A model generated the notes under the pieces. It had not been told where the DNA came from and ran no database searches. It saw only the letters and a list, made by a program, of their open reading frames with translations. Below are positions 1 to 64,000 of a DNA stretch of 64,000 nt, piece by piece. Each line of letters begins with the position of its first letter. Position 1 is the first letter of the stretch. The stretch comes from Deltaproteobacteria bacterium (lineage in GTDB: Bacteria; Myxococcota_A; Polyangia; Fen-1088): positions 64,001 to 128,000 of the forward strand of contig JANRKS010000040.1 of assembly GCA_033763315.1 (NCBI GenBank), in the 5' to 3' direction. The translations under genes and the position numbers were made by a program.

Positions 1-511
1 GATAACGCTCGTAAAAGCCGCGCGCGGGCAGCAAGAGGTTCTTGATAAGCGCGTCGATCATGCGGAGCGAGCGATCGTCGTGCTTGTACTTGTGGTACTC
101 GATGAGCCCACGTAGCAGCCAACTGTGCCCCGCCAGCACTTGCTCGTCCATCACCCCGGCGGGCAACACAGGCCCCAGATACCCTCGCGCGTTCAGCCGC
201 CCTGCGATGCCCAACAGCAACGCGTCGGCTTGGTGGCTTGGCAGCCCCATCGCCTGCGCCGTCAGAACTTGGCCCAAGAGGGCGCGGCCTTCACGATCGC
301 CCGGCCATCCCTCGTTGCCTGCCAAAGCCACCTCGGGCGTGTACAGTTCAAGCCGGTTGTACGAAAGGCGCAAGCGCCGGCCAAGCTCGCCCTGGCTCGC
401 AATGGCCCCGAAGGGCGCTTCCATGAACGAATCAGAGGTGGCTTGCGCCATCTGTGGCGCCGCGCACATGCAGCCTAAAATCAAAGTCACACACAACGAA
501 TGCTTGGGCAC
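1..511 (-). CDS. Secreted glycoside hydrolase, GH127/GH146 (beta-L-arabinofuranosidase)-like; 5' part only, runs off the window
   Basis: Not in the ORF track. Manual translation of the minus strand from GTG 511 is open to position 1: signal-like VPKHSLCVTLILGCMCAAPQMAQA, then GELGRRL..., WPGDREGRALL..., GYLGP...DEQVLAGHSWLLRGLIEY, which resembles GH127 N-termini. Start uncertain. Confidence 0.6.
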   Translation of the reverse strand, partial: MPKHSLCVTLILGCMCAAPQMAQATSDSFMEAPFGAIASQGELGRRLRLSYNRLELYTPEVALAGNEGWPGDREGRALLGQVLTAQAMGLPSHQADALLLGIAGRLNARGYLGPVLPAGVMDEQVLAGHSWLLRGLIEYHKYKHDDRSLRMIDALIKNLLLPARGFYERY

Positions 512-574
512 AGCACCAGGGAGTAGCACCACGAGGCACGCATGAGAATAGTACTTTGGATCGATCGCTGCGCT

Positions 575-1504
575 TTAACGAGGCTTGTACTTACCGTAGC
601 CCGCCATCAATGCAGGGATCTCTCGCAAGAGCTCACGCGGCAAATAACCGAGCGGCGCAAGCTTGCGCGCCAACACATCACCGGCGCGAGCGTGCAAGTG
701 CACGCCCCACACGGCGGCTTGAAACGCGGAGGCACCGCGCGCGATCAAGCCACCAATCAACCCGGCCAACGTATCGCCCGAGCCTGACGTCGCCAAACCA
801 GAGTTGCCTGCAACATTGCGATAAGTTGTGGTGCCATCACTGATCAACGTCTCGACGCCCTTGAGGATGGTGATCGCGTTAAGTTCCTTCGCCACCGCTT
901 GCACCGTGGCGAGGGCGTTTCCCTTGATGGCGTCTTTGTCTTGGCCAAGCAACTTCGCCATTTCACCTGCGTGCGGCGTAACCACGAGCTGGCAGCGCAA
1001 CTTGCCCACCCGTTGGCGGTGATCGCCAAGCACGGTGAGCGCACCTGCGTCCAACACCACCGCGTGCTCGGGTGTTAACGCTTTGAGAATTGATAACACC
1101 AAAGGCGCCAACGCGCGGTTCTCGATCATGCCTGGGCCCAACACGATGGCGTGCGATGAAAGGCACAGGGGCACAACTTTGCTTTCACAGCGTCCCACGA
1201 AGCCGCCATCGCGCGCCTCGGGAACGGCCTGCACGAATGCCTCGGGAATGGCCACCGCAATGGGCGTGGCGACGCCAGCGGTTGTGATGATACGCAGTTT
1301 CCCAGCGCCAGCGCGCAACGCCGCTGTCGCAGCCAAGATCACCGCGCCCGGCAGTTGCCGCGCGCCCCCCACAATCAGCACGCGCCCTCGCCCCTCCTTG
1401 TCGCCGTCCGAAGGTGGCGCCGGAATGGGCCAACGCCGCAACAGACGCGCGTCTACAAGGGCAACTTTGGGCTTGCTGATTTGTTTATTTGGGGAGCGGC
1501 GCAT
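575..1504 (-). CDS. nnrD: ADP-dependent NAD(P)H-hydrate dehydratase (YjeF C-terminal/ribokinase-like)
   Basis: Motifs KEGRGRVLIVGG..LPGAVILAA.AALRAGAG, LGPGM, VLDAGAL, VTPHAGEMAKL, LATSGSGDTLAG. ATG 1504 chosen because it overlaps the end of the upstream phosphatase. No epimerase domain. Confidence 0.9.
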   Translation of the reverse strand: MRRSPNKQISKPKVALVDARLLRRWPIPAPPSDGDKEGRGRVLIVGGARQLPGAVILAATAALRAGAGKLRIITTAGVATPIAVAIPEAFVQAVPEARDGGFVGRCESKVVPLCLSSHAIVLGPGMIENRALAPLVLSILKALTPEHAVVLDAGALTVLGDHRQRVGKLRCQLVVTPHAGEMAKLLGQDKDAIKGNALATVQAVAKELNAITILKGVETLISDGTTTYRNVAGNSGLATSGSGDTLAGLIGGLIARGASAFQAAVWGVHLHARAGDVLARKLAPLGYLPRELLREIPALMAGYGKYKPR

Positions 1505-2261
1505 CGGGTGCACTCGTGACAGTTTCGCCCGCTTCCTCCATCGGAGCGACGAAGTTGAAATGTTGGAGCTGCCAGCGGAAGTTTGTGCCGGAATCGGCGG
1601 CCGGCACATAAGAGGTCAACGAACAGTTCGCCACGTCGTGCGCGCGATCAATGTCGAGCACTTGTTGTTCTGACAAGCGTTCAATGATGCAGCGGTAGCA
1701 CAACGTCACCACTGAATGGCAAACCAAAAGCACGCGCTCGTTCTCATGCTCTTGTTGCAGCGTTGACCATAGGTGGCGCAGGCGAAGCAGAATGTCGCAC
1801 CAGCTTTCACCGCCGGGCGGCCGATAGTAGAACTTTCCGATGGCCTGCCGGAGCGCCGCCTGATCGGGCATCAACGCCGCAATGCCAGCCTTGGTCATGC
1901 GGTTAAGCACACCGAATTCCTTTTCTCGCAGCCGCTCGTCCACCAATAGCGGCACGCCGCTTAAGCCCGCGTGCTGGATCACGATTTGAGCTGTGGTGTG
2001 GGCGCGGACGTAAGGCGAAGAGATCACAAGCGTTGGCTGCTCTTGTGTGGGCTGCGCGGCGAACCACCGGCCCAAGGCCGCAGCTTGTCGCTCGCCACGT
2101 GGCGAAAGAGGAACATCGGCATCTCGATGCGCCAGTTCAATCCAATGCCGGCCCTCGGCTTCCGCAGCCATCAGCGCGACGTTGCCCGCACTTTCCCCGT
2201 GCCGAGCGATCCATAACCTTTGTGGTCCCCGCCTCACCACAGATGCCATAGCATGAGCCAT
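1485..2261 (-). CDS. Histidine phosphatase (phosphoglycerate mutase-like) family protein
   Basis: RHGES catalytic motif, SSPYVRA, LREKEFG, PPGGES, LVCHS. Confidence 0.9.
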   Translation of the reverse strand: MAHAMASVVRRGPQRLWIARHGESAGNVALMAAEAEGRHWIELAHRDADVPLSPRGERQAAALGRWFAAQPTQEQPTLVISSPYVRAHTTAQIVIQHAGLSGVPLLVDERLREKEFGVLNRMTKAGIAALMPDQAALRQAIGKFYYRPPGGESWCDILLRLRHLWSTLQQEHENERVLLVCHSVVTLCYRCIIERLSEQQVLDIDRAHDVANCSLTSYVPAADSGTNFRWQLQHFNFVAPMEEAGETVTSAPDAPLPK

Positions 2262-2282
2262 GGCTGCCTTCGACGGATGCCG

Positions 2283-4274
2283 TTAACGAGGTTTCACGCT
2301 GGCCACGAACGCCAGCAGATCGGCAGCCGACATCGGCTTAAGCAGAACCCCGTCCACCTGCTGCGCCTCCTCGGGCGACAGATCCTGGCCCGTGAAGAAC
2401 ACAATGCGCGCGCGTGGCAGAAGTCGGCGCAGATCGCCCACGATTTTATCGGCTGGGCCACCGGGCATAGAGCGATCCAAGAGCACAAGTTGTGCGTCGG
2501 GGTGGCTGCGTGCCAGCAGCAAAGCTTCGCTAAGGCCGGGCGCGCGGTGGGCGTCCATTCCGCTCTTCCGCAACACAGCCAGCGTGGCCTCCGCTACGGT
2601 CTCTTCATCTTCCACTATCAAGACCACGCGTTTGGGAGGAACCGCCAACGAAGGCGGCGGCGCGACGGCCGGCTCGGCAGCCATGGCGGTGGCTTCTGGC
2701 AAATACAGCACCACTTGCGTACCGCGGCCGATGTCCGAATGGCAAAAAACGCATCCCCCGGCCTGCGTGACCACCGCGTACACCATCGCTAACCCAAGAC
2801 CCGTGCCACGGCCCACATCCTTCGTAGTGAAGAACGGTTCAAACACGCGGGTGCGAACTTCATCTGTCATCCCCGTGCCCGTGTCCGCGATCTCAATTCT
2901 CGCGTAGCTGCCCTCAGGCAAGCATGATCGCTGGCCATCAGATGGTTGGCCGACGAACCGGCTGATCGAAACCTTCACCGTTTTGTCAGGCCGAGGGGAC
3001 GCCAGAACCGCGTCGCGCGCGTTGAGCAAGACGTTGATGAGCGCCTGTTCGAGATCGGAAGGCCCGAGGAACACACACACGTTGTCCTGGTCGTTGACCT
3101 CCAAAACAATGTTCTTCTCAAACAGCGTTTGGCACATGGCAAGCGATCGATAAACGACTTCGGAAGTGGGCGTGAGCCGCGCGGGAACTGTTCGTTTGCC
3201 CGCAAACGTCATGAGTTGCCGGACCATTTCCGTGGCGCGCGACGCCGCTTCCTTGGCACCCTCGGCGATGCTCGACAGCGAGGCAGGCAACGCGGGCGCC
3301 ATTAGATCTAAAGCCGGGACGATCGCCGCCAACATGTTGTTGAAGTTGTGCGCAATGCCGGCGGTGAGTTGCCCCACAGCCTCCATGCGTTGCGCGTGCC
3401 GCGCGCGCAACTCCATGTCGTGTTGCTCAGTAACGTCTTGCGTGCCGCCGATCAAGTTTGTGGGGCGACCTTCATCATCGCAGATCACCTCCCGAACCGT
3501 GGCCACCCACCGCACGCTGCCATCGGGCCGCACGATACGGTGAGGCGCGGTGTGGAAGCGCCCGGCCACCAGAGGCTTGCTCATTTCCCTTTGCAAGATC
3601 GCGCGGTCGTCCGGGTGAACGAGCGCGTTCATGTATTGCGTCGCTGTTAACGGCTGGTCGCAGCCGAAGATGTGAAACGCATTTTCGTTCCACGTGACCT
3701 GGTTGGTTTCCAGATCTTGCACCCATAGGCCCATGCCGGTGGACGACAAGGCCAACTGCAACATTGACTCGCTTCGACGCAGAGCTTGCATCTGCGCGCG
3801 CTGTGCTGTGACATCAATGGCCACCAGCATGAAGCCCAAAGACCCGTCACGATCACGCACGGGCGCCACATAACTTTCGTAGTGGGCGGCGTTCCCGTTC
3901 GCGCCCGCACCCTCTATCTCATAATGCTGCGCTTGCCCGGTCTGCCAGGCCCGCTCGATCGCAGCTTGCGCCACAGCTCTGTGTTCTTGGGGCACATAAT
4001 CAAAAAAATGCGTCCCTATGACCTGTTCTCGATCAAAGCCGGGCTGTAGCCGACTGATGGCTTTGATGCGGTAGTCATGACCATACCGAACCATGAACGC
4101 CGGAACAGCGGCGAACACGCCTCTTAACATCTCCTCGGCTTCAAGCCCGGCGTGAACTTTTTCTTCCAGCGCAGCTATGCGCGCGCGCAGGGCCTCCAGT
4201 TCCTGCTCGTGGGTAAGCTGGCCTGAGGAGCGGGCCGCAACCGGCGGGGCAGACGAGTCACGAGGATCCGACAC
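2283..4274 (-). CDS. Cytoplasmic PAS-PAS hybrid sensor histidine kinase/response regulator
   Basis: Two PAS/PAC domains, H-box GIAHNFNNML, NVLLNARDA, DTGTGM, FEPFFTTK..GRGTGLGL, C-terminal receiver (IVEDE, LLDRSMPG, KP). Confidence 0.92.
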   Translation of the reverse strand: MSDPRDSSAPPVAARSSGQLTHEQELEALRARIAALEEKVHAGLEAEEMLRGVFAAVPAFMVRYGHDYRIKAISRLQPGFDREQVIGTHFFDYVPQEHRAVAQAAIERAWQTGQAQHYEIEGAGANGNAAHYESYVAPVRDRDGSLGFMLVAIDVTAQRAQMQALRRSESMLQLALSSTGMGLWVQDLETNQVTWNENAFHIFGCDQPLTATQYMNALVHPDDRAILQREMSKPLVAGRFHTAPHRIVRPDGSVRWVATVREVICDDEGRPTNLIGGTQDVTEQHDMELRARHAQRMEAVGQLTAGIAHNFNNMLAAIVPALDLMAPALPASLSSIAEGAKEAASRATEMVRQLMTFAGKRTVPARLTPTSEVVYRSLAMCQTLFEKNIVLEVNDQDNVCVFLGPSDLEQALINVLLNARDAVLASPRPDKTVKVSISRFVGQPSDGQRSCLPEGSYARIEIADTGTGMTDEVRTRVFEPFFTTKDVGRGTGLGLAMVYAVVTQAGGCVFCHSDIGRGTQVVLYLPEATAMAAEPAVAPPPSLAVPPKRVVLIVEDEETVAEATLAVLRKSGMDAHRAPGLSEALLLARSHPDAQLVLLDRSMPGGPADKIVGDLRRLLPRARIVFFTGQDLSPEEAQQVDGVLLKPMSAADLLAFVASVKPR

Positions 4275-4329
4275 TTTGTTACTATAAACCTACAGGGTGC
4301 CATTTCAGAAATCCGCTTGCGAGCGATGG

Positions 4330-4488
4330 TCACCTAGCGGCCCTGGTGAAGCCGGCGCACGGCACGGCGCAGCTCCGAAAGCCCGAGAACGTGTAGGCCA
4401 TGGGCCACCAGGCACCCAGTTCGCAGAACGTGTCGAACACCTGTTCAGGTGAGGCGTGAATAAGGATGTTTGTTTTGATTGGTTGCAT
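4330..4488 (-). pseudogene. Truncated SRPBCC/START-like gene remnant
   Basis: RBS-like AAGGA, then MQPIKTNILIHASPEQVFDTFCELGAWWPMAYTFSG, a typical SRPBCC N-terminus. It stops after 52 aa, against about 150 aa for a full domain. Confidence 0.6.
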
Positions 4489-4520
4489 GCTCCGTCCTTC
4501 GTTGGCTCTGAGCACGGCAA

Positions 4521-4536
4521 TGCAACAACGACGCCG
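4521..4536 (-). promoter_or_regulatory. Putative sigma54 -24/-12 promoter
   Basis: CGGCGT-CGTTG-TTGCA (GG-N10-GC), about 30 nt upstream of ATG 4488. Confidence 0.45.
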
Positions 4537-4611
4537 AACGCGACGAAACCCTCACAGGGGGCGAGACTTTTGCCAACAGGCATCGAACGGCGGTGTCACA
4601 ATGGTCCGCGT

Positions 4612-5409
4612 ATGGTGACAGATTCAAATTTCTCCCCGGACGAAGTGGGGCGCTGGCTGGATCAGCTCTACATCGCCAGCGCCGGCGCGACCCTGCGTGC
4701 CGAAGACAAGCGCAAAGCCATCGAGGTGGCAGCGTTGTTGAGCGAGATCGACCGGGCGCTTCGGGGCCTGAGCAAGGCGCGCGGCCTCACAGTGGTTGAT
4801 GCTGCGTCGGGAAAGGCTTATGTGGGCTTGTTGACAGCCAAGCTCGTGCTTGAGGCCATCGCGCGGCCGGCGAAGGTGGTGTGCATCGAGCGCAACCCGG
4901 CCCTGGTGGCGCGCACAGAAATGGCCGCGCAGACCTTGGCATCCACAGTGCCCATCACCTGCGAGTGTGCCGACCTATCGCAGGCGGGGGTGTGGCCAAA
5001 CGCACCCGCCCTCGTCGTCGCGCTTCACGCGTGCGGCCCCGCCAGCGACGTCATCATCGAACAAGCGGTGGCGTCGGCCACGCGCGTGTTGCTTTTGGTA
5101 CCGTGCTGTGTCGGCGCAGGCGTCGCGAAGGTGAAGGACGCCGAGGCCTTGGCGGAAGCGTTGGGTGTGCCACGCACCGCGCCCGTACGGCGTCGTTTCG
5201 TTCACGCGATCATCGAAGCGGATCGCGTGCTCACCCTTGAAGCCGCGGGCTATCAAACGGAGGCGGTTGAATTCGTGGCGCCCACGGTCACGCCCTACAA
5301 CACACTTCTGCGCGCAAGGCGCGTGGGCGAGCCTCACCGGGTCGCACAAGCCCATAAGGCTCGGCTGCGACTTTGGAGCCACAGCTCGCACGTTGTGACG
5401 CCATCATGA
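4612..5409 (+). CDS. SAM-dependent methyltransferase (Methyltransf_32-like)
   Basis: VVDAASGKAYVG (motif I), IERN, ALHACG, LVPCC, EFVAPTVTPYN. ATG 4612 preferred over 4456. Confidence 0.8.
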   Translation: MVTDSNFSPDEVGRWLDQLYIASAGATLRAEDKRKAIEVAALLSEIDRALRGLSKARGLTVVDAASGKAYVGLLTAKLVLEAIARPAKVVCIERNPALVARTEMAAQTLASTVPITCECADLSQAGVWPNAPALVVALHACGPASDVIIEQAVASATRVLLLVPCCVGAGVAKVKDAEALAEALGVPRTAPVRRRFVHAIIEADRVLTLEAAGYQTEAVEFVAPTVTPYNTLLRARRVGEPHRVAQAHKARLRLWSHSSHVVTPS

Positions 5410-6077
5410 GCCGGCGCGACAACCACGAAGCCCGCTGTGCCACGTGCCACATGCACAACACGTTGTGCGTCTGCAGCCTGACGCCCACGCTGGCCACACG
5501 CACGCGCTTGTCCCTTCTCCTTCACTACCGCGAAGCCCGCAAGCCCACCAACACCGGGCAACTAGCAGCCCGTTGTTTGAGCCACAGCAGCATAAGCATC
5601 GTGGGTGATCGTGATCGTCCGCTGGCGTTGCCACTTGTGCGCAGCGATGAACAACCTGTGCTGTTGTTCCCCTCCATGGATGCGGTCCCTTTATCAACGT
5701 TCGTGGATTCGAAGCGCCCGATCGTCCTCATCGTGCCGGATGGCAATTGGCGCCAGGCCGGCAAGATGCGGCAGCGGGTGCCAGGTTTGGCTGACGTGCC
5801 TTGCGCGGTGATTGGCGAGCATGCGGGCACGGCCTACAAGCTGCGCGCGGAGCCTCGGCAAGGCGGATTGGCCACAATGGAAGCGATCGCTTATGCGTTC
5901 GGCGTGCTGGAGGGTGCCAAGGGCCCGCATGTGCAGCAATCGTTGCTGGCGGTTTTTCGCATCATGGTTGAACGCACGTTGTGGCTTCGTGGGGCTTTGC
6001 CGGCCGCTCATGTGACCGGAGGTATCCCGGTGGCAGCGCAACGAAACGATCCCCGTGGCGGAGCGCCATCAACTTAG
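5406..6077 (+). CDS. DTW-domain protein (tRNA-uridine aminocarboxypropyltransferase TapT-like)
   Basis: CxxC...CxC zinc motif, H..E..KPTNTG, LLFP, DGNW(RQA), LATMEAIA. ATGA overlap with the methyltransferase. Confidence 0.88.
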   Translation: MSRRDNHEARCATCHMHNTLCVCSLTPTLATRTRLSLLLHYREARKPTNTGQLAARCLSHSSISIVGDRDRPLALPLVRSDEQPVLLFPSMDAVPLSTFVDSKRPIVLIVPDGNWRQAGKMRQRVPGLADVPCAVIGEHAGTAYKLRAEPRQGGLATMEAIAYAFGVLEGAKGPHVQQSLLAVFRIMVERTLWLRGALPAAHVTGGIPVAAQRNDPRGGAPST

Positions 6078-6162
6078 GCGCCGCGGGGGCCCAGGACGCG
6101 CCTGCACGAACTCAGCAAGTTCGGCTAGGCGGCGTTGGCCGTCACACCTTACGCTCTGAGGT

Positions 6163-7053
6163 GTGAACGACGACATCCGCGCGCAAGCAAACTATTACGA
6201 CCGGTTTCGACGGGTGCTTGTGTACATTGATAACCACCTGCAAGAAGCGGTGGACCTCGAAGAGCTCAGCCACGTGGCGGCCTTTTCGAAGTTTCATTTT
6301 CATCGGCAGTGGAGCCAGATGTTTGGCATCACCGTCGCGAAATACATCCAGCTGCGCCGGCTTAAGCGCGCGGCGTTTCAGTTAGCGTTTCGGTCGGCGG
6401 AGCCCGTGCTGCACATCGCCTTTGACAGCGGGTTCGAAGGTCCCGAGGCGTTCGCGCGTGCGTTTAAACGCAACTTCGGACAAACGCCTTCTGAGTTCAG
6501 GGCCGAACCAGAATGGCAAAAGTGGCAACAGGTATACGCAACATCAAATCAGCTGAGGGAGGCACACATGAGCACGCAATGGCAGATCCACGATGTGAAG
6601 ATCATAAACTTCTCCGAAACGCCTGTGGCGGCACTCACGCACACGGGCGATCCGCAGCTCATTGGCGATTCGATTCGGCGCTTCATTGAGTGGCGCAAGC
6701 AGAACCGTTTGCCCCCACGCATAAGCGCCACGTTCAACCTTGTGTACGACGATCCCGATGACGTGGACCCAACACAGCACCGGATGGATCTTTGCGCGGC
6801 CACAAACCAACCGGTTTTGCCTAACGAGTTTGGCGTCGTCGCCAAAACGATTCCCGCCGGGCGTTGCGCTGTCCTTCGCCACGTGGGATCAGATGACACC
6901 TTGAGAAACACCGTGGGATTCCTTTACCGCCAGTGGCTGCCGCAAAGCGGGCACGAGTGCCGCGACTTCCCGCTCTTCTTTCAACGTGTGTCGTTCTTCC
7001 CCGATGTGCCCGAGCACGAGGCCATCACCGACGTGTTCTTGCCGCTGCGTTAG
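6163..7053 (+). CDS. AraC-family transcriptional regulator with C-terminal GyrI-like effector domain
   Basis: AAFSKFHFHR..F, IAFDSGFEGPEAFARAFKR.FGQTPSEFR; C-terminal IPAGRCAVLRHVG, LY.QWLPQSG. Confidence 0.92.
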   Translation: MNDDIRAQANYYDRFRRVLVYIDNHLQEAVDLEELSHVAAFSKFHFHRQWSQMFGITVAKYIQLRRLKRAAFQLAFRSAEPVLHIAFDSGFEGPEAFARAFKRNFGQTPSEFRAEPEWQKWQQVYATSNQLREAHMSTQWQIHDVKIINFSETPVAALTHTGDPQLIGDSIRRFIEWRKQNRLPPRISATFNLVYDDPDDVDPTQHRMDLCAATNQPVLPNEFGVVAKTIPAGRCAVLRHVGSDDTLRNTVGFLYRQWLPQSGHECRDFPLFFQRVSFFPDVPEHEAITDVFLPLR

Positions 7054-7266
7054 TGGCAGTTGCGGCAGAAAAACAACACACCTGTGTCGCTTTCTTGAGC
7101 CGCGGGGCCGTGATGTGCGTCTCCGGCACATCGATCGGGTTGTGCGCCTTGGCCGCGCCATTTTAGACGAAGCGCCTCAGAAACCTGAGGTTCCAGATGG
7201 CGTGGGGGGGCGCCCAACAAGACCGAAAACCGTTGAATAACAAGCACATACAGTCAACGGCGGCGT

Positions 7267-7282
7267 TGGAATGGCCCTTGCT
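7267..7282 (+). promoter_or_regulatory. Putative sigma54 -24/-12 promoter of the Kazal lipoprotein gene
   Basis: TGGAAT-GGCCC-TTGCT (GG-N10-GC), followed by GGAGAGG and ATG 7304. Confidence 0.5.
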
Positions 7283-7303
7283 GAGCAACATGGAGAGGTT
7301 CAC

Positions 7304-8668
7304 ATGCAGTACTTAACTCGATCCCAAGTTCAATTCGCTTTTTGTCTTGTCGCCCTTGCAGCCTGCGGTGGCAACGGCTCCCCCACAGACGAACCCTGCG
7401 ATTCTTCGCTGCAAAACTGTGGTGGAGGGGGCGCCGGTGGAGACGGCGGCGCCTCGGGCGGCTTTCCTATCAAAGGGGGAGCGGGCGGCTCACGTGGCAG
7501 CTTCGGTGGGGCGGGCGGGGGCGTGGCATGCAGCGACTCTTCTCAATGTGGCAAGAGCCAGTTTTGTGATCTTAACCTCAATTCGTGTGGCTTGATCGCG
7601 TTCCTGGTGGCGCCAGCAGAGGACAGGGCCGATCCCCCTCTTGGGGGCTCCACAGGCGTGGCAGCACCGCTTCCGCCCGGGTTCTGCGTGAGCCGGCCCG
7701 ACGCATGCGATTTGAACTTCGCACCCGTGTGTGGCTGCGATGGCAAAACTTACGGCAACGATTGTGAGCGCCAACGCGCCGGCGTCTCGAAAGCTTCTGA
7801 AGGCAAATGTGATGCGCAAGTGATCGTCGTTGGGCCCGGCGGCACATGCGGCACCTTCGACGGCCGCAACACCTTGGTGTGCGATAAAGGTCTATTCTGC
7901 GAAGCGCCCGCGAACCAATGCTCCGCACCTGGCGGCCGAGGCACGTGCCAAGCAGCGCCACAGGTGTGCACAGCGATCAGCGCACCCGTGTGTGGTTGCG
8001 ATGGCAAAACGTATGGCAACGACTGTGGCCGTCGCGCCGCTCGGCAGTCGTTGGCACATACCGGCGCGTGTTCGCCAACCACCGCGCGTCTGGGCGAAGC
8101 TTGTGGACCAGCGCTTGGCATCACGTGTGAACGAAGCCTGGTGTGTGATCCGCAACCAAACCAGTGCAACAACGGCAAGTTCGTGGGCACGTGCACCGCA
8201 CAGAACTTGATGTGCACCAAAGAATTTGTACCCGTGTGTGGATGCGACGGCCGCACGTACGGCAACGAGTGCTTGCGTCTGTCGGCAGGCGTGACCAAGA
8301 ACCACGATGGCGAATGCAAAGGCGCCACGCGCTTTGTGGAAAGCGGCATTTGGGGTGGCCCGCACATTGAGCTTGCGGCCAAGGATCCGAAGAGCGGCGG
8401 CTCCTTAACGTTTGACTGCGGCCGCGCTGACATCGTCTCGCCGCTTGAAGTTGATGGCAACGGCAACTTCATGTGGAAGGCGCGCTACATCTTGACCGGT
8501 GGCCCCACCCAGGCAGCGCCCCCCGCCCCCCTGGCGAGAGACGCGATCATCACGGGAGCCGTGGGCGGAAAACAAATGAAGCTGAGCATTCAGATCGCTG
8601 GCTCGATGGACCAACCATCCTTCGCACTCACCTTCGGCGTTAACGGCAGCTTCAACTTCTGCCTCTAA
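7304..8668 (+). CDS. Lipoprotein with three Kazal-type serine protease inhibitor domains
   Basis: Lipobox LAAC, Gly-rich linker, three copies of C..xxxPVCGCDG[KR]TYGN[DE]C, C-terminal WGGPH..FDCG domain. RBS GGAGAGG before 7304. Confidence 0.88.
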   Translation: MQYLTRSQVQFAFCLVALAACGGNGSPTDEPCDSSLQNCGGGGAGGDGGASGGFPIKGGAGGSRGSFGGAGGGVACSDSSQCGKSQFCDLNLNSCGLIAFLVAPAEDRADPPLGGSTGVAAPLPPGFCVSRPDACDLNFAPVCGCDGKTYGNDCERQRAGVSKASEGKCDAQVIVVGPGGTCGTFDGRNTLVCDKGLFCEAPANQCSAPGGRGTCQAAPQVCTAISAPVCGCDGKTYGNDCGRRAARQSLAHTGACSPTTARLGEACGPALGITCERSLVCDPQPNQCNNGKFVGTCTAQNLMCTKEFVPVCGCDGRTYGNECLRLSAGVTKNHDGECKGATRFVESGIWGGPHIELAAKDPKSGGSLTFDCGRADIVSPLEVDGNGNFMWKARYILTGGPTQAAPPAPLARDAIITGAVGGKQMKLSIQIAGSMDQPSFALTFGVNGSFNFCL

Positions 8669-8684
8669 GACGCTTCAATGGCGC

Positions 8685-8729
8685 AAACACCCACCGGGGG
8701 CACAACACTGTGTTCCTGCGTGGGTGTTT
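8685..8729. terminator. Bidirectional intrinsic terminator-like hairpin
   Basis: AAACACCCAC...GTGGGTGTTT inverted repeat between convergent genes. Confidence 0.6.
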
Positions 8730-8745
8730 ATCTTTGGAGCCGCGG

Positions 8746-8949
8746 CTAACGCGGCGGCTTTGCGGGGCAGGTGATCTTCTTCGCTTTCGGTTTGCCATCG
8801 TAACGCTTGCCCACTTCGCCGATGATCACTTCATCACCTGGCTCTGGGGAAAAATTGCAGGCCTCAAAGTCAAACCACAGATCGCCGTGTTCGGGATGAT
8901 CGATGTAACCAAACCCTTGCTGCTTGTTGAACGACTTGATCTTTGGCAC
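8746..8949 (-). CDS. Divergent cold-shock domain protein
   Basis: GGGAGG RBS then GTG; IKSFNKQQGFGYI (RNP1), DLWFDF (RNP2-like), PGDEV...GKPKA. Confidence 0.75.
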   Translation of the reverse strand: MPKIKSFNKQQGFGYIDHPEHGDLWFDFEACNFSPEPGDEVIIGEVGKRYDGKPKAKKITCPAKPPR

Positions 8950-9052
8950 GCGATCCTCCCTGGTGTTGCGCGAACGTGAAGCACCAGCGTAAGGGCGCCG
9001 CGAAGGGCCTGTCAAATGGCGCCACGCAACCACATTCGCTTACCTGCACAGC

Positions 9053-9418
9053 TCAGCGTTGCATTTCGATGATCATCAGCTCCATCGATTTATCGGATTC
9101 GTTCAGATCTCCGTGCAGCTCATTCGCCGGATCGGCGGGCAACCAATATGCGTGGCCTGTTTTGAGGCGCAAGCGGCGGGTGGGGCCTTTTTGTTGAGGC
9201 AGGGCCAAGGTGCCGCCTTGCAACGCCACAACCACCCGTCCGTGCTCATGTCGGTGCATTCCTAACCCTTCGTGTGGCGCCAAAATCGTCTTCCACACGC
9301 GGACGTCGGCGTTCTCGAACTGCGCGATCAAGGGTTGCGAGCGAGGCACCGCGAACGAGCGGGCCCCCCAACCAAGCGCCAGACCGCAAGCCAGCCACGC
9401 CATTGTTGTCCGGTTCAT
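9053..9418 (-). CDS. Secreted cupin-domain protein
   Basis: Signal peptide; FENADVRVW, MHRHEH, LPAD...HGDLN cupin motifs. Alternative start 9448. Confidence 0.8.
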   Translation of the reverse strand: MNRTTMAWLACGLALGWGARSFAVPRSQPLIAQFENADVRVWKTILAPHEGLGMHRHEHGRVVVALQGGTLALPQQKGPTRRLRLKTGHAYWLPADPANELHGDLNESDKSMELMIIEMQR

Positions 9419-9436
9419 GCGATAAAGTGTAGGCGC

Positions 9437-10333
9437 ATGAGGGGCCAAACTTCCACACTCTTAACGCTGCTTGGCGCTTGGATGTGCTTTCCGCTGGCCC
9501 ACGCCTCGCCGCATCCAGATGTGGGGATATTCTCTGAGCTCGACAGCGCCGTGGTGGTAACCCTGCCTCCGGCCTCGGCCACCGTACAGCCGCGCCTGCA
9601 AGTGGATCCGCAACGAAGCTTGTTGCTGTTTTACGATGCTGATTTTCCGCTCAAAGCGTTCGCCTTACAGCCCTCCGCCAAAGCCATTCGTGAACCCACC
9701 GATGTGCTCGCGGTTTTGCCGGCGCCAGCGGTGGCTGAGCTTGCACCATGGCTAAAATACCAGCCGGCCGTGATTGTTAAGACGGGGCCTTCGCGCGGCA
9801 ACGGGAGCGATCTCGATGGCGACGGCATTCCGAACCCGCTTGATGTTCTGTTGGGCGCGCGCAAGTTGGTGCTGAACCACGCCGCGTACACGGAGGGGTA
9901 TTACCGCATTCCCTTCCCGCAGGGCGATGTGCCGCGCAACGTGGGCGTGTGCACCGACACGATCATTCGCGCCTTTCGCAACGCGGGCCTTGACCTGCAA
10001 GCGCGTGTGGCCGACGACATTCGCAAGGCGGGCACGGCGTACGGCATCCGCAAGCCCGACACCAACATCGATCACCGTCGCGTAAAGACGCTGCTGGTGT
10101 GGTTTCGCCGCCACATACCGCAGATCAAGGACACAACGCTGCGGCCAGGAGACGTGGTTTTTCTGGATACGTTTCCCACGCGCGCGGGTCCCGACCACGT
10201 AGGCATCATTTCTGATCGGCTCGCGCCAAGCGGCTTGCCGTTTGTGATCAACAACTGGACGGTGGGGTACAAAGAAGATGAGATGGATCTACTGCCGTCC
10301 ATTCCTGTGACCCACCGATTTCGTTTGCCATGA
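9437..10333 (+). CDS. Secreted DUF1287-family protein (NlpC/P60-like Cys/His)
   Basis: Signal peptide; Y..IPFPQGDVP...GVCTD.IIRAFR..GLDLQ, DTNIDHRRV, PGDVVF, HVGIIS. DLDGDGIPN Ca-binding-like motif upstream. Confidence 0.85.
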   Translation: MRGQTSTLLTLLGAWMCFPLAHASPHPDVGIFSELDSAVVVTLPPASATVQPRLQVDPQRSLLLFYDADFPLKAFALQPSAKAIREPTDVLAVLPAPAVAELAPWLKYQPAVIVKTGPSRGNGSDLDGDGIPNPLDVLLGARKLVLNHAAYTEGYYRIPFPQGDVPRNVGVCTDTIIRAFRNAGLDLQARVADDIRKAGTAYGIRKPDTNIDHRRVKTLLVWFRRHIPQIKDTTLRPGDVVFLDTFPTRAGPDHVGIISDRLAPSGLPFVINNWTVGYKEDEMDLLPSIPVTHRFRLP

Positions 10334-11379
10334 AACGACGGCAGTGGCTCACACACGCGGCGGTTGCGGCGCTTGCACGCACAAGCTTGGCCGCGGCGCC
10401 CAAGCGGTGGCCCACGCCCAACCTCGCGGAGGATCAAGTGCTTCGGTGCGTGGCGGGCATCCGACCTTACCGCAAAGGCGGCGTGCGCATCGAACGTGAA
10501 GAAGCGGCGGGAAAAGCACTGGTTCACAACTATGGCCACGGCGGTGCGGGCTACACATTGTCGTGGGGCAGCGCCAAGGCTGCGGTTGATTTGGTGAAAC
10601 ACGAAAGCCGTGGTGCCTGTGCGGTATTGGGCGCGGGGGTGGTGGGCCTCTCCACTGCGGCGTTGCTTCTGGAGGCGGGCTTTGCGGTGCACGTTTACGC
10701 GCAAGCCTTTCCACCACACACCACATCCGACGTTGCTGGCGCCGAGTGGTCGCCCGACATCGTTGATCGCGGTGAGACGCCCGCACAGCGCCGCCGCTTC
10801 GATCAGATGCTGCTCGACTCTTGGCACCGCTTTATGCAATTGCGTGGCGACAGGTGGTGCGTTTACCCGCGCGCAATCTACGAAGCCGATGACGTTATCA
10901 GTGGCTTGGATGAACTTCCGGCGGGAATCATGGCGCCGGGCAAACGCGTGCGGCACCTGCCCTTTGCCCCCCACCACGCGGGCCGCGTTTTTCAAACCTT
11001 ACTCATCGAAGCGCCGGCATATCTGCAAACGTTGGTGGCTTACATCAAGGGCAAGGGTGCTGTGCTGCACGAGCGAAGCATTCACAACGCAGCGGATGTG
11101 TCGGCCCTCAAAGAACGTTTGGTGTTCAATTGCATTGGCATGGGCGCTGCGGCCGCGTTCGCGGATGAGGCGATGGTTCCCATTCGCGGCCAGTTGGTTC
11201 ATTTGCGCCCTCAAGCCCTGCCGTACATTCTGGATCACGTTGATGGTTATGTGCTGTCACGCAGGGACGCGCTGATCTTGGGCGGTTCGTTTGAAGCTGG
11301 CGTGGACGATCCTCATCCCGACAACGCCACCCGCGCGCGCATCCTGCAAGTCAACCGCCGCTTCTTCGCACGCTCGTGA
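10330..11379 (+). CDS. Tat-exported FAD-dependent D-amino-acid oxidase-like protein, circularly permuted
   Basis: KRRQWL twin-arginine signal; GIRPYR and HNYGHGGAGYTLSWGSA precede GAGVVGL, TTSDVAGA, NCIGMGA and PIRGQ. ATGA overlap with the DUF1287 gene. Confidence 0.88.
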   Translation: MKRRQWLTHAAVAALARTSLAAAPKRWPTPNLAEDQVLRCVAGIRPYRKGGVRIEREEAAGKALVHNYGHGGAGYTLSWGSAKAAVDLVKHESRGACAVLGAGVVGLSTAALLLEAGFAVHVYAQAFPPHTTSDVAGAEWSPDIVDRGETPAQRRRFDQMLLDSWHRFMQLRGDRWCVYPRAIYEADDVISGLDELPAGIMAPGKRVRHLPFAPHHAGRVFQTLLIEAPAYLQTLVAYIKGKGAVLHERSIHNAADVSALKERLVFNCIGMGAAAAFADEAMVPIRGQLVHLRPQALPYILDHVDGYVLSRRDALILGGSFEAGVDDPHPDNATRARILQVNRRFFARS

Positions 11380-11469
11380 CGTTGGCCCGCGTGGCCGATC
11401 ACAAAACAAGCGCTAAGCTTCTGCCGGGGCTTCCTGCCCCGCGAGGACTATGGGGGCGATAGCAAAATA

Positions 11470-12642
11470 GTGTTTAAACGCTGGCGACGGCGGCTGTGGC
11501 ACGCGTTTCTTGTTGGCAGCACCTTAATGCTGGCGGTGGTGACCGTGACGTTGGTGATGGCGTGGCCGTCGTTCGGCAGCAAAGCCCAAGGCAACCGTCG
11601 CCAAAGAATGCTTGCCTCGCCGCAGTGGAAGGACGGCCAGTTTCACAACCCACAGCCGTTGTTCAACGACCCGTGGGGCGCCTTGATCGGCATGGGCCAC
11701 GTGAGCGACAACGTTAGCCCACATGAAGCTGTGCCCGTTCTCAGCGTCGATGCGGCCATTTTTTCCACGCCGCCCGCGTCAGGCCTTCGCGTCACGTGGA
11801 TGGGGCATTCAACCGTGCTTGTCGAGATCGACGGACACCGCGTGTTGACCGATCCAATGTGGGGGCCGCGCGCGTCGCCGCTGACGTGGGTGGGGCCCAA
11901 GCGTTGGTACGATCCTCGCTTGGCGATCGAACGGTTGCCCTCCCTGGACGCTGTCCTCGTTTCTCACGATCACTACGACCATTTGGATCGCTTCACGATC
12001 GAAGCGCTGAACAAACTACAAACAAAATTCATCGTGCCCTTAGGTGTGGGCGCTCATCTGGAATCATGGGGTGTGCCTGCCAACAAGATCGTTGAGCTGG
12101 ATTGGTGGCAAAGCACGACCTTGGGGGATCTCACGGTGAATTGCACGCCGGCCCGCCACGCCTCTGGTCGCACTGTGGTCACCGACAAAGACGCCACGTT
12201 GTGGGCCGGGTATGCACTGGTGACATCGAAGCATCGCGTTTACTTCTCCGGTGACACGGGATTATTTTCGGCCATGCAAGAGATTGGGCGACGCTGGGGC
12301 CCTTTCGATCTAACGATGATCGAAGTGGGGCAATACCACCGCTCGTGGCCGGATTGGCACATCGGTCCCGAACAGGCGGTGGTGGCGCATGCGCTGCTGC
12401 GAGGACGCGTGATGCTGCCGATTCATTGGGGTTTGTTTGCGCTGGCGTTCCACGGTTGGACGGAACCCGTGGAGCGCGTGATGGTGGCGGCCGCCAAAGC
12501 TCATGTGCCCCTGATGTTGCCCAAGCCAGGGGAAAGCCAAGAGCCGCAAAGTCATCGGGCGCCCGCGCGGTGGTGGCCACCGTTGCCGTGGGAAACGGCC
12601 GAGCAGCATCCCGTTGTGTCGTCTCAGGTCAATCTGAAGTAA
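11470..12642 (+). CDS. MBL-fold metallo-hydrolase (NAPE-PLD/RomA-like)
   Basis: N-terminal TM helix; WMGHST, LTDP, SHDHYDHLD, TPARH.SGR, FSGDTG, PIHWG. Confidence 0.9.
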   Translation: MFKRWRRRLWHAFLVGSTLMLAVVTVTLVMAWPSFGSKAQGNRRQRMLASPQWKDGQFHNPQPLFNDPWGALIGMGHVSDNVSPHEAVPVLSVDAAIFSTPPASGLRVTWMGHSTVLVEIDGHRVLTDPMWGPRASPLTWVGPKRWYDPRLAIERLPSLDAVLVSHDHYDHLDRFTIEALNKLQTKFIVPLGVGAHLESWGVPANKIVELDWWQSTTLGDLTVNCTPARHASGRTVVTDKDATLWAGYALVTSKHRVYFSGDTGLFSAMQEIGRRWGPFDLTMIEVGQYHRSWPDWHIGPEQAVVAHALLRGRVMLPIHWGLFALAFHGWTEPVERVMVAAAKAHVPLMLPKPGESQEPQSHRAPARWWPPLPWETAEQHPVVSSQVNLK

Positions 12643-12649
12643 GGCGCAT

Positions 12650-13588
12650 TTAGAGCGCAAGCGGTGATGTGCCTCGCCACAGTTCGCCCACCTCAAACGC
12701 TGTGAGGGCGCGGTTCCACAAGGCCACGTCATCGATCAGGCCCACAAACGGTTCGGTGGGATCGTTGCCGTTGAGGTTATTTCCAATGAAGAACGACTCG
12801 GTCTCGTCGTGCCCCAACGTATTTTGCAGAGTTGGCCCCAGAGCCATGAGGACGCCGTTGACGTAGAGCCGTAGCTCCTTGCCATCGAACGTCGTTGCCA
12901 CATGAACCCATTGGTCTAACCGCGCGGCGTTGGACGCGATCAAATGTGAGGCATTGCCGCCCAAGCAGTTGGAGAACACCGAGATGTGTGGATATTCGAT
13001 GGTTAGATTGATTGATTCACGCGTGTCGTCGCAACGGCGCGAAACAATTGAATAGTAAAGGGAGTCTCGATTCTTCAGATACACCCACGCTGCCGCCGTC
13101 ATCGAGGCGTTGGTGCTTTGTAGGGCTTCGGAGGGCAGAAGGCGCACGCCTGACAAGGCGCCGTCCGCCGGTGGTATTAACGAAATGGCTTTCCCTGTTC
13201 GGCCGGGCACGGACATACAAGTGCATGCGTCGCCCTCCAAGAGGGCCTGCGTTCCATTGCCGCTTTTGTCGGCAAAGGTTCTGGAGCCCGATGGATCTTC
13301 GAAAGGGAAATAGGCAATCGAGGCGTTTGTTCCCGACGGGAATCCAGCGTCGCTGTTGCCGCCCGCGTTGCTGTTGCCGCCCGCCCCGTCCCCGCGTTCG
13401 CCAACCGCCCCGCCCGCGCGCTCGCCGCCAGCCCCCAAACCACCGCCACCACCTCCTTGTGGACCCGCAGAGGGATCATAAGCCGGGTTTGGGACCTCGC
13501 ACGCAGCGAGCACCCACAAAAACCTCAGAAGCGTCATGGCTGTGTAGCGCCCGGTCAAGCGGCAAAACACAGACGAGGAGATCGACAT
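12650..13588 (-). CDS. LamG/concanavalin-like domain lipoprotein
   Basis: Lipobox VLAAC, Gly-rich linker, WVHVATTFDGKELRLYVNG, FVGLIDDVALWNRALT. Alternative start 13537. Confidence 0.85.
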   Translation of the reverse strand: MSISSSVFCRLTGRYTAMTLLRFLWVLAACEVPNPAYDPSAGPQGGGGGGLGAGGERAGGAVGERGDGAGGNSNAGGNSDAGFPSGTNASIAYFPFEDPSGSRTFADKSGNGTQALLEGDACTCMSVPGRTGKAISLIPPADGALSGVRLLPSEALQSTNASMTAAAWVYLKNRDSLYYSIVSRRCDDTRESINLTIEYPHISVFSNCLGGNASHLIASNAARLDQWVHVATTFDGKELRLYVNGVLMALGPTLQNTLGHDETESFFIGNNLNGNDPTEPFVGLIDDVALWNRALTAFEVGELWRGTSPLAL

Positions 13589-13869
13589 GGCTCAGGCTTG
13601 TGTATCGGCGGGTGCGGCTTTGGACTTGCGTGTGCCTTACGTTCAAGCGCTCGCACCCAAAAGGACCGCCTCCGGTGGGCGTTTTCCTTGGTCCGCCGCT
13701 TGCGCTTAAGGCTCGAAGCGGGCCGCCCGATAGGACTTTCCCAACCCACCTTGGGGATCCACTGCTTCATATAGGCAAAAAGACTACTTGCTTTGCCTTC
13801 AATAAAGTGTAATTTACCACCCACACAATCACACAGACAATTGCAGTCCCCCCTCATCAAGGAGAGTCA

Positions 13870-14514
13870 ATGCGCCATCTCGTTTCCAAAGGGTTGATCC
13901 TCGGTCTGGTTGCGCTTGCAAGCGCCCCGGCTTTTGCGGCCAAGAGCGTCACTAAACTCAGCTTTCGAGGCAGCTCCGCCTTTGCGTCCATCAGTGGCTA
14001 TAACGGCTGCGGCACGGCCTCGTTCAACGTGAACGCGTCCGAGAACGTCAGCCGGCAAACGGGTTCCGGAACCTCAGAATCGCGCGCCGTGATGGTGTCG
14101 GTGAATTTCGCCAATTGCGACGGCAGCAGCTACGTCGGATTCTTTCAGCTGGATGGCGCGGGTTACACCCACTCTGCCCAGGGCGTGACGATCAACAAAA
14201 CCATCATCGTGGACAAAACGACCTTTGGTTTCGACGAGTGGGGCAACCCCACGTGGGTGCCAACCGGCGAACAAGCCACGGTCTCGATCTCGGTGAATCT
14301 GGTGCCAACCGGCGACTACTTCAAGGGTGACACCAACAACACGCAAAGCAGCACCAACGTGTTTATCAAGAACCGCAGCCGAGGCACCATCTATGAGGTG
14401 GACGCCACGCTCGCCGCTTCAATCGATGGCGTACCCGTAAGCTTCGGCTTCGGATTCCCCTACGGCCAAATGAGCGACACGCAGTTCGGCCAACTCACAA
14501 TCATCACGCAATAA
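13870..14514 (+). CDS. Secreted beta-rich hypothetical protein
   Basis: AAGGAGAG RBS, signal peptide ending in AFA, S/T/G-rich beta-strand pattern. Confidence 0.75.
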   Translation: MRHLVSKGLILGLVALASAPAFAAKSVTKLSFRGSSAFASISGYNGCGTASFNVNASENVSRQTGSGTSESRAVMVSVNFANCDGSSYVGFFQLDGAGYTHSAQGVTINKTIIVDKTTFGFDEWGNPTWVPTGEQATVSISVNLVPTGDYFKGDTNNTQSSTNVFIKNRSRGTIYEVDATLAASIDGVPVSFGFGFPYGQMSDTQFGQLTIITQ

Positions 14515-14534
14515 AGTTATCAGAAGAAACGAGC

Positions 14535-14573
14535 GCGCCTCCCGCAAAGCATTGCGTGGGGCGCTTTTCGTTT
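14535..14573 (+). terminator. Intrinsic terminator
   Basis: GCGCCTCCCGCAA-agca-TTGCGTGGGGCGC stem followed by TTTTCGTTT. Confidence 0.65.
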
Positions 14574-14742
14574 GCGCTCATAGTGAAAGTACGGCGTGAG
14601 TTTCGCTTCTAGCGGCAGTTCATGGGCCGCTTGCTCCCAGAGACGCGCGTCGGCGCCCCACTTTATTAACAGCTTGTCGGCATCGCTTTGGTCATTTGCA
14701 AGCGCCTTGCAATGCGCTGGTGCCCGCAGACTTAAGGTGCAA

Positions 14743-15966
14743 TTAAAGCAAGTGACCAAGCTCTTGCTTGATCGAACGCATCGCCGAAGCCGCCACGGCA
14801 ATGGTGCGAGCGATGTCATCGCGCGTGTGCGCGGCGCTCGTGAACCAAAGGTGCCGTGGATGCATGAGGATCCCTCCCTCAAGCATCCGCGCATAGAACC
14901 CATCGCGCAGACTCGCGTTGGTCTGCGTGTCGGGGTGTTGCCAACTCAGAAATGGCATTGAAGGAACGGGTTCCGCGTAGGCCACCGCAGGCAAACCTTC
15001 CGCCAACGCCATGCCGTTGAGGCCGTCGATCAGGGTTTGACCGAGCTCGTTCACCTTTCCCGCAACGTTGCTGCGGTCCACAATCTCCAGAACCTTTAAT
15101 GCAGCGGCGATGGCACCCGTCTCACCATGAAATGTGGCGGAATAGTGCATGCCGCTGCCGCTTTCCATGATGTGTCGCTTGCCGATGACGGCAGCGATGG
15201 GCCAACCGTTGCCCAGAGCTTTGCTTAAGGTCGTGACATCTGGATCGAGATCTAAGAGCGCCTGAATCGAGCCCTTGCTTGTGCGAAGACCCGTCTTCAC
15301 CTCATCGAGGATAAACACCGCACCTGCATCCGCGGCAGCATCCATCCAGGATTGAAAGACGTCCCGCGTGGGATCGAGCACCATCTCGGGTGCAACAATT
15401 ACGGCCGCAATTTCATCACCATCTCGTTCAAGAATGTGTTCCAGCGAACCCGGCACCCGCGGCGTGAACTCGTAGACTTGCTCCGAAAGTCCATGCGGAA
15501 CAAACGGCTCCAGCGGCAGGCACCAATCGTGCCATCCGTGGTAACCGCACCTAGCAACTTTGCGGCGCTTGGTATGCTTGCGCGCGATCCGCAACGCGGC
15601 GGTGGTGGCTTCTGAGCCCGTCTTGAAGAACACGCCGCAATCACTGCGAGGAAAACGCGACAACAGCGTCTCCATGAATTTCAGATGCAAAGGGTGGTTG
15701 AGCGATAGCAGTGCGCCCTTGCGGATCTGTTCAAACGCGGCTTCGTTGACTTCCTCATTCGCGTAGCCAAGGAGGAACGGCCCATAAGCCATGATGTAAT
15801 CGATGTATTCGTTGCCATCCACGTCAACACACCGAGCGCCCGAACCGCGCTCGAAGTAAAGCGGCGAGTTCTCCGGCGCCAGCAGCGGGCGCCCCGACAA
15901 ATGAATGCCTCCTGGGATCAACTTCTTCGCCGCCTCGAAGAGCGCTGCAGACCGCGCGAATTCCAA
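14743..15966 (-). CDS. Class III PLP aminotransferase, glutamate-1-semialdehyde aminomutase-like
   Basis: DVDGNEYIDY, KTGSEAT, GYHGWHDW, LDEVKTG, SKALGNG. TTG start after AAGGA RBS. Confidence 0.85.
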   Translation of the reverse strand: MEFARSAALFEAAKKLIPGGIHLSGRPLLAPENSPLYFERGSGARCVDVDGNEYIDYIMAYGPFLLGYANEEVNEAAFEQIRKGALLSLNHPLHLKFMETLLSRFPRSDCGVFFKTGSEATTAALRIARKHTKRRKVARCGYHGWHDWCLPLEPFVPHGLSEQVYEFTPRVPGSLEHILERDGDEIAAVIVAPEMVLDPTRDVFQSWMDAAADAGAVFILDEVKTGLRTSKGSIQALLDLDPDVTTLSKALGNGWPIAAVIGKRHIMESGSGMHYSATFHGETGAIAAALKVLEIVDRSNVAGKVNELGQTLIDGLNGMALAEGLPAVAYAEPVPSMPFLSWQHPDTQTNASLRDGFYARMLEGGILMHPRHLWFTSAAHTRDDIARTIAVAASAMRSIKQELGHLL

Positions 15967-16172
15967 TGATTGGTCCTTTCGTTGCGGCGCGATGAATGCA
16001 ACGAGTGTTCCACCGCAATGGCATGTGGACGGCCGGAGCCAAGGCCACCAGGGCATAGGCTCAACGTTTAATGCCGGCCTTGTCGTTACTGTCAGTTCAC
16101 CAACGTCGGGGTAATGTGACCGAGTGAAGTGTCGTGGGCCTTTAAGACTTCATCGGCCGCGGGCCAAGCGCG

Positions 16173-16895
16173 CTACCAAATAAAGCCGAAGAAGGCCGCA
16201 AGTTCAATGTGCCCCGGGTGGCTGATCATCGTGCCGAAGCTGCCACCAAAACGCCAGTCCGTGGCGGCGGCCACGCGAAATTCATCCATCGCCGTAAGCC
16301 CAAGCACTTTTTCGCCGATGCTTGTGTAAATGCCGGCGCTTCCGCGATGTGCGCCGAACGCGGGCGCGCCCATCATGAAGCGGGCGCTGTAGCCACCGCT
16401 GGCCGTGAAGGGGGCCGCGTCTCCCACTTGCAGGCCACCGTGCCAGTGGCTCTGCTGGCCAAACCGCACGCGAAGCACGCCATAAGGTAAAACGCGCGCG
16501 CGAAAATCCGGCCGGCGGCGGCTGGCGCCATAAGCCCAAGGTCCCATGGAAATGTGGAAGCGACGACCGTCGTAGCCGATGAGCGTTTGCAAAGCGAAGG
16601 CCGGTGCGTGTTGCCCACGCCACGATTGAACCGCGTGGTTGTAGTTGTTGATGTCTTGCCGATAACTGCCCACCGCTGCGAGATACAACCAACGGCCCAC
16701 ACGCGTTTCCGCGTGACCGTAGATCTCTGCGAATGGATAGGCATCTTGCGCATAGCCGCCCACTTGATCAACGCCAGCCGCAAGACCTGCACCCAAACGC
16801 GTCGTGGCTGCTTCGTCACCCTCAAGGCCAACGGCGCGGGCGTCACGCGCCCCCAAGATCACGAGCGAAGCCGCAAGGATCCAGTCACGTCTCAT
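16173..16895 (-). CDS. Hypothetical secreted protein, probably an outer-membrane beta-barrel
   Basis: Signal peptide (ARA), amphipathic aromatic beta strands, C-terminal FFGFIW; ATGA overlap with GDPD. Confidence 0.65.
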   Translation of the reverse strand: MRRDWILAASLVILGARDARAVGLEGDEAATTRLGAGLAAGVDQVGGYAQDAYPFAEIYGHAETRVGRWLYLAAVGSYRQDINNYNHAVQSWRGQHAPAFALQTLIGYDGRRFHISMGPWAYGASRRRPDFRARVLPYGVLRVRFGQQSHWHGGLQVGDAAPFTASGGYSARFMMGAPAFGAHRGSAGIYTSIGEKVLGLTAMDEFRVAAATDWRFGGSFGTMISHPGHIELAAFFGFIW

Positions 16896-17815
16896 TTCAG
16901 CACACCTTGCGCACGCAAACGCGCAAGCACCTCGCGCGCCGTATCGGGATAATCTGTGTATATGCCGTCGGCCCCGAGCCGGAACAAGCGTTCCATGGTG
17001 GCCGCGTCGTTGATGGTCCAATACACCACGGCCACACCATCGTCGTGCGCGTGATCCAAGATGCCTTTGGTATCGAGTGCCAGGCCAGCACCTGACAGGG
17101 GCGAAGCAAAGCAATCAAAATGCGGGCACGCGGCGTAATCCCAGCCCGCTTTCGCACTTAAAGCCAAACACTTCGCAGCACCCGTGGGGTAGTAACTGGC
17201 CACCTCGGGCAGCGCGGCCTGAATGCGCGCCGCGATGTCATCCGATTCGGCGCCTGCAATCAAATGATCCAGGCGTCCCGTGGCGCGCAGGGCATCGGCC
17301 ACTCGCTGTTCAATGCCCGCCGCTTTGGCTTCAACGCTGTAACGAGCGCCCGCGGGCAACGCTGCCAGCACCTCCTGCAAGGTGGCAATGCGGTAGCCCT
17401 GGCCTCGAAACGGAAAACGCGAAGGATCGGCCGAGTGGCAATCGCCGCGCTCCGCCGTGCCATTGCCCACGTTGGGCGTGGCACAATAGCCGGCGTCCAG
17501 AGCTTGCAATTGCGCCAAGGTCAGATCGCGCACGTTGCCGGTGCCATTGGTGGTGCGATCAACATCCGCGTCATGAATCACCACCAGCACGCCATCGGCG
17601 CTGGCGTGCACGTCAAACTCCAGCACCGCGTCCGGGTTGCGCTCGTGCGCATGCAACATCGTGGGAATGGTCTCTTCGGGCTCAACGCCGCCGCCAAAGC
17701 GATGCGCAAACACCAACGGCGAAGTCTGCGTGCGGAAGAACCTATGCAACGCTCGATCACTGCAGGCCGATGTGGTCAAACACCCAAGCAAAACGAGCGA
17801 GAATGCGAGACGCAT
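16892..17815 (-). CDS. Glycerophosphodiester phosphodiesterase, lipoprotein
   Basis: Lipobox TSAC; FAHRFGG..PEET, LEFDVH.SADG.LVVIHD..VDRTTNG, WTIND, GADGIYTDYP. Confidence 0.92.
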   Translation of the reverse strand: MRLAFSLVLLGCLTTSACSDRALHRFFRTQTSPLVFAHRFGGGVEPEETIPTMLHAHERNPDAVLEFDVHASADGVLVVIHDADVDRTTNGTGNVRDLTLAQLQALDAGYCATPNVGNGTAERGDCHSADPSRFPFRGQGYRIATLQEVLAALPAGARYSVEAKAAGIEQRVADALRATGRLDHLIAGAESDDIAARIQAALPEVASYYPTGAAKCLALSAKAGWDYAACPHFDCFASPLSGAGLALDTKGILDHAHDDGVAVVYWTINDAATMERLFRLGADGIYTDYPDTAREVLARLRAQGVLK

Positions 17816-17825
17816 CGGTTCGTGC

Positions 17826-18356
17826 CTAAACTAGAACGCCGATGCGCTCAGCATAGACGCGCAACTGCGAAAGGTATAACGCGGCCTCGGGGGTGCCTTC
17901 GGCGGGCGCCCACGCGGGGAACGTTTTATCGTTGCTGGCCGTGTAGGGGCCCGTTTTCACCTCATAGACAGTGGTGTCAGGCTCTAAGGCCACGAAGCTG
18001 TGGAAGATGCCGGGCACTAGGTCCACGCCAAACACCTCGCCACCCGCCTCCGCACGCACACAGTGATCGATGGTGCCATCTTCAGTGAATGTGAAGAACA
18101 GGAGCGCGCCAGCCAGCAACACCCAAGCTTCCGCTTTCGGCGGATCCAAGTGACGGTGGGGGCGAACGTAACTGTCGGGCTGTGCAACGTTAAGCATGCG
18201 GTGCAAGGGGTCGGCGTCGCTCTTATGGAACGGAGCAATGATGCGACGGCGCGGACTTTGTCGCGACAGTTCGCACGCTTGGTTCAGCATTTTCCGAGAC
18301 AACAATGCCAAATCACCCGACGGGGGTGGCAGCGCGAGAGGAAATGGACGGCTCAT
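17826..18356 (-). CDS. WbuC-family cupin-fold metalloprotein
   Basis: SPRRR...FH...DPLHRMLN..QPDSYVRPHRH, PG.FHS, YEVK.GPY, FPAWAP.EG. Confidence 0.88.
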   Translation of the reverse strand: MSRPFPLALPPPSGDLALLSRKMLNQACELSRQSPRRRIIAPFHKSDADPLHRMLNVAQPDSYVRPHRHLDPPKAEAWVLLAGALLFFTFTEDGTIDHCVRAEAGGEVFGVDLVPGIFHSFVALEPDTTVYEVKTGPYTASNDKTFPAWAPAEGTPEAALYLSQLRVYAERIGVLV

Positions 18357-18457
18357 GCAGGCATCACAGCACAGCGCAAGCGTGCGCGCGATAACAAAGG
18401 TGATCCCCTGCCCCGGGCTCTCGGGCAGCCGGCGCGCGGTTGTGGCTGATGAAGACG

Positions 18458-19219
18458 TTAGCGAAGCCGGCGCAAGCCTTGGCGTGCTTTGCGCGCGTGC
18501 CAGCCACGCGGGGCCAAGGCGAGGTACTGGCGGTAGGCCGAAGCCGCCGCATCGAGGTTGCCTTCGTGTTCAGCGGCATAGGCCACGATCACGTAAGCTT
18601 CGGGCAATTCAGCGTTGAGCTCGAGTGCCTTTTGCGCCCACGCAGCCGCTTCGTTGATTTGCCCGTGGCGGTAGATCTCTTTGGCAAGCACCAAGGCTGT
18701 TGCAGCCTCAGGATGTGCCTCGAAGGCGGCCGTGCACGTTTCGATGATTTGCTTTGACGTTTGCGTTTTCGCGGCGCTGGCGCAATCGGTTCCAATGGGC
18801 GTCGGCGCAACGGGGACGGCCTGCGCAGCCACCGGCTCGGGTGCAACCGTTTCCACGCGGGCGGGCACGGGCGCCGAAGCGCTCTCTGAGGGGGCGGCCA
18901 CGGGCGCGGGGGCGGCCACGGGCGCGGGCTCTGCCACAGGCGCCGGGGCGGCAGCAACCACCTCGGCCGCTGGCGGCGAGGGAACCTTCACCGTCTCTTT
19001 ATTGCGAAAGCGCGTGCTGATGCCCCACACCGCAGCCATCGTGAGGCCGGCGCACGCAAGCGTCAGCAACCGATCCCGCCGCACGCGGTTTCTTTGCGCT
19101 CGCCGTGCGGCGGCCAAAGCCTGCAGGGACGCCTGCACCGCCTCGTTTACCGAGCCCGCGGGCGTGCGCCCGGTGTTCGAAGCCGAGGCCGTTGACGTTT
19201 CCGTTGCGTTCGTCTCCAT
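18458..19219 (-). CDS. Membrane-anchored protein with Pro/Ala linker and C-terminal TPR
   Basis: Single TM helix, APVAAP repeats, AQKALELNAELPEAY..AYRQYLALAP.G TPR. Alternative start 19276. Confidence 0.75.
   Translation of the reverse strand: METNATETSTASASNTGRTPAGSVNEAVQASLQALAAARRAQRNRVRRDRLLTLACAGLTMAAVWGISTRFRNKETVKVPSPPAAEVVAAAPAPVAEPAPVAAPAPVAAPSESASAPVPARVETVAPEPVAAQAVPVAPTPIGTDCASAAKTQTSKQIIETCTAAFEAHPEAATALVLAKEIYRHGQINEAAAWAQKALELNAELPEAYVIVAYAAEHEGNLDAAASAYRQYLALAPRGWHARKARQGLRRLR
18891..18948 (-). repeat. 18-bp coding tandem repeat (APVAAP/APVAEP)
   Basis: ggcggccacgggcgcggg unit repeated about three times. Confidence 0.7.
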
Positions 19220-19344
19220 GCCGTTAATGTGGGGCCCAAGCGGCGCAGAAATCAAAAAAGCGAACATTGTCACCACTGGGGTGGTCTGGGGGTCGGCCGA
19301 GACATGCCCCCGCAGCGACGCCCACTCCTGGCCCAGCGTTTAGT

Positions 19345-20505
19345 TCAGCGGACCAACGCAGCCTCAATCCGTGGTTGAAGTTCTACAAACAGATCGTGAC
19401 CCACGGTCAAAGACTTGCGGATCAAAAGCACAGCCGCGTAATCGTGGCTGGCGTCGATCCAGGGATAGGTGCCGAAAGCGCCCGGATCACTCCAGATCAC
19501 ACCGCCTTTTTCACGCCACCAACCCAACCCGTACCCTTCGGCCTGCGACAAAGGCGAACCGCTTTGGTCCAAGGCGCCGATGTGGTTGGTCAGGATCGTG
19601 GTGACGGTGGAAGATGTAAGCACACGAACATCACCACAGCGTCCCCCGTTAACAAACACGCTTAAAAAGCGCGCGTAATCCACCAGGCTGGCGGCGGCAC
19701 CACCGGCGATGCGTGGATTGATGTCGCTGCCCAAGTTGTTGCGCGGCGAAGCGGCGAAGCTCAACGTTTCGGCCTCACACGGCGCTGACAACGCTTCGCT
19801 GAACAAGGTGTTCCAGGGCTTTCCGCTCGCCACCTCGGCCATGCGCCCCGCCACCTGAAAGCTGGCGCCACCATAAACGAAGGCCGGTGGGGTTTGCAGC
19901 CTGGCGCCCAAGATCTCTTTCGCACACGCCGCCAGCGTCAGGCTGTCACTGGCGAGGCAGGTGGCATTTCCCGGCAAGCCCGAGGTATGCGAAAGCAATT
20001 CGCGCAAAGAGATCTGTGCTTTGTCTGCAGGTGCGTCCGTGAGCACCTCCCCAACCTTTGCATCCAACGAGAGCGTGCCACGTTCCACCAACGACATAAT
20101 CGCCAAGGCTGAAGGAGCCTTCGAGGCGGACGCCAACTCAACCACGGAGGCGTTGGTTTGGTTGCCGAAACTCTCCAACAACAGCGGTGGGCAGCCTTTG
20201 CGCAACACTGCTAGCCCGGCCCCGTTGATCTTCTTCGATGCAACGGCTTGTATGAGCACAGCGCGTGCCGCGGAAAAATCGAAGGCACCACAACGACCAA
20301 CGCTTGGTGGTGCGTCATAACCAGCGTCGGCGGGGGAGAGTGCGTCGTTGCTTGGCCCATCGGAAGCCCCCACCGCGCCATCGGCGCCGCCGTCCTCGAT
20401 CACCGCGGCATCATCGACGTTCGACGAATGATCGGTTCCACCACAGGAGGCGCTCAGGAAGCTTGCTGCGAGAACACCGGTGAACAATGTGGTTGACGAA
20501 GTCAT
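19345..20505 (-). CDS. Serine hydrolase (beta-lactamase class C/PBP-like) lipoprotein
   Basis: Lipobox SASC; LASASK (SxxK), LLSHTSGLP, FVYGG, YGLGWW, PGAFG.YPWID. Confidence 0.88.
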   Translation of the reverse strand: MTSSTTLFTGVLAASFLSASCGGTDHSSNVDDAAVIEDGGADGAVGASDGPSNDALSPADAGYDAPPSVGRCGAFDFSAARAVLIQAVASKKINGAGLAVLRKGCPPLLLESFGNQTNASVVELASASKAPSALAIMSLVERGTLSLDAKVGEVLTDAPADKAQISLRELLSHTSGLPGNATCLASDSLTLAACAKEILGARLQTPPAFVYGGASFQVAGRMAEVASGKPWNTLFSEALSAPCEAETLSFAASPRNNLGSDINPRIAGGAAASLVDYARFLSVFVNGGRCGDVRVLTSSTVTTILTNHIGALDQSGSPLSQAEGYGLGWWREKGGVIWSDPGAFGTYPWIDASHDYAAVLLIRKSLTVGHDLFVELQPRIEAALVR

Positions 20506-20596
20506 GGCTGAACTTGACGATGACACAGCCGGGGCCGCTCAGTATACAGAGGCTGTCCACCGGCCGGCGACATTGGGATCGCCCGAACGTGCTCCG

Positions 20597-22111
20597 CTAC
20601 CGGTAGCCCAGCTTGTGCAACATCTGTTCGGCTCCCGCGGCCTCAGACGACTGCGGGAATTTGCGCAACAGTGTGCGTAGATGCGTTTCAGCCGCGTCAT
20701 AGTCTTTGCGTACATCGGTGTAGAGGCGCGCCAAGAGGAACAGAGCGCGCGCGGCCAGGGGATCGTTGATGTACGCAATTTTCTTGAGCGTGCCTATGGC
20801 CAGCGAGGTTTGACGTTCGCGAGCCAGCAAAGCGCCCAACGTAAATACAGCGGAAGGGGGCAGCAAGGCGGCCAAGCGATCGGGATCGGTGCGAAACAGT
20901 TGCAGCGCCATGCCTGTGTCTTTGTTCGCCAACGCTGCGAGTACAGGGCCGGTGGGACCGGTGGCTACGCGATTGGAAAGCGGTATTTCGGCACTCTCCT
21001 GCATCTCGGGCCAAAGGGGCGCCGAAGGAGCAGCGCCTTCTTGCACGGCTTCGTCCATGAAGGGCAACATTGTTGGCAACGATGCGGGCCGAACTGCGAC
21101 CAACGGCGCTGACGCGGGTTGCATTTTCTCGGGCTTCTCACCGCGTGGTTCCACGCCGGGCAAAGCCGGCGTCATATAGGTTCCTTCGTCGCCCCAATCA
21201 AGGAGGTGCCCGTGAACGAACAGCACCTGGCCCAGCACAAACGCTCCGACGAAATCCGGACCCAACCCAACGAATTGTGCAAGCCAACGCGGAAAAAACG
21301 GAATGGGAACCGCGCGATTAAAGGCCTCCCCCGCTCGCGACAGTGACACGTCCAGCACCAACAAACCGAGCAACGTTAGCAGCACGAGTGCGTAGTCTCT
21401 GCCCACGCGATAGATGTAAACGAAGATCCGAAGTGGGTTGAGGATGCCAAGCACACCCACCTCGGTTGCAGCGGCCACCAATGCCATCGGCGCATAAATG
21501 AGGCCCATTGCCACCGCGATGAAGTAGATGGGCTCAGCGTAGGTTTGCGTGTCGAACAAGTCCCAAAACCCGACACCTTTCGCCGCAAACGCATACACCA
21601 TCGGAAACAGCCACACGATCCACGTGCTGAGGACGCCCTTGACGGCCGGCATCACAAGGTCGTCGCTCACGGATCGAAAGTCAGGCACCCCCATCCTCTC
21701 GCGGCCATCGCCAGAGGTGCGAATCAGAAACAACATGTAGCTCCAATAGCCGCCCAGATAAAGCACAAGCGCGCGAACGCCTGAAAGGTATCCAATCAGC
21801 GTGAGGTAAAGCGAGAGCGCCACCATGGCAAACAGGGTGCTTGGTGCGCCGATCGCTTTGAACGCGCCAGTGATGCGCGAGGAGAACATCACCGCAGCGC
21901 CACCTGGAACCATCAGAGTGGTTGCGTACCCCCCGCAGTGAACACACAAAGCAATCGAGTTGTCAGACGACGTCGTTGCTTTCGCCGCACAATCGGGACA
22001 CAAGCGTGAGTCGCATTGCGAGCACATCCACCCCGCCATGACCTGCGTGTGTCTTTTGCAGTTCCGCATCCCGCCCGGTACCGCTGCATGGCTGGTAGCT
22101 TTTCCACTCAC
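20597..22111 (-). CDS. B-box zinc finger plus multi-TM (DUF4013-like) plus TPR protein
   Basis: CKRH...C..C...LC.DC...C..CGG N-terminus, about 6 TM helices, C-terminal TPR (ARALFLLARLY..LLRKFPQS). Confidence 0.75.
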   Translation of the reverse strand: MSGKATSHAAVPGGMRNCKRHTQVMAGWMCSQCDSRLCPDCAAKATTSSDNSIALCVHCGGYATTLMVPGGAAVMFSSRITGAFKAIGAPSTLFAMVALSLYLTLIGYLSGVRALVLYLGGYWSYMLFLIRTSGDGRERMGVPDFRSVSDDLVMPAVKGVLSTWIVWLFPMVYAFAAKGVGFWDLFDTQTYAEPIYFIAVAMGLIYAPMALVAAATEVGVLGILNPLRIFVYIYRVGRDYALVLLTLLGLLVLDVSLSRAGEAFNRAVPIPFFPRWLAQFVGLGPDFVGAFVLGQVLFVHGHLLDWGDEGTYMTPALPGVEPRGEKPEKMQPASAPLVAVRPASLPTMLPFMDEAVQEGAAPSAPLWPEMQESAEIPLSNRVATGPTGPVLAALANKDTGMALQLFRTDPDRLAALLPPSAVFTLGALLARERQTSLAIGTLKKIAYINDPLAARALFLLARLYTDVRKDYDAAETHLRTLLRKFPQSSEAAGAEQMLHKLGYR

Positions 22112-22370
22112 GTCTCTATCTTCGCCCGCCTTGGCAGCACCTTCAACTAAGCGTCACCGAATTTTGAGGTGTCGGTCGAAATCAACGACAGGCGAGCCAT
22201 AAGCGACGCTCTCTGGACGGGGACGCCTAACCTCCACGAATTCAGACGGCCTCTTCACTTTGTGGCGTTTCAGCAGCCACAAAGAATGCGACACGGAAGC
22301 AACCACATCCTCATGTAGTCGTACGCGGTTGCATTTATCCAAAGCGTGCGTTTCAAGAAAGGACAACAAC

Positions 22371-22871
22371 ATGACCATGACGAAAGCCTTAATGTTTGGT
22401 GCCACAGCGCTTTTGGCGGTGGCGCACACTTCTGGTGCTCAGGCCTCCTTAACCGTACAGCACGCCAGTGTTTCGATGCCTGGTACAGCTTGTAAGCCCG
22501 CAAATGGCGCGGCGACCAACGTGCAATATGGAACAGAGTTGTGGGCACCGAGCGGTGGCACCGTAATATGTCCGCTCACGCTTCGCACAAAAACCGGTCA
22601 GGAGCAAAACGTTGGGAATCCGACTGTACGCATAGGCAGCAACAACCCCGTTTCCTGCACGGCTTACGGGGTAAACTTGTGGGGCGAGGTTCTGTTCACG
22701 CAAACGCAAACGGCGTCTCAGGCCGGGTGGCGTAAGACGGTGAACTTCACAGGTCCCGCCACCAATGCGCCCGCGGGTAGTCCCTATGACCTTTCTTACT
22801 TTGTGATGTGTAATTTGCCCCCAGCCTCCGCTGTCTACAGCGTCACCTGGTACGAGTATCAAGCGGACTGA
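22371..22871 (+). CDS. Secreted hypothetical protein
   Basis: AAGGA RBS before ATG 22371, signal peptide (AQA), four Cys. Confidence 0.75.
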   Translation: MTMTKALMFGATALLAVAHTSGAQASLTVQHASVSMPGTACKPANGAATNVQYGTELWAPSGGTVICPLTLRTKTGQEQNVGNPTVRIGSNNPVSCTAYGVNLWGEVLFTQTQTASQAGWRKTVNFTGPATNAPAGSPYDLSYFVMCNLPPASAVYSVTWYEYQAD

Positions 22872-23150
22872 ACGTCCCAAAGTCTTCAAGAATAAAGCGC
22901 TGCGACCATGTGGCGCACAGGCGGCCGAGGCGTGCGACGACGGCCTTCGCATCAAACACCTCCAGCTGGTGCATGGCTAACCCGCACGCGGCCGCAATTA
23001 CAAAAATAGGGAATCCGGTGTGAATTTGGCGCTGCCCCGCAGAGGTAACCGCAATCTCGAGTATTTCGTATCCGCACACCGTCGACCTTACGCTGGCGTG
23101 CGAACAACGAAGGCGGGCGGCACTCCGGTGCCGGCGCCCAATAGAGCCCG

Positions 23151-23465
23151 TTAACCTACGGGCAAAGGGCCGCTGTTGAAGCTTGATCCGCCGTAGCCAA
23201 ATTCTTTGTCGGTGCGGATCATTTCGGATTTGGTTCGTTGGCTCGCGCCCGCTGGCGTTGGTGGCACCATCGCCTGGGCGTTCGCGGGCGGCGGAGGCAA
23301 AGCGTCGCAGAACAGCTTGTTGCGTCATCGCGTCCATTTGAACCACCGCCCTCGTCGCCTCCACGTCCCTCATCGACTGTGGCCCGCTCCGAAACCGTGC
23401 CGGCACGCTACGGTCAATTCCAAAACGGCGCCGCACAACACTGGCCGGAACAAACTTGGCTTCAC
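23151..23465 (-). pseudogene. Possible decayed lipoprotein gene
   Basis: AGGAGG RBS then GTG: VKPSLFRPVLCGAVLELTVAC (lipobox-like), then an early stop. Gly-rich (DEGRGGDEGGGSNG) and Pro-rich segments continue in shifted frames. Confidence 0.3.
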
Positions 23466-23700
23466 GACAGCCTCCTAGAGCGGAAACGGCTTCCCAACAT
23501 GCATGCGTTCTTGCTGCCACAAATTCAACTGCGAATCAAATAGGTCCGTATTGAAACCAACGGTCCAATGAATTCGCTCTCACGGCGAAATGGGCTCAGA
23601 TCCTTTTTCTGTAAGGCTGGGACGCCCAGGGGCAAGACCTCTTGGAAAAGCGAATTCGCCTGGTGCCTAGGGCGTTCAGGCCTACCCTCGGGAGGTTCAG

Positions 23701-24660
23701 ATGATCAATCGTTCCATGTATTTCGCCGCTATGCTCGTGGTTGGTGGCAGTGGCTGTGACGTCTACCGGGACGTGCTGGAAAAAGCGGTGCAGGGCGAAC
23801 ACCAAGGTGGTGGTAAAGACACCTCCCCTCCTCCTCCTTTGCCCCCTGTGGCCCCCACAACATGTGGCTGCGACGAGCTCGGGGCCGCCGCCTATGACAG
23901 TTGCATGGCGCAGGTGAAGGATCTGTCACAGCAAGGGGAATGCGGAACGCGCTACCAGGATCTAGCGATCGCTTGCCTCAACAATTGCAAGGAATCGGTG
24001 TGTTCCGGTGCCAAAGGCCTGGGCTACTACGCGTTCGATTCAGACGGGGGCGGTTACGGCCACACCGAGAACATTCCCTGCAACGATGCCTTGGCGAACT
24101 GCCTGCTTAACAGCTACGTCAACGGCGCGCCGTTGCACTGCACGTGGAACGACATCGAATTGCTCGGCTCAGGATCTAATCCGCCCGCACCGCCGGCCGC
24201 GGTTGATGTGTACTGCGACGGTGGCTATAGGCCCGAAGTTGAAACGTTCTCAAGCTCGGCACAAGAAGGACGTTTAGACATCGTTCGCATCTACGAAAGC
24301 CGCGGCGACCACCGTGGCGCAGATTACCACCCGATGGGTGATGTCAAAGTGTCCATCGACAACGGGTTCACCACCACGCTCGTGCTCTCGTCTTATGAGC
24401 CCACCCGTTGGCACGTGGGAGGCCCGGGCGAATCTTCACTTCGCCGCATCATCGTCACGGGCTACCAAGAGCAAGACGTTGTGGCGCCTTCAGGCGTGCA
24501 AATCGAACGTCACGTGGGCAGCGACGCTTGGTGGGAGTTGGCAAGCAAGGATGGCCCCTCAGGGAAGGAAAACTTGATCACCGCGTCTACGGAGGCAGCG
24601 CATGTCAAACCAACCACGATCAGTTACTGCTACCGCGCCAACGCCTTCTCGTTGCGCTAA
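23701..24660 (+). CDS. Hypothetical Cys-rich lipoprotein
   Basis: GGAGG RBS, lipobox GSGC, Cys-rich middle, C-terminal LVLSSYEPTRW...IIVTGY domain. Confidence 0.78.
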   Translation: MINRSMYFAAMLVVGGSGCDVYRDVLEKAVQGEHQGGGKDTSPPPPLPPVAPTTCGCDELGAAAYDSCMAQVKDLSQQGECGTRYQDLAIACLNNCKESVCSGAKGLGYYAFDSDGGGYGHTENIPCNDALANCLLNSYVNGAPLHCTWNDIELLGSGSNPPAPPAAVDVYCDGGYRPEVETFSSSAQEGRLDIVRIYESRGDHRGADYHPMGDVKVSIDNGFTTTLVLSSYEPTRWHVGGPGESSLRRIIVTGYQEQDVVAPSGVQIERHVGSDAWWELASKDGPSGKENLITASTEAAHVKPTTISYCYRANAFSLR

Positions 24661-24677
24661 GTGAGGCTTAACTTAAA

Positions 24678-24710
24678 AAGGCGCCGCTGCATAAGCGGCG
24701 CTTTGCTTTT
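24678..24710 (+). terminator. Intrinsic terminator
   Basis: GCGCCGCT-gcata-AGCGGCGC followed by TTTGCTTTT. Confidence 0.7.
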
Positions 24711-24769
24711 CCCGAATAGGGAGTGGGGGTTGCATTCGCGACCCGGCCGGACCATCGTAGCCGTAACCT

Positions 24770-25654
24770 ATGAAGACGAGCACCCCCACGAGCATCGAGA
24801 TCATCTTCGACGCTGCCGCACATGATTTAGGCGGGTTCACTGTGCGCCGAGCATTGCCCACGGCGGCACGGCGAATGGTGGGCCCGTTTACGTTCTTTGA
24901 TCACATGGGCCCGGGTGTATTTGCTCCGGGCCACGGCATCGACGTGCGGCCACATCCACACATCGGCCTCGCCACCGTGACGTATCTGTTCGATGGCGAA
25001 ATTTTTCACCGCGACAGCCTTGGCTCGGCACAGGCCATTCGTCCGGGTGACATCAACTGGATGAATGCAGGCCGCGGCATCGTTCATTCGGAACGCACGT
25101 CGGCAACGGTGCGTGAACGCGGCTCAAACATCTCGGGCCTGCAGTTGTGGGTGGCCTTGCCGACCGCGCACGAAGAAAGTGAGCCCACGTTTGCGCATCA
25201 CCCGGCCGCCACTTTGCCGCAAACACAGCGTGACGGTGTAGCGATCAAGTTGCTCGCAGGCAGCGCCTATGGTCTTACGTCGCCGGTGGCGACATTGTCG
25301 CCGCTGTTTTACGTGGACGTGCACATGAGCGAAGGCAGCCGGTTGCCGTTGCCCGCTGAACACGAAGAGCGCGCCCTGTATGTGATAGACGGGGCGGTTG
25401 ATTGCGACGGTCTGCGCGTGGAACCTGGAAAGCTCGTCGTGTTCAGCAAGGACGCGCAACTTGATCTACGCGCGTTGTCGCCCACGCGGCTGGTTCAGAT
25501 TGGCGGGGCCCCGCTCGATGGCAAGCGAACCATATTCTGGAACTTCGTCTCCAGCTCAAAGGCGCGCATCGATCAAGCGGCCGAAGATTGGAAAGCAGGC
25601 CGCTTCCCCAAGGTGCCGGGCGACGAGATCGAATTTATTCCCTTGCCTGCATGA
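24770..25654 (+). CDS. Pirin family protein
   Basis: VGPF.FFDHMGP, HPHIGLATVTYLF.G...HRDSLG, WM.AGRGIVHSE, LQLWVALP. Confidence 0.95.
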   Translation: MKTSTPTSIEIIFDAAAHDLGGFTVRRALPTAARRMVGPFTFFDHMGPGVFAPGHGIDVRPHPHIGLATVTYLFDGEIFHRDSLGSAQAIRPGDINWMNAGRGIVHSERTSATVRERGSNISGLQLWVALPTAHEESEPTFAHHPAATLPQTQRDGVAIKLLAGSAYGLTSPVATLSPLFYVDVHMSEGSRLPLPAEHEERALYVIDGAVDCDGLRVEPGKLVVFSKDAQLDLRALSPTRLVQIGGAPLDGKRTIFWNFVSSSKARIDQAAEDWKAGRFPKVPGDEIEFIPLPA

Positions 25655-25667
25655 CACCGCTTTGCTT

Positions 25668-26186
25668 TCAACGCGCCACGGGCACGTCAATGCGTGTGCC
25701 GTCAAACGTCTGCTGCAGTTCGCAGCCACTGATGCCGGGACACGCGGCGTCCGTGCGGATGATGTGAGTGATCCGTCCATCGCGCAAGCGGTCGGACTGC
25801 ACGCGCGCCGTTACGCGCACTTCGCGGCGGTAGGTGCAGCCGCGCAACATTTCATCTTTGGCGCCCAACAAAGTTAGGGACAGCTCGTCGCCTTCGATGC
25901 GGCCGGTCAGGGTTGATGAACCCACGCCCAACCAGAAGGCCAAGCCCAATATGCCTTGCAGCTCCGCAGACACCTGCTCATTGTCTTCCCCAAACTGTTG
26001 CAGTTTGATCTCGAAGGAAGACACCGCACCCGGCATCCACCCGTCTGTCATACAAGCGTCGCTGCCGTTCTTGATGCTCATGCTCCACGTGCCCGAGACA
26101 GGTGCGTTCTGCAAAGGTGGCACCCCCAGCCAACAGCCCGCACTCGTGGCCAGTGCCACAAGCGCCCCAACGCCGCGTACGCTCAT
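25668..26186 (-). CDS. Hypothetical lipoprotein
   Basis: ATG overlaps the upstream TGA (TGATG); lipobox SAGC. Confidence 0.75.
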   Translation of the reverse strand: MSVRGVGALVALATSAGCWLGVPPLQNAPVSGTWSMSIKNGSDACMTDGWMPGAVSSFEIKLQQFGEDNEQVSAELQGILGLAFWLGVGSSTLTGRIEGDELSLTLLGAKDEMLRGCTYRREVRVTARVQSDRLRDGRITHIIRTDAACPGISGCELQQTFDGTRIDVPVAR

Positions 26187-26965
26187 CAATAGGCCCCTCC
26201 CAAAAACAAGCCGTTGCCGCTGAAACCCACAGACACGTTGATGCCTGGTTCGGACTTCACTTTGTGAAAGCCCCAAAGCGCCAGGCCAGCGCCCACAGCG
26301 GTCACCGCGAATGCAGCCGTGGTTAATTGCCCCCACAGCACCGCGTCGCTTCGCAACGAGGCTCCGTTCTTTCCGCCATCGATGAATTCGTTGCGCTTTG
26401 ACAAAAACATCCATCCGCTGATCCCAGCCGCCACCGCAGACGCGCCGGCCACTGTCACACCGGTCCAGCCAACGGAATCTGACCTGTGTTTAGGCGACGC
26501 GGGCGGAGGGGGAGGTAAACTTGGCGCGGGTGCCATGGGAGCGGGCAAAATAGGCGGTGTGGGCTCGGCGGCCGCGGCCGGCTTTGAAGGAGAAGTCACG
26601 CCTTGTGCGTGGAGCTCCTTAACACGTTTGTCTGCGTGCCCACGTTGCGCTTCGCTGAGATCAGCCTGCGTCAAGGCTTCTTCATACGCGGCCAAGGCTC
26701 GCGGTCCATCGGCAAGCCGATCCCACGCCCGCGCGGCGTTGTAGATAGTGGGGCCACTTGGCAATAACTGATGGGCCTGCTCGAACGAATGTCCCGCCAC
26801 CGCATAATCACCGCGCAGAAATGCGTCTTGCCCTGCGCGAAAAAATTGTGCCGCCTGCTCTCGATCGGCCTTGTCTATTGGATCAGGCGCAGCGGCGGCA
26901 TGTGCGGTGAAGATCACAACCGCATAAGAAGCGAAGAACGCGGCAAGAATGAAACGCAATCTCAT
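26186..26965 (-). CDS. Secreted TPR protein with C-terminal membrane segments (myxobacterial type)
   Basis: Signal peptide, AAQFFRAG..AF..GDY..A...FEQA...YN.ARA TPR, Pro linker, two hydrophobic segments; ATGA overlap with the kinase. Confidence 0.82.
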   Translation of the reverse strand: MRLRFILAAFFASYAVVIFTAHAAAAPDPIDKADREQAAQFFRAGQDAFLRGDYAVAGHSFEQAHQLLPSGPTIYNAARAWDRLADGPRALAAYEEALTQADLSEAQRGHADKRVKELHAQGVTSPSKPAAAAEPTPPILPAPMAPAPSLPPPPPASPKHRSDSVGWTGVTVAGASAVAAGISGWMFLSKRNEFIDGGKNGASLRSDAVLWGQLTTAAFAVTAVGAGLALWGFHKVKSEPGINVSVGFSGNGLFLGGAY

Positions 26966-28305
26966 GGTTTTGTGTAGGGATTATCAGCCAAGGGCGGCGT
27001 GGACGAAGGGGGAGACGGGGGACGTGAATTCTGTGCAGAAGGGCCACGAATCACTTTTCGAGCTTTAACTGCCACTCGTGGCTTTGGCTCAGCCAGTGGC
27101 CGAACCTCAGCCTGCACTTGAGCGGGAGGCACGTCAGGTGCCGAAGACGCCTGCGGTGCTTGGGATGTTTGCACGCTAGCACGCTTGGACGTTTGGCCTC
27201 GCGGATAAAGGAACGCTGCCACCGCCAAAGTGGCCACCGAAACCGCTGCCATTGGCAGCAGCCACGCAAGAGGTTTTCGCGGGGCGATCGCCTGAGGCGC
27301 CATGGCACGCTCGCCAAACGGCCGCAGGGCGCGTTCGCGCTGAGACTCAATGGCGTCACCCATGTGGGACAACAGGAAGCGCGAAACCTCGTCGACTTCG
27401 GCCACACCACCACACGCGGCCGCCGCCGCCACCAACTGCTTGCGGAAGAGATCAGCGCTGGCGTAACGTTCGTCCGGCTCTTTCGTCAGCGCGCCATGCA
27501 CAGCGGCCACCAACGCCCGTGGCAGCTCGGGGCGCACGCTGTGCAATGAGGCGATGTGGCCCGCGGACACATCCAGAATAAGCGTGGCCTCGTCCTCGCT
27601 TTGGTAGGGGCGGCGCCCCGCGAGCATTTCCCAGAACGTCACGCCGGCTGCCCACACATCGGCCCTTCGATCCACGGCGCCGCCTCGCAATTGCTCGGGC
27701 GCCATATACCCCAGCTTGCCTTTGATCACACCGGTTCGCGTTTGCCCGGCTTGGGTGGTGGGTTTCGCAATGCCAAAGTCAGACAACAACGTGAGCCCGG
27801 CCCTGGATAGGAGCAAGTTGTGTGGCGACACGTCTCGATGAACCAAGCCCAAGCTTTGCCCCTGTTCGCCCACCGCTTCGTGGGCGGCGTGCAAGCCGGC
27901 CAACGCGTCAAGCATGATTCGCAGTGCCACCGGCAGCGGCATCAGTTCATTGACGTCTCTTAAGTGCCCCAACAGCTGCGCCAACGAGCAACCATCAACC
28001 CAATCCATCACAAGGAACACGCCCTGCTCAGTGTCCCCCACATCCAAAACGGGTAGGACGTTCGGATGACGTATCCCCGCGGCCAAGCGCGCTTCACGCA
28101 GAAAATCCGCGACGTAGGCTTGGTCTTGCCGCAGATGAGGGTGCAGCACTTTGACCGCCACCTCGCGGGCGAAACCGCCGATGCCGGTGGCACGAGCCAA
28201 GTAGACCGTGGCGGCCCCACCCACTCCAAGGGGCGTCAGCAACTCGTAGCGCCCCACAGTCAAATTCGAGGGGGTCACCTCGGCATTCCTGTGTGCTTTG
28301 CTCAT
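26962..28305 (-). CDS. Membrane-anchored Hanks-type Ser/Thr protein kinase
   Basis: LGVGGAATVY, VAVK, HRDVSPHN, DFGIAK, GKLGYMAPEQ, DVWAAG; TM helix and Pro-rich tail. Confidence 0.95.
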   Translation of the reverse strand: MSKAHRNAEVTPSNLTVGRYELLTPLGVGGAATVYLARATGIGGFAREVAVKVLHPHLRQDQAYVADFLREARLAAGIRHPNVLPVLDVGDTEQGVFLVMDWVDGCSLAQLLGHLRDVNELMPLPVALRIMLDALAGLHAAHEAVGEQGQSLGLVHRDVSPHNLLLSRAGLTLLSDFGIAKPTTQAGQTRTGVIKGKLGYMAPEQLRGGAVDRRADVWAAGVTFWEMLAGRRPYQSEDEATLILDVSAGHIASLHSVRPELPRALVAAVHGALTKEPDERYASADLFRKQLVAAAAACGGVAEVDEVSRFLLSHMGDAIESQRERALRPFGERAMAPQAIAPRKPLAWLLPMAAVSVATLAVAAFLYPRGQTSKRASVQTSQAPQASSAPDVPPAQVQAEVRPLAEPKPRVAVKARKVIRGPSAQNSRPPSPPSSTPPLADNPYTKP

Positions 28306-28350
28306 GCTGGCCTTTGTAGTGTACTGCGCCCCCTGTTAGTGTGAAAGCTC

Positions 28351-29724
28351 ATGAGAGAATCGGATGCGCAGGCGGCGCCTGAAACCACGCAACAGCACAC
28401 GCAAAGCGCTCTGTTTTCCCAGACAGCGGGCGGTGAGCCGCTGGTGTATGAGATCACAGTTCGCTCGGTCGAAACCTCGCAAGAGTTGCACCGCGTGCGC
28501 CTTGATGCGTCACAGCCCGGACGATGCCTTGTGGGCAGCAGCCTCGCGTGCAACATCCGCGTTGAAGATCCCACAGTGTCGCGGCGCCATCTGGCGCTCG
28601 AGGTTCGCGATGGGGCCTTGGTGGTCACCGATTTAGAATCGCGTAACGGCACGCGGATCGCGGGTTTGCGCGTGCGCGAGGCACTGGTCGAGGAGCGCGC
28701 CATCATCGAAATTGGCAGCGTTCGCATCGAAGCCGTCAAACAAACCAAAATCCCGGCCGCCACATTGCCCCCTGATGTGGAATTCGGCAACGTTGTGGGC
28801 GCCAGCCTGCAGATGCGCAGGCTTTATCCTCTGTGCCACAAGCTTGCCCACAGCACGATCCCGGTGGTGATCGAAGGCGAAACGGGCACGGGCAAAGAAG
28901 CTATGGCTGAGGCACTTCACTCGCAAGGGCCACGCGCGAACGCACCTTTTGTGGTTTTCGATTGCACAGCCATTACGGCCAGCCTGTTGGAGGCCGAGCT
29001 GTTTGGTCATGAAAAAGGGGCGTTTACAGGCGCCGACCGTGCGCGCGAGGGCGTGTTTGCGCAGGCCGATGGCGGCACGTTGTTCATTGATGAAATCGGT
29101 GACATGGATCTCGCGCTGCAAGCAAAGCTCTTGCGCGCCATTGATCGCAACGAGGTGCGGCCCATAGGTGGCGCCAAGCCTCTTAAGCTTGACGTGCGCA
29201 TCATCGCAGCCACGCGCCGCGATCTCGACCGCGAAGTGCAAACGGGCCGCTTTCGCGATGATTTGTTTCACCGCTTGGCCATTGGGCGCATTGAACTGCC
29301 ACCTTTGCGCCGGCGCACGGGTGACGTGGCGTTGCTGGCGAAACGTTTCTGGCAAGACTTCGGCGGCCAGGCTCAGGGTCTGCCGATGAGCGTGTTGTCG
29401 CGTTGGGAATCGGATCCATGGACCGGCAACGTGCGCGAGCTGCGCAACGCCGTGGCTCGTTATCTTGCGTTGGGTGAGTTGGCGGAACTGACGACACGCC
29501 ACGCGCCCGAAGAAGAGCCACGGGACGACAAGCTATTTGCGGGTCTGGAAGCGTTGCCGCTGGCGCAAGCGAGGGCCGTCATTGTGGAGCGGTTCGAAAG
29601 GGTGTACATCAACAGGGTTCTTGGCCGTGTCAACGGCAATGTCACCAAGGCAGCGGCACATGCGGGTGTGGCACGCCGCTACTTTCATATCCTCAAGAGC
29701 AAACTGGGTGGCAGCGAGGGCTGA
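28351..29724 (+). CDS. FHA-domain sigma54-dependent enhancer-binding protein
   Basis: FHA (VGS...DPTVSRRH...DLESRNGT), GETGTGKE, GAFTGA, FIDEIG, WTGNVRELRN, Fis-type HTH. Confidence 0.95.
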   Translation: MRESDAQAAPETTQQHTQSALFSQTAGGEPLVYEITVRSVETSQELHRVRLDASQPGRCLVGSSLACNIRVEDPTVSRRHLALEVRDGALVVTDLESRNGTRIAGLRVREALVEERAIIEIGSVRIEAVKQTKIPAATLPPDVEFGNVVGASLQMRRLYPLCHKLAHSTIPVVIEGETGTGKEAMAEALHSQGPRANAPFVVFDCTAITASLLEAELFGHEKGAFTGADRAREGVFAQADGGTLFIDEIGDMDLALQAKLLRAIDRNEVRPIGGAKPLKLDVRIIAATRRDLDREVQTGRFRDDLFHRLAIGRIELPPLRRRTGDVALLAKRFWQDFGGQAQGLPMSVLSRWESDPWTGNVRELRNAVARYLALGELAELTTRHAPEEEPRDDKLFAGLEALPLAQARAVIVERFERVYINRVLGRVNGNVTKAAAHAGVARRYFHILKSKLGGSEG

Positions 29725-29762
29725 TGAATCCCAGCGCTGACGCGCCTAGTGCACGCGGTGGC

Positions 29763-30131
29763 CTAGGGCTCTGAACATAGTTTTGATTTCGCGCACTTGT
29801 TGCCGAAGATGTTCAGCAGATCGAGCGCGTTGCCACATTCGGCCAGCGCGATGGAGTCTAAGCAAACGTCCAAGGCTTCACTGTTGATGCGACCATCGCA
29901 TTGCGAGGGTGGCAAAATGTCCTGCCACAACGAGTTCATCTTCACGTCGCACGCGTCGCGGCTCTCGTACGTTTTGCCCGCGCCCACCTCGCCGCAGGCC
30001 GTGAGGCGATCGCAACTGGCGCGCGCCGTTCGTTCACGCGCCGCGGGTTGGCTGCTGTCATTGCCGCAGGCGCCAAGGGCACCAAGCGAATACACAAACA
30101 TCATGATGTGAAGCCAATGAGCCGAATGCAT
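29763..30131 (-). CDS. DUF6184-like Cys-rich myxobacterial lipoprotein
   Basis: Lipobox LGAC; ARASCDR..ACGEVG.GKTY.SRDAC...C...I....LD.CL..I...ECGN pattern. Confidence 0.72.
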   Translation of the reverse strand: MHSAHWLHIMMFVYSLGALGACGNDSSQPAARERTARASCDRLTACGEVGAGKTYESRDACDVKMNSLWQDILPPSQCDGRINSEALDVCLDSIALAECGNALDLLNIFGNKCAKSKLCSEP

Positions 30132-30143
30132 ATGTTCACACTC

Positions 30144-30159
30144 AGCAAAGCTTGGACCA
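30144..30159 (-). promoter_or_regulatory. Putative sigma54 -24/-12 promoter
   Basis: TGGTCC-AAGCT-TTGCT (GG-N10-GC) upstream of the DUF6184-like gene. Confidence 0.55.
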
Positions 30160-30201
30160 CGGCCATGACACAAAGGCTATCTGGGCCCGAGGCAACGCCT
30201 G

Positions 30202-30251
30202 TGTGATCTGGTGGATCGCACGGCGAGGGTCATGAGATCCCACAGATCCCG
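30202..30251. promoter_or_regulatory. Tandem palindromic enhancer-like sites (TGnGATC-N5-GATCnC, two copies)
   Basis: TGTGATC-tggtg-GATCGCA (30202-30220) and TGAGATC-ccaca-GATCCCG (30233-30251), 31 bp apart. Confidence 0.5.
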
Positions 30252-30283
30252 TTTTTCGGTGCAGTCCCGCCCGAGGACACTCT

Positions 30284-31231
30284 TTAGAAAGTCACACCAT
30301 CCACATAAAACGTGACGCGCGTGCCGTCTTCGCGAGTGACAGCCTGCACCCCAAACTGCAATAGATCCTGCGTGTCATAGTTGTTTGGCAAAGTGAGATC
30401 GAAATCGATCCACGTGTTGCGCGCCAGGAGATCAGCCAGCTTGAAGTTGCCTTGCCAAAGCCCGGCCTTCGTGATGGCGAACGGTTGCAGAGCAAACAGG
30501 GCGCTGCTGTCTTTGCCCGCGGGAATAAAGAAGTGAAACCGGATCGTCTGGCCTGGTCTCAAGACAGGCGTTTGATCCTGCAAAACGCCGATGTAGCGCG
30601 CCTTCTCAACGTCTGACTTTTTCGTTGCGAAACTGATCTCGAGCGAAGCGCTGCCACTCCAAGCGCGCTCGGTCGTGCGGGTGACTTGCGCGCCCGCGCC
30701 TTTAATGTCCTGCCAGCCCTGGGTACCGGTTTCAAAATCGAAGGACTTCGCGCGCGGGGCCGACGGGACCTCGATGCCGTTCGTGCCGCCGCCTGAAGGT
30801 GGGTAAGAGCCCCCCATGGCGCTGCCGCCGCTACCGCTCACGCCACCGGTCATGGGCAGTGGCTGTGGCAGGCCGGGAGAACTGCCAGCGACCGCGCCGC
30901 CAACCGAACCACCGCCAGCCAACCCACCAAGCTGAGCCGCGCCCCCGCTGCCAGGCACGCCCGTGGTGCCGCCGTTCCCGCCCGTGGCAAGTGGAGAGCC
31001 ACCGCTGCCACCCAACGATCCTGCGTCAGCTCGGTTCTCGGGTCCGCCCGTGTCACCACCACCACCTTCATCGTCTCCCGATCCAGCGGGCAGCTCTTCG
31101 TCTGTACTCTCTTCGTCCGAAGGCACGCCCGTGAGGTGAATGTCTTCGGTCGACAAAGTGCACGCAGCCACGAAGAGCAGCAGCCCCACCAGGCAGCCAC
31201 CGGTTCCCCGCCCTTGTCCTGACACGATCAT
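30284..31231 (-). CDS. Lipoprotein with Gly-rich linker and C-terminal carbohydrate-binding-like domain
   Basis: Lipobox VAAC; FDFETGTQGW...AWSGSASL...FYVDGVTF jelly-roll pattern. Confidence 0.72.
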   Translation of the reverse strand: MIVSGQGRGTGGCLVGLLLFVAACTLSTEDIHLTGVPSDEESTDEELPAGSGDDEGGGGDTGGPENRADAGSLGGSGGSPLATGGNGGTTGVPGSGGAAQLGGLAGGGSVGGAVAGSSPGLPQPLPMTGGVSGSGGSAMGGSYPPSGGGTNGIEVPSAPRAKSFDFETGTQGWQDIKGAGAQVTRTTERAWSGSASLEISFATKKSDVEKARYIGVLQDQTPVLRPGQTIRFHFFIPAGKDSSALFALQPFAITKAGLWQGNFKLADLLARNTWIDFDLTLPNNYDTQDLLQFGVQAVTREDGTRVTFYVDGVTF

Positions 31232-31410
31232 GAGGGAGATCTGCAGGGTAGAACCAGCTTCCGCAAGATACAGTTAACTCTCTGATGCAAAATCTTACAC
31301 GTCGGTATGATCGTGATTCTCAATTGTTTCATCGAAAGCACAGCGGTTACAGGCGGGGCACCTTCCAACGACTTTCTCGCGTCATCACATAGCCCGCCAG
31401 CCGCAGGCAC

Positions 31411-32298
31411 TTAGCGTTTGAAGGGGGCACCTGGCGCAGCGGCCGGCGTGGCCTTGGGCTTGGCCTTCGCCTTTTTGGGCGCACGTGGCGGCGGCGCCAC
31501 CCGCTTTCGAGGTTTGCGCGCCTTGGTCACTTTATTAAGGGACGCCTTATTGAGGGACGGCTTGGGTTCCACAGCGGACCGGGGCATCACGGGCGCCGTG
31601 ACATTTGCTCGTGGCGGCGGTGGGGTGCCGGCTGCGCCGCGCAACATATAGGGTGCCGCGTATTCCAAGTGGATGTGGTCGCGGTGATCATCATTGTCAT
31701 CCGGCGTGACGATGATTCGCAGGTCCGTTTCCAACTTCAACCGGCAAACGAGCGTGCGCAACGTGCGCCCACGCTCTGTCTTGGGGCTGCCGATGCACGC
31801 TTGCAGCGCGCCTTCGTTCGGCACCAGATGCAACCACGCGCCAACGCCGCGCTCGAAATCCGCGGCAACGTCGTGCTTGCCGGCAACGCCATCAAACACG
31901 TGCACATCTATCGCGCGCCCGAAGGAGTGCGATGACAGTTGCGATGTTCCACGACGCGTGCGGTGATCATAGGCGGCGGAGAACCGCAGCTCGTTGAGCC
32001 CCAGCGCCAAGAACACAGGCGCTGCCTTCTGTAAGGCCAACGCCAAGCTGCAGTCCATCAACGCTGGGTACGGCCCTCGCGGCACCAACAACAGTGGCCC
32101 CAGCTGTCGATCGACTTGCACAGGCAACGCGATGTTTTGGGATGGCGCCGGTGCTCGCAACGCAACGCCTCCCCGCACGAGCTGCAACACGCAGTCATCC
32201 GTCCCGGCATCTACACCTGAAGTCGCAGGCTCGGTTTGCTCAGCACAACTCGCGTGGGCCCAAAGCAACGCCAAGCTTGCGGCAACAAGTCGGGCCAT
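31411..32298 (-). CDS. Extensin-like (peptidase M15/LAS-fold) protein with Lys/Pro-rich tail
   Basis: Signal peptide; LSSHSFGRAIDV, VTPD.N.DHRDHIHLE. Alternative start 32343. Confidence 0.8.
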   Translation of the reverse strand: MARLVAASLALLWAHASCAEQTEPATSGVDAGTDDCVLQLVRGGVALRAPAPSQNIALPVQVDRQLGPLLLVPRGPYPALMDCSLALALQKAAPVFLALGLNELRFSAAYDHRTRRGTSQLSSHSFGRAIDVHVFDGVAGKHDVAADFERGVGAWLHLVPNEGALQACIGSPKTERGRTLRTLVCRLKLETDLRIIVTPDDNDDHRDHIHLEYAAPYMLRGAAGTPPPPRANVTAPVMPRSAVEPKPSLNKASLNKVTKARKPRKRVAPPPRAPKKAKAKPKATPAAAPGAPFKR

Positions 32299-32308
32299 GT
32301 GCCGGCAG

Positions 32309-32908
32309 CTAGAGTGAATCGGGAAGAAAGTTCTGCGGTACATTCACGTCGTCGTACGGCACACTCGCGGCGATGCGGTCTATCACCTTACACACCCCAG
32401 TGGCCGCTGTCCCTACGCGAATGTGCTGTCGGATGATTTCAACGTCGGCCGCCCAGGCTTCACTTGAGATCAAGGCATTCAACCCACGATCGGCAAGGAT
32501 GTGAACGCGCCGTTCAAACGCCGAAAGCAGAACCAACACACCGATGCGACACGGCGTCTCAAACAACGCGTGCTCAGCGAATAGTGTGACCGCGCGCCGG
32601 CGCACAGCTTCGATCTCAATGACGTCTGGAATCACCCACCGCCCCACCACTGGCACGTGCAGCAGCCCCCACCACAATGCGGCCAGTGGCAATTGCAGCA
32701 GCAACAGCCACACCGTCGCGAGCGTGGGCAAAGCACCATGCAACACCAACGCTGAAGCCAACGTGGCCAAGAACATGGGCAAAGCCAGCCAACGTTCGTA
32801 GTCATCGCTGCGTGAAGCCTCACAAAATACGATCTCCACACCGCTGCGTTTCTCCGCGGCGGCAATGGCATCCGTGATCAGTTTGCGCCCCTCTTCGTTC
32901 ACCAACAT
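32309..32908 (-). CDS. TPM-domain membrane protein (LemA-associated)
   Basis: I.DAIAAAEKRSGVEIV, GVLVLLS.FERRV.ILADRG, N.LPD; TGATG overlap with the upstream TPM gene. Confidence 0.88.
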   Translation of the reverse strand: MLVNEEGRKLITDAIAAAEKRSGVEIVFCEASRSDDYERWLALPMFLATLASALVLHGALPTLATVWLLLLQLPLAALWWGLLHVPVVGRWVIPDVIEIEAVRRRAVTLFAEHALFETPCRIGVLVLLSAFERRVHILADRGLNALISSEAWAADVEIIRQHIRVGTAATGVCKVIDRIAASVPYDDVNVPQNFLPDSL

Positions 32909-33669
32909 CACCAATCTCCTGAAGCACCACCACCGCCGAATCCACCGCCGCCGCCTCCAAAGCCCCCGCCAAGACCACCACCAAACGGACCACCGCCCCG
33001 CCCGCCCCGCCCTGAGGACCAACCGCCCATACCCATGCCCATACCGAACGGAAACCACAAGGAGGATCGCCGCCGCCGGCGGCCCGCTGATAAGAACAGC
33101 AATGCCAGCACAGCAAGCAAAGGAAACAACCACGGCCGCGACGCGCGCGCTTGCGTGGTGTGTTTGCGTGCGGCCCCCGTCGATTCATTCTGTGCGGCCG
33201 CCATCAGGGCATCGAACCCGGCCATCAAGCCACCTGCGTAATCACCGCTGCGAAAGTGCGGTTTCATTTGGTTGTCGATCACCTGCCGCGACACCGCGTC
33301 CGTAATCACACCCTCAAGTCCATACCCGACTTCCACACGAACGCGACGTTCCTGCACAGCCAAAAGCACCAGCAAACCATCGTCGCGTTGCTTGTCACCC
33401 AGCTTCCAAGCGTCCGCCACCTGAATGCTGAACTCTTCAAGCGGTGAGCCGTCCAGGCTCTTGACCGTCAGCAAGGCAAATTGATGGCCCGTACGCTGTT
33501 CATACGCGGCTAGGGTGGATTCAAGCTCCTGTTGCTGTTGCGCCGACAGTACGCCCGCTTGATCTTCCACGCGCCGGCTTAAGGTGGGCACCGGCGCCGC
33601 TTGCGCGATGCCCACCCAGGCAATCACCCCAATGATCGAGAGCCACAAGCGCCCCATGGCGGTCTGCAC
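32908..33669 (-). CDS. TPM-domain protein (YgcG-like) with Gly-rich tail
   Basis: V.DQAGVLS, WKLG...DDG.L.L.A..ERR.R.EVGYGLEG.ITD, GGGGGFGGGGASGDW tail. Confidence 0.92.
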   Translation of the reverse strand: MQTAMGRLWLSIIGVIAWVGIAQAAPVPTLSRRVEDQAGVLSAQQQQELESTLAAYEQRTGHQFALLTVKSLDGSPLEEFSIQVADAWKLGDKQRDDGLLVLLAVQERRVRVEVGYGLEGVITDAVSRQVIDNQMKPHFRSGDYAGGLMAGFDALMAAAQNESTGAARKHTTQARASRPWLFPLLAVLALLFLSAGRRRRRSSLWFPFGMGMGMGGWSSGRGGRGGGPFGGGLGGGFGGGGGGFGGGGASGDW

Positions 33670-34260
33670 TTAAAACTTCACTTCAGGGGCGCGCTCGGCA
33701 CCAGGCGTGCTGGCCGTGAAGGTGGCCCGGGCTGATTTACCTCGAATGCGGGCGCCAACGCTGGTGGGCAGCTTCTGCACGTATGCGTTGTAGTCAGCCA
33801 CGTTGGCGATGTAGCGCTGCCGAGCCACAGCGATGCGGTTCTCTGTGCCCTCGAGTTGAGCCATCAGATCGCGGTAGGCAGCGGACACTTTCAGATCAGG
33901 GTAATTCTCAACCGTTGCCAGCAGCCGTGACAAAGCGCCCGAGAGTTTTGCCTGCGCTTCTTCAAAGCGCTTCAGTCGCTCCGGATCGTCAACGATGGAC
34001 GCATCCATTTTGATCGACGTAGCGTTGGCGCGCGCCTCGATCACCCGCGTGAGTGTTTCCTGTTCAAAGTTCGCAGCGCCTTTGACGGTGTTCACCAAAT
34101 TCGGAATCAGATCGGCGCGGCGTTGGTATTGGTTTTCAACCTCCGACCACGAGCCTTTCACCGCCTCATCCTTATCAATCACGCCGTTGTATCCGCAAGC
34201 GCTTGCCGCGCACAGAACAGCCACAGCCATAGCTTTCACAGTTTTCATAATTTGCCCCAC
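33670..34260 (-). CDS. lemA: LemA family lipoprotein
   Basis: CGYN, W.EV.NQYQRR.DLIPNLV.TVKG, ENYPDLK, QLEGTENRI.VAR..Y. Confidence 0.95.
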   Translation of the reverse strand: MGQIMKTVKAMAVAVLCAASACGYNGVIDKDEAVKGSWSEVENQYQRRADLIPNLVNTVKGAANFEQETLTRVIEARANATSIKMDASIVDDPERLKRFEEAQAKLSGALSRLLATVENYPDLKVSAAYRDLMAQLEGTENRIAVARQRYIANVADYNAYVQKLPTSVGARIRGKSARATFTASTPGAERAPEVKF

Positions 34261-34263
34261 GCT

Positions 34264-34533
34264 TTACGGATTCGACGCAGAGCCACGCCGGATCAAGCGC
34301 AGCAACAGCAACAACACCACGGCCCCAACGAACGCCACGATGATGGTTCCCGCTAACCCTCCGACCGGTACGCCAGCGCCGACCGCGCGAAACAAGAAGC
34401 CGCCGATGAAAGCGCCCACGATGCCCACCACGATGTCGCCCACAACGCCAAAACCACCGCCGACAACCGCTGAAGCCAACCAACCCGCGATCAAACCGAC
34501 GGCCAACCAAAGCAAGAATGTTTCGAGTGTCAT
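34264..34533 (-). CDS. GlsB/YeaQ/YmgE (transglycosylase-associated) stress membrane protein
   Basis: GLIAGWLA.....GFG...DIVVGIVGAFIGG.LF, A.VGAV.LL; GAGGA RBS. Confidence 0.92.
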   Translation of the reverse strand: MTLETFLLWLAVGLIAGWLASAVVGGGFGVVGDIVVGIVGAFIGGFLFRAVGAGVPVGGLAGTIIVAFVGAVVLLLLLRLIRRGSASNP

Positions 34534-34556
34534 GTGTTTCCTCGACGGCACCCAAC

Positions 34557-34572
34557 TGCAGACGATGTGCCA
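34557..34572 (-). promoter_or_regulatory. Sigma54 -24/-12 promoter of the yeaQ-lemA-TPM operon
   Basis: TGGCAC-ATCGT-CTGCA, near consensus; predicted +1 falls just upstream of the RBS and ATG 34533. Confidence 0.7.
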
Positions 34573-35265
34573 TATGGTGGGCGCGCGATTCGTGGCGTTT
34601 GCGCACCGTTAGGTTACGAAGTGGTGCGCGGCGCTTGTCCGCGTTACATGACAGTAGCGTCAGTATGGTCTTACAGAAGACCAATGGTTAGTGAACAGCG
34701 TTGACCGCGTGCTTGTGGCGGGCAGCCGCAACGGCTATTCGTGGTCCTATTCGGATCCTGTGAACCAAACGGGCAAGATTCAAGAGATCAGCGCCACCTT
34801 CGATCCAGCAAACTTGTTCGTTTGGACGATCACATCGCCCGCATCGCTGAGCTGCAACGCCGGGTGAACGTCAACACAGGCAGCGGCTCGCTGGTCACAA
34901 AAGCTGTAGCAGCGTGACGCGGCCGAAGGCGACGCTTTCCAACATCACGGATAGCGGCGTGTTCGAGAACGCGGGCAAAGTGCTGCCGCTGTTTGGGGCG
35001 TAAGTGCTGGGAGCGAAGGCCGCGCACGTTTCATCCCCCCCGGGGCGCGAGGCGCCCTCAGTGGATTCGTTTTGGGACACCACCACCACCACCATCGTCG
35101 ACGCCGCTGTGTTAGCCGTGCCCAGGTGCAGACCTCGTAGCGCCAAGCATGGGGCGCACGCCCCAAGGCGCCACCACATTCGGCCTCGCCGGACTCTTTA
35201 GTGGGCGCACACGCCGTAGGTTGGCGGATCCGCACACGCCGTCTACACTGTCGGCCGCCAGCGCC

Positions 35266-36210
35266 ATGTCGTATTGGAATCTGCTTTCGCTCACCCTGCC
35301 TGTCTTCAGCTTGATCGCCATCGGCGTGGGCGTGCGGCGCGTGGGATGGGTCGAAGACGCGGCTGAAGCGAGCCTCATCAGGTTGGTGGTGAACCTTCTG
35401 ATGCCCTGCCTGATCTTCGAGTCCATTGTGGGCAACGCGGCTATGCACACCTTGGGCAACATCCTGCTGCCGCCTTTGGTGGGCTTTTCATTTACGGCCG
35501 TGGGGCTCGGCGTGGCGCTTTATGTGGCCCGACGCTTGCGGTTGGGTGACCGCCCCAGCGAACGCACGTTTGCTCTAACGGCGGGCCTCGCGAACTATGG
35601 TTATCTACCGCTGCCCATCATGGCTGCCATGTTCGGTCCGCAAAGCCAGGGCATTCTGCTGGTGCACAACGTGGGTGTTGAAGGCGCCGTGTGGACCCTG
35701 GGCGTGTTGGTGTTGAGCGGGTTGTCATTGCGGCAAGGCTGGAAGAAGCTGTTGAACCCCGTCGTGTTGACGATGTTCGTCGCCGTGCCTTTGAACCTGT
35801 CAGGCCTGGTCAGCTACGTGCCCACTTTGGCAACCGACATCATTCATGCGCTCGCCCGTTGCATGATTCCCCTGGGTCTGCTGATGACAGGTGTAAACTT
35901 GGCCCAGTACATCCGCGAGCCCAAACTTTTGTTCTCGCCACGCGTGCTTGTGGGCGCTTCGGTGCTCCGACTCGGCGTGCTGCCTTTGCTGATGTTGTGT
36001 GGGGCTCGCTGGTTGCCCTGCCCCATTGAGCTTAAGCGCGTGTTGGTGGTGCAGGCCGCCATGCCCTCGGCCGTGATCCCCATCATCATTGCCCGCCATT
36101 ATGGCGGCGTGCCTTTGACCGCCGTGCAAATCGTGCTCGGCACCACGCTGGTAAGCGTGTTCACGTGCCCCTTGTGGATCAGGGCCGGACTCGTTTGGGT
36201 CGGCATATAG
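35266..36210 (+). CDS. AEC (auxin efflux carrier) family transporter
   Basis: About 10 TM helices; PCLIF, NYGYLPLP, LLNP, IPLGL..TG, QAAMP.A. Confidence 0.9.
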   Translation: MSYWNLLSLTLPVFSLIAIGVGVRRVGWVEDAAEASLIRLVVNLLMPCLIFESIVGNAAMHTLGNILLPPLVGFSFTAVGLGVALYVARRLRLGDRPSERTFALTAGLANYGYLPLPIMAAMFGPQSQGILLVHNVGVEGAVWTLGVLVLSGLSLRQGWKKLLNPVVLTMFVAVPLNLSGLVSYVPTLATDIIHALARCMIPLGLLMTGVNLAQYIREPKLLFSPRVLVGASVLRLGVLPLLMLCGARWLPCPIELKRVLVVQAAMPSAVIPIIIARHYGGVPLTAVQIVLGTTLVSVFTCPLWIRAGLVWVGI

Positions 36211-36216
36211 CGCGCG

Positions 36217-37209
36217 CTACTTCACGAACGCGATGTCATCGACGTGGATCTCGAACGCGGCGTTGGCGGGCGCAACGAATTCGATGCCCGTCGTTTCCTT
36301 GGGCACAAAAGGTCCAAAGACGGGCGGCCGCAACGTGTCCAGATCGTTGAACGCCACATAATAACGCTTCCACTCCGGGCCCAGCTGCAATTGCCTTCCC
36401 CAATAGTCATCACAATTGACGTCCACCGTGCACACGTCTCCCCAGCGCGCGTTGTTCTTGTCTGAGATCTTCAACCGCACAACCGTCGCCGCAGCTGCGC
36501 GCGCGTAAAATGCGATGCCTTTATAGCGGGTGGCATCATAGAACTGGCGAGGCGACAGCGGGCCTTTGAAATCAAGCGCAACCACCGCGCCCCAAAAAGT
36601 AAAGCCGCTGCCGCTATACACGCTTGATTTTGTGCTGGTGCAACGTGCTTCCAAAGCCGTGGTGACGCTGATGTTGCCCGCTGTGCCGTCTGTGAAGATC
36701 TGAGCAGGTGCCGCGGGTGTGCGGTCGCCCACCGCCACTGTTTCCACCGCCGTGCTCTCGAACGTGGCCAAAACGTCTTCTGCGGGCGGCCCGGCGGCAT
36801 TGCAGTTCATAGGCTCGCCCACAAGTGCAGCCTTGGTGGGTGAAGCCGCGTCCAACTTCGGCGCGGCATCCAACTTGGCAGGGGCATCCATCCTGGGCGC
36901 GGCGTCCAACTTTGCCGCCGTGTCGAGCGATGTCGCATCTTGAGACTGCAACCCAGCGTCAAAACCAGCATCGACATTCTCATTGTTGTTCTCATTGTTA
37001 GGTGGCAACGCTCCTGCCTGCCCACCGCCGCCCGTTGCCTTGCTGCCTGCGGCGCCGCCACGACCACCGCCCCCACCGCTGCCGACAGTGCCGTCCGCAC
37101 CGATCGCCACGTTCTCTTCACGCGTCTGGGGCGCACAGCCAGCATCAAGCAAAGCAATCACGGCGAAACAAACCAACCAAACTTTGTACGTTACGGAAGC
37201 GCGGTTCAC
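36217..37209 (-). CDS. Lipoprotein with CBM11/CIA30-like carbohydrate-binding domain
   Basis: Lipobox DAGC; GSGFT.WGA, YDATRYKGIAFYAR, W.RY.V.F.DL, FEIHVDDIAF. Start uncertain. Confidence 0.72.
   Translation of the reverse strand: MNRASVTYKVWLVCFAVIALLDAGCAPQTREENVAIGADGTVGSGGGGGRGGAAGSKATGGGGQAGALPPNNENNNENVDAGFDAGLQSQDATSLDTAAKLDAAPRMDAPAKLDAAPKLDAASPTKAALVGEPMNCNAAGPPAEDVLATFESTAVETVAVGDRTPAAPAQIFTDGTAGNISVTTALEARCTSTKSSVYSGSGFTFWGAVVALDFKGPLSPRQFYDATRYKGIAFYARAAAATVVRLKISDKNNARWGDVCTVDVNCDDYWGRQLQLGPEWKRYYVAFNDLDTLRPPVFGPFVPKETTGIEFVAPANAAFEIHVDDIAFVK
36845..36916 (-). repeat. 18-bp coding tandem repeat (KLDAAP-like, about 4 copies)
   Basis: AKLDAAPRMDAPAKLDAAPKLDAAS; tccaactt recurs on an 18-nt period. 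Confidence 0.75.
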
Positions 37210-37288
37210 GCGCTTGACGCTAGCAAGGCCACGGGCACCGGCCCCAACTCTTACATAGACAGGCCGTGAAAGCGCTTGCGCGGCCGAC

Positions 37289-39355
37289 TTATGGCGACAG
37301 TTCTTTGACGAGGCGATCCGCGCCGTAAATCTTCCCAAGCGCGCGCAAGATCGCGATCGACGCCACCGACACAGTTCGATTGGTGGCCGGATCGAAACCG
37401 TAGTCGCCGCCCAACGATTGGATGTTTCCGTCGAACACCAAGCCAATCACCTCGCGTTCGGCCGTGATCACCGGCGAGCCTGAGTTGCCGCCGATGATGT
37501 CGTTGTTGCTGGCGAAGTTCAGCGGCGTTTGCAGATCGAAGGTGCGCTCCACATTGAGCCACGTCTTTGGCAGCGCAAACGGCTCGCGGCCCGTGTGCAA
37601 TTGAAAAGATCCCGCGAACGTTGTTATCGGCTGGACCATCTCATTGCCCTGCACGTAGCCTTTGATGCTGCCGTAGTTAAGGCGAGGTGAAAAGGTGGCG
37701 TCTGGATAGGTTTGTGTGCCTTCCAATACGAACCGCGCCTTAGCGATGCTCTCCGTATTTTGCAGCATCGTGGCGTCCACTTCGGTGTCCCACTCCTTAC
37801 GTACCAAACGCGCTTGCACGTCGATCTTCTGCGCCAGCGCCAGCAATGGATCCGATTTGGCTGCGGCGGCCACAGCGGCGGTTCCACCCTGCCAAAGCTT
37901 GCGCCTCACACCAACATCAGCCAGCCGTGTGCCTTTGACCAACGCCACCGCCAGTTCTTCGGGTGATTGTGGACCTAAGATCTGAACCACAAACGGGTGC
38001 GCTGGCCCAAGCTCTTCGCGCAGCTTCGTAAAGTAATGCGTTAGCAGCAGGGTTTGCACCTGGCTGTATACGGGCGCTTGGCTAAACAAACGCTGCAACA
38101 GCGTAGGCAGCGCCGACTCACGGAATTCTTCCAAGCGTTTTTCATTTGGCACGCCCAGCTCAGTTGTGCCGCGCACCAGTGTGCGGGCGATCTGCATCAA
38201 GTCGGACCGAACGCCGCCGTAGCCTTCGATGAAGAAGAATGATTTGCGAAGTTGCTTTTGCCGTTCAACCGCCTTAGCGATCGCATCCCACGCACCCGCC
38301 GTCGTGCGCCGCAACTGCGGATTCGCCGCCACTTTCGACCGCAAACGTCGTTCATCTGCAAGCTTGGCCGCCACCAGCTGGCCCTGCATCAGCGCGTTCC
38401 ATCGCCCGCGCACGGCTTTGAAACGATTCTCCACGCCAAAGAGAAGATCCTGCGACGTGCGGCGCTCTTCCGCGCCACGGCGGCCGTATTCCGTCAGCAC
38501 CCCCCGCAACTCAGACAACGACATCAACGCTTCGGGCAACGCCACGTCACGCTGGTAAACAAGTTGCGCCCACGTAAGCAGTCGTTCCGTGTTGCCAGGG
38601 TTTCCCGACACAAACGTCAACAAGCCTTCTTTGGGCTCATGACTTGACCAACGAAAATGTTCGGTCGTCACAGCGGGTTTGCCGCCTTCATAGGCACGCA
38701 CGAAGGAAACATCCAGGTCGTAGCGGGGGAAGGTGAAGTTATAGGGATCGCCACCAAAGAATGCAACGGCGTCTTCCGGCGCAAACACCAACCGCACATC
38801 CTCGAACCGCTTATACCTGTGCAGTCGGTATTGCCCGCCATGGTAAAGGCCAACCACTTCGCAGCGCGTTTGCTGGTCGGTTTGGCAAGCCCGTTCAAGC
38901 TCTGCCTGCGCCGCTTTAAGCGCGTCGTGGTAGCGCTCGCCTTGCAACCCTTGCGTGGCTTTGACCACGGCGGCGGTGACGTCGCGGATCTCTTGCAGTT
39001 GGTGCACCTCCATATCGGGGCACCGACGCTCATCGGCTTGTGCCTTCGCGGAAAACCCCATCGCCGCGAGGTCTTGCTCTTTGGTTGAAAGCGCCTGGAT
39101 GCACGTGCGCGCGCAGTGGTGGTTGGTGGCCACGAGGCCGGTGGCGCTTACAAAGCTGCCTGAACAGCCGCCCGCCAAGCGCACCGACGCGTGCATCACG
39201 TGGGCAAGCCAGGCGTCATCAGGCTCGAAGCCGTAAGCGGCTTTCACCTTTGCCTTGGGAAAGTTATCGAACGTCCACATGCCCTCGTCAGCACGCGCCA
39301 ACGTAGCTACAGACAGGCTCAAAACAACAGCACACCAGCCAGCAGAGCGAAACAT
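37289..39355 (-). CDS. Peptidase S46 (dipeptidyl peptidase, DPP7-type)
   Basis: Signal peptide plus ADEGMW, GCSGSFVS..GL..TNHHC, DIIGGNSGSP; FDGN has Gly at the S1 determinant (DPP7-like, not the Arg of DPP11). Confidence 0.95.
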   Translation of the reverse strand: MFRSAGWCAVVLSLSVATLARADEGMWTFDNFPKAKVKAAYGFEPDDAWLAHVMHASVRLAGGCSGSFVSATGLVATNHHCARTCIQALSTKEQDLAAMGFSAKAQADERRCPDMEVHQLQEIRDVTAAVVKATQGLQGERYHDALKAAQAELERACQTDQQTRCEVVGLYHGGQYRLHRYKRFEDVRLVFAPEDAVAFFGGDPYNFTFPRYDLDVSFVRAYEGGKPAVTTEHFRWSSHEPKEGLLTFVSGNPGNTERLLTWAQLVYQRDVALPEALMSLSELRGVLTEYGRRGAEERRTSQDLLFGVENRFKAVRGRWNALMQGQLVAAKLADERRLRSKVAANPQLRRTTAGAWDAIAKAVERQKQLRKSFFFIEGYGGVRSDLMQIARTLVRGTTELGVPNEKRLEEFRESALPTLLQRLFSQAPVYSQVQTLLLTHYFTKLREELGPAHPFVVQILGPQSPEELAVALVKGTRLADVGVRRKLWQGGTAAVAAAAKSDPLLALAQKIDVQARLVRKEWDTEVDATMLQNTESIAKARFVLEGTQTYPDATFSPRLNYGSIKGYVQGNEMVQPITTFAGSFQLHTGREPFALPKTWLNVERTFDLQTPLNFASNNDIIGGNSGSPVITAEREVIGLVFDGNIQSLGGDYGFDPATNRTVSVASIAILRALGKIYGADRLVKELSP

Positions 39356-39389
39356 GCGCGGCAGTGTAGCGGCTTTGTGCCCGTGGCGC

Positions 39390-40391
39390 TCAGCCGCCGC
39401 CGGCGTCGGGCACGGGCGCCAAGGATGCGGGCGGGGTGTAAGGCGCGAAAGCGGCCGCGGAAAGCCGTTCGGCGTTGAACGCGGCCAATTCGTGCGCGGA
39501 ATACGCGTGGGCCGAGCCGTACGGCAGGTTCATGCGTATGAACGAGAGAATCGCCGCGCGCATGGCGCCCGCACCCGACGCCCCCGCGTCGCCTTTGTCC
39601 TCTCGGCATTCATCCCAACGTGCGAACAGCAACTTGCGTCGCTCCGCCGTCGAAAGCGCGGTGTTGCCCCAGATCGCGGCAAGCTCACCCGTCAAAGAAA
39701 ACAGGGCCTGCCGTTCATTCTCTGCCTGCACCTTGAGACGTCGACAAAGCCGCTCCTCACGCGTGGCCTCGGCCAAACGATGCTGCTCATAACGATAGGG
39801 GTTCTCGCCCAGCTTCTTCATCACAGAATCGGTGACATCAAACACGATGCCGGCGCCTGCAATATGGGCGCTGGGATCAACAAAGCTTTCAATGCTGCCA
39901 TCGTCAGCCAGCTTCATCTTCACACCCGAGCGCCCCTCGATCACCTTTGCGTCTTTAGGCCCAGGGCTTCGCTTGATCACGTTGGGAACGCGGTTGGCAA
40001 ACATTTCATTTGGATCCTCGTCGCCCACCGGGGGCCCCACCATCGGCACCCGCGGCGCGGCCCGCAACGTCCACAACCGATCAACCGCCTCGTCCCCACG
40101 CACCGCGGGGGCGGTTTCGATTGTGGCTGGCTCCGAGGCGGGCACGGCACTTGTCCCCCGCACGCCAATGGCCGCGCGCGGCGGCCGGCCGGGCGCGGGC
40201 AACGCCTGCGGAACCTCTTTGAGTTCGGGAGTGGCCGCACGAGGCGTGATCGAGGGAGAGTAAACCACTTCAAGCTCAACGGCCGCGGGCGGATCCTGCA
40301 CAAGCGGATGGCTGCCCTTTCTCAAGAAGAGCACCAAAACGATGTGCACCACCGCGGAGGCCACGGTTGCCGCCCAAATGCGCCTCGACAC
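39390..40391 (-). CDS. Hypothetical membrane-anchored protein
   Basis: N-terminal S..VH TM anchor, Pro-rich linker, helical domain FDVTD..M...GENPY...LF.RWDEC. Confidence 0.72.
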   Translation of the reverse strand: MSRRIWAATVASAVVHIVLVLFLRKGSHPLVQDPPAAVELEVVYSPSITPRAATPELKEVPQALPAPGRPPRAAIGVRGTSAVPASEPATIETAPAVRGDEAVDRLWTLRAAPRVPMVGPPVGDEDPNEMFANRVPNVIKRSPGPKDAKVIEGRSGVKMKLADDGSIESFVDPSAHIAGAGIVFDVTDSVMKKLGENPYRYEQHRLAEATREERLCRRLKVQAENERQALFSLTGELAAIWGNTALSTAERRKLLFARWDECREDKGDAGASGAGAMRAAILSFIRMNLPYGSAHAYSAHELAAFNAERLSAAAFAPYTPPASLAPVPDAGGG

Positions 40392-40469
40392 CCGAGGACT
40401 CTAGCGCAGGTCTAGCGTCAGGGGGAAGCCGAGGCGCATGCCTGACTTGAAGCGGCTGCCTATTGTAGG

Positions 40470-40904
40470 ATGCCGCCCATGCCCACCATCAAGCTTGCGC
40501 CGACTCCGGAAGATCACCGGCTTTGTTTCCCCGTGATGAAACAACTGCGCCCACATTTGACGGAGGACGAATTCGTTGAACGCGTGGGCAGGCAGGCCCG
40601 CGAAGGTTACTTGCTGGCATACTTGGAAGATGAGGGTGAAGTTCGCGGGGTCGCCGGCTTTCGTATTTTCGAATGCCTTCACCAGGGGCGATTCCTTTAC
40701 GTCGACGATCTGGTGACGGACGAACGTTCACGGTCGCGCGGCTATGGCGATAAACTGTTTGATTGGCTCGCGGCTAAGGCGCGCGCCGACGGTTGCGAAG
40801 CACTCACCCTAGACTCTGGCGTGCAAAGACACGACGCGCACCGCTTCTACCTGCGTAAGCGCATGCGCATTGCTAGCTACCACTTCTCGCTGCCTCTTTC
40901 ATAA
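40470..40904 (+). CDS. GNAT acetyltransferase
   Basis: LYVDDLVT....RSRGYG..L, LDSGVQR.DAHRFY. Confidence 0.95.
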   Translation: MPPMPTIKLAPTPEDHRLCFPVMKQLRPHLTEDEFVERVGRQAREGYLLAYLEDEGEVRGVAGFRIFECLHQGRFLYVDDLVTDERSRSRGYGDKLFDWLAAKARADGCEALTLDSGVQRHDAHRFYLRKRMRIASYHFSLPLS

Positions 40905-40933
40905 AGGCCGCGGACGCGGCGTTCCGCTGCCCG

Positions 40934-42268
40934 TTAAGCGATGCCCGGCAACGTGCCGCTGTTGCGGGGACCAATGCCGAAGCTGTTGTCAGACATGCCG
41001 AACAACTGCATGATCGTCACGAACAAACGGTTTGTGGAAGACGTGCCGTTGGCGAAGCTGAGGAATCGATCGGTGCGAATTTTGCCGCCCAAGCTGCCAG
41101 CCAGAATAATGGGGATGCCCATGGTGCTGTGAGACGCGCCATCACCGTATTCGGTGATCCACATGACCAGCGAGTTATCCAACATGGTGCCGTCACCCTC
41201 GGGTACGGCGTTCATAGCGTCAAGAATGTCCTTGAACGCGCTGGCGTACCACGTGAAACCTTTTTGCAGCTCACTGGCAGGCGAGCGTTCGTGCACGCAT
41301 TGATGCCACCCCCCTGGTAAGGAAACGTTGCCCAGCCACGGGAAGCTTTGCGAATCGTAGTTCGTGTCCTGAATTGTGACGATCTGCGCGAAGTTGCAGG
41401 CCATCGCCATCGCGGCGTTCATCGCTTGAGCGCGGTTGACCTTCGAGCCATCGCCCGTTGGTAGCGTGCCAGGCGAGCCACATTTTGCCGCCAATCCACC
41501 TCCCGACGGGATCGGCGTGTTGACGCTTCCCAACTCCTTTTCGAGATCACTCAGACGCTGGGCGTGAATGTCGAGGCGCGTTTGATCCTCTTTGCCCAGT
41601 TGGTTGCGAACGCTCGTGAAGTTCTCCTTCACCAGCGATAGGATGTCTTTGTTCTTGGCGCGCAAACGATCGGCGGCGGTTGCTACAGGAACAGGCGGAG
41701 GTGCGCCACCACCTGTGGCGGGCAACGTCTTGAACAAGCGGTCGAACACCCGCTGAGGGTTGGCCTCGCCGCTGACCGATTGGCCCGGGCCGGAGAACAA
41801 CATCTGGTATTCGCCCACGCCATCGCCGTTGACCTTCAATTCAAGGCTTTTGACGCCCAGCTTTTGCTTCATGTACTGATCAATAGACGGGCCTTTGGCG
41901 GGGCTCCCTTCCCCGTTGGTGAAGTCATTGCATGACAAGATCGAACGCCCCGCCTTGTTGTGGCCGTTGCCACTCATCATGTCGCCGACGACGTTGTCGA
42001 CCGGGTGTAGCAAGTTCAGTTTCGACTTGTACTGATTGAGAGGCGTCAGCACGGGCGGCAAGGCCGCAGGCAACGCAGCACCCGAAGCCACGTTCGGCTT
42101 CCACAGGTTGATCATGTTGCCTTCACCGCTAAAGTAGATCAGCAAGCGCTTGGGGGCGCCCGTTTGCGCAAACGATTTCCCTGCCGTCAATTCAAGCCAG
42201 GGCAAGCCCAACACGGCGCCTGCGGAACCACGGATGAGCGTTCGTCGAGTGATGTTTTTGAAGTGCAT
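40934..42268 (-). CDS. DUF1552-domain protein
   Basis: TRRTLIRG...LGLPWLE twin-arginine-like start, SIDQ, NP.RVFDRLF, PEGDGTMLDNS...TE.GDG.SH...IP.ILAG. Confidence 0.9.
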   Translation of the reverse strand: MHFKNITRRTLIRGSAGAVLGLPWLELTAGKSFAQTGAPKRLLIYFSGEGNMINLWKPNVASGAALPAALPPVLTPLNQYKSKLNLLHPVDNVVGDMMSGNGHNKAGRSILSCNDFTNGEGSPAKGPSIDQYMKQKLGVKSLELKVNGDGVGEYQMLFSGPGQSVSGEANPQRVFDRLFKTLPATGGGAPPPVPVATAADRLRAKNKDILSLVKENFTSVRNQLGKEDQTRLDIHAQRLSDLEKELGSVNTPIPSGGGLAAKCGSPGTLPTGDGSKVNRAQAMNAAMAMACNFAQIVTIQDTNYDSQSFPWLGNVSLPGGWHQCVHERSPASELQKGFTWYASAFKDILDAMNAVPEGDGTMLDNSLVMWITEYGDGASHSTMGIPIILAGSLGGKIRTDRFLSFANGTSSTNRLFVTIMQLFGMSDNSFGIGPRNSGTLPGIA

Positions 42269-42279
42269 TTTGAAACTCC

Positions 42280-43938
42280 TTACTGCACGCGCCGAAAACG
42301 GAACTCATCGGCGGTGACAACCGCCATAACCAGATCGCGCAAGCCTAAGCCAGAATCCGCGAACTTCTTCGCTACCCCTTGGATCGAGCAGCTGTCAGCG
42401 TCGCCGTCGGTCCTCGCATAGCTAAAGCGGAACAGTTGGCGCGACAAACACTCGTGCACCGCGGGGCTCTCAGCCAACCGGCCACCAAGATCGTTGAGCG
42501 AAGTGAACTTGCCCTCAAGCTCCTTCGACGCAGGCTCAACAAACTCACCGCTGGCGTCGATGGCCGAACCATCTTTGGCTTTTTGCCTGAACCGCCCCAG
42601 CTCGTCGAAAGCCTCGAAGCCGAAGCCCAGAGGATCGATCAAGTGGTGGCAGCCGCCACAACGGGGGTTAGCCACACGCACGGTCGATCGCTGCCGTTGG
42701 GTGGCATCCGCAGGCAAGGTAAGGCCCGTTTCAACTGTAAGAGCGTCGTTGGGGGGCGCCGGGAAGGCTTCGCAGGTAAGCTTCGTGCGGACGAACACGC
42801 TGCGGCGAATCGGCGAGGTATCGGTGGAACTGGCCAAACCCGTCAACAAAGCGGGCTGGGTTAACAACCCCGAACGGCCTGTGTAACCACCATTGGCCTT
42901 GATAAAGGCGTCCAAAGTTGGGTTGGCAAACGGCGCGTCTGACGTGAGAAACGTCTTTAAGGTTTTGCCATCGCTCAAGAAGCTGTCAGCCGCGAACTTC
43001 TCGAACTCTGATTGCATCGCTGTGGCAAGTTCAGCGGTATATAACTTGTCGGCCCGTTGACCAGCCGCGGGCAACTTGAAATGCGCCCACTCGCTCACGA
43101 AACGCGCGATGGTGGCACGCGCCTTCGGATCACCCAGCAAACGATCCGCTTGCGCACGAATGTCGTTGGCAGAGTTCAACTTGCCGGCAGCGGCCGCGTC
43201 CAATAACGCGTCGTCTGGAACGGAATCCCATAACAGAAACGACAAACGCGATGCCACTTCATAGCTTGTCAACGCAAGCACTTCGGCGCCCGAGTTGCTT
43301 CCGGCCTCCGTTTGATACGTGAATTCAGGCGAGTTCAAAATCGTTGCCACAACGGCAGCGATGCCGTCCTTGAAGGCGTCGGTGCCCGTGCCGAGTTTGA
43401 AGGCTTTGAGCAAGGTGGCCTTTTCGGAATCAAGCAAAGGCCGACGATAGGCGCGGCGGCCGTAAGTGTCGATGAAGGTTTGGGCACAGGCTTCGTTTGG
43501 CGTTGAAGCACACGGCAACAAAGTTGAAAGCTTATCGACCACCGAAAGCGGAATTGTGATGGCCGCATCATTGAGCTCGCGGGCCACGCCAAGATCAACG
43601 GCGTTGTACCCCGTGTCCGTGGTGAAACCAGACGTTGGCGCGCCCAAGGTTGGAATCGCAAAATCTTTGGGCAACGTGGCCTGGCCCTGAAAAATGTCAC
43701 GGATGGCGTTGCGGTACTGCACTTCCGTGAGCCTGCGCATGGGGACCGCCACCCGGCACGCACCGGGGGGGTTTGGTTCCACAGTGCCGCCACCGCCACC
43801 CGAGTCCCCACCGCCACCACCGCCGCGATCGCCACCAGACTCGCCGCCGGCTTGGCCCACGGAGCCAGTGCAGGCGCCACCCACCAGGGCGAAACCCGCA
43901 AACAGGAAGAACGCCGATCGAAATTCTTTGTGCAACAC
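42280..43938 (-). CDS. DUF1592/1587/1595/1588/1585 multi-domain lipoprotein with CxxCH
   Basis: AGGAGG then GTG; lipobox GGAC; RRLT..QY.NAIRD, RAYRRPL, YEVASRLSF.LW.S.PDD, TSPIRR, CGGCH..IDPLGF.FE.FD. Confidence 0.9.
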   Translation of the reverse strand: MLHKEFRSAFFLFAGFALVGGACTGSVGQAGGESGGDRGGGGGGDSGGGGGTVEPNPPGACRVAVPMRRLTEVQYRNAIRDIFQGQATLPKDFAIPTLGAPTSGFTTDTGYNAVDLGVARELNDAAITIPLSVVDKLSTLLPCASTPNEACAQTFIDTYGRRAYRRPLLDSEKATLLKAFKLGTGTDAFKDGIAAVVATILNSPEFTYQTEAGSNSGAEVLALTSYEVASRLSFLLWDSVPDDALLDAAAAGKLNSANDIRAQADRLLGDPKARATIARFVSEWAHFKLPAAGQRADKLYTAELATAMQSEFEKFAADSFLSDGKTLKTFLTSDAPFANPTLDAFIKANGGYTGRSGLLTQPALLTGLASSTDTSPIRRSVFVRTKLTCEAFPAPPNDALTVETGLTLPADATQRQRSTVRVANPRCGGCHHLIDPLGFGFEAFDELGRFRQKAKDGSAIDASGEFVEPASKELEGKFTSLNDLGGRLAESPAVHECLSRQLFRFSYARTDGDADSCSIQGVAKKFADSGLGLRDLVMAVVTADEFRFRRVQ

Positions 43939-44201
43939 TTTTGAACCTCCTAGTGCCACCACCGGTCGTCCCCGGGTGGGGAGCCGCCAAACGAGCCGCT
44001 CCCGTGTTTCGTTACTCTAACGCCCAGTTCCCTGAAGTGAATCACCTGTTCGTTGGATGGAACGTTTTTTGGTACTAAAGCACTAGAAGACCTACCCAAT
44101 CGGCAGCACGGAGCAAATTGCTTAATGGCTTCCAGCGGTATGAGACACGCAGACGCACGTACTCCGCGCGACACTAGAATACCTTCCCATACAAAGTTCA
44201 A

Positions 44202-44238
44202 AGGCGCACCCTGAGCTCAAGTGGCCCGGGGTGCGCCT
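44202..44238 (-). terminator. Intrinsic terminator-like hairpin downstream of the protease gene
   Basis: AGGCGCACCC...GGGTGCGCCT stem followed by TTGAACTTT on the minus strand. Confidence 0.6.
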
Positions 44239-44262
44239 CAGCTGCATTGCGTCTGCTCTTGT

Positions 44263-45594
44263 CTACTTCACAGAAAACGACTTATTCGCGAGAGCGGAGA
44301 AATCGGGTGCTTTTTTGGGGTCGCCCTTCGGTGCGGGAGGCGGGGCCAGCACTGTGTCTCCACACGCGACTCCAACCGGCGTGGCCTGACACTGCAAGCC
44401 CAACAAGTCGCAATCGAGCGCCGAGATTCGGCGTGCGCCTTCACCTATGCCTGTGCAACGGGAGGCCACGTTGCCAACGCACGAACCGGCGTCTGTGAGA
44501 TCCTTGCAGGGGTCAGTCCACTTGGCTGACGCTTTGACGTAAGCCAACACTTCCGTGCCGAAGGTGGCGTACACAGTGCCGAAGTCGCAGACGCTCTTTG
44601 ATGAGCCCACGCCACCGGAGACCACACCCCAGGCTTCATAGTTGGCTGTCTTGGCGTTATAGCGAATCAACGGGCTGCCCGAATCGCCGTAGCAAGGTTG
44701 TGCGTCGCCAGGCTGGCCACCGGTCACCGCTTCATACCCGCTCAGCAACAGAGTTGAGTCGTAAATGTAGCGTGCAAAGGCCGTGGGATCGTAGGGAGGA
44801 AAACCTCCGTCATTAATGCCGCCGCCACCATCCACAGCGACGCCTCCATCGGCGACAGAGCCACCGGCATCCGTGGGCGTGGGCATCGGCGGACGCGCAT
44901 CAGACGAATCGAGTGTCCCGCTGTAATAGCCTTGGCTCGTGAACCAAGCGTAGAACTTATCGAAGTTGCCAAACAGCGCCTCGAAGACCCGGCCCTCAAC
45001 CGCTTTCACCGTTTGCGTGCCCACGCGGCGTTGACCAGATTGGCCGGCGTTGTTCATCACGCCATAACCGATGGCCACCATCTTCTGGCCAATCTGCTTT
45101 TCGGTAAGAGTCTTTGGAACCACGGGCGCAATGTCTGTGACGGGTGATTCCAGATGAACCACCGCCACGTCTTGCCCCATACCGACGAAGCCACCGATGT
45201 CGCCCGGGGCTTGATCGTACTCAACGATGGGAATGATGCGCGACGGGGCCGCCGAGTTAGAGCCCACAGCGAAGCCGGCCTTGAGCCCGTAGTACGAGAT
45301 TTGATCCAGGATCTGGGCACAGTGTTTCGCCGTCATCACGCTTTCGGCGCCCACCAAGGATCCACTGCAAAAGGCTTCCGGTGGGCTATACGGCGATCTG
45401 GGATCGTAGGCCACCAAGGCCCCCACAAAATCGAGACGTTTGTCACCCGCGGGAAAACCTCCGATCAACTCTTGCGCTTCGGGGTCATCGGGCGTGGCGG
45501 GCGTTTGAGGGGAAGCGCCATCGCAGCCGAAGCCACTCAATGTTGCGGAGATGGTGAAAATTAAACTCGTACGTCGAAGAATATTGGTTTTCAT
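44263..45594 (-). CDS. Trypsin-like (S1) serine protease lipoprotein
   Basis: GAGGAG RBS; lipobox GFGC; CSGSL...VMTAKHC, DVAVVHL, CYGDSGSP; C-terminal Cys-rich module. Confidence 0.92.
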   Translation of the reverse strand: MKTNILRRTSLIFTISATLSGFGCDGASPQTPATPDDPEAQELIGGFPAGDKRLDFVGALVAYDPRSPYSPPEAFCSGSLVGAESVMTAKHCAQILDQISYYGLKAGFAVGSNSAAPSRIIPIVEYDQAPGDIGGFVGMGQDVAVVHLESPVTDIAPVVPKTLTEKQIGQKMVAIGYGVMNNAGQSGQRRVGTQTVKAVEGRVFEALFGNFDKFYAWFTSQGYYSGTLDSSDARPPMPTPTDAGGSVADGGVAVDGGGGINDGGFPPYDPTAFARYIYDSTLLLSGYEAVTGGQPGDAQPCYGDSGSPLIRYNAKTANYEAWGVVSGGVGSSKSVCDFGTVYATFGTEVLAYVKASAKWTDPCKDLTDAGSCVGNVASRCTGIGEGARRISALDCDLLGLQCQATPVGVACGDTVLAPPPAPKGDPKKAPDFSALANKSFSVK

Positions 45595-45731
45595 AGAAAG
45601 CTCCTCAGTTCACGGACAAATCCCTGACCGGTCTGCGCAGAGGTTGTCGCAGAGAAACTTTCGCCATAGCCCCAGCTGGGTGGCCCTTAGTAACGATGGG
45701 CGCGGACCTTGGATGCCCTATAGTGCCGCGG

Positions 45732-47513
45732 ATGCTCGCTCGTTTTGCCTTCACCGTTGCTGTTGTCGCTGTTGCAGCCTCTGCGTCTTTTGCACAAGTG
45801 GCGCCTCCCTTACCTTTGGATCTGCAGTACGTACCGCTTAGCCACGACGGCTCTTATCTGACCCTGGCACATCTGACAGCCACCGATACACGAAGCGAGG
45901 GGCTCTATCTGCGCAGTGTCAGGGGGGCGACAGATCATCAAAGCATGCTGCTCTTCGAAACTTTGCGAAATGGGGCGGTGGTGCGAACGCGTGAACACGC
46001 GACGGCGCTGGGTGTTCGTTTGCAGGCCGAAGGTGGCGCCGTGGAGCTGGCCTTCGATGGGCCTGGATCCGTGCGTGTGCGATCAAGTGGCGGTCTCAGC
46101 GTGCGCGTGAAGGTTGTATATCTGCGCGACGCGGACGACGCGTGGCGGGCGGCCGCTGATCGGGTGGTGCTGAATGTGGCCTCGAATAAACTGAAGCTGA
46201 TGCTGCAAACGATGCAGGGGCAGATGGAGGTGGTGCGAGGTCAAGCGCCCAAGAGCCTTGGTTTCATCGTTACCCCAGGGGCCGACGATGTTGCGGAGGT
46301 GGCGATCGATGAGTTTCATTCCACGTGGCGTGCGCCCGCCGCCCGGCCATCGTTCGAGCGATTGGGGCCCGCCATCGCCGACAAGCTTTCGGCCTGGCGC
46401 AGGCAGCTGCCGCGCGCACCAATAGATCTTGAGGCGGGCGCTCGGATGGCGTCGTTCATCTTGTGGTCGAACCGCGTGGGCCCACGGTTGCTATTGTCTC
46501 GCAAGGCGATCTTCTCAACCAAGAATACCTTGATCGGCGATTGGGGCTGGGATCACGCTTTTCATGCGCTGGCGTTGGCCGCCGAAGCGCCCGACGCTGC
46601 GTGGGATGAACTGATGGTGGTCCTCGAAGCGCAAGATGAATATGGCGCCATCCCCGATCGTCTCAACGATACCGTTCGCACCTTCGACTTCACCAAGCCG
46701 CCTGTTCAGGGCTGGGCGCTTCGGCGGATGATGAAAGACAATCCCCAGGCCTTCATCAAGCCAGCCCGCACGAAGGAGGTCTACGTGCGGCTGGTGCAGC
46801 AAGCGCAATGGTGGTTGAGCCGCGATGACGATCACGATGGTTTGCCACAGTACGAGCACGGCAATGATTCAGGCTGGGACAATGCCTCGCCTTTCGTGTT
46901 GGGCGTGCCTTTGGAATCGCCTGACTTAGCCTCCTATTTGGCGGTGAAAATGGATGTTCTGGCCGATCTGGCGGGACGTCTGGGTAAGCAGGCGGAAGCG
47001 CGTGAATGGAAGCAACGGTCAACGGCGCTAATCGAGAAGATGCTGTCCGCGTTCTGGCGAGCGGATCGCTTCGTGGCCACACTTTCGGGCACCGACCGCT
47101 TCATCGCCAGCGATTCGCTGCTGTTGTGGGTGCCGCTGATCTTGGGCAACAGGCTCCCCGCAGCCGTTCGCTCCAGCTTGCTCAACACGATCACTAAGTT
47201 CGTCACCGCGCAAGGGCTGGCCACCGAGTGGCCGCAGAGCCCGCTCTATGAACCCGACGGTTATTGGCGGGGCCCCGTATGGGGTCCTTCCACGCTGCTT
47301 ATCGTTGATGGCCTCTTGGCGTCGGGCGCGCGCGATTTAGCGTTGCAGGTGGCGCGTGCCTATTGCCGAACGCTTCAGTCAACGTCGATGCCCGAAAACT
47401 ATGATGCGCTGACGGGGCAGCCGCGCAAAGACACGGCGTTCAGCTGGACCGCAGCAGCCTACTTGGTACTCGCAGGGGAGTTAGCGACTGGGCCGCAAGA
47501 CGTCCGCAGATGA
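45732..47513 (+). CDS. Secreted GH63/MGH1-like (alpha/alpha)6 glycoside hydrolase
   Basis: Signal peptide; WGWDHAF, KPPVQGW, HGNDSGWDN, YWRGPVW, ENYDALTG, FSWTAA. Confidence 0.88.
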   Translation: MLARFAFTVAVVAVAASASFAQVAPPLPLDLQYVPLSHDGSYLTLAHLTATDTRSEGLYLRSVRGATDHQSMLLFETLRNGAVVRTREHATALGVRLQAEGGAVELAFDGPGSVRVRSSGGLSVRVKVVYLRDADDAWRAAADRVVLNVASNKLKLMLQTMQGQMEVVRGQAPKSLGFIVTPGADDVAEVAIDEFHSTWRAPAARPSFERLGPAIADKLSAWRRQLPRAPIDLEAGARMASFILWSNRVGPRLLLSRKAIFSTKNTLIGDWGWDHAFHALALAAEAPDAAWDELMVVLEAQDEYGAIPDRLNDTVRTFDFTKPPVQGWALRRMMKDNPQAFIKPARTKEVYVRLVQQAQWWLSRDDDHDGLPQYEHGNDSGWDNASPFVLGVPLESPDLASYLAVKMDVLADLAGRLGKQAEAREWKQRSTALIEKMLSAFWRADRFVATLSGTDRFIASDSLLLWVPLILGNRLPAAVRSSLLNTITKFVTAQGLATEWPQSPLYEPDGYWRGPVWGPSTLLIVDGLLASGARDLALQVARAYCRTLQSTSMPENYDALTGQPRKDTAFSWTAAAYLVLAGELATGPQDVRR

Positions 47514-47602
47514 TCGATTTGGTTTCGCTCACGCATCATCAGCAAGCCCTTCTTACGTGACCGTCTCAAACACCACCGGCACGTTCGCACTTTGAAGGCC
47601 GC

Positions 47603-48907
47603 TTAGTAATTGAACTGCACCTGCACCCGGGTCAGTTGGCCATCTTGCTTCGTGTAAGGGTACTTATCGCTCGTGCGGCTTGAGACGGCGTAGGCCAACG
47701 TCAATTCAACGGCACTGTACGGTTGCCACTCAATGCCCGTCTCCCATTCTCTCACGCTATACCGAGGCGCGTTCGGTTCGAACTTCTTGCCACCTTCATA
47801 GTAGGTGCCGCGGCTGTAGGGCGTGATGCTCTGGCCGTCGGCCGTGTCGAGCTTGTACATCAGCTGCGCGTAGCCACCGTGCAACGGTCGGTTGCGGATG
47901 ATGGTGGTTTGGTTTTTTCCAAGCGCTGGTCCCTCGCCAAAGTTCCATTCAGCCTGAAAACCAAACGGCTGCGGGTACACAGTCAAGCTGCCCGCCGCGC
48001 GCCAGTCTTGGTAGGTGTTATCGGTTTGGGTTGAGGTGATGGTTGTGCCGCCGGATGGTTGTGCCAAGGCAATCGTGTATTTGCCCATGTAGCCCCCAAC
48101 GCCCACTTCAACGAATTGCTTGCCGAACAGGAAGGGGTAAGTCACGCGAGCCACTTTGTGCAGGTTGTCGTTGCGCTCGGGCCGGTTCGCATTCTGACCA
48201 TTGAACACACCCGCCGCCAAAACACCGTAATCGCCAGAGCCTTTGAGGCCTGAATCCACCAGGTGCTTAAAGCGTTTGCGAATCTCTTCCGGAGCCCAAT
48301 AGAAGAACACCCCAATGTCGCGTTCATCTTTGACGGCGCTGTTGATGGCGTCATTGCGGTCTAAAGCCAGACGGTTGCTGCTGCTCTGCATGTTCTCAAA
48401 ACCGTACGGCACCTTCGACTGGCCCACACGGAATCGAAATTCCTTCTTCTTGTCTAAGCTGACGTCGGCGTACCAATCGCGAAGGATGGCCACGTGAAGC
48501 TGCTCGCCTATGGTTGAAGCAAAGTCAGGCTGCAAGTAAACGAATACATGTTCGTGTACGTCGCCCTGAATGATCAAGCGTGCGCGACGCAAAGCAAAGC
48601 CGTTGCCCTTACCAATGCTGCGGTCGCCTTGTGTATTGATGAGAGCGTCGTTTTCGTCAAAGCTGGGCAAGCGGTTGTAGCGCAGCTGGGTGTAGCCGCG
48701 GATTCTCAATAGTTCGTACCAATGTTTCTTGGCCGGAGCGGCCGCAGGTGCCACCACCTCAAGTGCGGCCGGCGCAGCCGCCACAGGGCCGCTGGGGGCT
48801 GGGGCGGTGGGCAGTGGCACGGGGGCTTCGGTTTGCGCTTCGGCAAGGGCGCAGCATGCCACCGTGGCCACAAAAGCAACAATTTGGAGAGATTTTCGTA
48901 ACAACAT
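47603..48907 (-). CDS. Phosphate-selective porin, OprO/OprP family
   Basis: Signal peptide; RGY.QLRY, F.LRRARL...G, GQSKVPYGFEN.QSS..R..LDR, C-terminal VQVQFNY; Pho box upstream. Confidence 0.85.
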   Translation of the reverse strand: MLLRKSLQIVAFVATVACCALAEAQTEAPVPLPTAPAPSGPVAAAPAALEVVAPAAAPAKKHWYELLRIRGYTQLRYNRLPSFDENDALINTQGDRSIGKGNGFALRRARLIIQGDVHEHVFVYLQPDFASTIGEQLHVAILRDWYADVSLDKKKEFRFRVGQSKVPYGFENMQSSSNRLALDRNDAINSAVKDERDIGVFFYWAPEEIRKRFKHLVDSGLKGSGDYGVLAAGVFNGQNANRPERNDNLHKVARVTYPFLFGKQFVEVGVGGYMGKYTIALAQPSGGTTITSTQTDNTYQDWRAAGSLTVYPQPFGFQAEWNFGEGPALGKNQTTIIRNRPLHGGYAQLMYKLDTADGQSITPYSRGTYYEGGKKFEPNAPRYSVREWETGIEWQPYSAVELTLAYAVSSRTSDKYPYTKQDGQLTRVQVQFNY

Positions 48908-48922
48908 GGTGAATGGCCGCGG

Positions 48923-48967
48923 ATACTAGGGGCCATTTATGACAATTCGGTGACAACGCCGTAACGA
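48923..48967 (-). promoter_or_regulatory. Pho box (three 11-bp-period repeats) plus -10 element
   Basis: TCGTTAC-ggcg-TTGTCAC-cgaa-TTGTCAT, a 10-nt spacer, then TAGTAT, upstream of the porin ATG. Confidence 0.75.
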
Positions 48968-49024
48968 TCATGAACGCGGGCGCCGCCTTGAATTCGCGGC
49001 TTCACAGCCGCAATCGGACAAAAG

Positions 49025-50971
49025 TTAACGCAGTAGCAATTGCAGTGCCGTCGTGGCCGTGGCCACGCCCTCGGCGATGCGTTCAAGTTGGACCCGCGTG
49101 GGAACGTCGCCCGCCAGTGCGGTTCGTTCAACCAAGGCCAAACGCCGCGCAAGTACGCGCGCGCCGATCATGCGCGCGTGCCCCTTCAAGTCATGCGCAA
49201 CCGCGGCCACATGATTTGAATCACCGAGCTCAGCTTGCTCTTGCAACTTGCGCAGCGATTGTGTCATCGCTGCGCAAACGCGCGGACCGAAAGTTTGCAA
49301 CAGGCTTGCGCCGCCCACGCTGGCGCTTTGCTTAAGGTCGTTGATTACCTTCGCATCTAGCACCGGCTTAGGCTTCTTTCGCGCGGACCGCACGCGCCGC
49401 GGCTGCGATTGGAGCAACAAGCGCTTTAGATCCGTCAAGCGCACGGGCTTGCCCAAGAAACCATCCATGCCGGCGTTCGAACAAGCTTGCCGATCTTCGG
49501 CCAGGACGTTGGCCGTCATCGCGTAGATGCGGGGCTGGCCGAGCGCACTTTGCCGAAGCTTCGTTGTTGTTTGTAGACCGTCCATGTCGGGCATCCGCAG
49601 ATCCATGAGCAACAGGTCGTAAGGCACTCGCTTTGCCATCTGCACCGCGGTGCGACCATTGGCAGCCACGTCGCTTGGAAAACCTAAGTGCCGAAGCATG
49701 GCCTGAGCCAATTCACGCGCCTCCGCATTGTCGTCCACAACAAGAATGCGGAGCTTCGGTTGATGCGCCGGTGGCTCCGGCTCGTAGGTGGGAGCCGGCG
49801 GCCTTGCTTGGCTTGCCCGCGCTTGAACAAACGGGACAACGGCCACGAAGCACGCCCCCTTGGGCTTTTTGCGGAATGTGAGCGAGCCGCCCATCGCCGT
49901 GGCCAGCTTGTGGCTAATCGCCAGGCCCAAGCCGCTGCCGCCGTAGCGCCGCGTGGTTGAAGCGTCGCCTTGCGAAAATGGCTCAAACAAACGCCTCGCG
50001 GCCTTGGCGTCGATGCCTATGCCGGTGTCAGATACCGCAAACGTGACATGTACACGCTGGCCCTCGCCCACGCGCGCGCGAACGTCTACGGTCACCGCAC
50101 CTCGTTCGGTGAATTTGACGGCGTTGTTTACCAAATTGGCAAGGATCTGTTGCACTCGATAGCTGTCACCGACCACAGAAAGCCGAGCCGAACGCGCCAA
50201 CTTCACATCTAAGGCTAGGCGCTTCTCTTTTGCTTTCGGTTTGATCGCTTCCACCACCGCCTGCACAACATCGACCACATCGAAACGGTGTCGCTCCAAT
50301 TGCGGCGTCACAGCTTGCAGTGATGAGAAATTCAAGATGTCATCAACGATCTTCAGCAGCATCTCGTTCTGCTGGCTCAAGATCTTAAGATAGCGTCGTT
50401 GTTCCGACGTCAGCTCCGTGCGCTCAATAAGTTGGGCATAACCCGAGATGCATTGGATAGGCGATCGTATCTCGTGGCTCATCGTGGCCAAAAAATCGCT
50501 TTTGGCGCGGTCAGCTTCTTCAGCGCGGGTCTTTGCTTGCCGAAGATCATCTTCGGCGCGCTTTCGCGCATCAACATCGCGGACGCTCGTGCGATACCCC
50601 TGCCATGTGCCGTCCGCGGCATACAAGGATTGCCACGAGATGGCGCCCCAGCGCGTCCCCCCATCCTTGCGCAGAATGCGGAACTCTAAATCATTGCCGC
50701 TTTGCCGCTGGGCAGCGCTTTGCAGCGCCTTGCGCACACGCGGGCGGTCGTCCTTATACACGAGGCGCAAAGGATAGTTGCGCATCGATAAGCACGCATG
50801 AACATCGAACCCTGTCATGCGCTCGACGGCGGGATTGATCCACCGCGTGACCCCCTGCGGGTCAACCCAGCTTTCCCAGTCGTACGTGTAATCGGCGATG
50901 GCGCGGAACAGCGCTGTTAGTTGTGGATCGGCAAACGCCCCCTGCGAGCTCACGATCGATTTCGGCATCAC
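49025..50971 (-). CDS. PAS hybrid histidine kinase with receiver and HPt domains
   Basis: PAS/PAC, FLATMSHEIRSP, NL.NNAVKFT, DTGIG, YGGSGLGL, receiver MDLRMPDMDG, HPt AHDLKGHA..IGA. Confidence 0.93.
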   Translation of the reverse strand: MMPKSIVSSQGAFADPQLTALFRAIADYTYDWESWVDPQGVTRWINPAVERMTGFDVHACLSMRNYPLRLVYKDDRPRVRKALQSAAQRQSGNDLEFRILRKDGGTRWGAISWQSLYAADGTWQGYRTSVRDVDARKRAEDDLRQAKTRAEEADRAKSDFLATMSHEIRSPIQCISGYAQLIERTELTSEQRRYLKILSQQNEMLLKIVDDILNFSSLQAVTPQLERHRFDVVDVVQAVVEAIKPKAKEKRLALDVKLARSARLSVVGDSYRVQQILANLVNNAVKFTERGAVTVDVRARVGEGQRVHVTFAVSDTGIGIDAKAARRLFEPFSQGDASTTRRYGGSGLGLAISHKLATAMGGSLTFRKKPKGACFVAVVPFVQARASQARPPAPTYEPEPPAHQPKLRILVVDDNAEARELAQAMLRHLGFPSDVAANGRTAVQMAKRVPYDLLLMDLRMPDMDGLQTTTKLRQSALGQPRIYAMTANVLAEDRQACSNAGMDGFLGKPVRLTDLKRLLLQSQPRRVRSARKKPKPVLDAKVINDLKQSASVGGASLLQTFGPRVCAAMTQSLRKLQEQAELGDSNHVAAVAHDLKGHARMIGARVLARRLALVERTALAGDVPTRVQLERIAEGVATATTALQLLLR

Positions 50972-50980
50972 CCCACCAGA

Positions 50981-51607
50981 TTAAAGCCACCCGCGTTCTA
51001 TGGCATGCCTCGTGACGTCCGCGGCGTTGCTGGCCCCTAGCTTCTTCATCACATGCAAACGATGGTTGCCTACCGTCTTGACGCTCAACTGCAGCTCAGA
51101 AGCAATCGCCTTGCTGCTTTTGCCCCGAGCGATCATCATCGCGACCTGCTTCTCGCGCACCGTGAGCTCATCCCCGGCGGGCCCATGAGTTGTCAAGCGC
51201 AGCAACCGCAGCGACGTTGGGCAATAGTAGGCGCCCCCACGAGCCACAGTTTCTACGGCCGTCTGCAGGTCCGCCAACGACACACCCTTCATAACGATGC
51301 CGTGAACGCCAAGCTGTGACGCTTGTTGCGTAACCTCCAAACGCTCACTCGCCGTTAGCACCAACACGCGTGTGTGAGGCAGTTTGTTTTTCAAGCGCGC
51401 CACGACGTCTAGGCCACTGCCATCGGGCAGCACCACATCCACAACCAACAACGCTGGGGCGAGTGCAGGCAGTTCTGCGACGGCCGCCGCAGCCGTCGAG
51501 AACTCACCAACGATCTGTGCGCCCAGCTTGGTGACAAGGATCTGGGCCAGCATCTCGCGGAAGATCGTCTGATCGTCCACAAGGGCTATGCGTAGAGGTG
51601 CGGGCAA
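50981..51607 (-). CDS. NarL/LuxR-family response regulator
   Basis: LVDDQ.IFR, VDVVLPDGSG, LT.RE.QV...IA.G.SSK.IA..L.LSVKTV.NH. TTG start uncertain. Confidence 0.9.
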   Translation of the reverse strand: MPAPLRIALVDDQTIFREMLAQILVTKLGAQIVGEFSTAAAAVAELPALAPALLVVDVVLPDGSGLDVVARLKNKLPHTRVLVLTASERLEVTQQASQLGVHGIVMKGVSLADLQTAVETVARGGAYYCPTSLRLLRLTTHGPAGDELTVREKQVAMMIARGKSSKAIASELQLSVKTVGNHRLHVMKKLGASNAADVTRHAIERGWL

Positions 51608-51725
51608 AGGTGAATCCGAGGAAATGAAAGCTTCTAGGGTACAAAACCCGGCCGACCTGGGGTGTATTCCCCATACCGACCGCAGGGCGTCACCGTCAGA
51701 GTTTACTGAAACCAAGGAGGATCAT

Positions 51726-52133
51726 ATGAACACTCTCAAAGTCGCTGTCCTGACGCTGGCCCTACCCCTTTTGGGCGCGAACACCGCCGCCGCCGCGATG
51801 ACCTGCGGTACAAGCGACGCCCTCCAAGGCGTTACCCACGTGAAACCCCTACAGGAAACCTTTAACGTCGGCAAGGCGGAGCTCACTCGTCGCGCGGGCG
51901 CGCGGCTTTTCATTCCTGCCGAGGCTGGAATGTCGGTGCCATACTTGCAGCGCCAGCTGAACTGCCGCGTGCAAACGGCCGGTGGCGGGCAAAACGATCC
52001 GTTGTCCGTACCGAAGGTCAAAGCCACCGTCTCCGCGGCTGGTGAATACTTTGTTGTTGATCTGCGGGCGTCCACATTGGCCGATGCAAAAGAAGTGCAA
52101 CGCCGGTCAGAGCTGTTGTTGCAGGGCAAGTGA
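51726..52133 (+). CDS. Small secreted hypothetical protein
   Basis: AAGGAGG RBS, signal peptide, GA.LFIPAEAG.S..YLQR.LNC...DPL.V. Confidence 0.8.
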   Translation: MNTLKVAVLTLALPLLGANTAAAAMTCGTSDALQGVTHVKPLQETFNVGKAELTRRAGARLFIPAEAGMSVPYLQRQLNCRVQTAGGGQNDPLSVPKVKATVSAAGEYFVVDLRASTLADAKEVQRRSELLLQGK

Positions 52134-52144
52134 GGTAGCGCTGG

Positions 52145-53059
52145 TCACATCCTGTCATCGGTGCCGTCATCTGATGCGGTTCCGATGATGGGATTGGCGC
52201 TTGTGGGCAACATGGCGGCCTCGATGGGCCGCATGTCATTGTCGAAGCCTCGGAAGGCAACGGTGCGTGCCCCACGCAGCTGAGCGAGATCGTAAAGCTG
52301 GTTGTAGGCCGTAAACACGGCGGGGATCTGACGCAAGCGTTCCAACGCTCGTCCTACAGCCAGCAAGTATTGTGATTTGGCCTCTGCAACGAGCGTGGCC
52401 ACACGTTTGGAAGTCTCGGCCTCCAACGCCGCAGCATCCAAGCGCCCCTTTTCGACAACAACCGCGCGGGCTCGTTCCAAGCGCGTGGCCACTGTGCCGA
52501 AGACTTGACGTGAAACCTCTGGCAAGAGCGACACGTGGCGGATGAACACGCGTTCCACTTTCACGCCCCAACGCAACGTTTCACCAGATACGTCTCGCTC
52601 CAGCAGAGCCCCAAGTTCGCTGCGATCGTCAAGGATCTGTTGAAAGTCGCGGCTCCCGAGAATCGACATCGCCGCGTGAACCACCAAGTTTTGCGTGGCC
52701 TGATCCCAGTCTTCCACCGCGAACAACGCCTTCTCAGCGTCCACCACGCGGACCTCAACCCACAAATCCGCCACCACCGTCGTTCCGCGCGCATCGTTGA
52801 TGTGCAGGTCGTGGATAATGCGAAAATCCAAGGCCCGCGATACGTGATGCACCTTCACCCACGGCAACCATTTGCCCGGCAGCACGTGCAGCCCAGGTTT
52901 TTCTAGCTTGGCGACGATTCTGCCAAAGCTCGTGACCAAAGCCACGTGCTCATCTTCGACAGCCACACCGAAGCCCCGGGCGATACGACCCAAAACAGAC
53001 AAGCCAGCGGCACCCGCGGCCGCCCCGCCAAACAACATCAACCAATCCTGGGCGTTCAC
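52145..53059 (-). CDS. SPFH/band-7 domain protein
   Basis: N-terminal TM, FGR....LEKPGLH, HINDARGTTVVADL...RVVD..KALF.VED, WGVKVERV.I, coiled-coil; GTGA overlap with the upstream SPFH gene. Confidence 0.88.
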   Translation of the reverse strand: MNAQDWLMLFGGAAAGAAGLSVLGRIARGFGVAVEDEHVALVTSFGRIVAKLEKPGLHVLPGKWLPWVKVHHVSRALDFRIIHDLHINDARGTTVVADLWVEVRVVDAEKALFAVEDWDQATQNLVVHAAMSILGSRDFQQILDDRSELGALLERDVSGETLRWGVKVERVFIRHVSLLPEVSRQVFGTVATRLERARAVVVEKGRLDAAALEAETSKRVATLVAEAKSQYLLAVGRALERLRQIPAVFTAYNQLYDLAQLRGARTVAFRGFDNDMRPIEAAMLPTSANPIIGTASDDGTDDRM

Positions 53060-53934
53060 AGCGTTTTTCCTTCGTTTAGGTACATGGTGCGTGACTCAGA
53101 AAGCACCTCGGCCTTCCTGCGTTCAACGTAATCGCGCAGCACTCCGGCTTCGTGCAGAACTGCCAGATTTCGCCCCAGCTCCTGTATTTCATTCTCAACC
53201 GCCGCAGCTTTGGCGCGGGCAATCTCCACGCCGCGGTTGGCGGCCATCAGCTTCTGCGCGCATTCACCTTCCGCACGAAACCGCAAGCCATCCGCTTCGG
53301 CCCGCGCGCTCATGACGGCATTCAAAGCGTCAGCCATCTCTTCGGGAGGATGGATGTCGGTGATGTCCACGGCCTCGAAGTGCACGCCGTACCGATCGCC
53401 CAGTTCAGCCTTGGCGAAGTCACCGATGCGTTTGTTAAGCAGTTGCCGATCTCGACGCACCAGACCGAACGATCCGCCCACATCGTCTTCAATCGTTGTG
53501 ATGTCGGTGGTGTGAGGAGGCGATTTCACGTTCGCAATCTCGTTGCGCAGGAGGCTCGAAAACAAGCCCGCCACGTGTTCCTTGCGATGGACAAGCCCGA
53601 ACAGATACTTCGCGATGCCGTCGCGTTGAGGAGCGTAGCGAAGCATTGACTGGAGACGAATCACCGTTCCGTCGGCCAACATCATCGGTTCTGCGCCGTG
53701 TTGACCGCCCAAGGTCACGAGCTGTTCACGCAGCGAAACCACACGCACCTCGTCGAATGACCATTTGAGGTGAGCGCCAGGACCAAACAGCCGTAGGCTG
53801 CCGTCAGGATTGTGCAACGCTGCCCCAAAACGCAGCACGACCGCGGCGCAGCCTTCTTCCACCCGAAAGCCGCAATCCTTCGCCATCCAAGCCACAAACA
53901 AGCCAACACCCAGCACGATCCCTAAGATAAACAT
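53056..53934 (-). CDS. SPFH/band-7 domain protein
   Basis: N-terminal TM, AVVLRFG, GPG.H.KW..DEV..VSLREQ, YGV.FEAVDITDI.PP.EM..ALN.VM.A, coiled-coil; AAGGA RBS 24 nt after the SulP stop. Confidence 0.88.
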   Translation of the reverse strand: MFILGIVLGVGLFVAWMAKDCGFRVEEGCAAVVLRFGAALHNPDGSLRLFGPGAHLKWSFDEVRVVSLREQLVTLGGQHGAEPMMLADGTVIRLQSMLRYAPQRDGIAKYLFGLVHRKEHVAGLFSSLLRNEIANVKSPPHTTDITTIEDDVGGSFGLVRRDRQLLNKRIGDFAKAELGDRYGVHFEAVDITDIHPPEEMADALNAVMSARAEADGLRFRAEGECAQKLMAANRGVEIARAKAAAVENEIQELGRNLAVLHEAGVLRDYVERRKAEVLSESRTMYLNEGKTL

Positions 53935-53958
53935 TCTCGTCGATCCTTTCGCAGACGG

Positions 53959-56085
53959 TCAAAAACGTTCGACAGACGCGCGCGCCCACGCCTCGCCCCA
54001 AACCGGCGGTTCGTCAATGGCGGTGGTTAACCGTGGCGTGGTGTGGCCCGCTTGCACCATGCGTCGATAAGCCGCCGCCAGGCCTCGATTCACATCAACC
54101 ACGTCTTCGTTGAAATGTTGATGTGCCATCGTCACGGGCGGCAAGGCATCAGCTTTCGCCTGTGTGTCTATGATGCTTCCGTGAGGCACAAAACGATTGT
54201 CCGGGACCTCAACACCCACGACGACGGCCCCAATGCCTATGGAACAATGGCTGCCCACAACAGCGTCGTGCACAACCGCTTTGAACCCAATGAAAGTGTC
54301 GTCGCCCACATACGAAGGCCCATGAACAAGCGCATCGTGGGCCATAGAAACATTGCGGCCCACGTACACAGCCCAGCGTTCGCCGCCGACGATCACGTGC
54401 TTCTGCTTCAAGGCGTGAATCACCACGCCGTCTTGAATGTTTGAATTGGGCCCAATGAAGAAGGGGGCGCCCTCATCGGCACGGACCGAACTGCCCGCGG
54501 CCACGTGAACGTTATCGCTCAAGATCACTTGCCCAATGACTGTGGCTTGTGGATGTACGAAGGCGGTTGCAGGAATGAAGGGCTGGCTCCTTACGTGCGC
54601 GATCCACTCGCTGGCGCTGCCGGTGGTGTCCGCTCGCAGTTTGCGCGCACCCGCACGCTCAACAGGAAGCACCGCCCTGATGCCGGGAGGGTGAGGTGAA
54701 GTCATCGCCTCTAGGGCAGCTTTGGCGTCCTTGCGGTGGAACAGCAGATAGTCGAGCGCGGAAATCACGAGGCCTGCCACGAGGCCCAGCATCAGATGAC
54801 CCGTGACGGTGCCAGCGGCGGTGACCAAGAAGGCCAAGGCCTGCAGCTTCGCCGTTCGCACCAAGTGAACCAGGGTGGGCACATCCACCAGCCGCACACC
54901 GATGACGCACAGAAGGCCCGCCAGAGCCGCCAGTGGCACCCGTGCGATCAGCGAACCCATCAGTAAAACCGCGGCGCCCAAGAACACCGCGTGCAACATG
55001 GTGGCCACCTTGGTGCGAGCACCGCTCTGCACGTTCACGCCACTGCGAACAACAACACCGGAAACGGGCATCCCCGTAAACAGCCCTGAAGCAATGTTCG
55101 CCAACCCCTGTCCTAGCAACTCCAAACTCGGGTGGTGAGGGCGGATTACGTTCTTACCTTGCATGCGGTCCACCGCGCGCGCGGCAAGCAGCGACTCTGC
55201 GGACGCCAGAAAAGCGATAGGCAAAGTTGCCGTGATCAATTCAACGAGGCGCTCCGTGGGAACCAGCGGAAAGCGAAACGGTGGTAGTGAAGACGGCACA
55301 TCGCCCACGCGCGTGATGTCCCACCCGACGTAGTTCGCGATGAAGGTGACAAGGCCAGCGCCTACGATTGCCGCCGGAAAGCGTTTCCATCGCGACGTTC
55401 CAACGATCAACAAGGCCACCGCGAGGCCCGATACCACCGCCAGCCATTCAACTTTGTGCAACCAGTCTGGCTTGTGCAGCATCATCGCCAGCTCATAGAC
55501 GCGGTAGTCGAAACCCAGCAGTTCAGGAATTTGCTGGTCCAGCAGTTTGATGCCAACGCCCGTCGTGAACCCTGCGAGCACACTCTCAGGGACGTGCTTC
55601 ATCACGTGACCTGCGCGTGTGAACGCGAGCAAGAGCTGGAACGCCCCCACCATCACAGCCGCCAAAGCGACGCCCACCGGACCAAAACGCAAGGCCACGA
55701 CAGCCACGATGGATGACAACGCGGCCGCGGGGCCCGTGACCTGCAAAGGTGCGCCGCCCACGAATCCGGCCACGAAGCCGCCGATCGCCCCCGCCACTAA
55801 ACCGGCGGCGGGTGGCAAACCGCTGGCCACCGCCAACGCAAGATTAAGCGGCAAGGCCACGGCGGCCACCGTCAGTCCCGCCAAGACGTCTTGGGGTAGA
55901 CTTTTTTGCGCCACCACGTCTGCGAAAGAACCGGTGAAAGACCGATACATCGATCGCCAATCTTGGTACAGCGGCTCCCAGATCGTTCGCTCTTTCAGAA
56001 CCGGCCCTCGGCTAACCCGCCGGGGTTGAACAGGCGGATGATGACCCCGGGTCGCCTTGGGTGTATCGGTCGAACTTGGAATCAC
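53959..56085 (-). CDS. SulP-family anion (bicarbonate) transporter fused to a gamma-class carbonic anhydrase
   Basis: SulP motifs DVLAGLTVAAVALPL.LALAVASG, QVTGPAA, GFTTG, EL.GQG.AN..SG...GMP.SGV.VRS..N..SGA.TK. C-terminal hexapeptide beta-helix with RADEG, SNIQDGVVIHAL, SMAH..LVHGP, VV.VN..LA.AY. No STAS domain. Confidence 0.92.
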   Translation of the reverse strand: MIPSSTDTPKATRGHHPPVQPRRVSRGPVLKERTIWEPLYQDWRSMYRSFTGSFADVVAQKSLPQDVLAGLTVAAVALPLNLALAVASGLPPAAGLVAGAIGGFVAGFVGGAPLQVTGPAAALSSIVAVVALRFGPVGVALAAVMVGAFQLLLAFTRAGHVMKHVPESVLAGFTTGVGIKLLDQQIPELLGFDYRVYELAMMLHKPDWLHKVEWLAVVSGLAVALLIVGTSRWKRFPAAIVGAGLVTFIANYVGWDITRVGDVPSSLPPFRFPLVPTERLVELITATLPIAFLASAESLLAARAVDRMQGKNVIRPHHPSLELLGQGLANIASGLFTGMPVSGVVVRSGVNVQSGARTKVATMLHAVFLGAAVLLMGSLIARVPLAALAGLLCVIGVRLVDVPTLVHLVRTAKLQALAFLVTAAGTVTGHLMLGLVAGLVISALDYLLFHRKDAKAALEAMTSPHPPGIRAVLPVERAGARKLRADTTGSASEWIAHVRSQPFIPATAFVHPQATVIGQVILSDNVHVAAGSSVRADEGAPFFIGPNSNIQDGVVIHALKQKHVIVGGERWAVYVGRNVSMAHDALVHGPSYVGDDTFIGFKAVVHDAVVGSHCSIGIGAVVVGVEVPDNRFVPHGSIIDTQAKADALPPVTMAHQHFNEDVVDVNRGLAAAYRRMVQAGHTTPRLTTAIDEPPVWGEAWARASVERF

Positions 56086-56186
56086 GGTCGCCGCAGCTTA
56101 TGCGGGTAGAGAGCAAATTACCAGCGTTCCTCTCGCGCCTTTTAAGAACAGTCCACGCGACACCCGGCCCAAGGCCGAATAAGGCA

Positions 56187-56216
56187 AAGGGCGCAGCACC
56201 TATGTGCCGCGCCCTT
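56187..56216. terminator. Hairpin terminator between the Cys-rich lipoprotein gene and the SulP operon
   Basis: AAGGGCGCAGCAC-ctat-GTGCCGCGCCCTT. Confidence 0.6.
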
Positions 56217-56237
56217 ACTTTTCAAAGCATCGTCTTC

Positions 56238-57656
56238 CTATCGGCAGGTTTGCGTGACGTTAGCCGCATCGGATCCAACGCAGCCCACGTTGGCCAACCA
56301 CGAACAGGTTCTGTACGTGCCCTTTTGCCCGCATTGCGGCACCTTGGTGATCCATCCCGAGCGGAATGAGCACAACAACCTCGACGCGGCACCAACGCAG
56401 GTGGCAGACGCCAACGATGAATCGAACGGCTCCTCCACTTTGTTGCAGTTGTAATCGAACGAGCCCGAGCCCACCAAACAGAGGTTCAAATTATTGGGGC
56501 AGTAGGCAGTCGGGAAAAACGCGGTTTGAGCGGGGTTGGCGGAAGCCGCGCGCGGACCACAATCGATCGTATCCACAGCCACGGGCTTGGTGCGCGTGTA
56601 ACCCGCGGGGCAAACACCGCTCGCCGTGATGGCACCTGTCACCGATGAGGCGTAGCCGTCCTTGTCGGTGTCAACGTAGCATTCGCAAGACGGCGCCACA
56701 GTGTCCGACGTAGCGGTCGAACAATCGTTGTCCTTGCCGTCTTTGCACTCAAACGCGCCCGGGAAGACAGCCGGATCCGCGTCGTTGCAGTCAACGTTGC
56801 ACGCCTTTCCGTCTTTATCGCCGTCGCCATAACTGCAGGCGCCCGTGGCGGGATCGCACATGCCCGACATTGTGCAAGTCGCCGCCGTACACACCACCGC
56901 CGTACCGGCAGCACACTTGTGCGTGTTGGTGTCGCAAGTCTCGTCGCCGTTGCACTTGTTGCCGTCGTTGCAGTCGGCGCTGGCAGCACAAGTGAATTTA
57001 CATTCACGGGTGCAACCGTCGTCATCATTGGCGTTGCCGTCGTCGCACTGTTCACCGGCATCCACCGCACTGTTGCCACAGCTGGCGGTCACGCATGCGT
57101 TGTTGCTGCACTTGCCTGCGGCACCACCTGGCAACATGCACGCTGAGCCCGCGGTCGCTGGGGTGCCGGCTTTACAAACGGGTTTCAGAGGCATCGTCTT
57201 GTCGCAAGTCTCAACGCCTGTGCAAGCATTGCCATCGCTGCAATCAGAATCTGCCTTGCAATCAAACCGACAGGATGAGCAGCCATCGCCAGTAACTTCG
57301 TTGCCGTCTTCGCAGTCTTCGCCTTGAGCCACGTCAACGTAGCCATCGCCGCAGCTGGAAGCGACACAGATCTTCTGCAAACACACACTGCCAGCGGCAC
57401 ACACGGTGCCATCGGCCTTGTCCGTGCATTCGACTTCAAGGATGGCGTCTTGCTGTGTGTCCCCTGAAGCTAGAGCGTCACTGCCGCTGTCCAACAAGGT
57501 GACCGTGCCATCAGTGGTGGACCCGTCAGGAGAAACAGCGCCATCAACATTGTTATCGTCGTCCGAGCCACAGGCGCCTATGACGAAAAGGCTGAGGACT
57601 GCAAGACCGCTTAAACCTAAAGGCAACCAAGTTTGTCGACTGCTTGACGTACGCAT
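56238..57656 (-). CDS. Cys-rich surface lipoprotein (Myxococcus Cys-rich/DUF4215 repeats plus MopE-like metal-binding motif)
   Basis: GGAGG RBS, lipobox IGAC; CGDG....GEDCEDGN...GDGCSSC, CGN..VD.GEQCDDGN, DCND.DP.VFPGA.E.CDGKDNDC. Confidence 0.88.
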   Translation of the reverse strand: MRTSSSRQTWLPLGLSGLAVLSLFVIGACGSDDDNNVDGAVSPDGSTTDGTVTLLDSGSDALASGDTQQDAILEVECTDKADGTVCAAGSVCLQKICVASSCGDGYVDVAQGEDCEDGNEVTGDGCSSCRFDCKADSDCSDGNACTGVETCDKTMPLKPVCKAGTPATAGSACMLPGGAAGKCSNNACVTASCGNSAVDAGEQCDDGNANDDDGCTRECKFTCAASADCNDGNKCNGDETCDTNTHKCAAGTAVVCTAATCTMSGMCDPATGACSYGDGDKDGKACNVDCNDADPAVFPGAFECKDGKDNDCSTATSDTVAPSCECYVDTDKDGYASSVTGAITASGVCPAGYTRTKPVAVDTIDCGPRAASANPAQTAFFPTAYCPNNLNLCLVGSGSFDYNCNKVEEPFDSSLASATCVGAASRLLCSFRSGWITKVPQCGQKGTYRTCSWLANVGCVGSDAANVTQTCR

Positions 57657-57837
57657 CGTTCCTCCACAACAGAAGTTAGGGCCTGACCGGCGCCGAAATT
57701 TGGCGCGCCTCATCGTACGCTCAGAATGGCCATCAATAAAGCGGATGGATGCGAAAGAGCGGCACACGTACACGCACATCGCCCACAAGGCAAGGCTTCA
57801 GTCGCCCGAGACTGCCCACGGCCGGGTGAAACGTTCT

Positions 57838-58062
57838 TTAGTGTTTCGCCGAAGGAGGCGCCCCTTGGGGGCGCGTCCTCGGCTCCAGCGCGTTGTGATG
57901 AATGCTGCCGTAGGGGTATGTGGTTTTGAGCGCCTGCATCCTGCGGTTGAAGCCCGTGATCATGCGGCGAGGCGTGGGCGGCTCGCCCGTCGCGATAGAA
58001 AACACCAACATCCCCAGCAGCACCAAAGCAACCACTCCACCCAACAATAAGATAACCAACAT
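57838..58062 (-). CDS. Small membrane protein, hypothetical
   Basis: AAGGA RBS, single hydrophobic helix at the N-terminus, 74 aa. Confidence 0.55.
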   Translation of the reverse strand: MLVILLLGGVVALVLLGMLVFSIATGEPPTPRRMITGFNRRMQALKTTYPYGSIHHNALEPRTRPQGAPPSAKH

Positions 58063-58213
58063 AACGCCATCCTTTTCCCCGCGGATACCCAGCCCCACCG
58101 TAACCACGCGCGGACGCTGGTTACGGCACTCCACCGCCAACGGTAACAATGAGAGCCGCCAAAGCTAAGCCGGAGCTAAGCTTCGCACTCTCAACCGCTC
58201 ACTGGAGCAAACC

Positions 58214-59908
58214 CTAGACCACCGTCACAGGCGCGAGCGCTTGCAGCCGCTCCCAAGCGCGCGCCAACACCGACTGCAGATCATCAAGTGAGAACGGCTT
58301 GCTGAGAAAATCGTTCATGCCTGCGTCAATGCAGGCTTGCCGATCTTCGCTGCGCGCGTTCGCAGTCAAGGCCACAACTTGCGTGGGCCGCGATTGACCT
58401 TCACGTTGGCGCAAAAGCCTGGTGGCCTGCATGCCATCAAGAACCGGCATCTGCACATCCATGAACACAACGTCGTAGGATTGCGCCTCCAAAGCACGCA
58501 AGGCTGCGGCGCCATCGTCGACGGCACGCGACGAATGCCCAAGCTTTTCCAAAAACAGCATCGCCAGGCGTTGGTTCACCGCATTGTCTTCCGCCACCAG
58601 GACGCGCAGCGGTGGTAAGACCAGCGCGCCCACCCCTGGGTTGGTTGCGGTGGCCATCAGCTTTGGCACGGTGGCGGCCGCAAAGCTGAACCGGAACGTG
58701 GCACCTTGGCCAAGCGCGCTTTGCACGCTGATGTCGCCGCCCATGCGCCTCGCCAGCTGCTGGGCGATCGCCAGCCCCAAACCCGAGCCACCGAAGCGAC
58801 GCGTGGTTGAGCTATCGGCTTGAACGAATGGCTCGAAGATCACGGCCTGTTTCTCGATCGCAATGCCGACGCCCGTATCCCTCACAGTGATCACAAGTCC
58901 AGCGGCCTCTGTGAACGCGCGCACGCTCACGCTTCCAACCACCGTGAATTTCAGGGCATTGCCGATGAGATTCGAAATCACCTGGCGCACGCGCAACGGG
59001 TCGCCCAAAACGGTCGAAGGCACGTCAGCGCTGACATCAAGGCTCAAATTGATTCCGCGACGAATGGCATCGGGTTTGAACAGCGACAGCACATTTCCCA
59101 GTTCTTCAGTCGGTGAAAACGCCACACTTTCAAGTTCGAGCTGCCCTGATTCGATGCGGGACGCGTCCAGAAGATCGTTGAGGATGCGAAGTAGGTAGGA
59201 GCCAGACTGCTTGATGGTTTGTAGGTACTCCCGAACTGTCGCCGAGGTGGGCTCCATCAAGGCCAACTCAGTCATGCCCAGCACACCGTTCATGGGCGTT
59301 CGAATTTCATGGCTGATGTTGGCGAGAAATTGCGCTTTCGCCGACAAAGCCGCCACCGCGGCTTCACGGCTACGCTCCAAGGCACACATAGCGTCCGCGC
59401 GAACGATCGCCGATGCCACGTGCGCACCCAGCAGCTCAAGCAAGGCGATGTCTTCCTCAGAGAACGGAAGAGGCTGCAACCGCGAGGCGCCCAGGGCCCC
59501 CACGATCGTATCACCTGCGCGCAAAGGAACAGACACGGTGGCATGCAGGCCCATGTGCCGCAGAGGCTGAAGAATTGGCTCCGTGCAATCGGGATCCTGC
59601 AGATTGTTGACGAGCAAAATTTCTCCCCGCACGATCACGCGCTCGATGATTGGGTTTGAAGCGGGCGACGCGCGTTTCACAAAAACGTCGCGCGCGTCAC
59701 CCCTGACCACCCGCAGCACCAAGTCCTCGCCTTCCAAAGTGCCCACGGTCGCGCGATCTGCCAACAGGAGGGCTAAAATCGCCTCGGCCACGTGGGGCAG
59801 CATCTCGTCGATCGAGCTCGCACGACTGATCCGAACCCCAAAATCATTCAAGAGTCGCAGGGACTCATTCGTGGTGCGCAATTCGCCTTGTGGCGGGGCC
59901 GGGGGCAT
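58214..59908 (-). CDS. GAF hybrid sensor histidine kinase/response regulator
   Basis: GAF (VPL..GD.IVGAL...F...DI.LL), FLANISHEIRTPMNG, NALKFT, FGGSGLGL, AEDN.VNQ, MDVQMP. Confidence 0.93.
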   Translation of the reverse strand: MPPAPPQGELRTTNESLRLLNDFGVRISRASSIDEMLPHVAEAILALLLADRATVGTLEGEDLVLRVVRGDARDVFVKRASPASNPIIERVIVRGEILLVNNLQDPDCTEPILQPLRHMGLHATVSVPLRAGDTIVGALGASRLQPLPFSEEDIALLELLGAHVASAIVRADAMCALERSREAAVAALSAKAQFLANISHEIRTPMNGVLGMTELALMEPTSATVREYLQTIKQSGSYLLRILNDLLDASRIESGQLELESVAFSPTEELGNVLSLFKPDAIRRGINLSLDVSADVPSTVLGDPLRVRQVISNLIGNALKFTVVGSVSVRAFTEAAGLVITVRDTGVGIAIEKQAVIFEPFVQADSSTTRRFGGSGLGLAIAQQLARRMGGDISVQSALGQGATFRFSFAAATVPKLMATATNPGVGALVLPPLRVLVAEDNAVNQRLAMLFLEKLGHSSRAVDDGAAALRALEAQSYDVVFMDVQMPVLDGMQATRLLRQREGQSRPTQVVALTANARSEDRQACIDAGMNDFLSKPFSLDDLQSVLARAWERLQALAPVTVV

Positions 59909-59983
59909 GCCCGACGACGATAACCCAGAATCTGCGTACTTAAAACATGTGGCGCGCCCATCGCGTCCGCTTATGCTGCGGCC

Positions 59984-61405
59984 ATGTTCACGCGCAAGCG
60001 TATGTATTCGCCCGTCGTGGGCCGTCCCATTGGCCTGACTTCACATGCCCCGCGGTGTTTGCAAGGAGCGTTTTGGCTAGGCATGGTCGTCTTCGTTTTT
60101 ACGCAGGTCCCTGCCGCTCGGGCGCAGACGGTCTGCCCTCCTGCAAGCAGCGACGCTTTTGCGTTTGCTTCCACGCAAAAACAAACGACCAGTTTGCAAT
60201 TGGAGCCACAGGGTCAAAACAGTCATCGCCTGCGCTGGCCGCAGGTGCCTGCCCTCACAGACAGTGGTCTGTTGTTCTTGAACCTTCGAAGCGAAGGCAC
60301 ATCAGCCCCGATGGTGCGGCTGACCCACGCGCAAACCACGTCCGTGCAGACCCTGAATCCCGGCGCGGCAGGCACGAGGGCCATCAACGTGTCCGCCTTT
60401 GCAGGTCTACAAGCGAACGATGAGATCGCCATCACGCTGACGAACGCCACGCTCACGTCTTCATCGGCAACTCTCATTGTGTTTGCCAACAGGCTGCCAC
60501 TGACGCGGCCCCTTCTGGTGGTGGCGCCTCACCCTGATGATGCCGAAATCGCGGCGTTTGGGCTTTATGCCGATCGCAAGACCACCGTTGTGACCGTCAC
60601 AGCGGGCAACGCCGGTGAATTTAACTACTGCCAAACCGAACCTGATCCCGCCGCGCATTACCGCTTGAAAGGCGAACTGCGAGCCATCGACAGCGTCACC
60701 GTGCCTTGGCAAGGCGGCGTCTCCGTGTTTCGTGCGTTCAACCTCGGCTATTTCGACGGCCGGCTCAAAGCAATGTTCGACGCACCGAAAGAGCCCGCCA
60801 AAGAGCTCTTCGTTGACAACGACGATGTGTGGCCGTATCGACGCATGAACCAAGCGGCCTTATTGCCGATCGCGAGGCGTAAAGCCACATGGAGCAACCT
60901 GGTCGCTGATTTGCGTGCCGTGTTGCGCAAGGTGCGGCCCGCGATTGTGGTGGCGCCCGATCCGCGCCTCGATCATCACAAGGATCACCAGATGACGACG
61001 GTGGCGCTGTGGCAAGCGCTACAGGCGACGAATTCGCGCCCCGTGATCCTGCTTTACAGCAACCACGCCGAGGCGGATCGTTTTCCGTGGGGTGGAAGCG
61101 GTGAAGATATGCCGCCCGTGCCTTGGTGTGGTCCACCTTTACAGGCGCTTGGGTTTTACGCGCATCCGTTGGATGCGGCCTTGCGAAAGCGCAAGCTGTT
61201 GGCGCTGGAATCGATGCACGACTTGCGGTTGCCGCCCGCGGGACAATACGATTTTCACGCCGCGGCTGATGACCGCTGCCAAACACGCCCCGGCCTTCCG
61301 TTGGCAGAAGACACGTACCTGCGTCGAGCGGTGCGAACGCACGAAGTTTTTCTCACCACTGACAAGCCAGGCTTGCAGGCTTTGGTGCAAGGGTTCCTTC
61401 AGTGA
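59984..61405 (+). CDS. PIG-L family deacetylase (DnpA-like)
   Basis: APHPDDAEIAAFGLY, VTAG, LKG.LRA.DS..VP..GGV, TW.NLVADL, D.H.DH, LE.MHDL, RRAVR..E.F. Real start may be near 60083. Confidence 0.85.
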   Translation: MFTRKRMYSPVVGRPIGLTSHAPRCLQGAFWLGMVVFVFTQVPAARAQTVCPPASSDAFAFASTQKQTTSLQLEPQGQNSHRLRWPQVPALTDSGLLFLNLRSEGTSAPMVRLTHAQTTSVQTLNPGAAGTRAINVSAFAGLQANDEIAITLTNATLTSSSATLIVFANRLPLTRPLLVVAPHPDDAEIAAFGLYADRKTTVVTVTAGNAGEFNYCQTEPDPAAHYRLKGELRAIDSVTVPWQGGVSVFRAFNLGYFDGRLKAMFDAPKEPAKELFVDNDDVWPYRRMNQAALLPIARRKATWSNLVADLRAVLRKVRPAIVVAPDPRLDHHKDHQMTTVALWQALQATNSRPVILLYSNHAEADRFPWGGSGEDMPPVPWCGPPLQALGFYAHPLDAALRKRKLLALESMHDLRLPPAGQYDFHAAADDRCQTRPGLPLAEDTYLRRAVRTHEVFLTTDKPGLQALVQGFLQ

Positions 61406-63615
61406 ACAAGCTGAAGTCGGCGTGGCCCCGGCTCGTTGCTGGCGTGGTCTTCTGCGGCTTGCTCACCGTTTTGGTGGCCATCACCAGCGTCACCGGCCGG
61501 GTGGCCGCCGCTTGGTATCGCCCCCCGGCCAACGCATCTCGAGCGCTGTGGTTTGCAGCCGCCTTGTGGCGCGACGTCGGCAGTGCCATGCCGGTCGCGG
61601 CCCTGCTCACCACCGTGTTGTTGATTCCCGTGCTGCTTGCCAACCGGCGGAACAGGATTCCCACGCGTGGCCTCGCGCTGGTGGCCATTGTTGCAGCGGC
61701 CACGATTTGGATCTCCGCGATCAGTTTCTGTGAATATTGGATCCAGCGCGGCTCCTTACCCGTGTGGCACGAGTTCATGGGGGGCATGGACGCGGCGTTC
61801 TTAAAGAGCGCGCTCGCCAATTTTCGGTACCCCCGGTATGTTTGGCCCGCGATCGTGGCGTGGCCGCTCATCGGCCTAACGATCCTGGCGGCCTTGCGTT
61901 GGGCAGCGCGCCGCGTGGCGGCGTTTCACAACGGCGGCTTCGTTGTGGGGTTCATGGCTTCGGCCGCATTGCTGTTCTTTTTCACGCACCCCGCACACAG
62001 CCCACCGCTGCCGTTGCCCAAAGCGCTGGTCGAAGCCGAAGGCGTCACGGATCCGTTCGGGCGCTTCTTCGGTAGCGCTTGGGCTGTGCTCACGGGTCAT
62101 TCCAGCGAGCCCAAGCAAATTCTGATCGAGGCGCAGATACCAGCGAACCTGCAGCCCGAAGGCGCTTCGCTGTTGGGATTGGGCTTTCATCCTTCTTCAG
62201 GCAGTTGCGCGCCACATCCGTTTTCGTCGCCGCTTGACCAAGCACCCTTGCCGGCCGTGAACGCGGCCCTGCAAGCGATCTCGCGTGAGCTGTTCACCAA
62301 CAACATCGGCAAGGATCTGTTGGTGTTTCACATTTCGCTCGAAAGCTTTCGGGGCGATGATATGGAAGCACTCAACCCTCGTGCACCGGCCGGGATCGCG
62401 CCGTTCTTCAACGGCCTTTATGCGCAAGCGGCCGCGGGCCAGGGCGGCGTGGTGGCTTCGCACAGCTTTTGGCAAGGCGGCGTGCGCACCTCGCAAGGCA
62501 TGTCGGCGTTCACGTGCGGCTTGGGGGCCTTGCCTTATGGCGTAAGCCTCGTTCGTGATCTCGGCCCTGTGCCTTTGCGTTGCCTATCAGATGTGCTTAC
62601 GGACGCGGGGTTTGGGCACACGTTCGTCTATGGTTCGCACCCTTCGTTCGATGGCATGTCGCCGTTTCTGCGTTACCACGGTTTCAGCAACTTCGTAACG
62701 CAAGACGAACTGCCAAAGCGGCTGCCGCTTGGTGAGTGGGACGCCGTATCCGATCTTGCCCTTTTCGATGAGGCCCTGCGCTTCGTGGAGCGGCAACCGC
62801 GAGCGCCTCTGTTCACACTGATGATGAGCCTCTCGAACCATTCGCCCTTCACGCCGCCGCAGGATTTGCCGCCGGTGATCAGGCCGCGGGTGAAGGCCGC
62901 GTTGGCCGCGAAGCCAAACCACGCGCGCCCCGAAGACGTTTCACGGCTTACCACGTACTCATACGCCGACTTCGCGTTGGCCGCGTTCTTCGAGAAGCTC
63001 TACGCCCATCATTTGGCCGAGCGCTCAATCGTGATCGTGCACGCCGATCACGCCACGGGTGAGCGTTACGTGTGGTCGCCCAAGCTCGGCCCCGAGTCGG
63101 AGACCGCCGAAGCCACCGCGCGCATTCCTTTTGCGATGGTGTTTCCGCCGCCGCTTGTGGCACGCGCCGCGCACCCAGTCGTGCTCACAGAACAAATTCG
63201 GCAAGCCAATGCACAAATCAATCTGGCGCCCACTTCACTCAACGATGTTCCACGTTGGGTGCTTGATTTGTTGTCGGCTCATCCAGGCCTTGCGCAGTTA
63301 GAACAGCCCTGGCGGTGGCACACGTTGGGAGGAATGACGTCGAGCACCTTGTTCGTCCCGCCGGCAGCGCACCCCGCACGGATCTATGGCATCAGCGGCA
63401 TCAATCAGTTGTTTTGGCTAAACGAGCGCGGCCAATTCATGAGTCCCGTGGAAGACGTTATGGCGGTCACCACGCAAGCCGAGGTGTTCGCTGCCACGCG
63501 GCCCCTATTTCCAGCGGCAGCGTTGTGGTCGGAGTTTCTGAAGGGCTACGCCAAGACCTGCCCTGACGAACGCCACATCCGCCGCATAGGAGCGCCCGCG
63601 AACGGCACCAAATGA
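61402..63615 (+). CDS. LTA-synthase (LtaS/OpgB)-like alkaline phosphatase superfamily membrane enzyme
   Basis: About 5 N-terminal TM helices; SLESF, GGVRTSQG (Thr nucleophile), SLSNHSPF, YAD..L..F, ADHA; GTGA overlap. Confidence 0.85.
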   Translation: MNKLKSAWPRLVAGVVFCGLLTVLVAITSVTGRVAAAWYRPPANASRALWFAAALWRDVGSAMPVAALLTTVLLIPVLLANRRNRIPTRGLALVAIVAAATIWISAISFCEYWIQRGSLPVWHEFMGGMDAAFLKSALANFRYPRYVWPAIVAWPLIGLTILAALRWAARRVAAFHNGGFVVGFMASAALLFFFTHPAHSPPLPLPKALVEAEGVTDPFGRFFGSAWAVLTGHSSEPKQILIEAQIPANLQPEGASLLGLGFHPSSGSCAPHPFSSPLDQAPLPAVNAALQAISRELFTNNIGKDLLVFHISLESFRGDDMEALNPRAPAGIAPFFNGLYAQAAAGQGGVVASHSFWQGGVRTSQGMSAFTCGLGALPYGVSLVRDLGPVPLRCLSDVLTDAGFGHTFVYGSHPSFDGMSPFLRYHGFSNFVTQDELPKRLPLGEWDAVSDLALFDEALRFVERQPRAPLFTLMMSLSNHSPFTPPQDLPPVIRPRVKAALAAKPNHARPEDVSRLTTYSYADFALAAFFEKLYAHHLAERSIVIVHADHATGERYVWSPKLGPESETAEATARIPFAMVFPPPLVARAAHPVVLTEQIRQANAQINLAPTSLNDVPRWVLDLLSAHPGLAQLEQPWRWHTLGGMTSSTLFVPPAAHPARIYGISGINQLFWLNERGQFMSPVEDVMAVTTQAEVFAATRPLFPAAALWSEFLKGYAKTCPDERHIRRIGAPANGTK

Positions 63616-63760
63616 ACCGCCGTTTGTTTCCGGAAAGCGGCCCCGCGGTGAGTTTTGCGCTGACATTCATAGCGCCCAAGGCGCTGAGAGGCGGTAAGTG
63701 GTTCTCGCTTGCCCGCCTGCTAGAGTGCGCCCGTTGGAACACCCGCCAAGATCACCACGC

Positions 63761-64000
63761 ATGACGCATCCCCGCCGCCACGTGAGCCGCCTTCTACCCC
63801 TTTACATTGCTTTGGTGTTGGCCGTGGTCAGCTCCGCGCGCGCGGCCGGTGGGCAACACCCAGACGCCGGTCCCGTGTGCGGCAATGAGTTGCGCCAACT
63901 CGAGGCCAAAGAGCAAAGCCTGCAAATCTGTTTGCGGCAACGCGCGGAGGTCGAACGCGGGGTGGCCGATTGTTCTGAGGACTTGGCCAAAGCGCAGCGC
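63761..64000 (+). CDS. Secreted coiled-coil hypothetical protein, partial
   Basis: Manual translation MTHPRRHVSRLLPLYIALVLAVVSSARA-AGGQHPDAGPVC..., open to the window end. Confidence 0.6.
   Translation, partial: MTHPRRHVSRLLPLYIALVLAVVSSARAAGGQHPDAGPVCGNELRQLEAKEQSLQICLRQRAEVERGVADCSEDLAKAQR

Follow-up and report, generated by a model that had tools for sequence, protein, structure and literature searches.

Fusions of SulP transporters with a carbonic anhydrase of the beta class, or pairings of the two, were reportedly described by Felce and Saier in 2004, and red-cell AE1 is likewise said to work with carbonic anhydrase. The passages of a more specific source that deal with these systems refer to sulP genes without STAS domain which adjoin, or are fused with, a beta-carbonic anhydrase gene, including the can2-sulP "clade C" of Acidithiobacillus, and there, as here, this joining is regarded as evidence that the transporter moves bicarbonate and acts together with the enzyme (PMC6458275). 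On the side of the gamma class, the closest described domains are Cam of Methanosarcina thermophila (1qrf/3ow5) and the N-terminal domain of cyanobacterial CcmM (3kwc).

Regarding scaffold proteins, the following hetero-oligomeric SPFH cages can be compared (PDB entries 7vhq, 7wi3, 8rrh, 9vvj and 9bq2): (i) HflK/HflC with FtsH; (ii) prohibitin 1/2; (iii) erlin 1/2; and (iv) flotillin 1/2. Two other papers deal with stomatin: the human protein binds AE1, whose Cl-/HCO3- exchange it increases (PMC5383999), and stomatin associates with SLC transporters and assembles on the cytosolic leaflet as a 16-mer cup (PMC13724742). By analogy, the nearest functional parallel to the locus presented here is that of an SPFH scaffold which acts on an anion transporter carrying bicarbonate. 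SulP transporters joined to a beta-carbonic anhydrase and SPFH hetero-pairs are, hence, already known separately; in the literature, no paper was found on a cassette made of a gamma-carbonic anhydrase fusion and an SPFH pair.

Layout and conservation of the cassette

In the window (i.e., the whole stretch of 64,000 nucleotides that was analysed), three minus-strand open reading frames form a tight cassette: (i) the fusion gene, SulP plus gamma-carbonic anhydrase (53959..56085), which encodes 708 amino acids from the GTG at 56085, or 663 from an alternative ATG start at 55950-55948, the form called by databases; (ii) SPFH-A (53056..53934; 292 amino acids); and (iii) SPFH-B (52145..53059; 304 amino acids, stomatin/QmcA-like). 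A spacer of 24 nt (53935..53958, minus strand), which holds an AAGGA-like ribosome-binding site, precedes SPFH-A, whose stop shares a GTGA overlap with the start of SPFH-B. The original prediction had described this co-directional layout, and frames, gap and overlap all agree with it. Its two boundaries were also confirmed. Upstream, the hairpin at 56187..56216 (minus strand) has a 13-bp stem, then UUUGCCUU, and its value of -30.4 kcal/mol (z -3.6) was equalled in 1 of 200 shuffles. Since it lies about 20 nt past the stop of the upstream gene (56238-57788, with a DUF4215/MopE motif in Pfam), the simplest and most likely reading is that of an intrinsic terminator of that gene and, in consequence, the cassette would be isolated as its own transcription unit. 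Downstream, a convergent frame on the plus strand (51588-52133) ends 11 nt from the SPFH-B stop.

Among 80 related loci, most of them from one phylum, SPFH-A follows the fusion in all 78 having downstream DNA (the other two end at the fusion), and SPFH-B comes next in all 74 that reach further (four more end inside SPFH-A). The full trio is also carried by 4/4 extra loci, two of them at only about 38% fusion identity, and was found in a MAG labelled as Bacteriovoracaceae. The spacing between the fusion and SPFH-A is short across loci, SPFH-A and SPFH-B overlap by 4 nt in 60/74, and no flanking gene is conserved on either side of the trio in the related loci compared. In three loci (L021, L033 and L076), the SPFH reading frames are split or truncated, which reflects either MAG error or decay. 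Across 401 genomes sampled from the phylum, the fusion occurs in nine and the cognate SPFH-A (317-475 bits) in exactly those nine; the next best score anywhere is at most 148 bits, and none of the 392 genomes without the fusion has a cognate SPFH-A. Adjacency is thus near-universal and co-occurrence strict. A lack of the SPFH pair beside homologous fusions had been named beforehand as a result that would refute the prediction; the pair is decisively conserved there.

The host genome is 91% complete. Within it, no match was found for NfeD or for BMC/carboxysome shell proteins, and the cassette itself has no FtsH or NfeD partner gene. The sole RuBisCO-family gene lies on another contig, beside an OiaK-like kinase, and encodes a RuBisCO-like protein nearest OiaX; together with the lack of shell matches, this agrees with the heterotrophic context assumed from the start. 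A periplasmic alpha-carbonic anhydrase, possibly needed for uptake, is present in only two of the nine module-bearing genomes (54/401 overall), which counts against an uptake model.

The transporter-enzyme fusion

Pfam detects Sulfate_transp in residues 65-422 of the fusion (E 7e-65; PF00916, 219.6 bits) plus Hexapep, and the structure matches are CcmM and Cam, so that the earlier description of gene 1 as a SulP transporter with a gamma-carbonic anhydrase stands. Neither STAS (at E<=0.01) nor Pro_CA has a Pfam match in the fusion. The SulP/SLC26 transmembrane core (residues about 65-450; 54736..55893, minus strand) aligns in the PDB with residues 23-388 of SLC26Dg (5da0) and 9-362 of BicA (6ki1) at E about 5e-36, and in a PDB sequence search it lies as close to 6ki1 as to the SLC26Dg "sulphate transporter" entries (5iof, 5da0). 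Its NCBIfam scores (DauA 202, generic sulP 199, BicA 147 bits) are all far under cut-off. By sequence, then, the core is no nearer BicA than other family members. It is followed by a cytoplasmic linker of about 47 residues, many of them basic (54595..54735, minus strand), in whose alignment columns R470 and W494 are invariant and G468 and A471 are conserved in at least 90%.

The Cam/CcmM-type gamma-carbonic anhydrase domain (residues about 498-680; 54046..54594, minus strand; aligned to Cam 3ow5 and CcmM 3kwc) matches CcmM 3kwc (E 2.4e-48) and Cam 1qrf (E 1.4e-46), with which it shares the fold, the three histidine ligands and the catalytic residues. In a residue-by-residue alignment, R535, D537, E538, N549 and Q551 correspond to R59, D61, E62, N73 and Q75 of Cam, and H557, H583, H588 and N666 to H81, H117, H122 and N202. 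The equivalents of the Cam metal ligands and catalytic residues, except E84, are invariant in 44/44 fusion homologues; the proton shuttle E84 is replaced by K560, with lysine in at least 90% of the 44. Furthermore, this domain is the best-conserved part of the cassette, with a mean pairwise distance of 0.29 versus 0.38 for the transmembrane core and 0.46-0.48 for the SPFH proteins. Both the invariant residues and this top conservation argue for selection on catalysis.

Like cyanobacterial CcmM, the domain lacks the acidic-loop insertion of Cam and a glutamate at the E84 position. Unlike Cam and CcmM, it is fused behind a 14-TM transporter and has an almost invariant lysine at position 84. It also differs from CcmM in lacking RbcS-like repeats (of the 320 positions of the CcmM model only 16-198 align, with 197 bits for a cut-off of 550) and in belonging to a genome in which no carboxysome shell genes were found. 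With the beta-class systems the fusion shares a STAS-less SulP core genetically joined to a carbonic anhydrase, but its enzyme is of the Cam/CcmM type, an obligate trimer built on a left-handed beta-helix, and its cassette has two dedicated SPFH genes, of which the passages on beta-class systems make no mention (PMC6458275).

The fusion ends in a variable tail (53962..54045, minus strand) with a conserved W(D/E)xxW ... (D/E)RF-COOH motif at its end. Among the 80 fusions compared, a terminal F occurs in 78 and RF in 71, and the stretch from the enzyme domain to the (D/E)RF-COOH motif varies in length and composition; this tail is a candidate docking peptide.

Three observations on the fusion count against a bicarbonate module: the core is no nearer BicA, the E84 position holds a lysine, and a gamma-carbonic anhydrase trimer fits awkwardly on the SulP family, whose members are known as dimers.

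The SPFH pair

The two downstream proteins had been called dissimilar SPFH proteins, and rightly so: both carry Band_7 in Pfam (65.3 and 57.4 bits; cut-off 23.6) and BLASTP detects no significant similarity between them (best E 0.064). Their AlphaFold2 models (pLDDT 87.6 and 88.7) each have an N-terminal TM helix, an SPFH domain, a matched long helix (65 residues in SPFH-A, 64 in SPFH-B) and a second helix, and match HflK/C, stomatin, prohibitin, erlin and QmcA assemblies over their full length (Foldseek, E 1e-17 to 1e-11). As modelled, both have the full cage-forming architecture and, like the known cages, they are two divergent paralogues side by side with a TM anchor, SPFH domain, long helix, second helix and C-terminal segment; near the C-terminus of SPFH-B there is a conserved AFRGF segment.

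In contrast to HflK/HflC, the linked client is a transporter-enzyme fusion instead of a protease, the equivalog scores are far under cut-off and the predicted orientation is cytoplasmic. SPFH-B is nearest by sequence to stomatin and E. coli QmcA; nevertheless, these two are homo-oligomers, whereas here there are two paralogues plus a hard-wired client, and QmcA pairs with an NfeD protein, which was not found in the host genome (91% complete).

Proposed mechanism and alternative readings

We consider it moderately probable that the cassette is a self-contained three-gene membrane module for CO2/bicarbonate handling in a heterotrophic, myxobacteria-like organism. The SulP domain would move an anion across the inner membrane; we infer bicarbonate as this substrate, as well as the direction of transport and the activity of the enzyme. 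Instead of STAS, the regulatory tail usual for such transporters, the transporter would carry a cytoplasmic Cam-type gamma-carbonic anhydrase, which needs trimerisation for its active sites and would interconvert CO2 and HCO3- at the cytoplasmic mouth of the transporter, as a hard-wired "transport metabolon"; as originally proposed, this may serve CO2/HCO3- capture or pH control. SPFH-A and SPFH-B, produced in coupled amounts, may assemble with alternating subunits into a hetero-oligomeric cup or cage at the cytoplasmic side, covering the membrane patch with the transporter and confining, stabilising or tuning it, with the (D/E)RF-COOH tail as candidate anchor. Here we infer the cytoplasmic orientation, the formation of hetero-oligomers and any contact that the SPFH proteins make with the fusion.

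Concerning orientation, the SPFH domains might instead be periplasmic, as in HflK/HflC, so that the cage would lie opposite the enzyme domain, with nothing of the transporter inside it but its periplasmic face. The best Foldseek match of SPFH-A is the HflK/C entry 7vhq, and its sole significant PDB sequence match is a weak one to HflC (E 4e-6, residues 13-74), itself periplasmic, which counts against a cytoplasmic orientation; both proteins also have weak NCBIfam matches to HflC/HflK, but all of them are far under cut-off. By the positive-inside rule, on the other hand, K+R are commoner after the TM helix than before it in 76/77 SPFH-A and 59/73 SPFH-B sequences, and never fewer, with no K/R at all before the helix in 77 SPFH-A (mean 0.00 versus 1.91 after). 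QmcA and stomatin, closest to SPFH-B (E 2e-13), both face the cytoplasm (for stomatin, PMC13724742). Flanking charges and likeness to these proteins point to SPFH domains on the cytoplasmic side, the same as the enzyme domain, for which reason the original comparison with periplasmic HflK/HflC needs correcting; the periplasmic arrangement is improbable. About equally doubtful is the idea that the transporter carries another anion (sulfate or dicarboxylate) and that the gamma-carbonic anhydrase-like domain is a structural or regulatory replacement of STAS, acting through trimerisation or CO2/HCO3- sensing, and not a flux partner. Some gamma-carbonic anhydrase-like proteins (PaaY/CaiE-type, some CcmM) indeed lack carbonic anhydrase activity, apart from the fusion the genome has no Sulfate_transp match, and the core of the fusion scores highest with the DauA and generic sulP models, not with BicA. 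Nevertheless, the domain is the best conserved and keeps all Cam catalytic and metal residues but E84 invariant in 44 sequences, and beta-carbonic anhydrases are paired with, or fused to, other SulP proteins without STAS (PMC6458275), so that such pairing arose more than once.

As for the SPFH pair, its role could be limited to that of a chaperone, for assembly or quality control, of a client that is hard to build, given the mismatch of dimeric transporter and trimeric enzyme. The pair would protect this client from proteolysis or help it to fold (cf. HflK/C-FtsH and bacterial flotillins), and have no part in carbon chemistry or its regulation. Synteny and co-occurrence fit this equally well, SPFH families are credited with such roles in passages of PMC11222466, and a paralogous A'/B' pair exists without an adjoining SulP-carbonic anhydrase gene: pairs of this type need no such client and, standing alone without a conserved neighbour, suggest a general-purpose scaffold that was recruited. 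A dedicated subfamily would not be expected of a general chaperone, yet this one is confined to fusion genomes (9/9 versus 0/392) and stays beside the fusion even where fusion identity falls to about 38%; moreover, the cassette contains neither an FtsH nor an NfeD gene, and NfeD was not found in the 91%-complete genome either. We regard this role as unlikely. Since the loci are mostly from a single phylum, and relatives have gene order in common, the adjacency might simply be inherited by descent and have no functional meaning, but this is disfavoured and extremely improbable: the trio is conserved and its flanks on both sides are not, it persists at that low identity and reaches the Bacteriovoracaceae-labelled MAG, 60 of the 74 loci retain the stop/start overlap, and the presence and absence of fusion and SPFH-A match exactly over the 401 genomes.

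The bicarbonate module is, in consequence, the reading preferred here. The cassette points to an undescribed bicarbonate-handling machine and provides a natural test case for the role of bacterial scaffold proteins.

Organization and conservation of the cassette

The cassette consists of three minus-strand ORFs: (i) the fusion gene (53959-56085), which encodes a SulP transporter joined to a gamma-carbonic anhydrase (CA), 708 aa from a GTG codon; (ii) the SPFH-A gene (53056-53934; 292 aa); and (iii) the SPFH-B gene (52145-53059; 304 aa). The 24-nt spacer between the fusion and SPFH-A genes contains an AAGGA-like site, and the two SPFH genes meet in a GTGA overlap. Upstream there is a hairpin at 56187-56216 (13-bp stem, -30.4 kcal/mol, z -3.6), placed beyond the stop of the DUF4215/MopE-motif gene that precedes the cassette and most simply explained as its terminator. 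On the downstream side, the SPFH-B stop codon is 11 nt away from the end of a convergent ORF. The original prediction had described this same arrangement, i.e., three co-directional ORFs, a 24-nt gap with an RBS-like site, the overlap, the bounding hairpin and the convergent gene, and its observation was right in each particular checked. The base composition of the cassette is that of its surroundings.

Public gene callers start the fusion at the ATG at 55950, which gives a protein of 663 aa. The 45 residues that precede this database start (M46), encoded at 55951-56085 on the minus strand, include a WEPLxxDW segment which, in the protein alignment, is common to close homologues and, in consequence, the longer GTG-started form, used here for residue numbering, may be the real one. 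No conserved block was found 5' of the fusion when 10 close loci were aligned over 250 nt around the predicted start (~220 nt of them upstream), and Rfam gave no match at E ≤ 1 in 51500-56600. Promoter and terminator scans stayed at chance level (1 promoter-like site vs 1.3 expected; 5 terminator-like sites vs 7.0 expected). A lookup of public runs by sequence words listed no RNA run, and one DNA run with a 0.15 share of the words.

Directly upstream of the cassette, the gene at 56238-57788 (minus strand) encodes a Cys-rich protein of 516 aa that carries a metal-binding motif of the MopE type in addition to DUF4215 repeats; other loci do not keep this gene next to the cassette. By reading of their translations, the long flanking ORFs at 49025-51715 and 58214-59908 (both minus strand) resemble hybrid sensor histidine kinases. 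A further flanking ORF, of 244 aa, resembles a response regulator. Neither the kinase-like ORFs nor the regulator-like one is a conserved neighbour of the module elsewhere. In general terms, a reduced all-against-all BLAST of neighbouring ORFs revealed no flanking gene conserved beyond close kin, only clade-local families and antisense shadow ORFs.

A one-genome-per-species scan yielded 137 stretches encoding a relative of the fusion, the cultured species Cystobacter fuscus and Labilithrix luteola being among the carriers. Of these stretches, 80 were kept: SPFH-A lies directly 3' of the fusion in 78 of these 80 loci (the other two end at the fusion), and SPFH-B comes next in 74 (four more end inside SPFH-A). 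The expectation that the SPFH pair would be conserved beside homologous fusions is thus borne out, the remaining loci having run out of DNA. In an even sample of the phylum (401 genomes), the fusion is present in nine. The same nine genomes, and no others, give SPFH-A profile scores of 317-475 bits, the next tier reaching at most 148 bits; the match adjoins the fusion in eight of them and is separated from it by a contig break in the ninth. Four loci from this sample all hold the full trio, two of them at only ~38% fusion identity. When the SPFH-A profile was run against 1.84 billion cluster representatives, 72 proteins were recovered at E ≤ 1e-30, which points to a small, dedicated family. 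The distance matrices of the three proteins are also correlated (A-B, r 0.82; fusion-A, 0.72; fusion-B, 0.71; 0 of 999 permutations as high); since kin share history, these correlations show co-inheritance only and are not counted as evidence of binding.

Some loci depart from the common pattern. In three of them the fusion is intact and the SPFH frames are irregular: SPFH-A is in two pieces in L021, L033 has fused or shifted SPFH frames, and SPFH-B has only 144 aa in L076. Such split or truncated frames could be due to assembly error in metagenome-assembled genomes (MAGs) or to decay of the scaffold genes. Besides, a full trio with 51% fusion identity occurs in a MAG labelled as Bacteriovoracaceae, i.e., in another predatory phylum (L062, 6869-10713), and the module is patchy in the phylum of the window (5 of the 255 genera sampled); both observations hint at horizontal spread or repeated loss.

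The transporter-enzyme fusion

Residues ~498-680 of the fusion match gamma-CAs of the Cam/CcmM type, represented by the Methanosarcina thermophila enzyme (Cam) and the N-terminal domain of the cyanobacterial carboxysome protein CcmM. The evidence comes from (i) NCBIfam (CcmM N-domain, E 4.6e-58; Cam-type, E 7.6e-56); (ii) a PDB search (3kwc, CcmM, E 2.4e-48; Cam chains, 1.2e-46 to 3.7e-46 over residues 500-675); and (iii) Pfam, with Hexapep repeats near the C-terminus, in a left-handed beta-helix domain homologous to Cam. Residue alignment to Cam places H557, H583 and H588 at the metal ligands H81, H117 and H122; R535, D537 and E538 at R59, D61 and E62; N549 and Q551 at N73 and Q75; and N666 at N202, the last six Cam positions being those which we take to be catalytic. 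None of the nine mapped positions varies among the 44 homologues aligned. The only departure among the mapped residues concerns the proton shuttle E84 of Cam, replaced by K560 (Lys in at least 90% of homologues); the CcmM residue aligned to E84 is Gln. No other part of the cassette is as conserved as the CA domain, whose mean pairwise distance is 0.29 (TM core, 0.38; SPFH proteins, 0.46-0.48); this may be read as the result of selection on the predicted catalysis. By fold and ligands, the domain is of the Cam/CcmM type, with CO2 hydration and trimer assembly as predicted properties.

Two other identities were considered for the enzyme part. The fusion is not a CcmM, as the match is limited to positions 16-198 of the 320 in the model and reaches 197 bits vs a cut-off of 550; RbcS-like repeats behind the gamma-CA domain were not found in this model comparison. 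Nor is it a fusion of the beta-class (Pro_CA) type, there being no PF00484 match in the protein (Pfam). Felce and Saier reportedly recognized SulP-CA fusions in 2004, with a CA part of the beta-class, whereas here it belongs to the gamma-class.

Regarding the transporter, Pfam finds Sulfate_transp at residues 65-422 (219.6 bits vs a cut-off of 23.2, E 7e-65, model positions 3-380), a core that aligns with those of 5da0 and 6ki1 in the PDB sequence search and represents the sole match to this family in the 7.6-Mb, 91%-complete genome. The fusion has no STAS domain at E ≤ 0.01 (Pfam), and the gamma-CA occupies its C-terminal place. All the NCBIfam transporter models fall far below their cut-offs: 202 bits vs 614 for DauA, 199 vs 380 for sulP (TIGR00815) and, lowest, 147.2 vs 880 for the BicA equivalog (NF050096). 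To judge from these scores, it is a SulP core without specific BicA likeness and, hence, bicarbonate is suggested as the substrate by the enzyme partner, not by the transporter sequence.

The tail that follows the enzyme domain varies in length and composition between homologues, and in most of them ends in W(D/E)xxW followed by (D/E)RF-COOH. Of 80 fusions, 78 have a terminal F, which is preceded by R in 71. Being short, conserved and carried at the very C-terminus by a variable tether, the motif has the look of a docking peptide, and (D/E)RF-COOH is put forward here as a candidate for such a role.

The SPFH pair and its membrane orientation

Both SPFH proteins contain a Band_7 domain (Pfam; 65.3 and 57.4 bits vs a cut-off of 23.6), and BLASTP detects no significant similarity between the two. 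SPFH-B is closest to QmcA and stomatin (E about 2e-13); SPFH-A has a weak match to HflC (E 4e-6). In NCBIfam the pair remains below the cut-offs of the HflC (29.2 vs 427; 23.1 vs 134.4) and HflK (20.1 and 29.5 vs 159.4) equivalogs. No NfeD partner gene is present in the cassette or elsewhere in the 91%-complete genome, a difference from SPFH-NfeD operons of the QmcA-YbbJ type.

AlphaFold2 models built from 44-row alignments are confident for both proteins (pLDDT 87.6 for SPFH-A and 88.7 for SPFH-B), and share one plan, in which an N-terminal TM helix and an SPFH domain are followed by two helices, the first of them very long (65 residues in A, 64 in B), so the membrane anchor and long helical region of cage-forming SPFH members appear in each. 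In Foldseek, the models match full-length (E 1e-17 to 1e-11) the subunits of known SPFH assemblies, i.e., HflK/C, stomatin, prohibitin, erlin, QmcA and flotillin; hetero-pairs of this superfamily and the cages they form, with entries among these matches, are well described. From the matched helix lengths, the gene adjacency and the stop/start overlap, which is kept in 60 of 74 loci, we infer that A and B may form an alternating hetero-oligomeric ring, as in known hetero-pairs. A complex prediction in which SPFH-A and SPFH-B were combined with fusion residues 455-708 as partner, run without controls, gave 0.00 in both runs and speaks neither for nor against binding.

As background, the SPFH domains of HflK/HflC are periplasmic, with an N-in topology. 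In the cassette proteins, Lys/Arg residues before the TM helix average 0.00 in SPFH-A and 0.27 in SPFH-B, vs 1.9 and 1.3, respectively, in the 12 residues after it; the C-terminal flank is richer in Lys/Arg in 76 of 77 SPFH-A and 59 of 73 SPFH-B proteins and never poorer (two loci with unresolved starts were left out of these counts). Under the positive-inside rule, these flank charges would place both SPFH domains in the cytoplasm, unlike those of HflK/HflC, a rule-of-thumb prediction that gives them the orientation of stomatin and QmcA. The C-terminus of SulP proteins is cytoplasmic, so the CA domain would lie on the same side as the SPFH domains and, if their cytoplasmic placement holds, an A/B cup would cover the enzyme domains.

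The same genome has a second, paralogous SPFH pair apart from the fusion, A'/B', on another contig (G000 C17; L081, 1999-3039 and 3042-3944) and in the same gene order. A and A' are 28% identical (E 2.6e-23), B and B' 24% (E 1.4e-15). In L081, a gene for a NapC/NirT-type multihaem cytochrome is located 225 nt downstream of the pair. Similar pairs occur as two-gene units in nine other sampled genomes, with no conserved neighbour; in the nine loci compared for this, crude ORF calls resolved both genes in five and one gene in two more. Given these stand-alone pairs, it seems that SPFH genes were paired in an older lineage, from which the cassette pair branched off and specialised.

Proposed function and relation to known systems

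An autotrophic or carboxysome setting was rejected for the cassette. The 91%-complete genome has no BMC shell match, and its single RuBisCO-family gene encodes a RuBisCO-like protein nearest to OiaX (3-oxo-isoapionate-4-phosphate decarboxylase; 490 bits, below the cut-off of 700). This gene stands beside genes for an OiaK-like kinase, a Gfo/Idh-type dehydrogenase and a sugar-binding protein (G000 C9; L082, 3360-9077), a cluster that looks like branched-sugar catabolism, not CO2 fixation. Elsewhere the genome has one beta-CA (Pro_CA) and one alpha-CA gene. Alpha-CA as a periplasmic partner is found in two of the nine module genomes vs 54 of 401 overall, i.e., without link to the module, and the idea of a periplasmic partner in uptake gains no support from it. 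Several genomes of the phylum have open frames with two to four tandem alpha-CA domains (G141:C143:11653-14274 is among them), one example being a 926-aa frame with four matches.

Most likely, the cassette is a CO2/HCO3- module. The SulP core would carry bicarbonate; the fused, trimerising gamma-CA would interconvert bicarbonate and CO2 at the cytoplasmic mouth; and a dedicated, cytoplasm-facing A/B assembly would enclose or organise the membrane patch and modulate or stabilise its client. Two directions can be envisaged: (i) import followed by dehydration, with one proton consumed, which might serve acid tolerance or CO2 supply; or (ii) hydration of metabolic CO2 and export of the anion, with the proton retained, which might serve homeostasis under alkaline conditions or, in a predator that burns amino acids, the disposal of CO2.

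Transporters of the SulP type are known as dimers, and the mismatch with a trimeric enzyme suggests a higher-order assembly of the fusion, which the ~47-residue linker could allow and a cage could hold. A bolder version of the module, which we regard as improbable, would have A and B form a closed cytoplasm-facing chamber over several transporter copies and their trimerised CA domains, with (D/E)RF-COOH as the cargo-docking peptide, that is to say, a membrane-attached CO2/HCO3- nanocompartment. Encapsulation peptides load cargo in carboxysomes and encapsulins, and the docking envisaged for (D/E)RF-COOH is likened to theirs. If true, it would be the first SPFH cage in bacteria for which a client other than a protease, and a signal for loading it, are defined.

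The separate parts have precedents. In the accessible text of published work, STAS-less SulP proteins beside or fused to a beta-CA are already described (PMC6458275), human stomatin binds AE1 and raises Cl-/HCO3- exchange (PMC5383999), and stomatin, which associates with SLC transporters, assembles as a cup of 16 subunits on the cytosolic leaflet (PMC13724742). The literature covered, outside which subscription journals and supplements may hold one, gave no paper joining a bacterial SulP, a gamma-CA and SPFH proteins; neither a SulP protein fused to a gamma-CA nor a transporter-CA fusion linked with an SPFH pair is described in it. A survey of SPFH operons in prokaryotes, from 2009, has none of the words sulfate, permease, transporter, carbonic and Myxococc in its accessible text. 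On sequence grounds, the cassette is real and tightly conserved, and it combines known parts in a way so far undescribed; the functional steps proposed here are attached to it by inference.

Specialists in SPFH proteins or in inorganic-carbon transport are those likely to want the cassette tested. To our knowledge, the roles and clients of bacterial SPFH scaffolds are largely unsettled outside HflK/C-FtsH. Here the client is named by the genomes themselves: a single fusion of transporter and enzyme is inherited together with a single dedicated pair of SPFH proteins, and neither is found without the other, which makes binding, stoichiometry, orientation and effect on activity testable with three genes. 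In red cells, stomatin, AE1 and carbonic anhydrase form a comparable arrangement, of which the cassette may be the bacterial parallel. The cassette would extend to three the ways in which a CA is joined to anion transport, the others being SulP with beta-CA and DAB/Mps-type systems, and would do so in heterotrophic predators rather than autotrophs.
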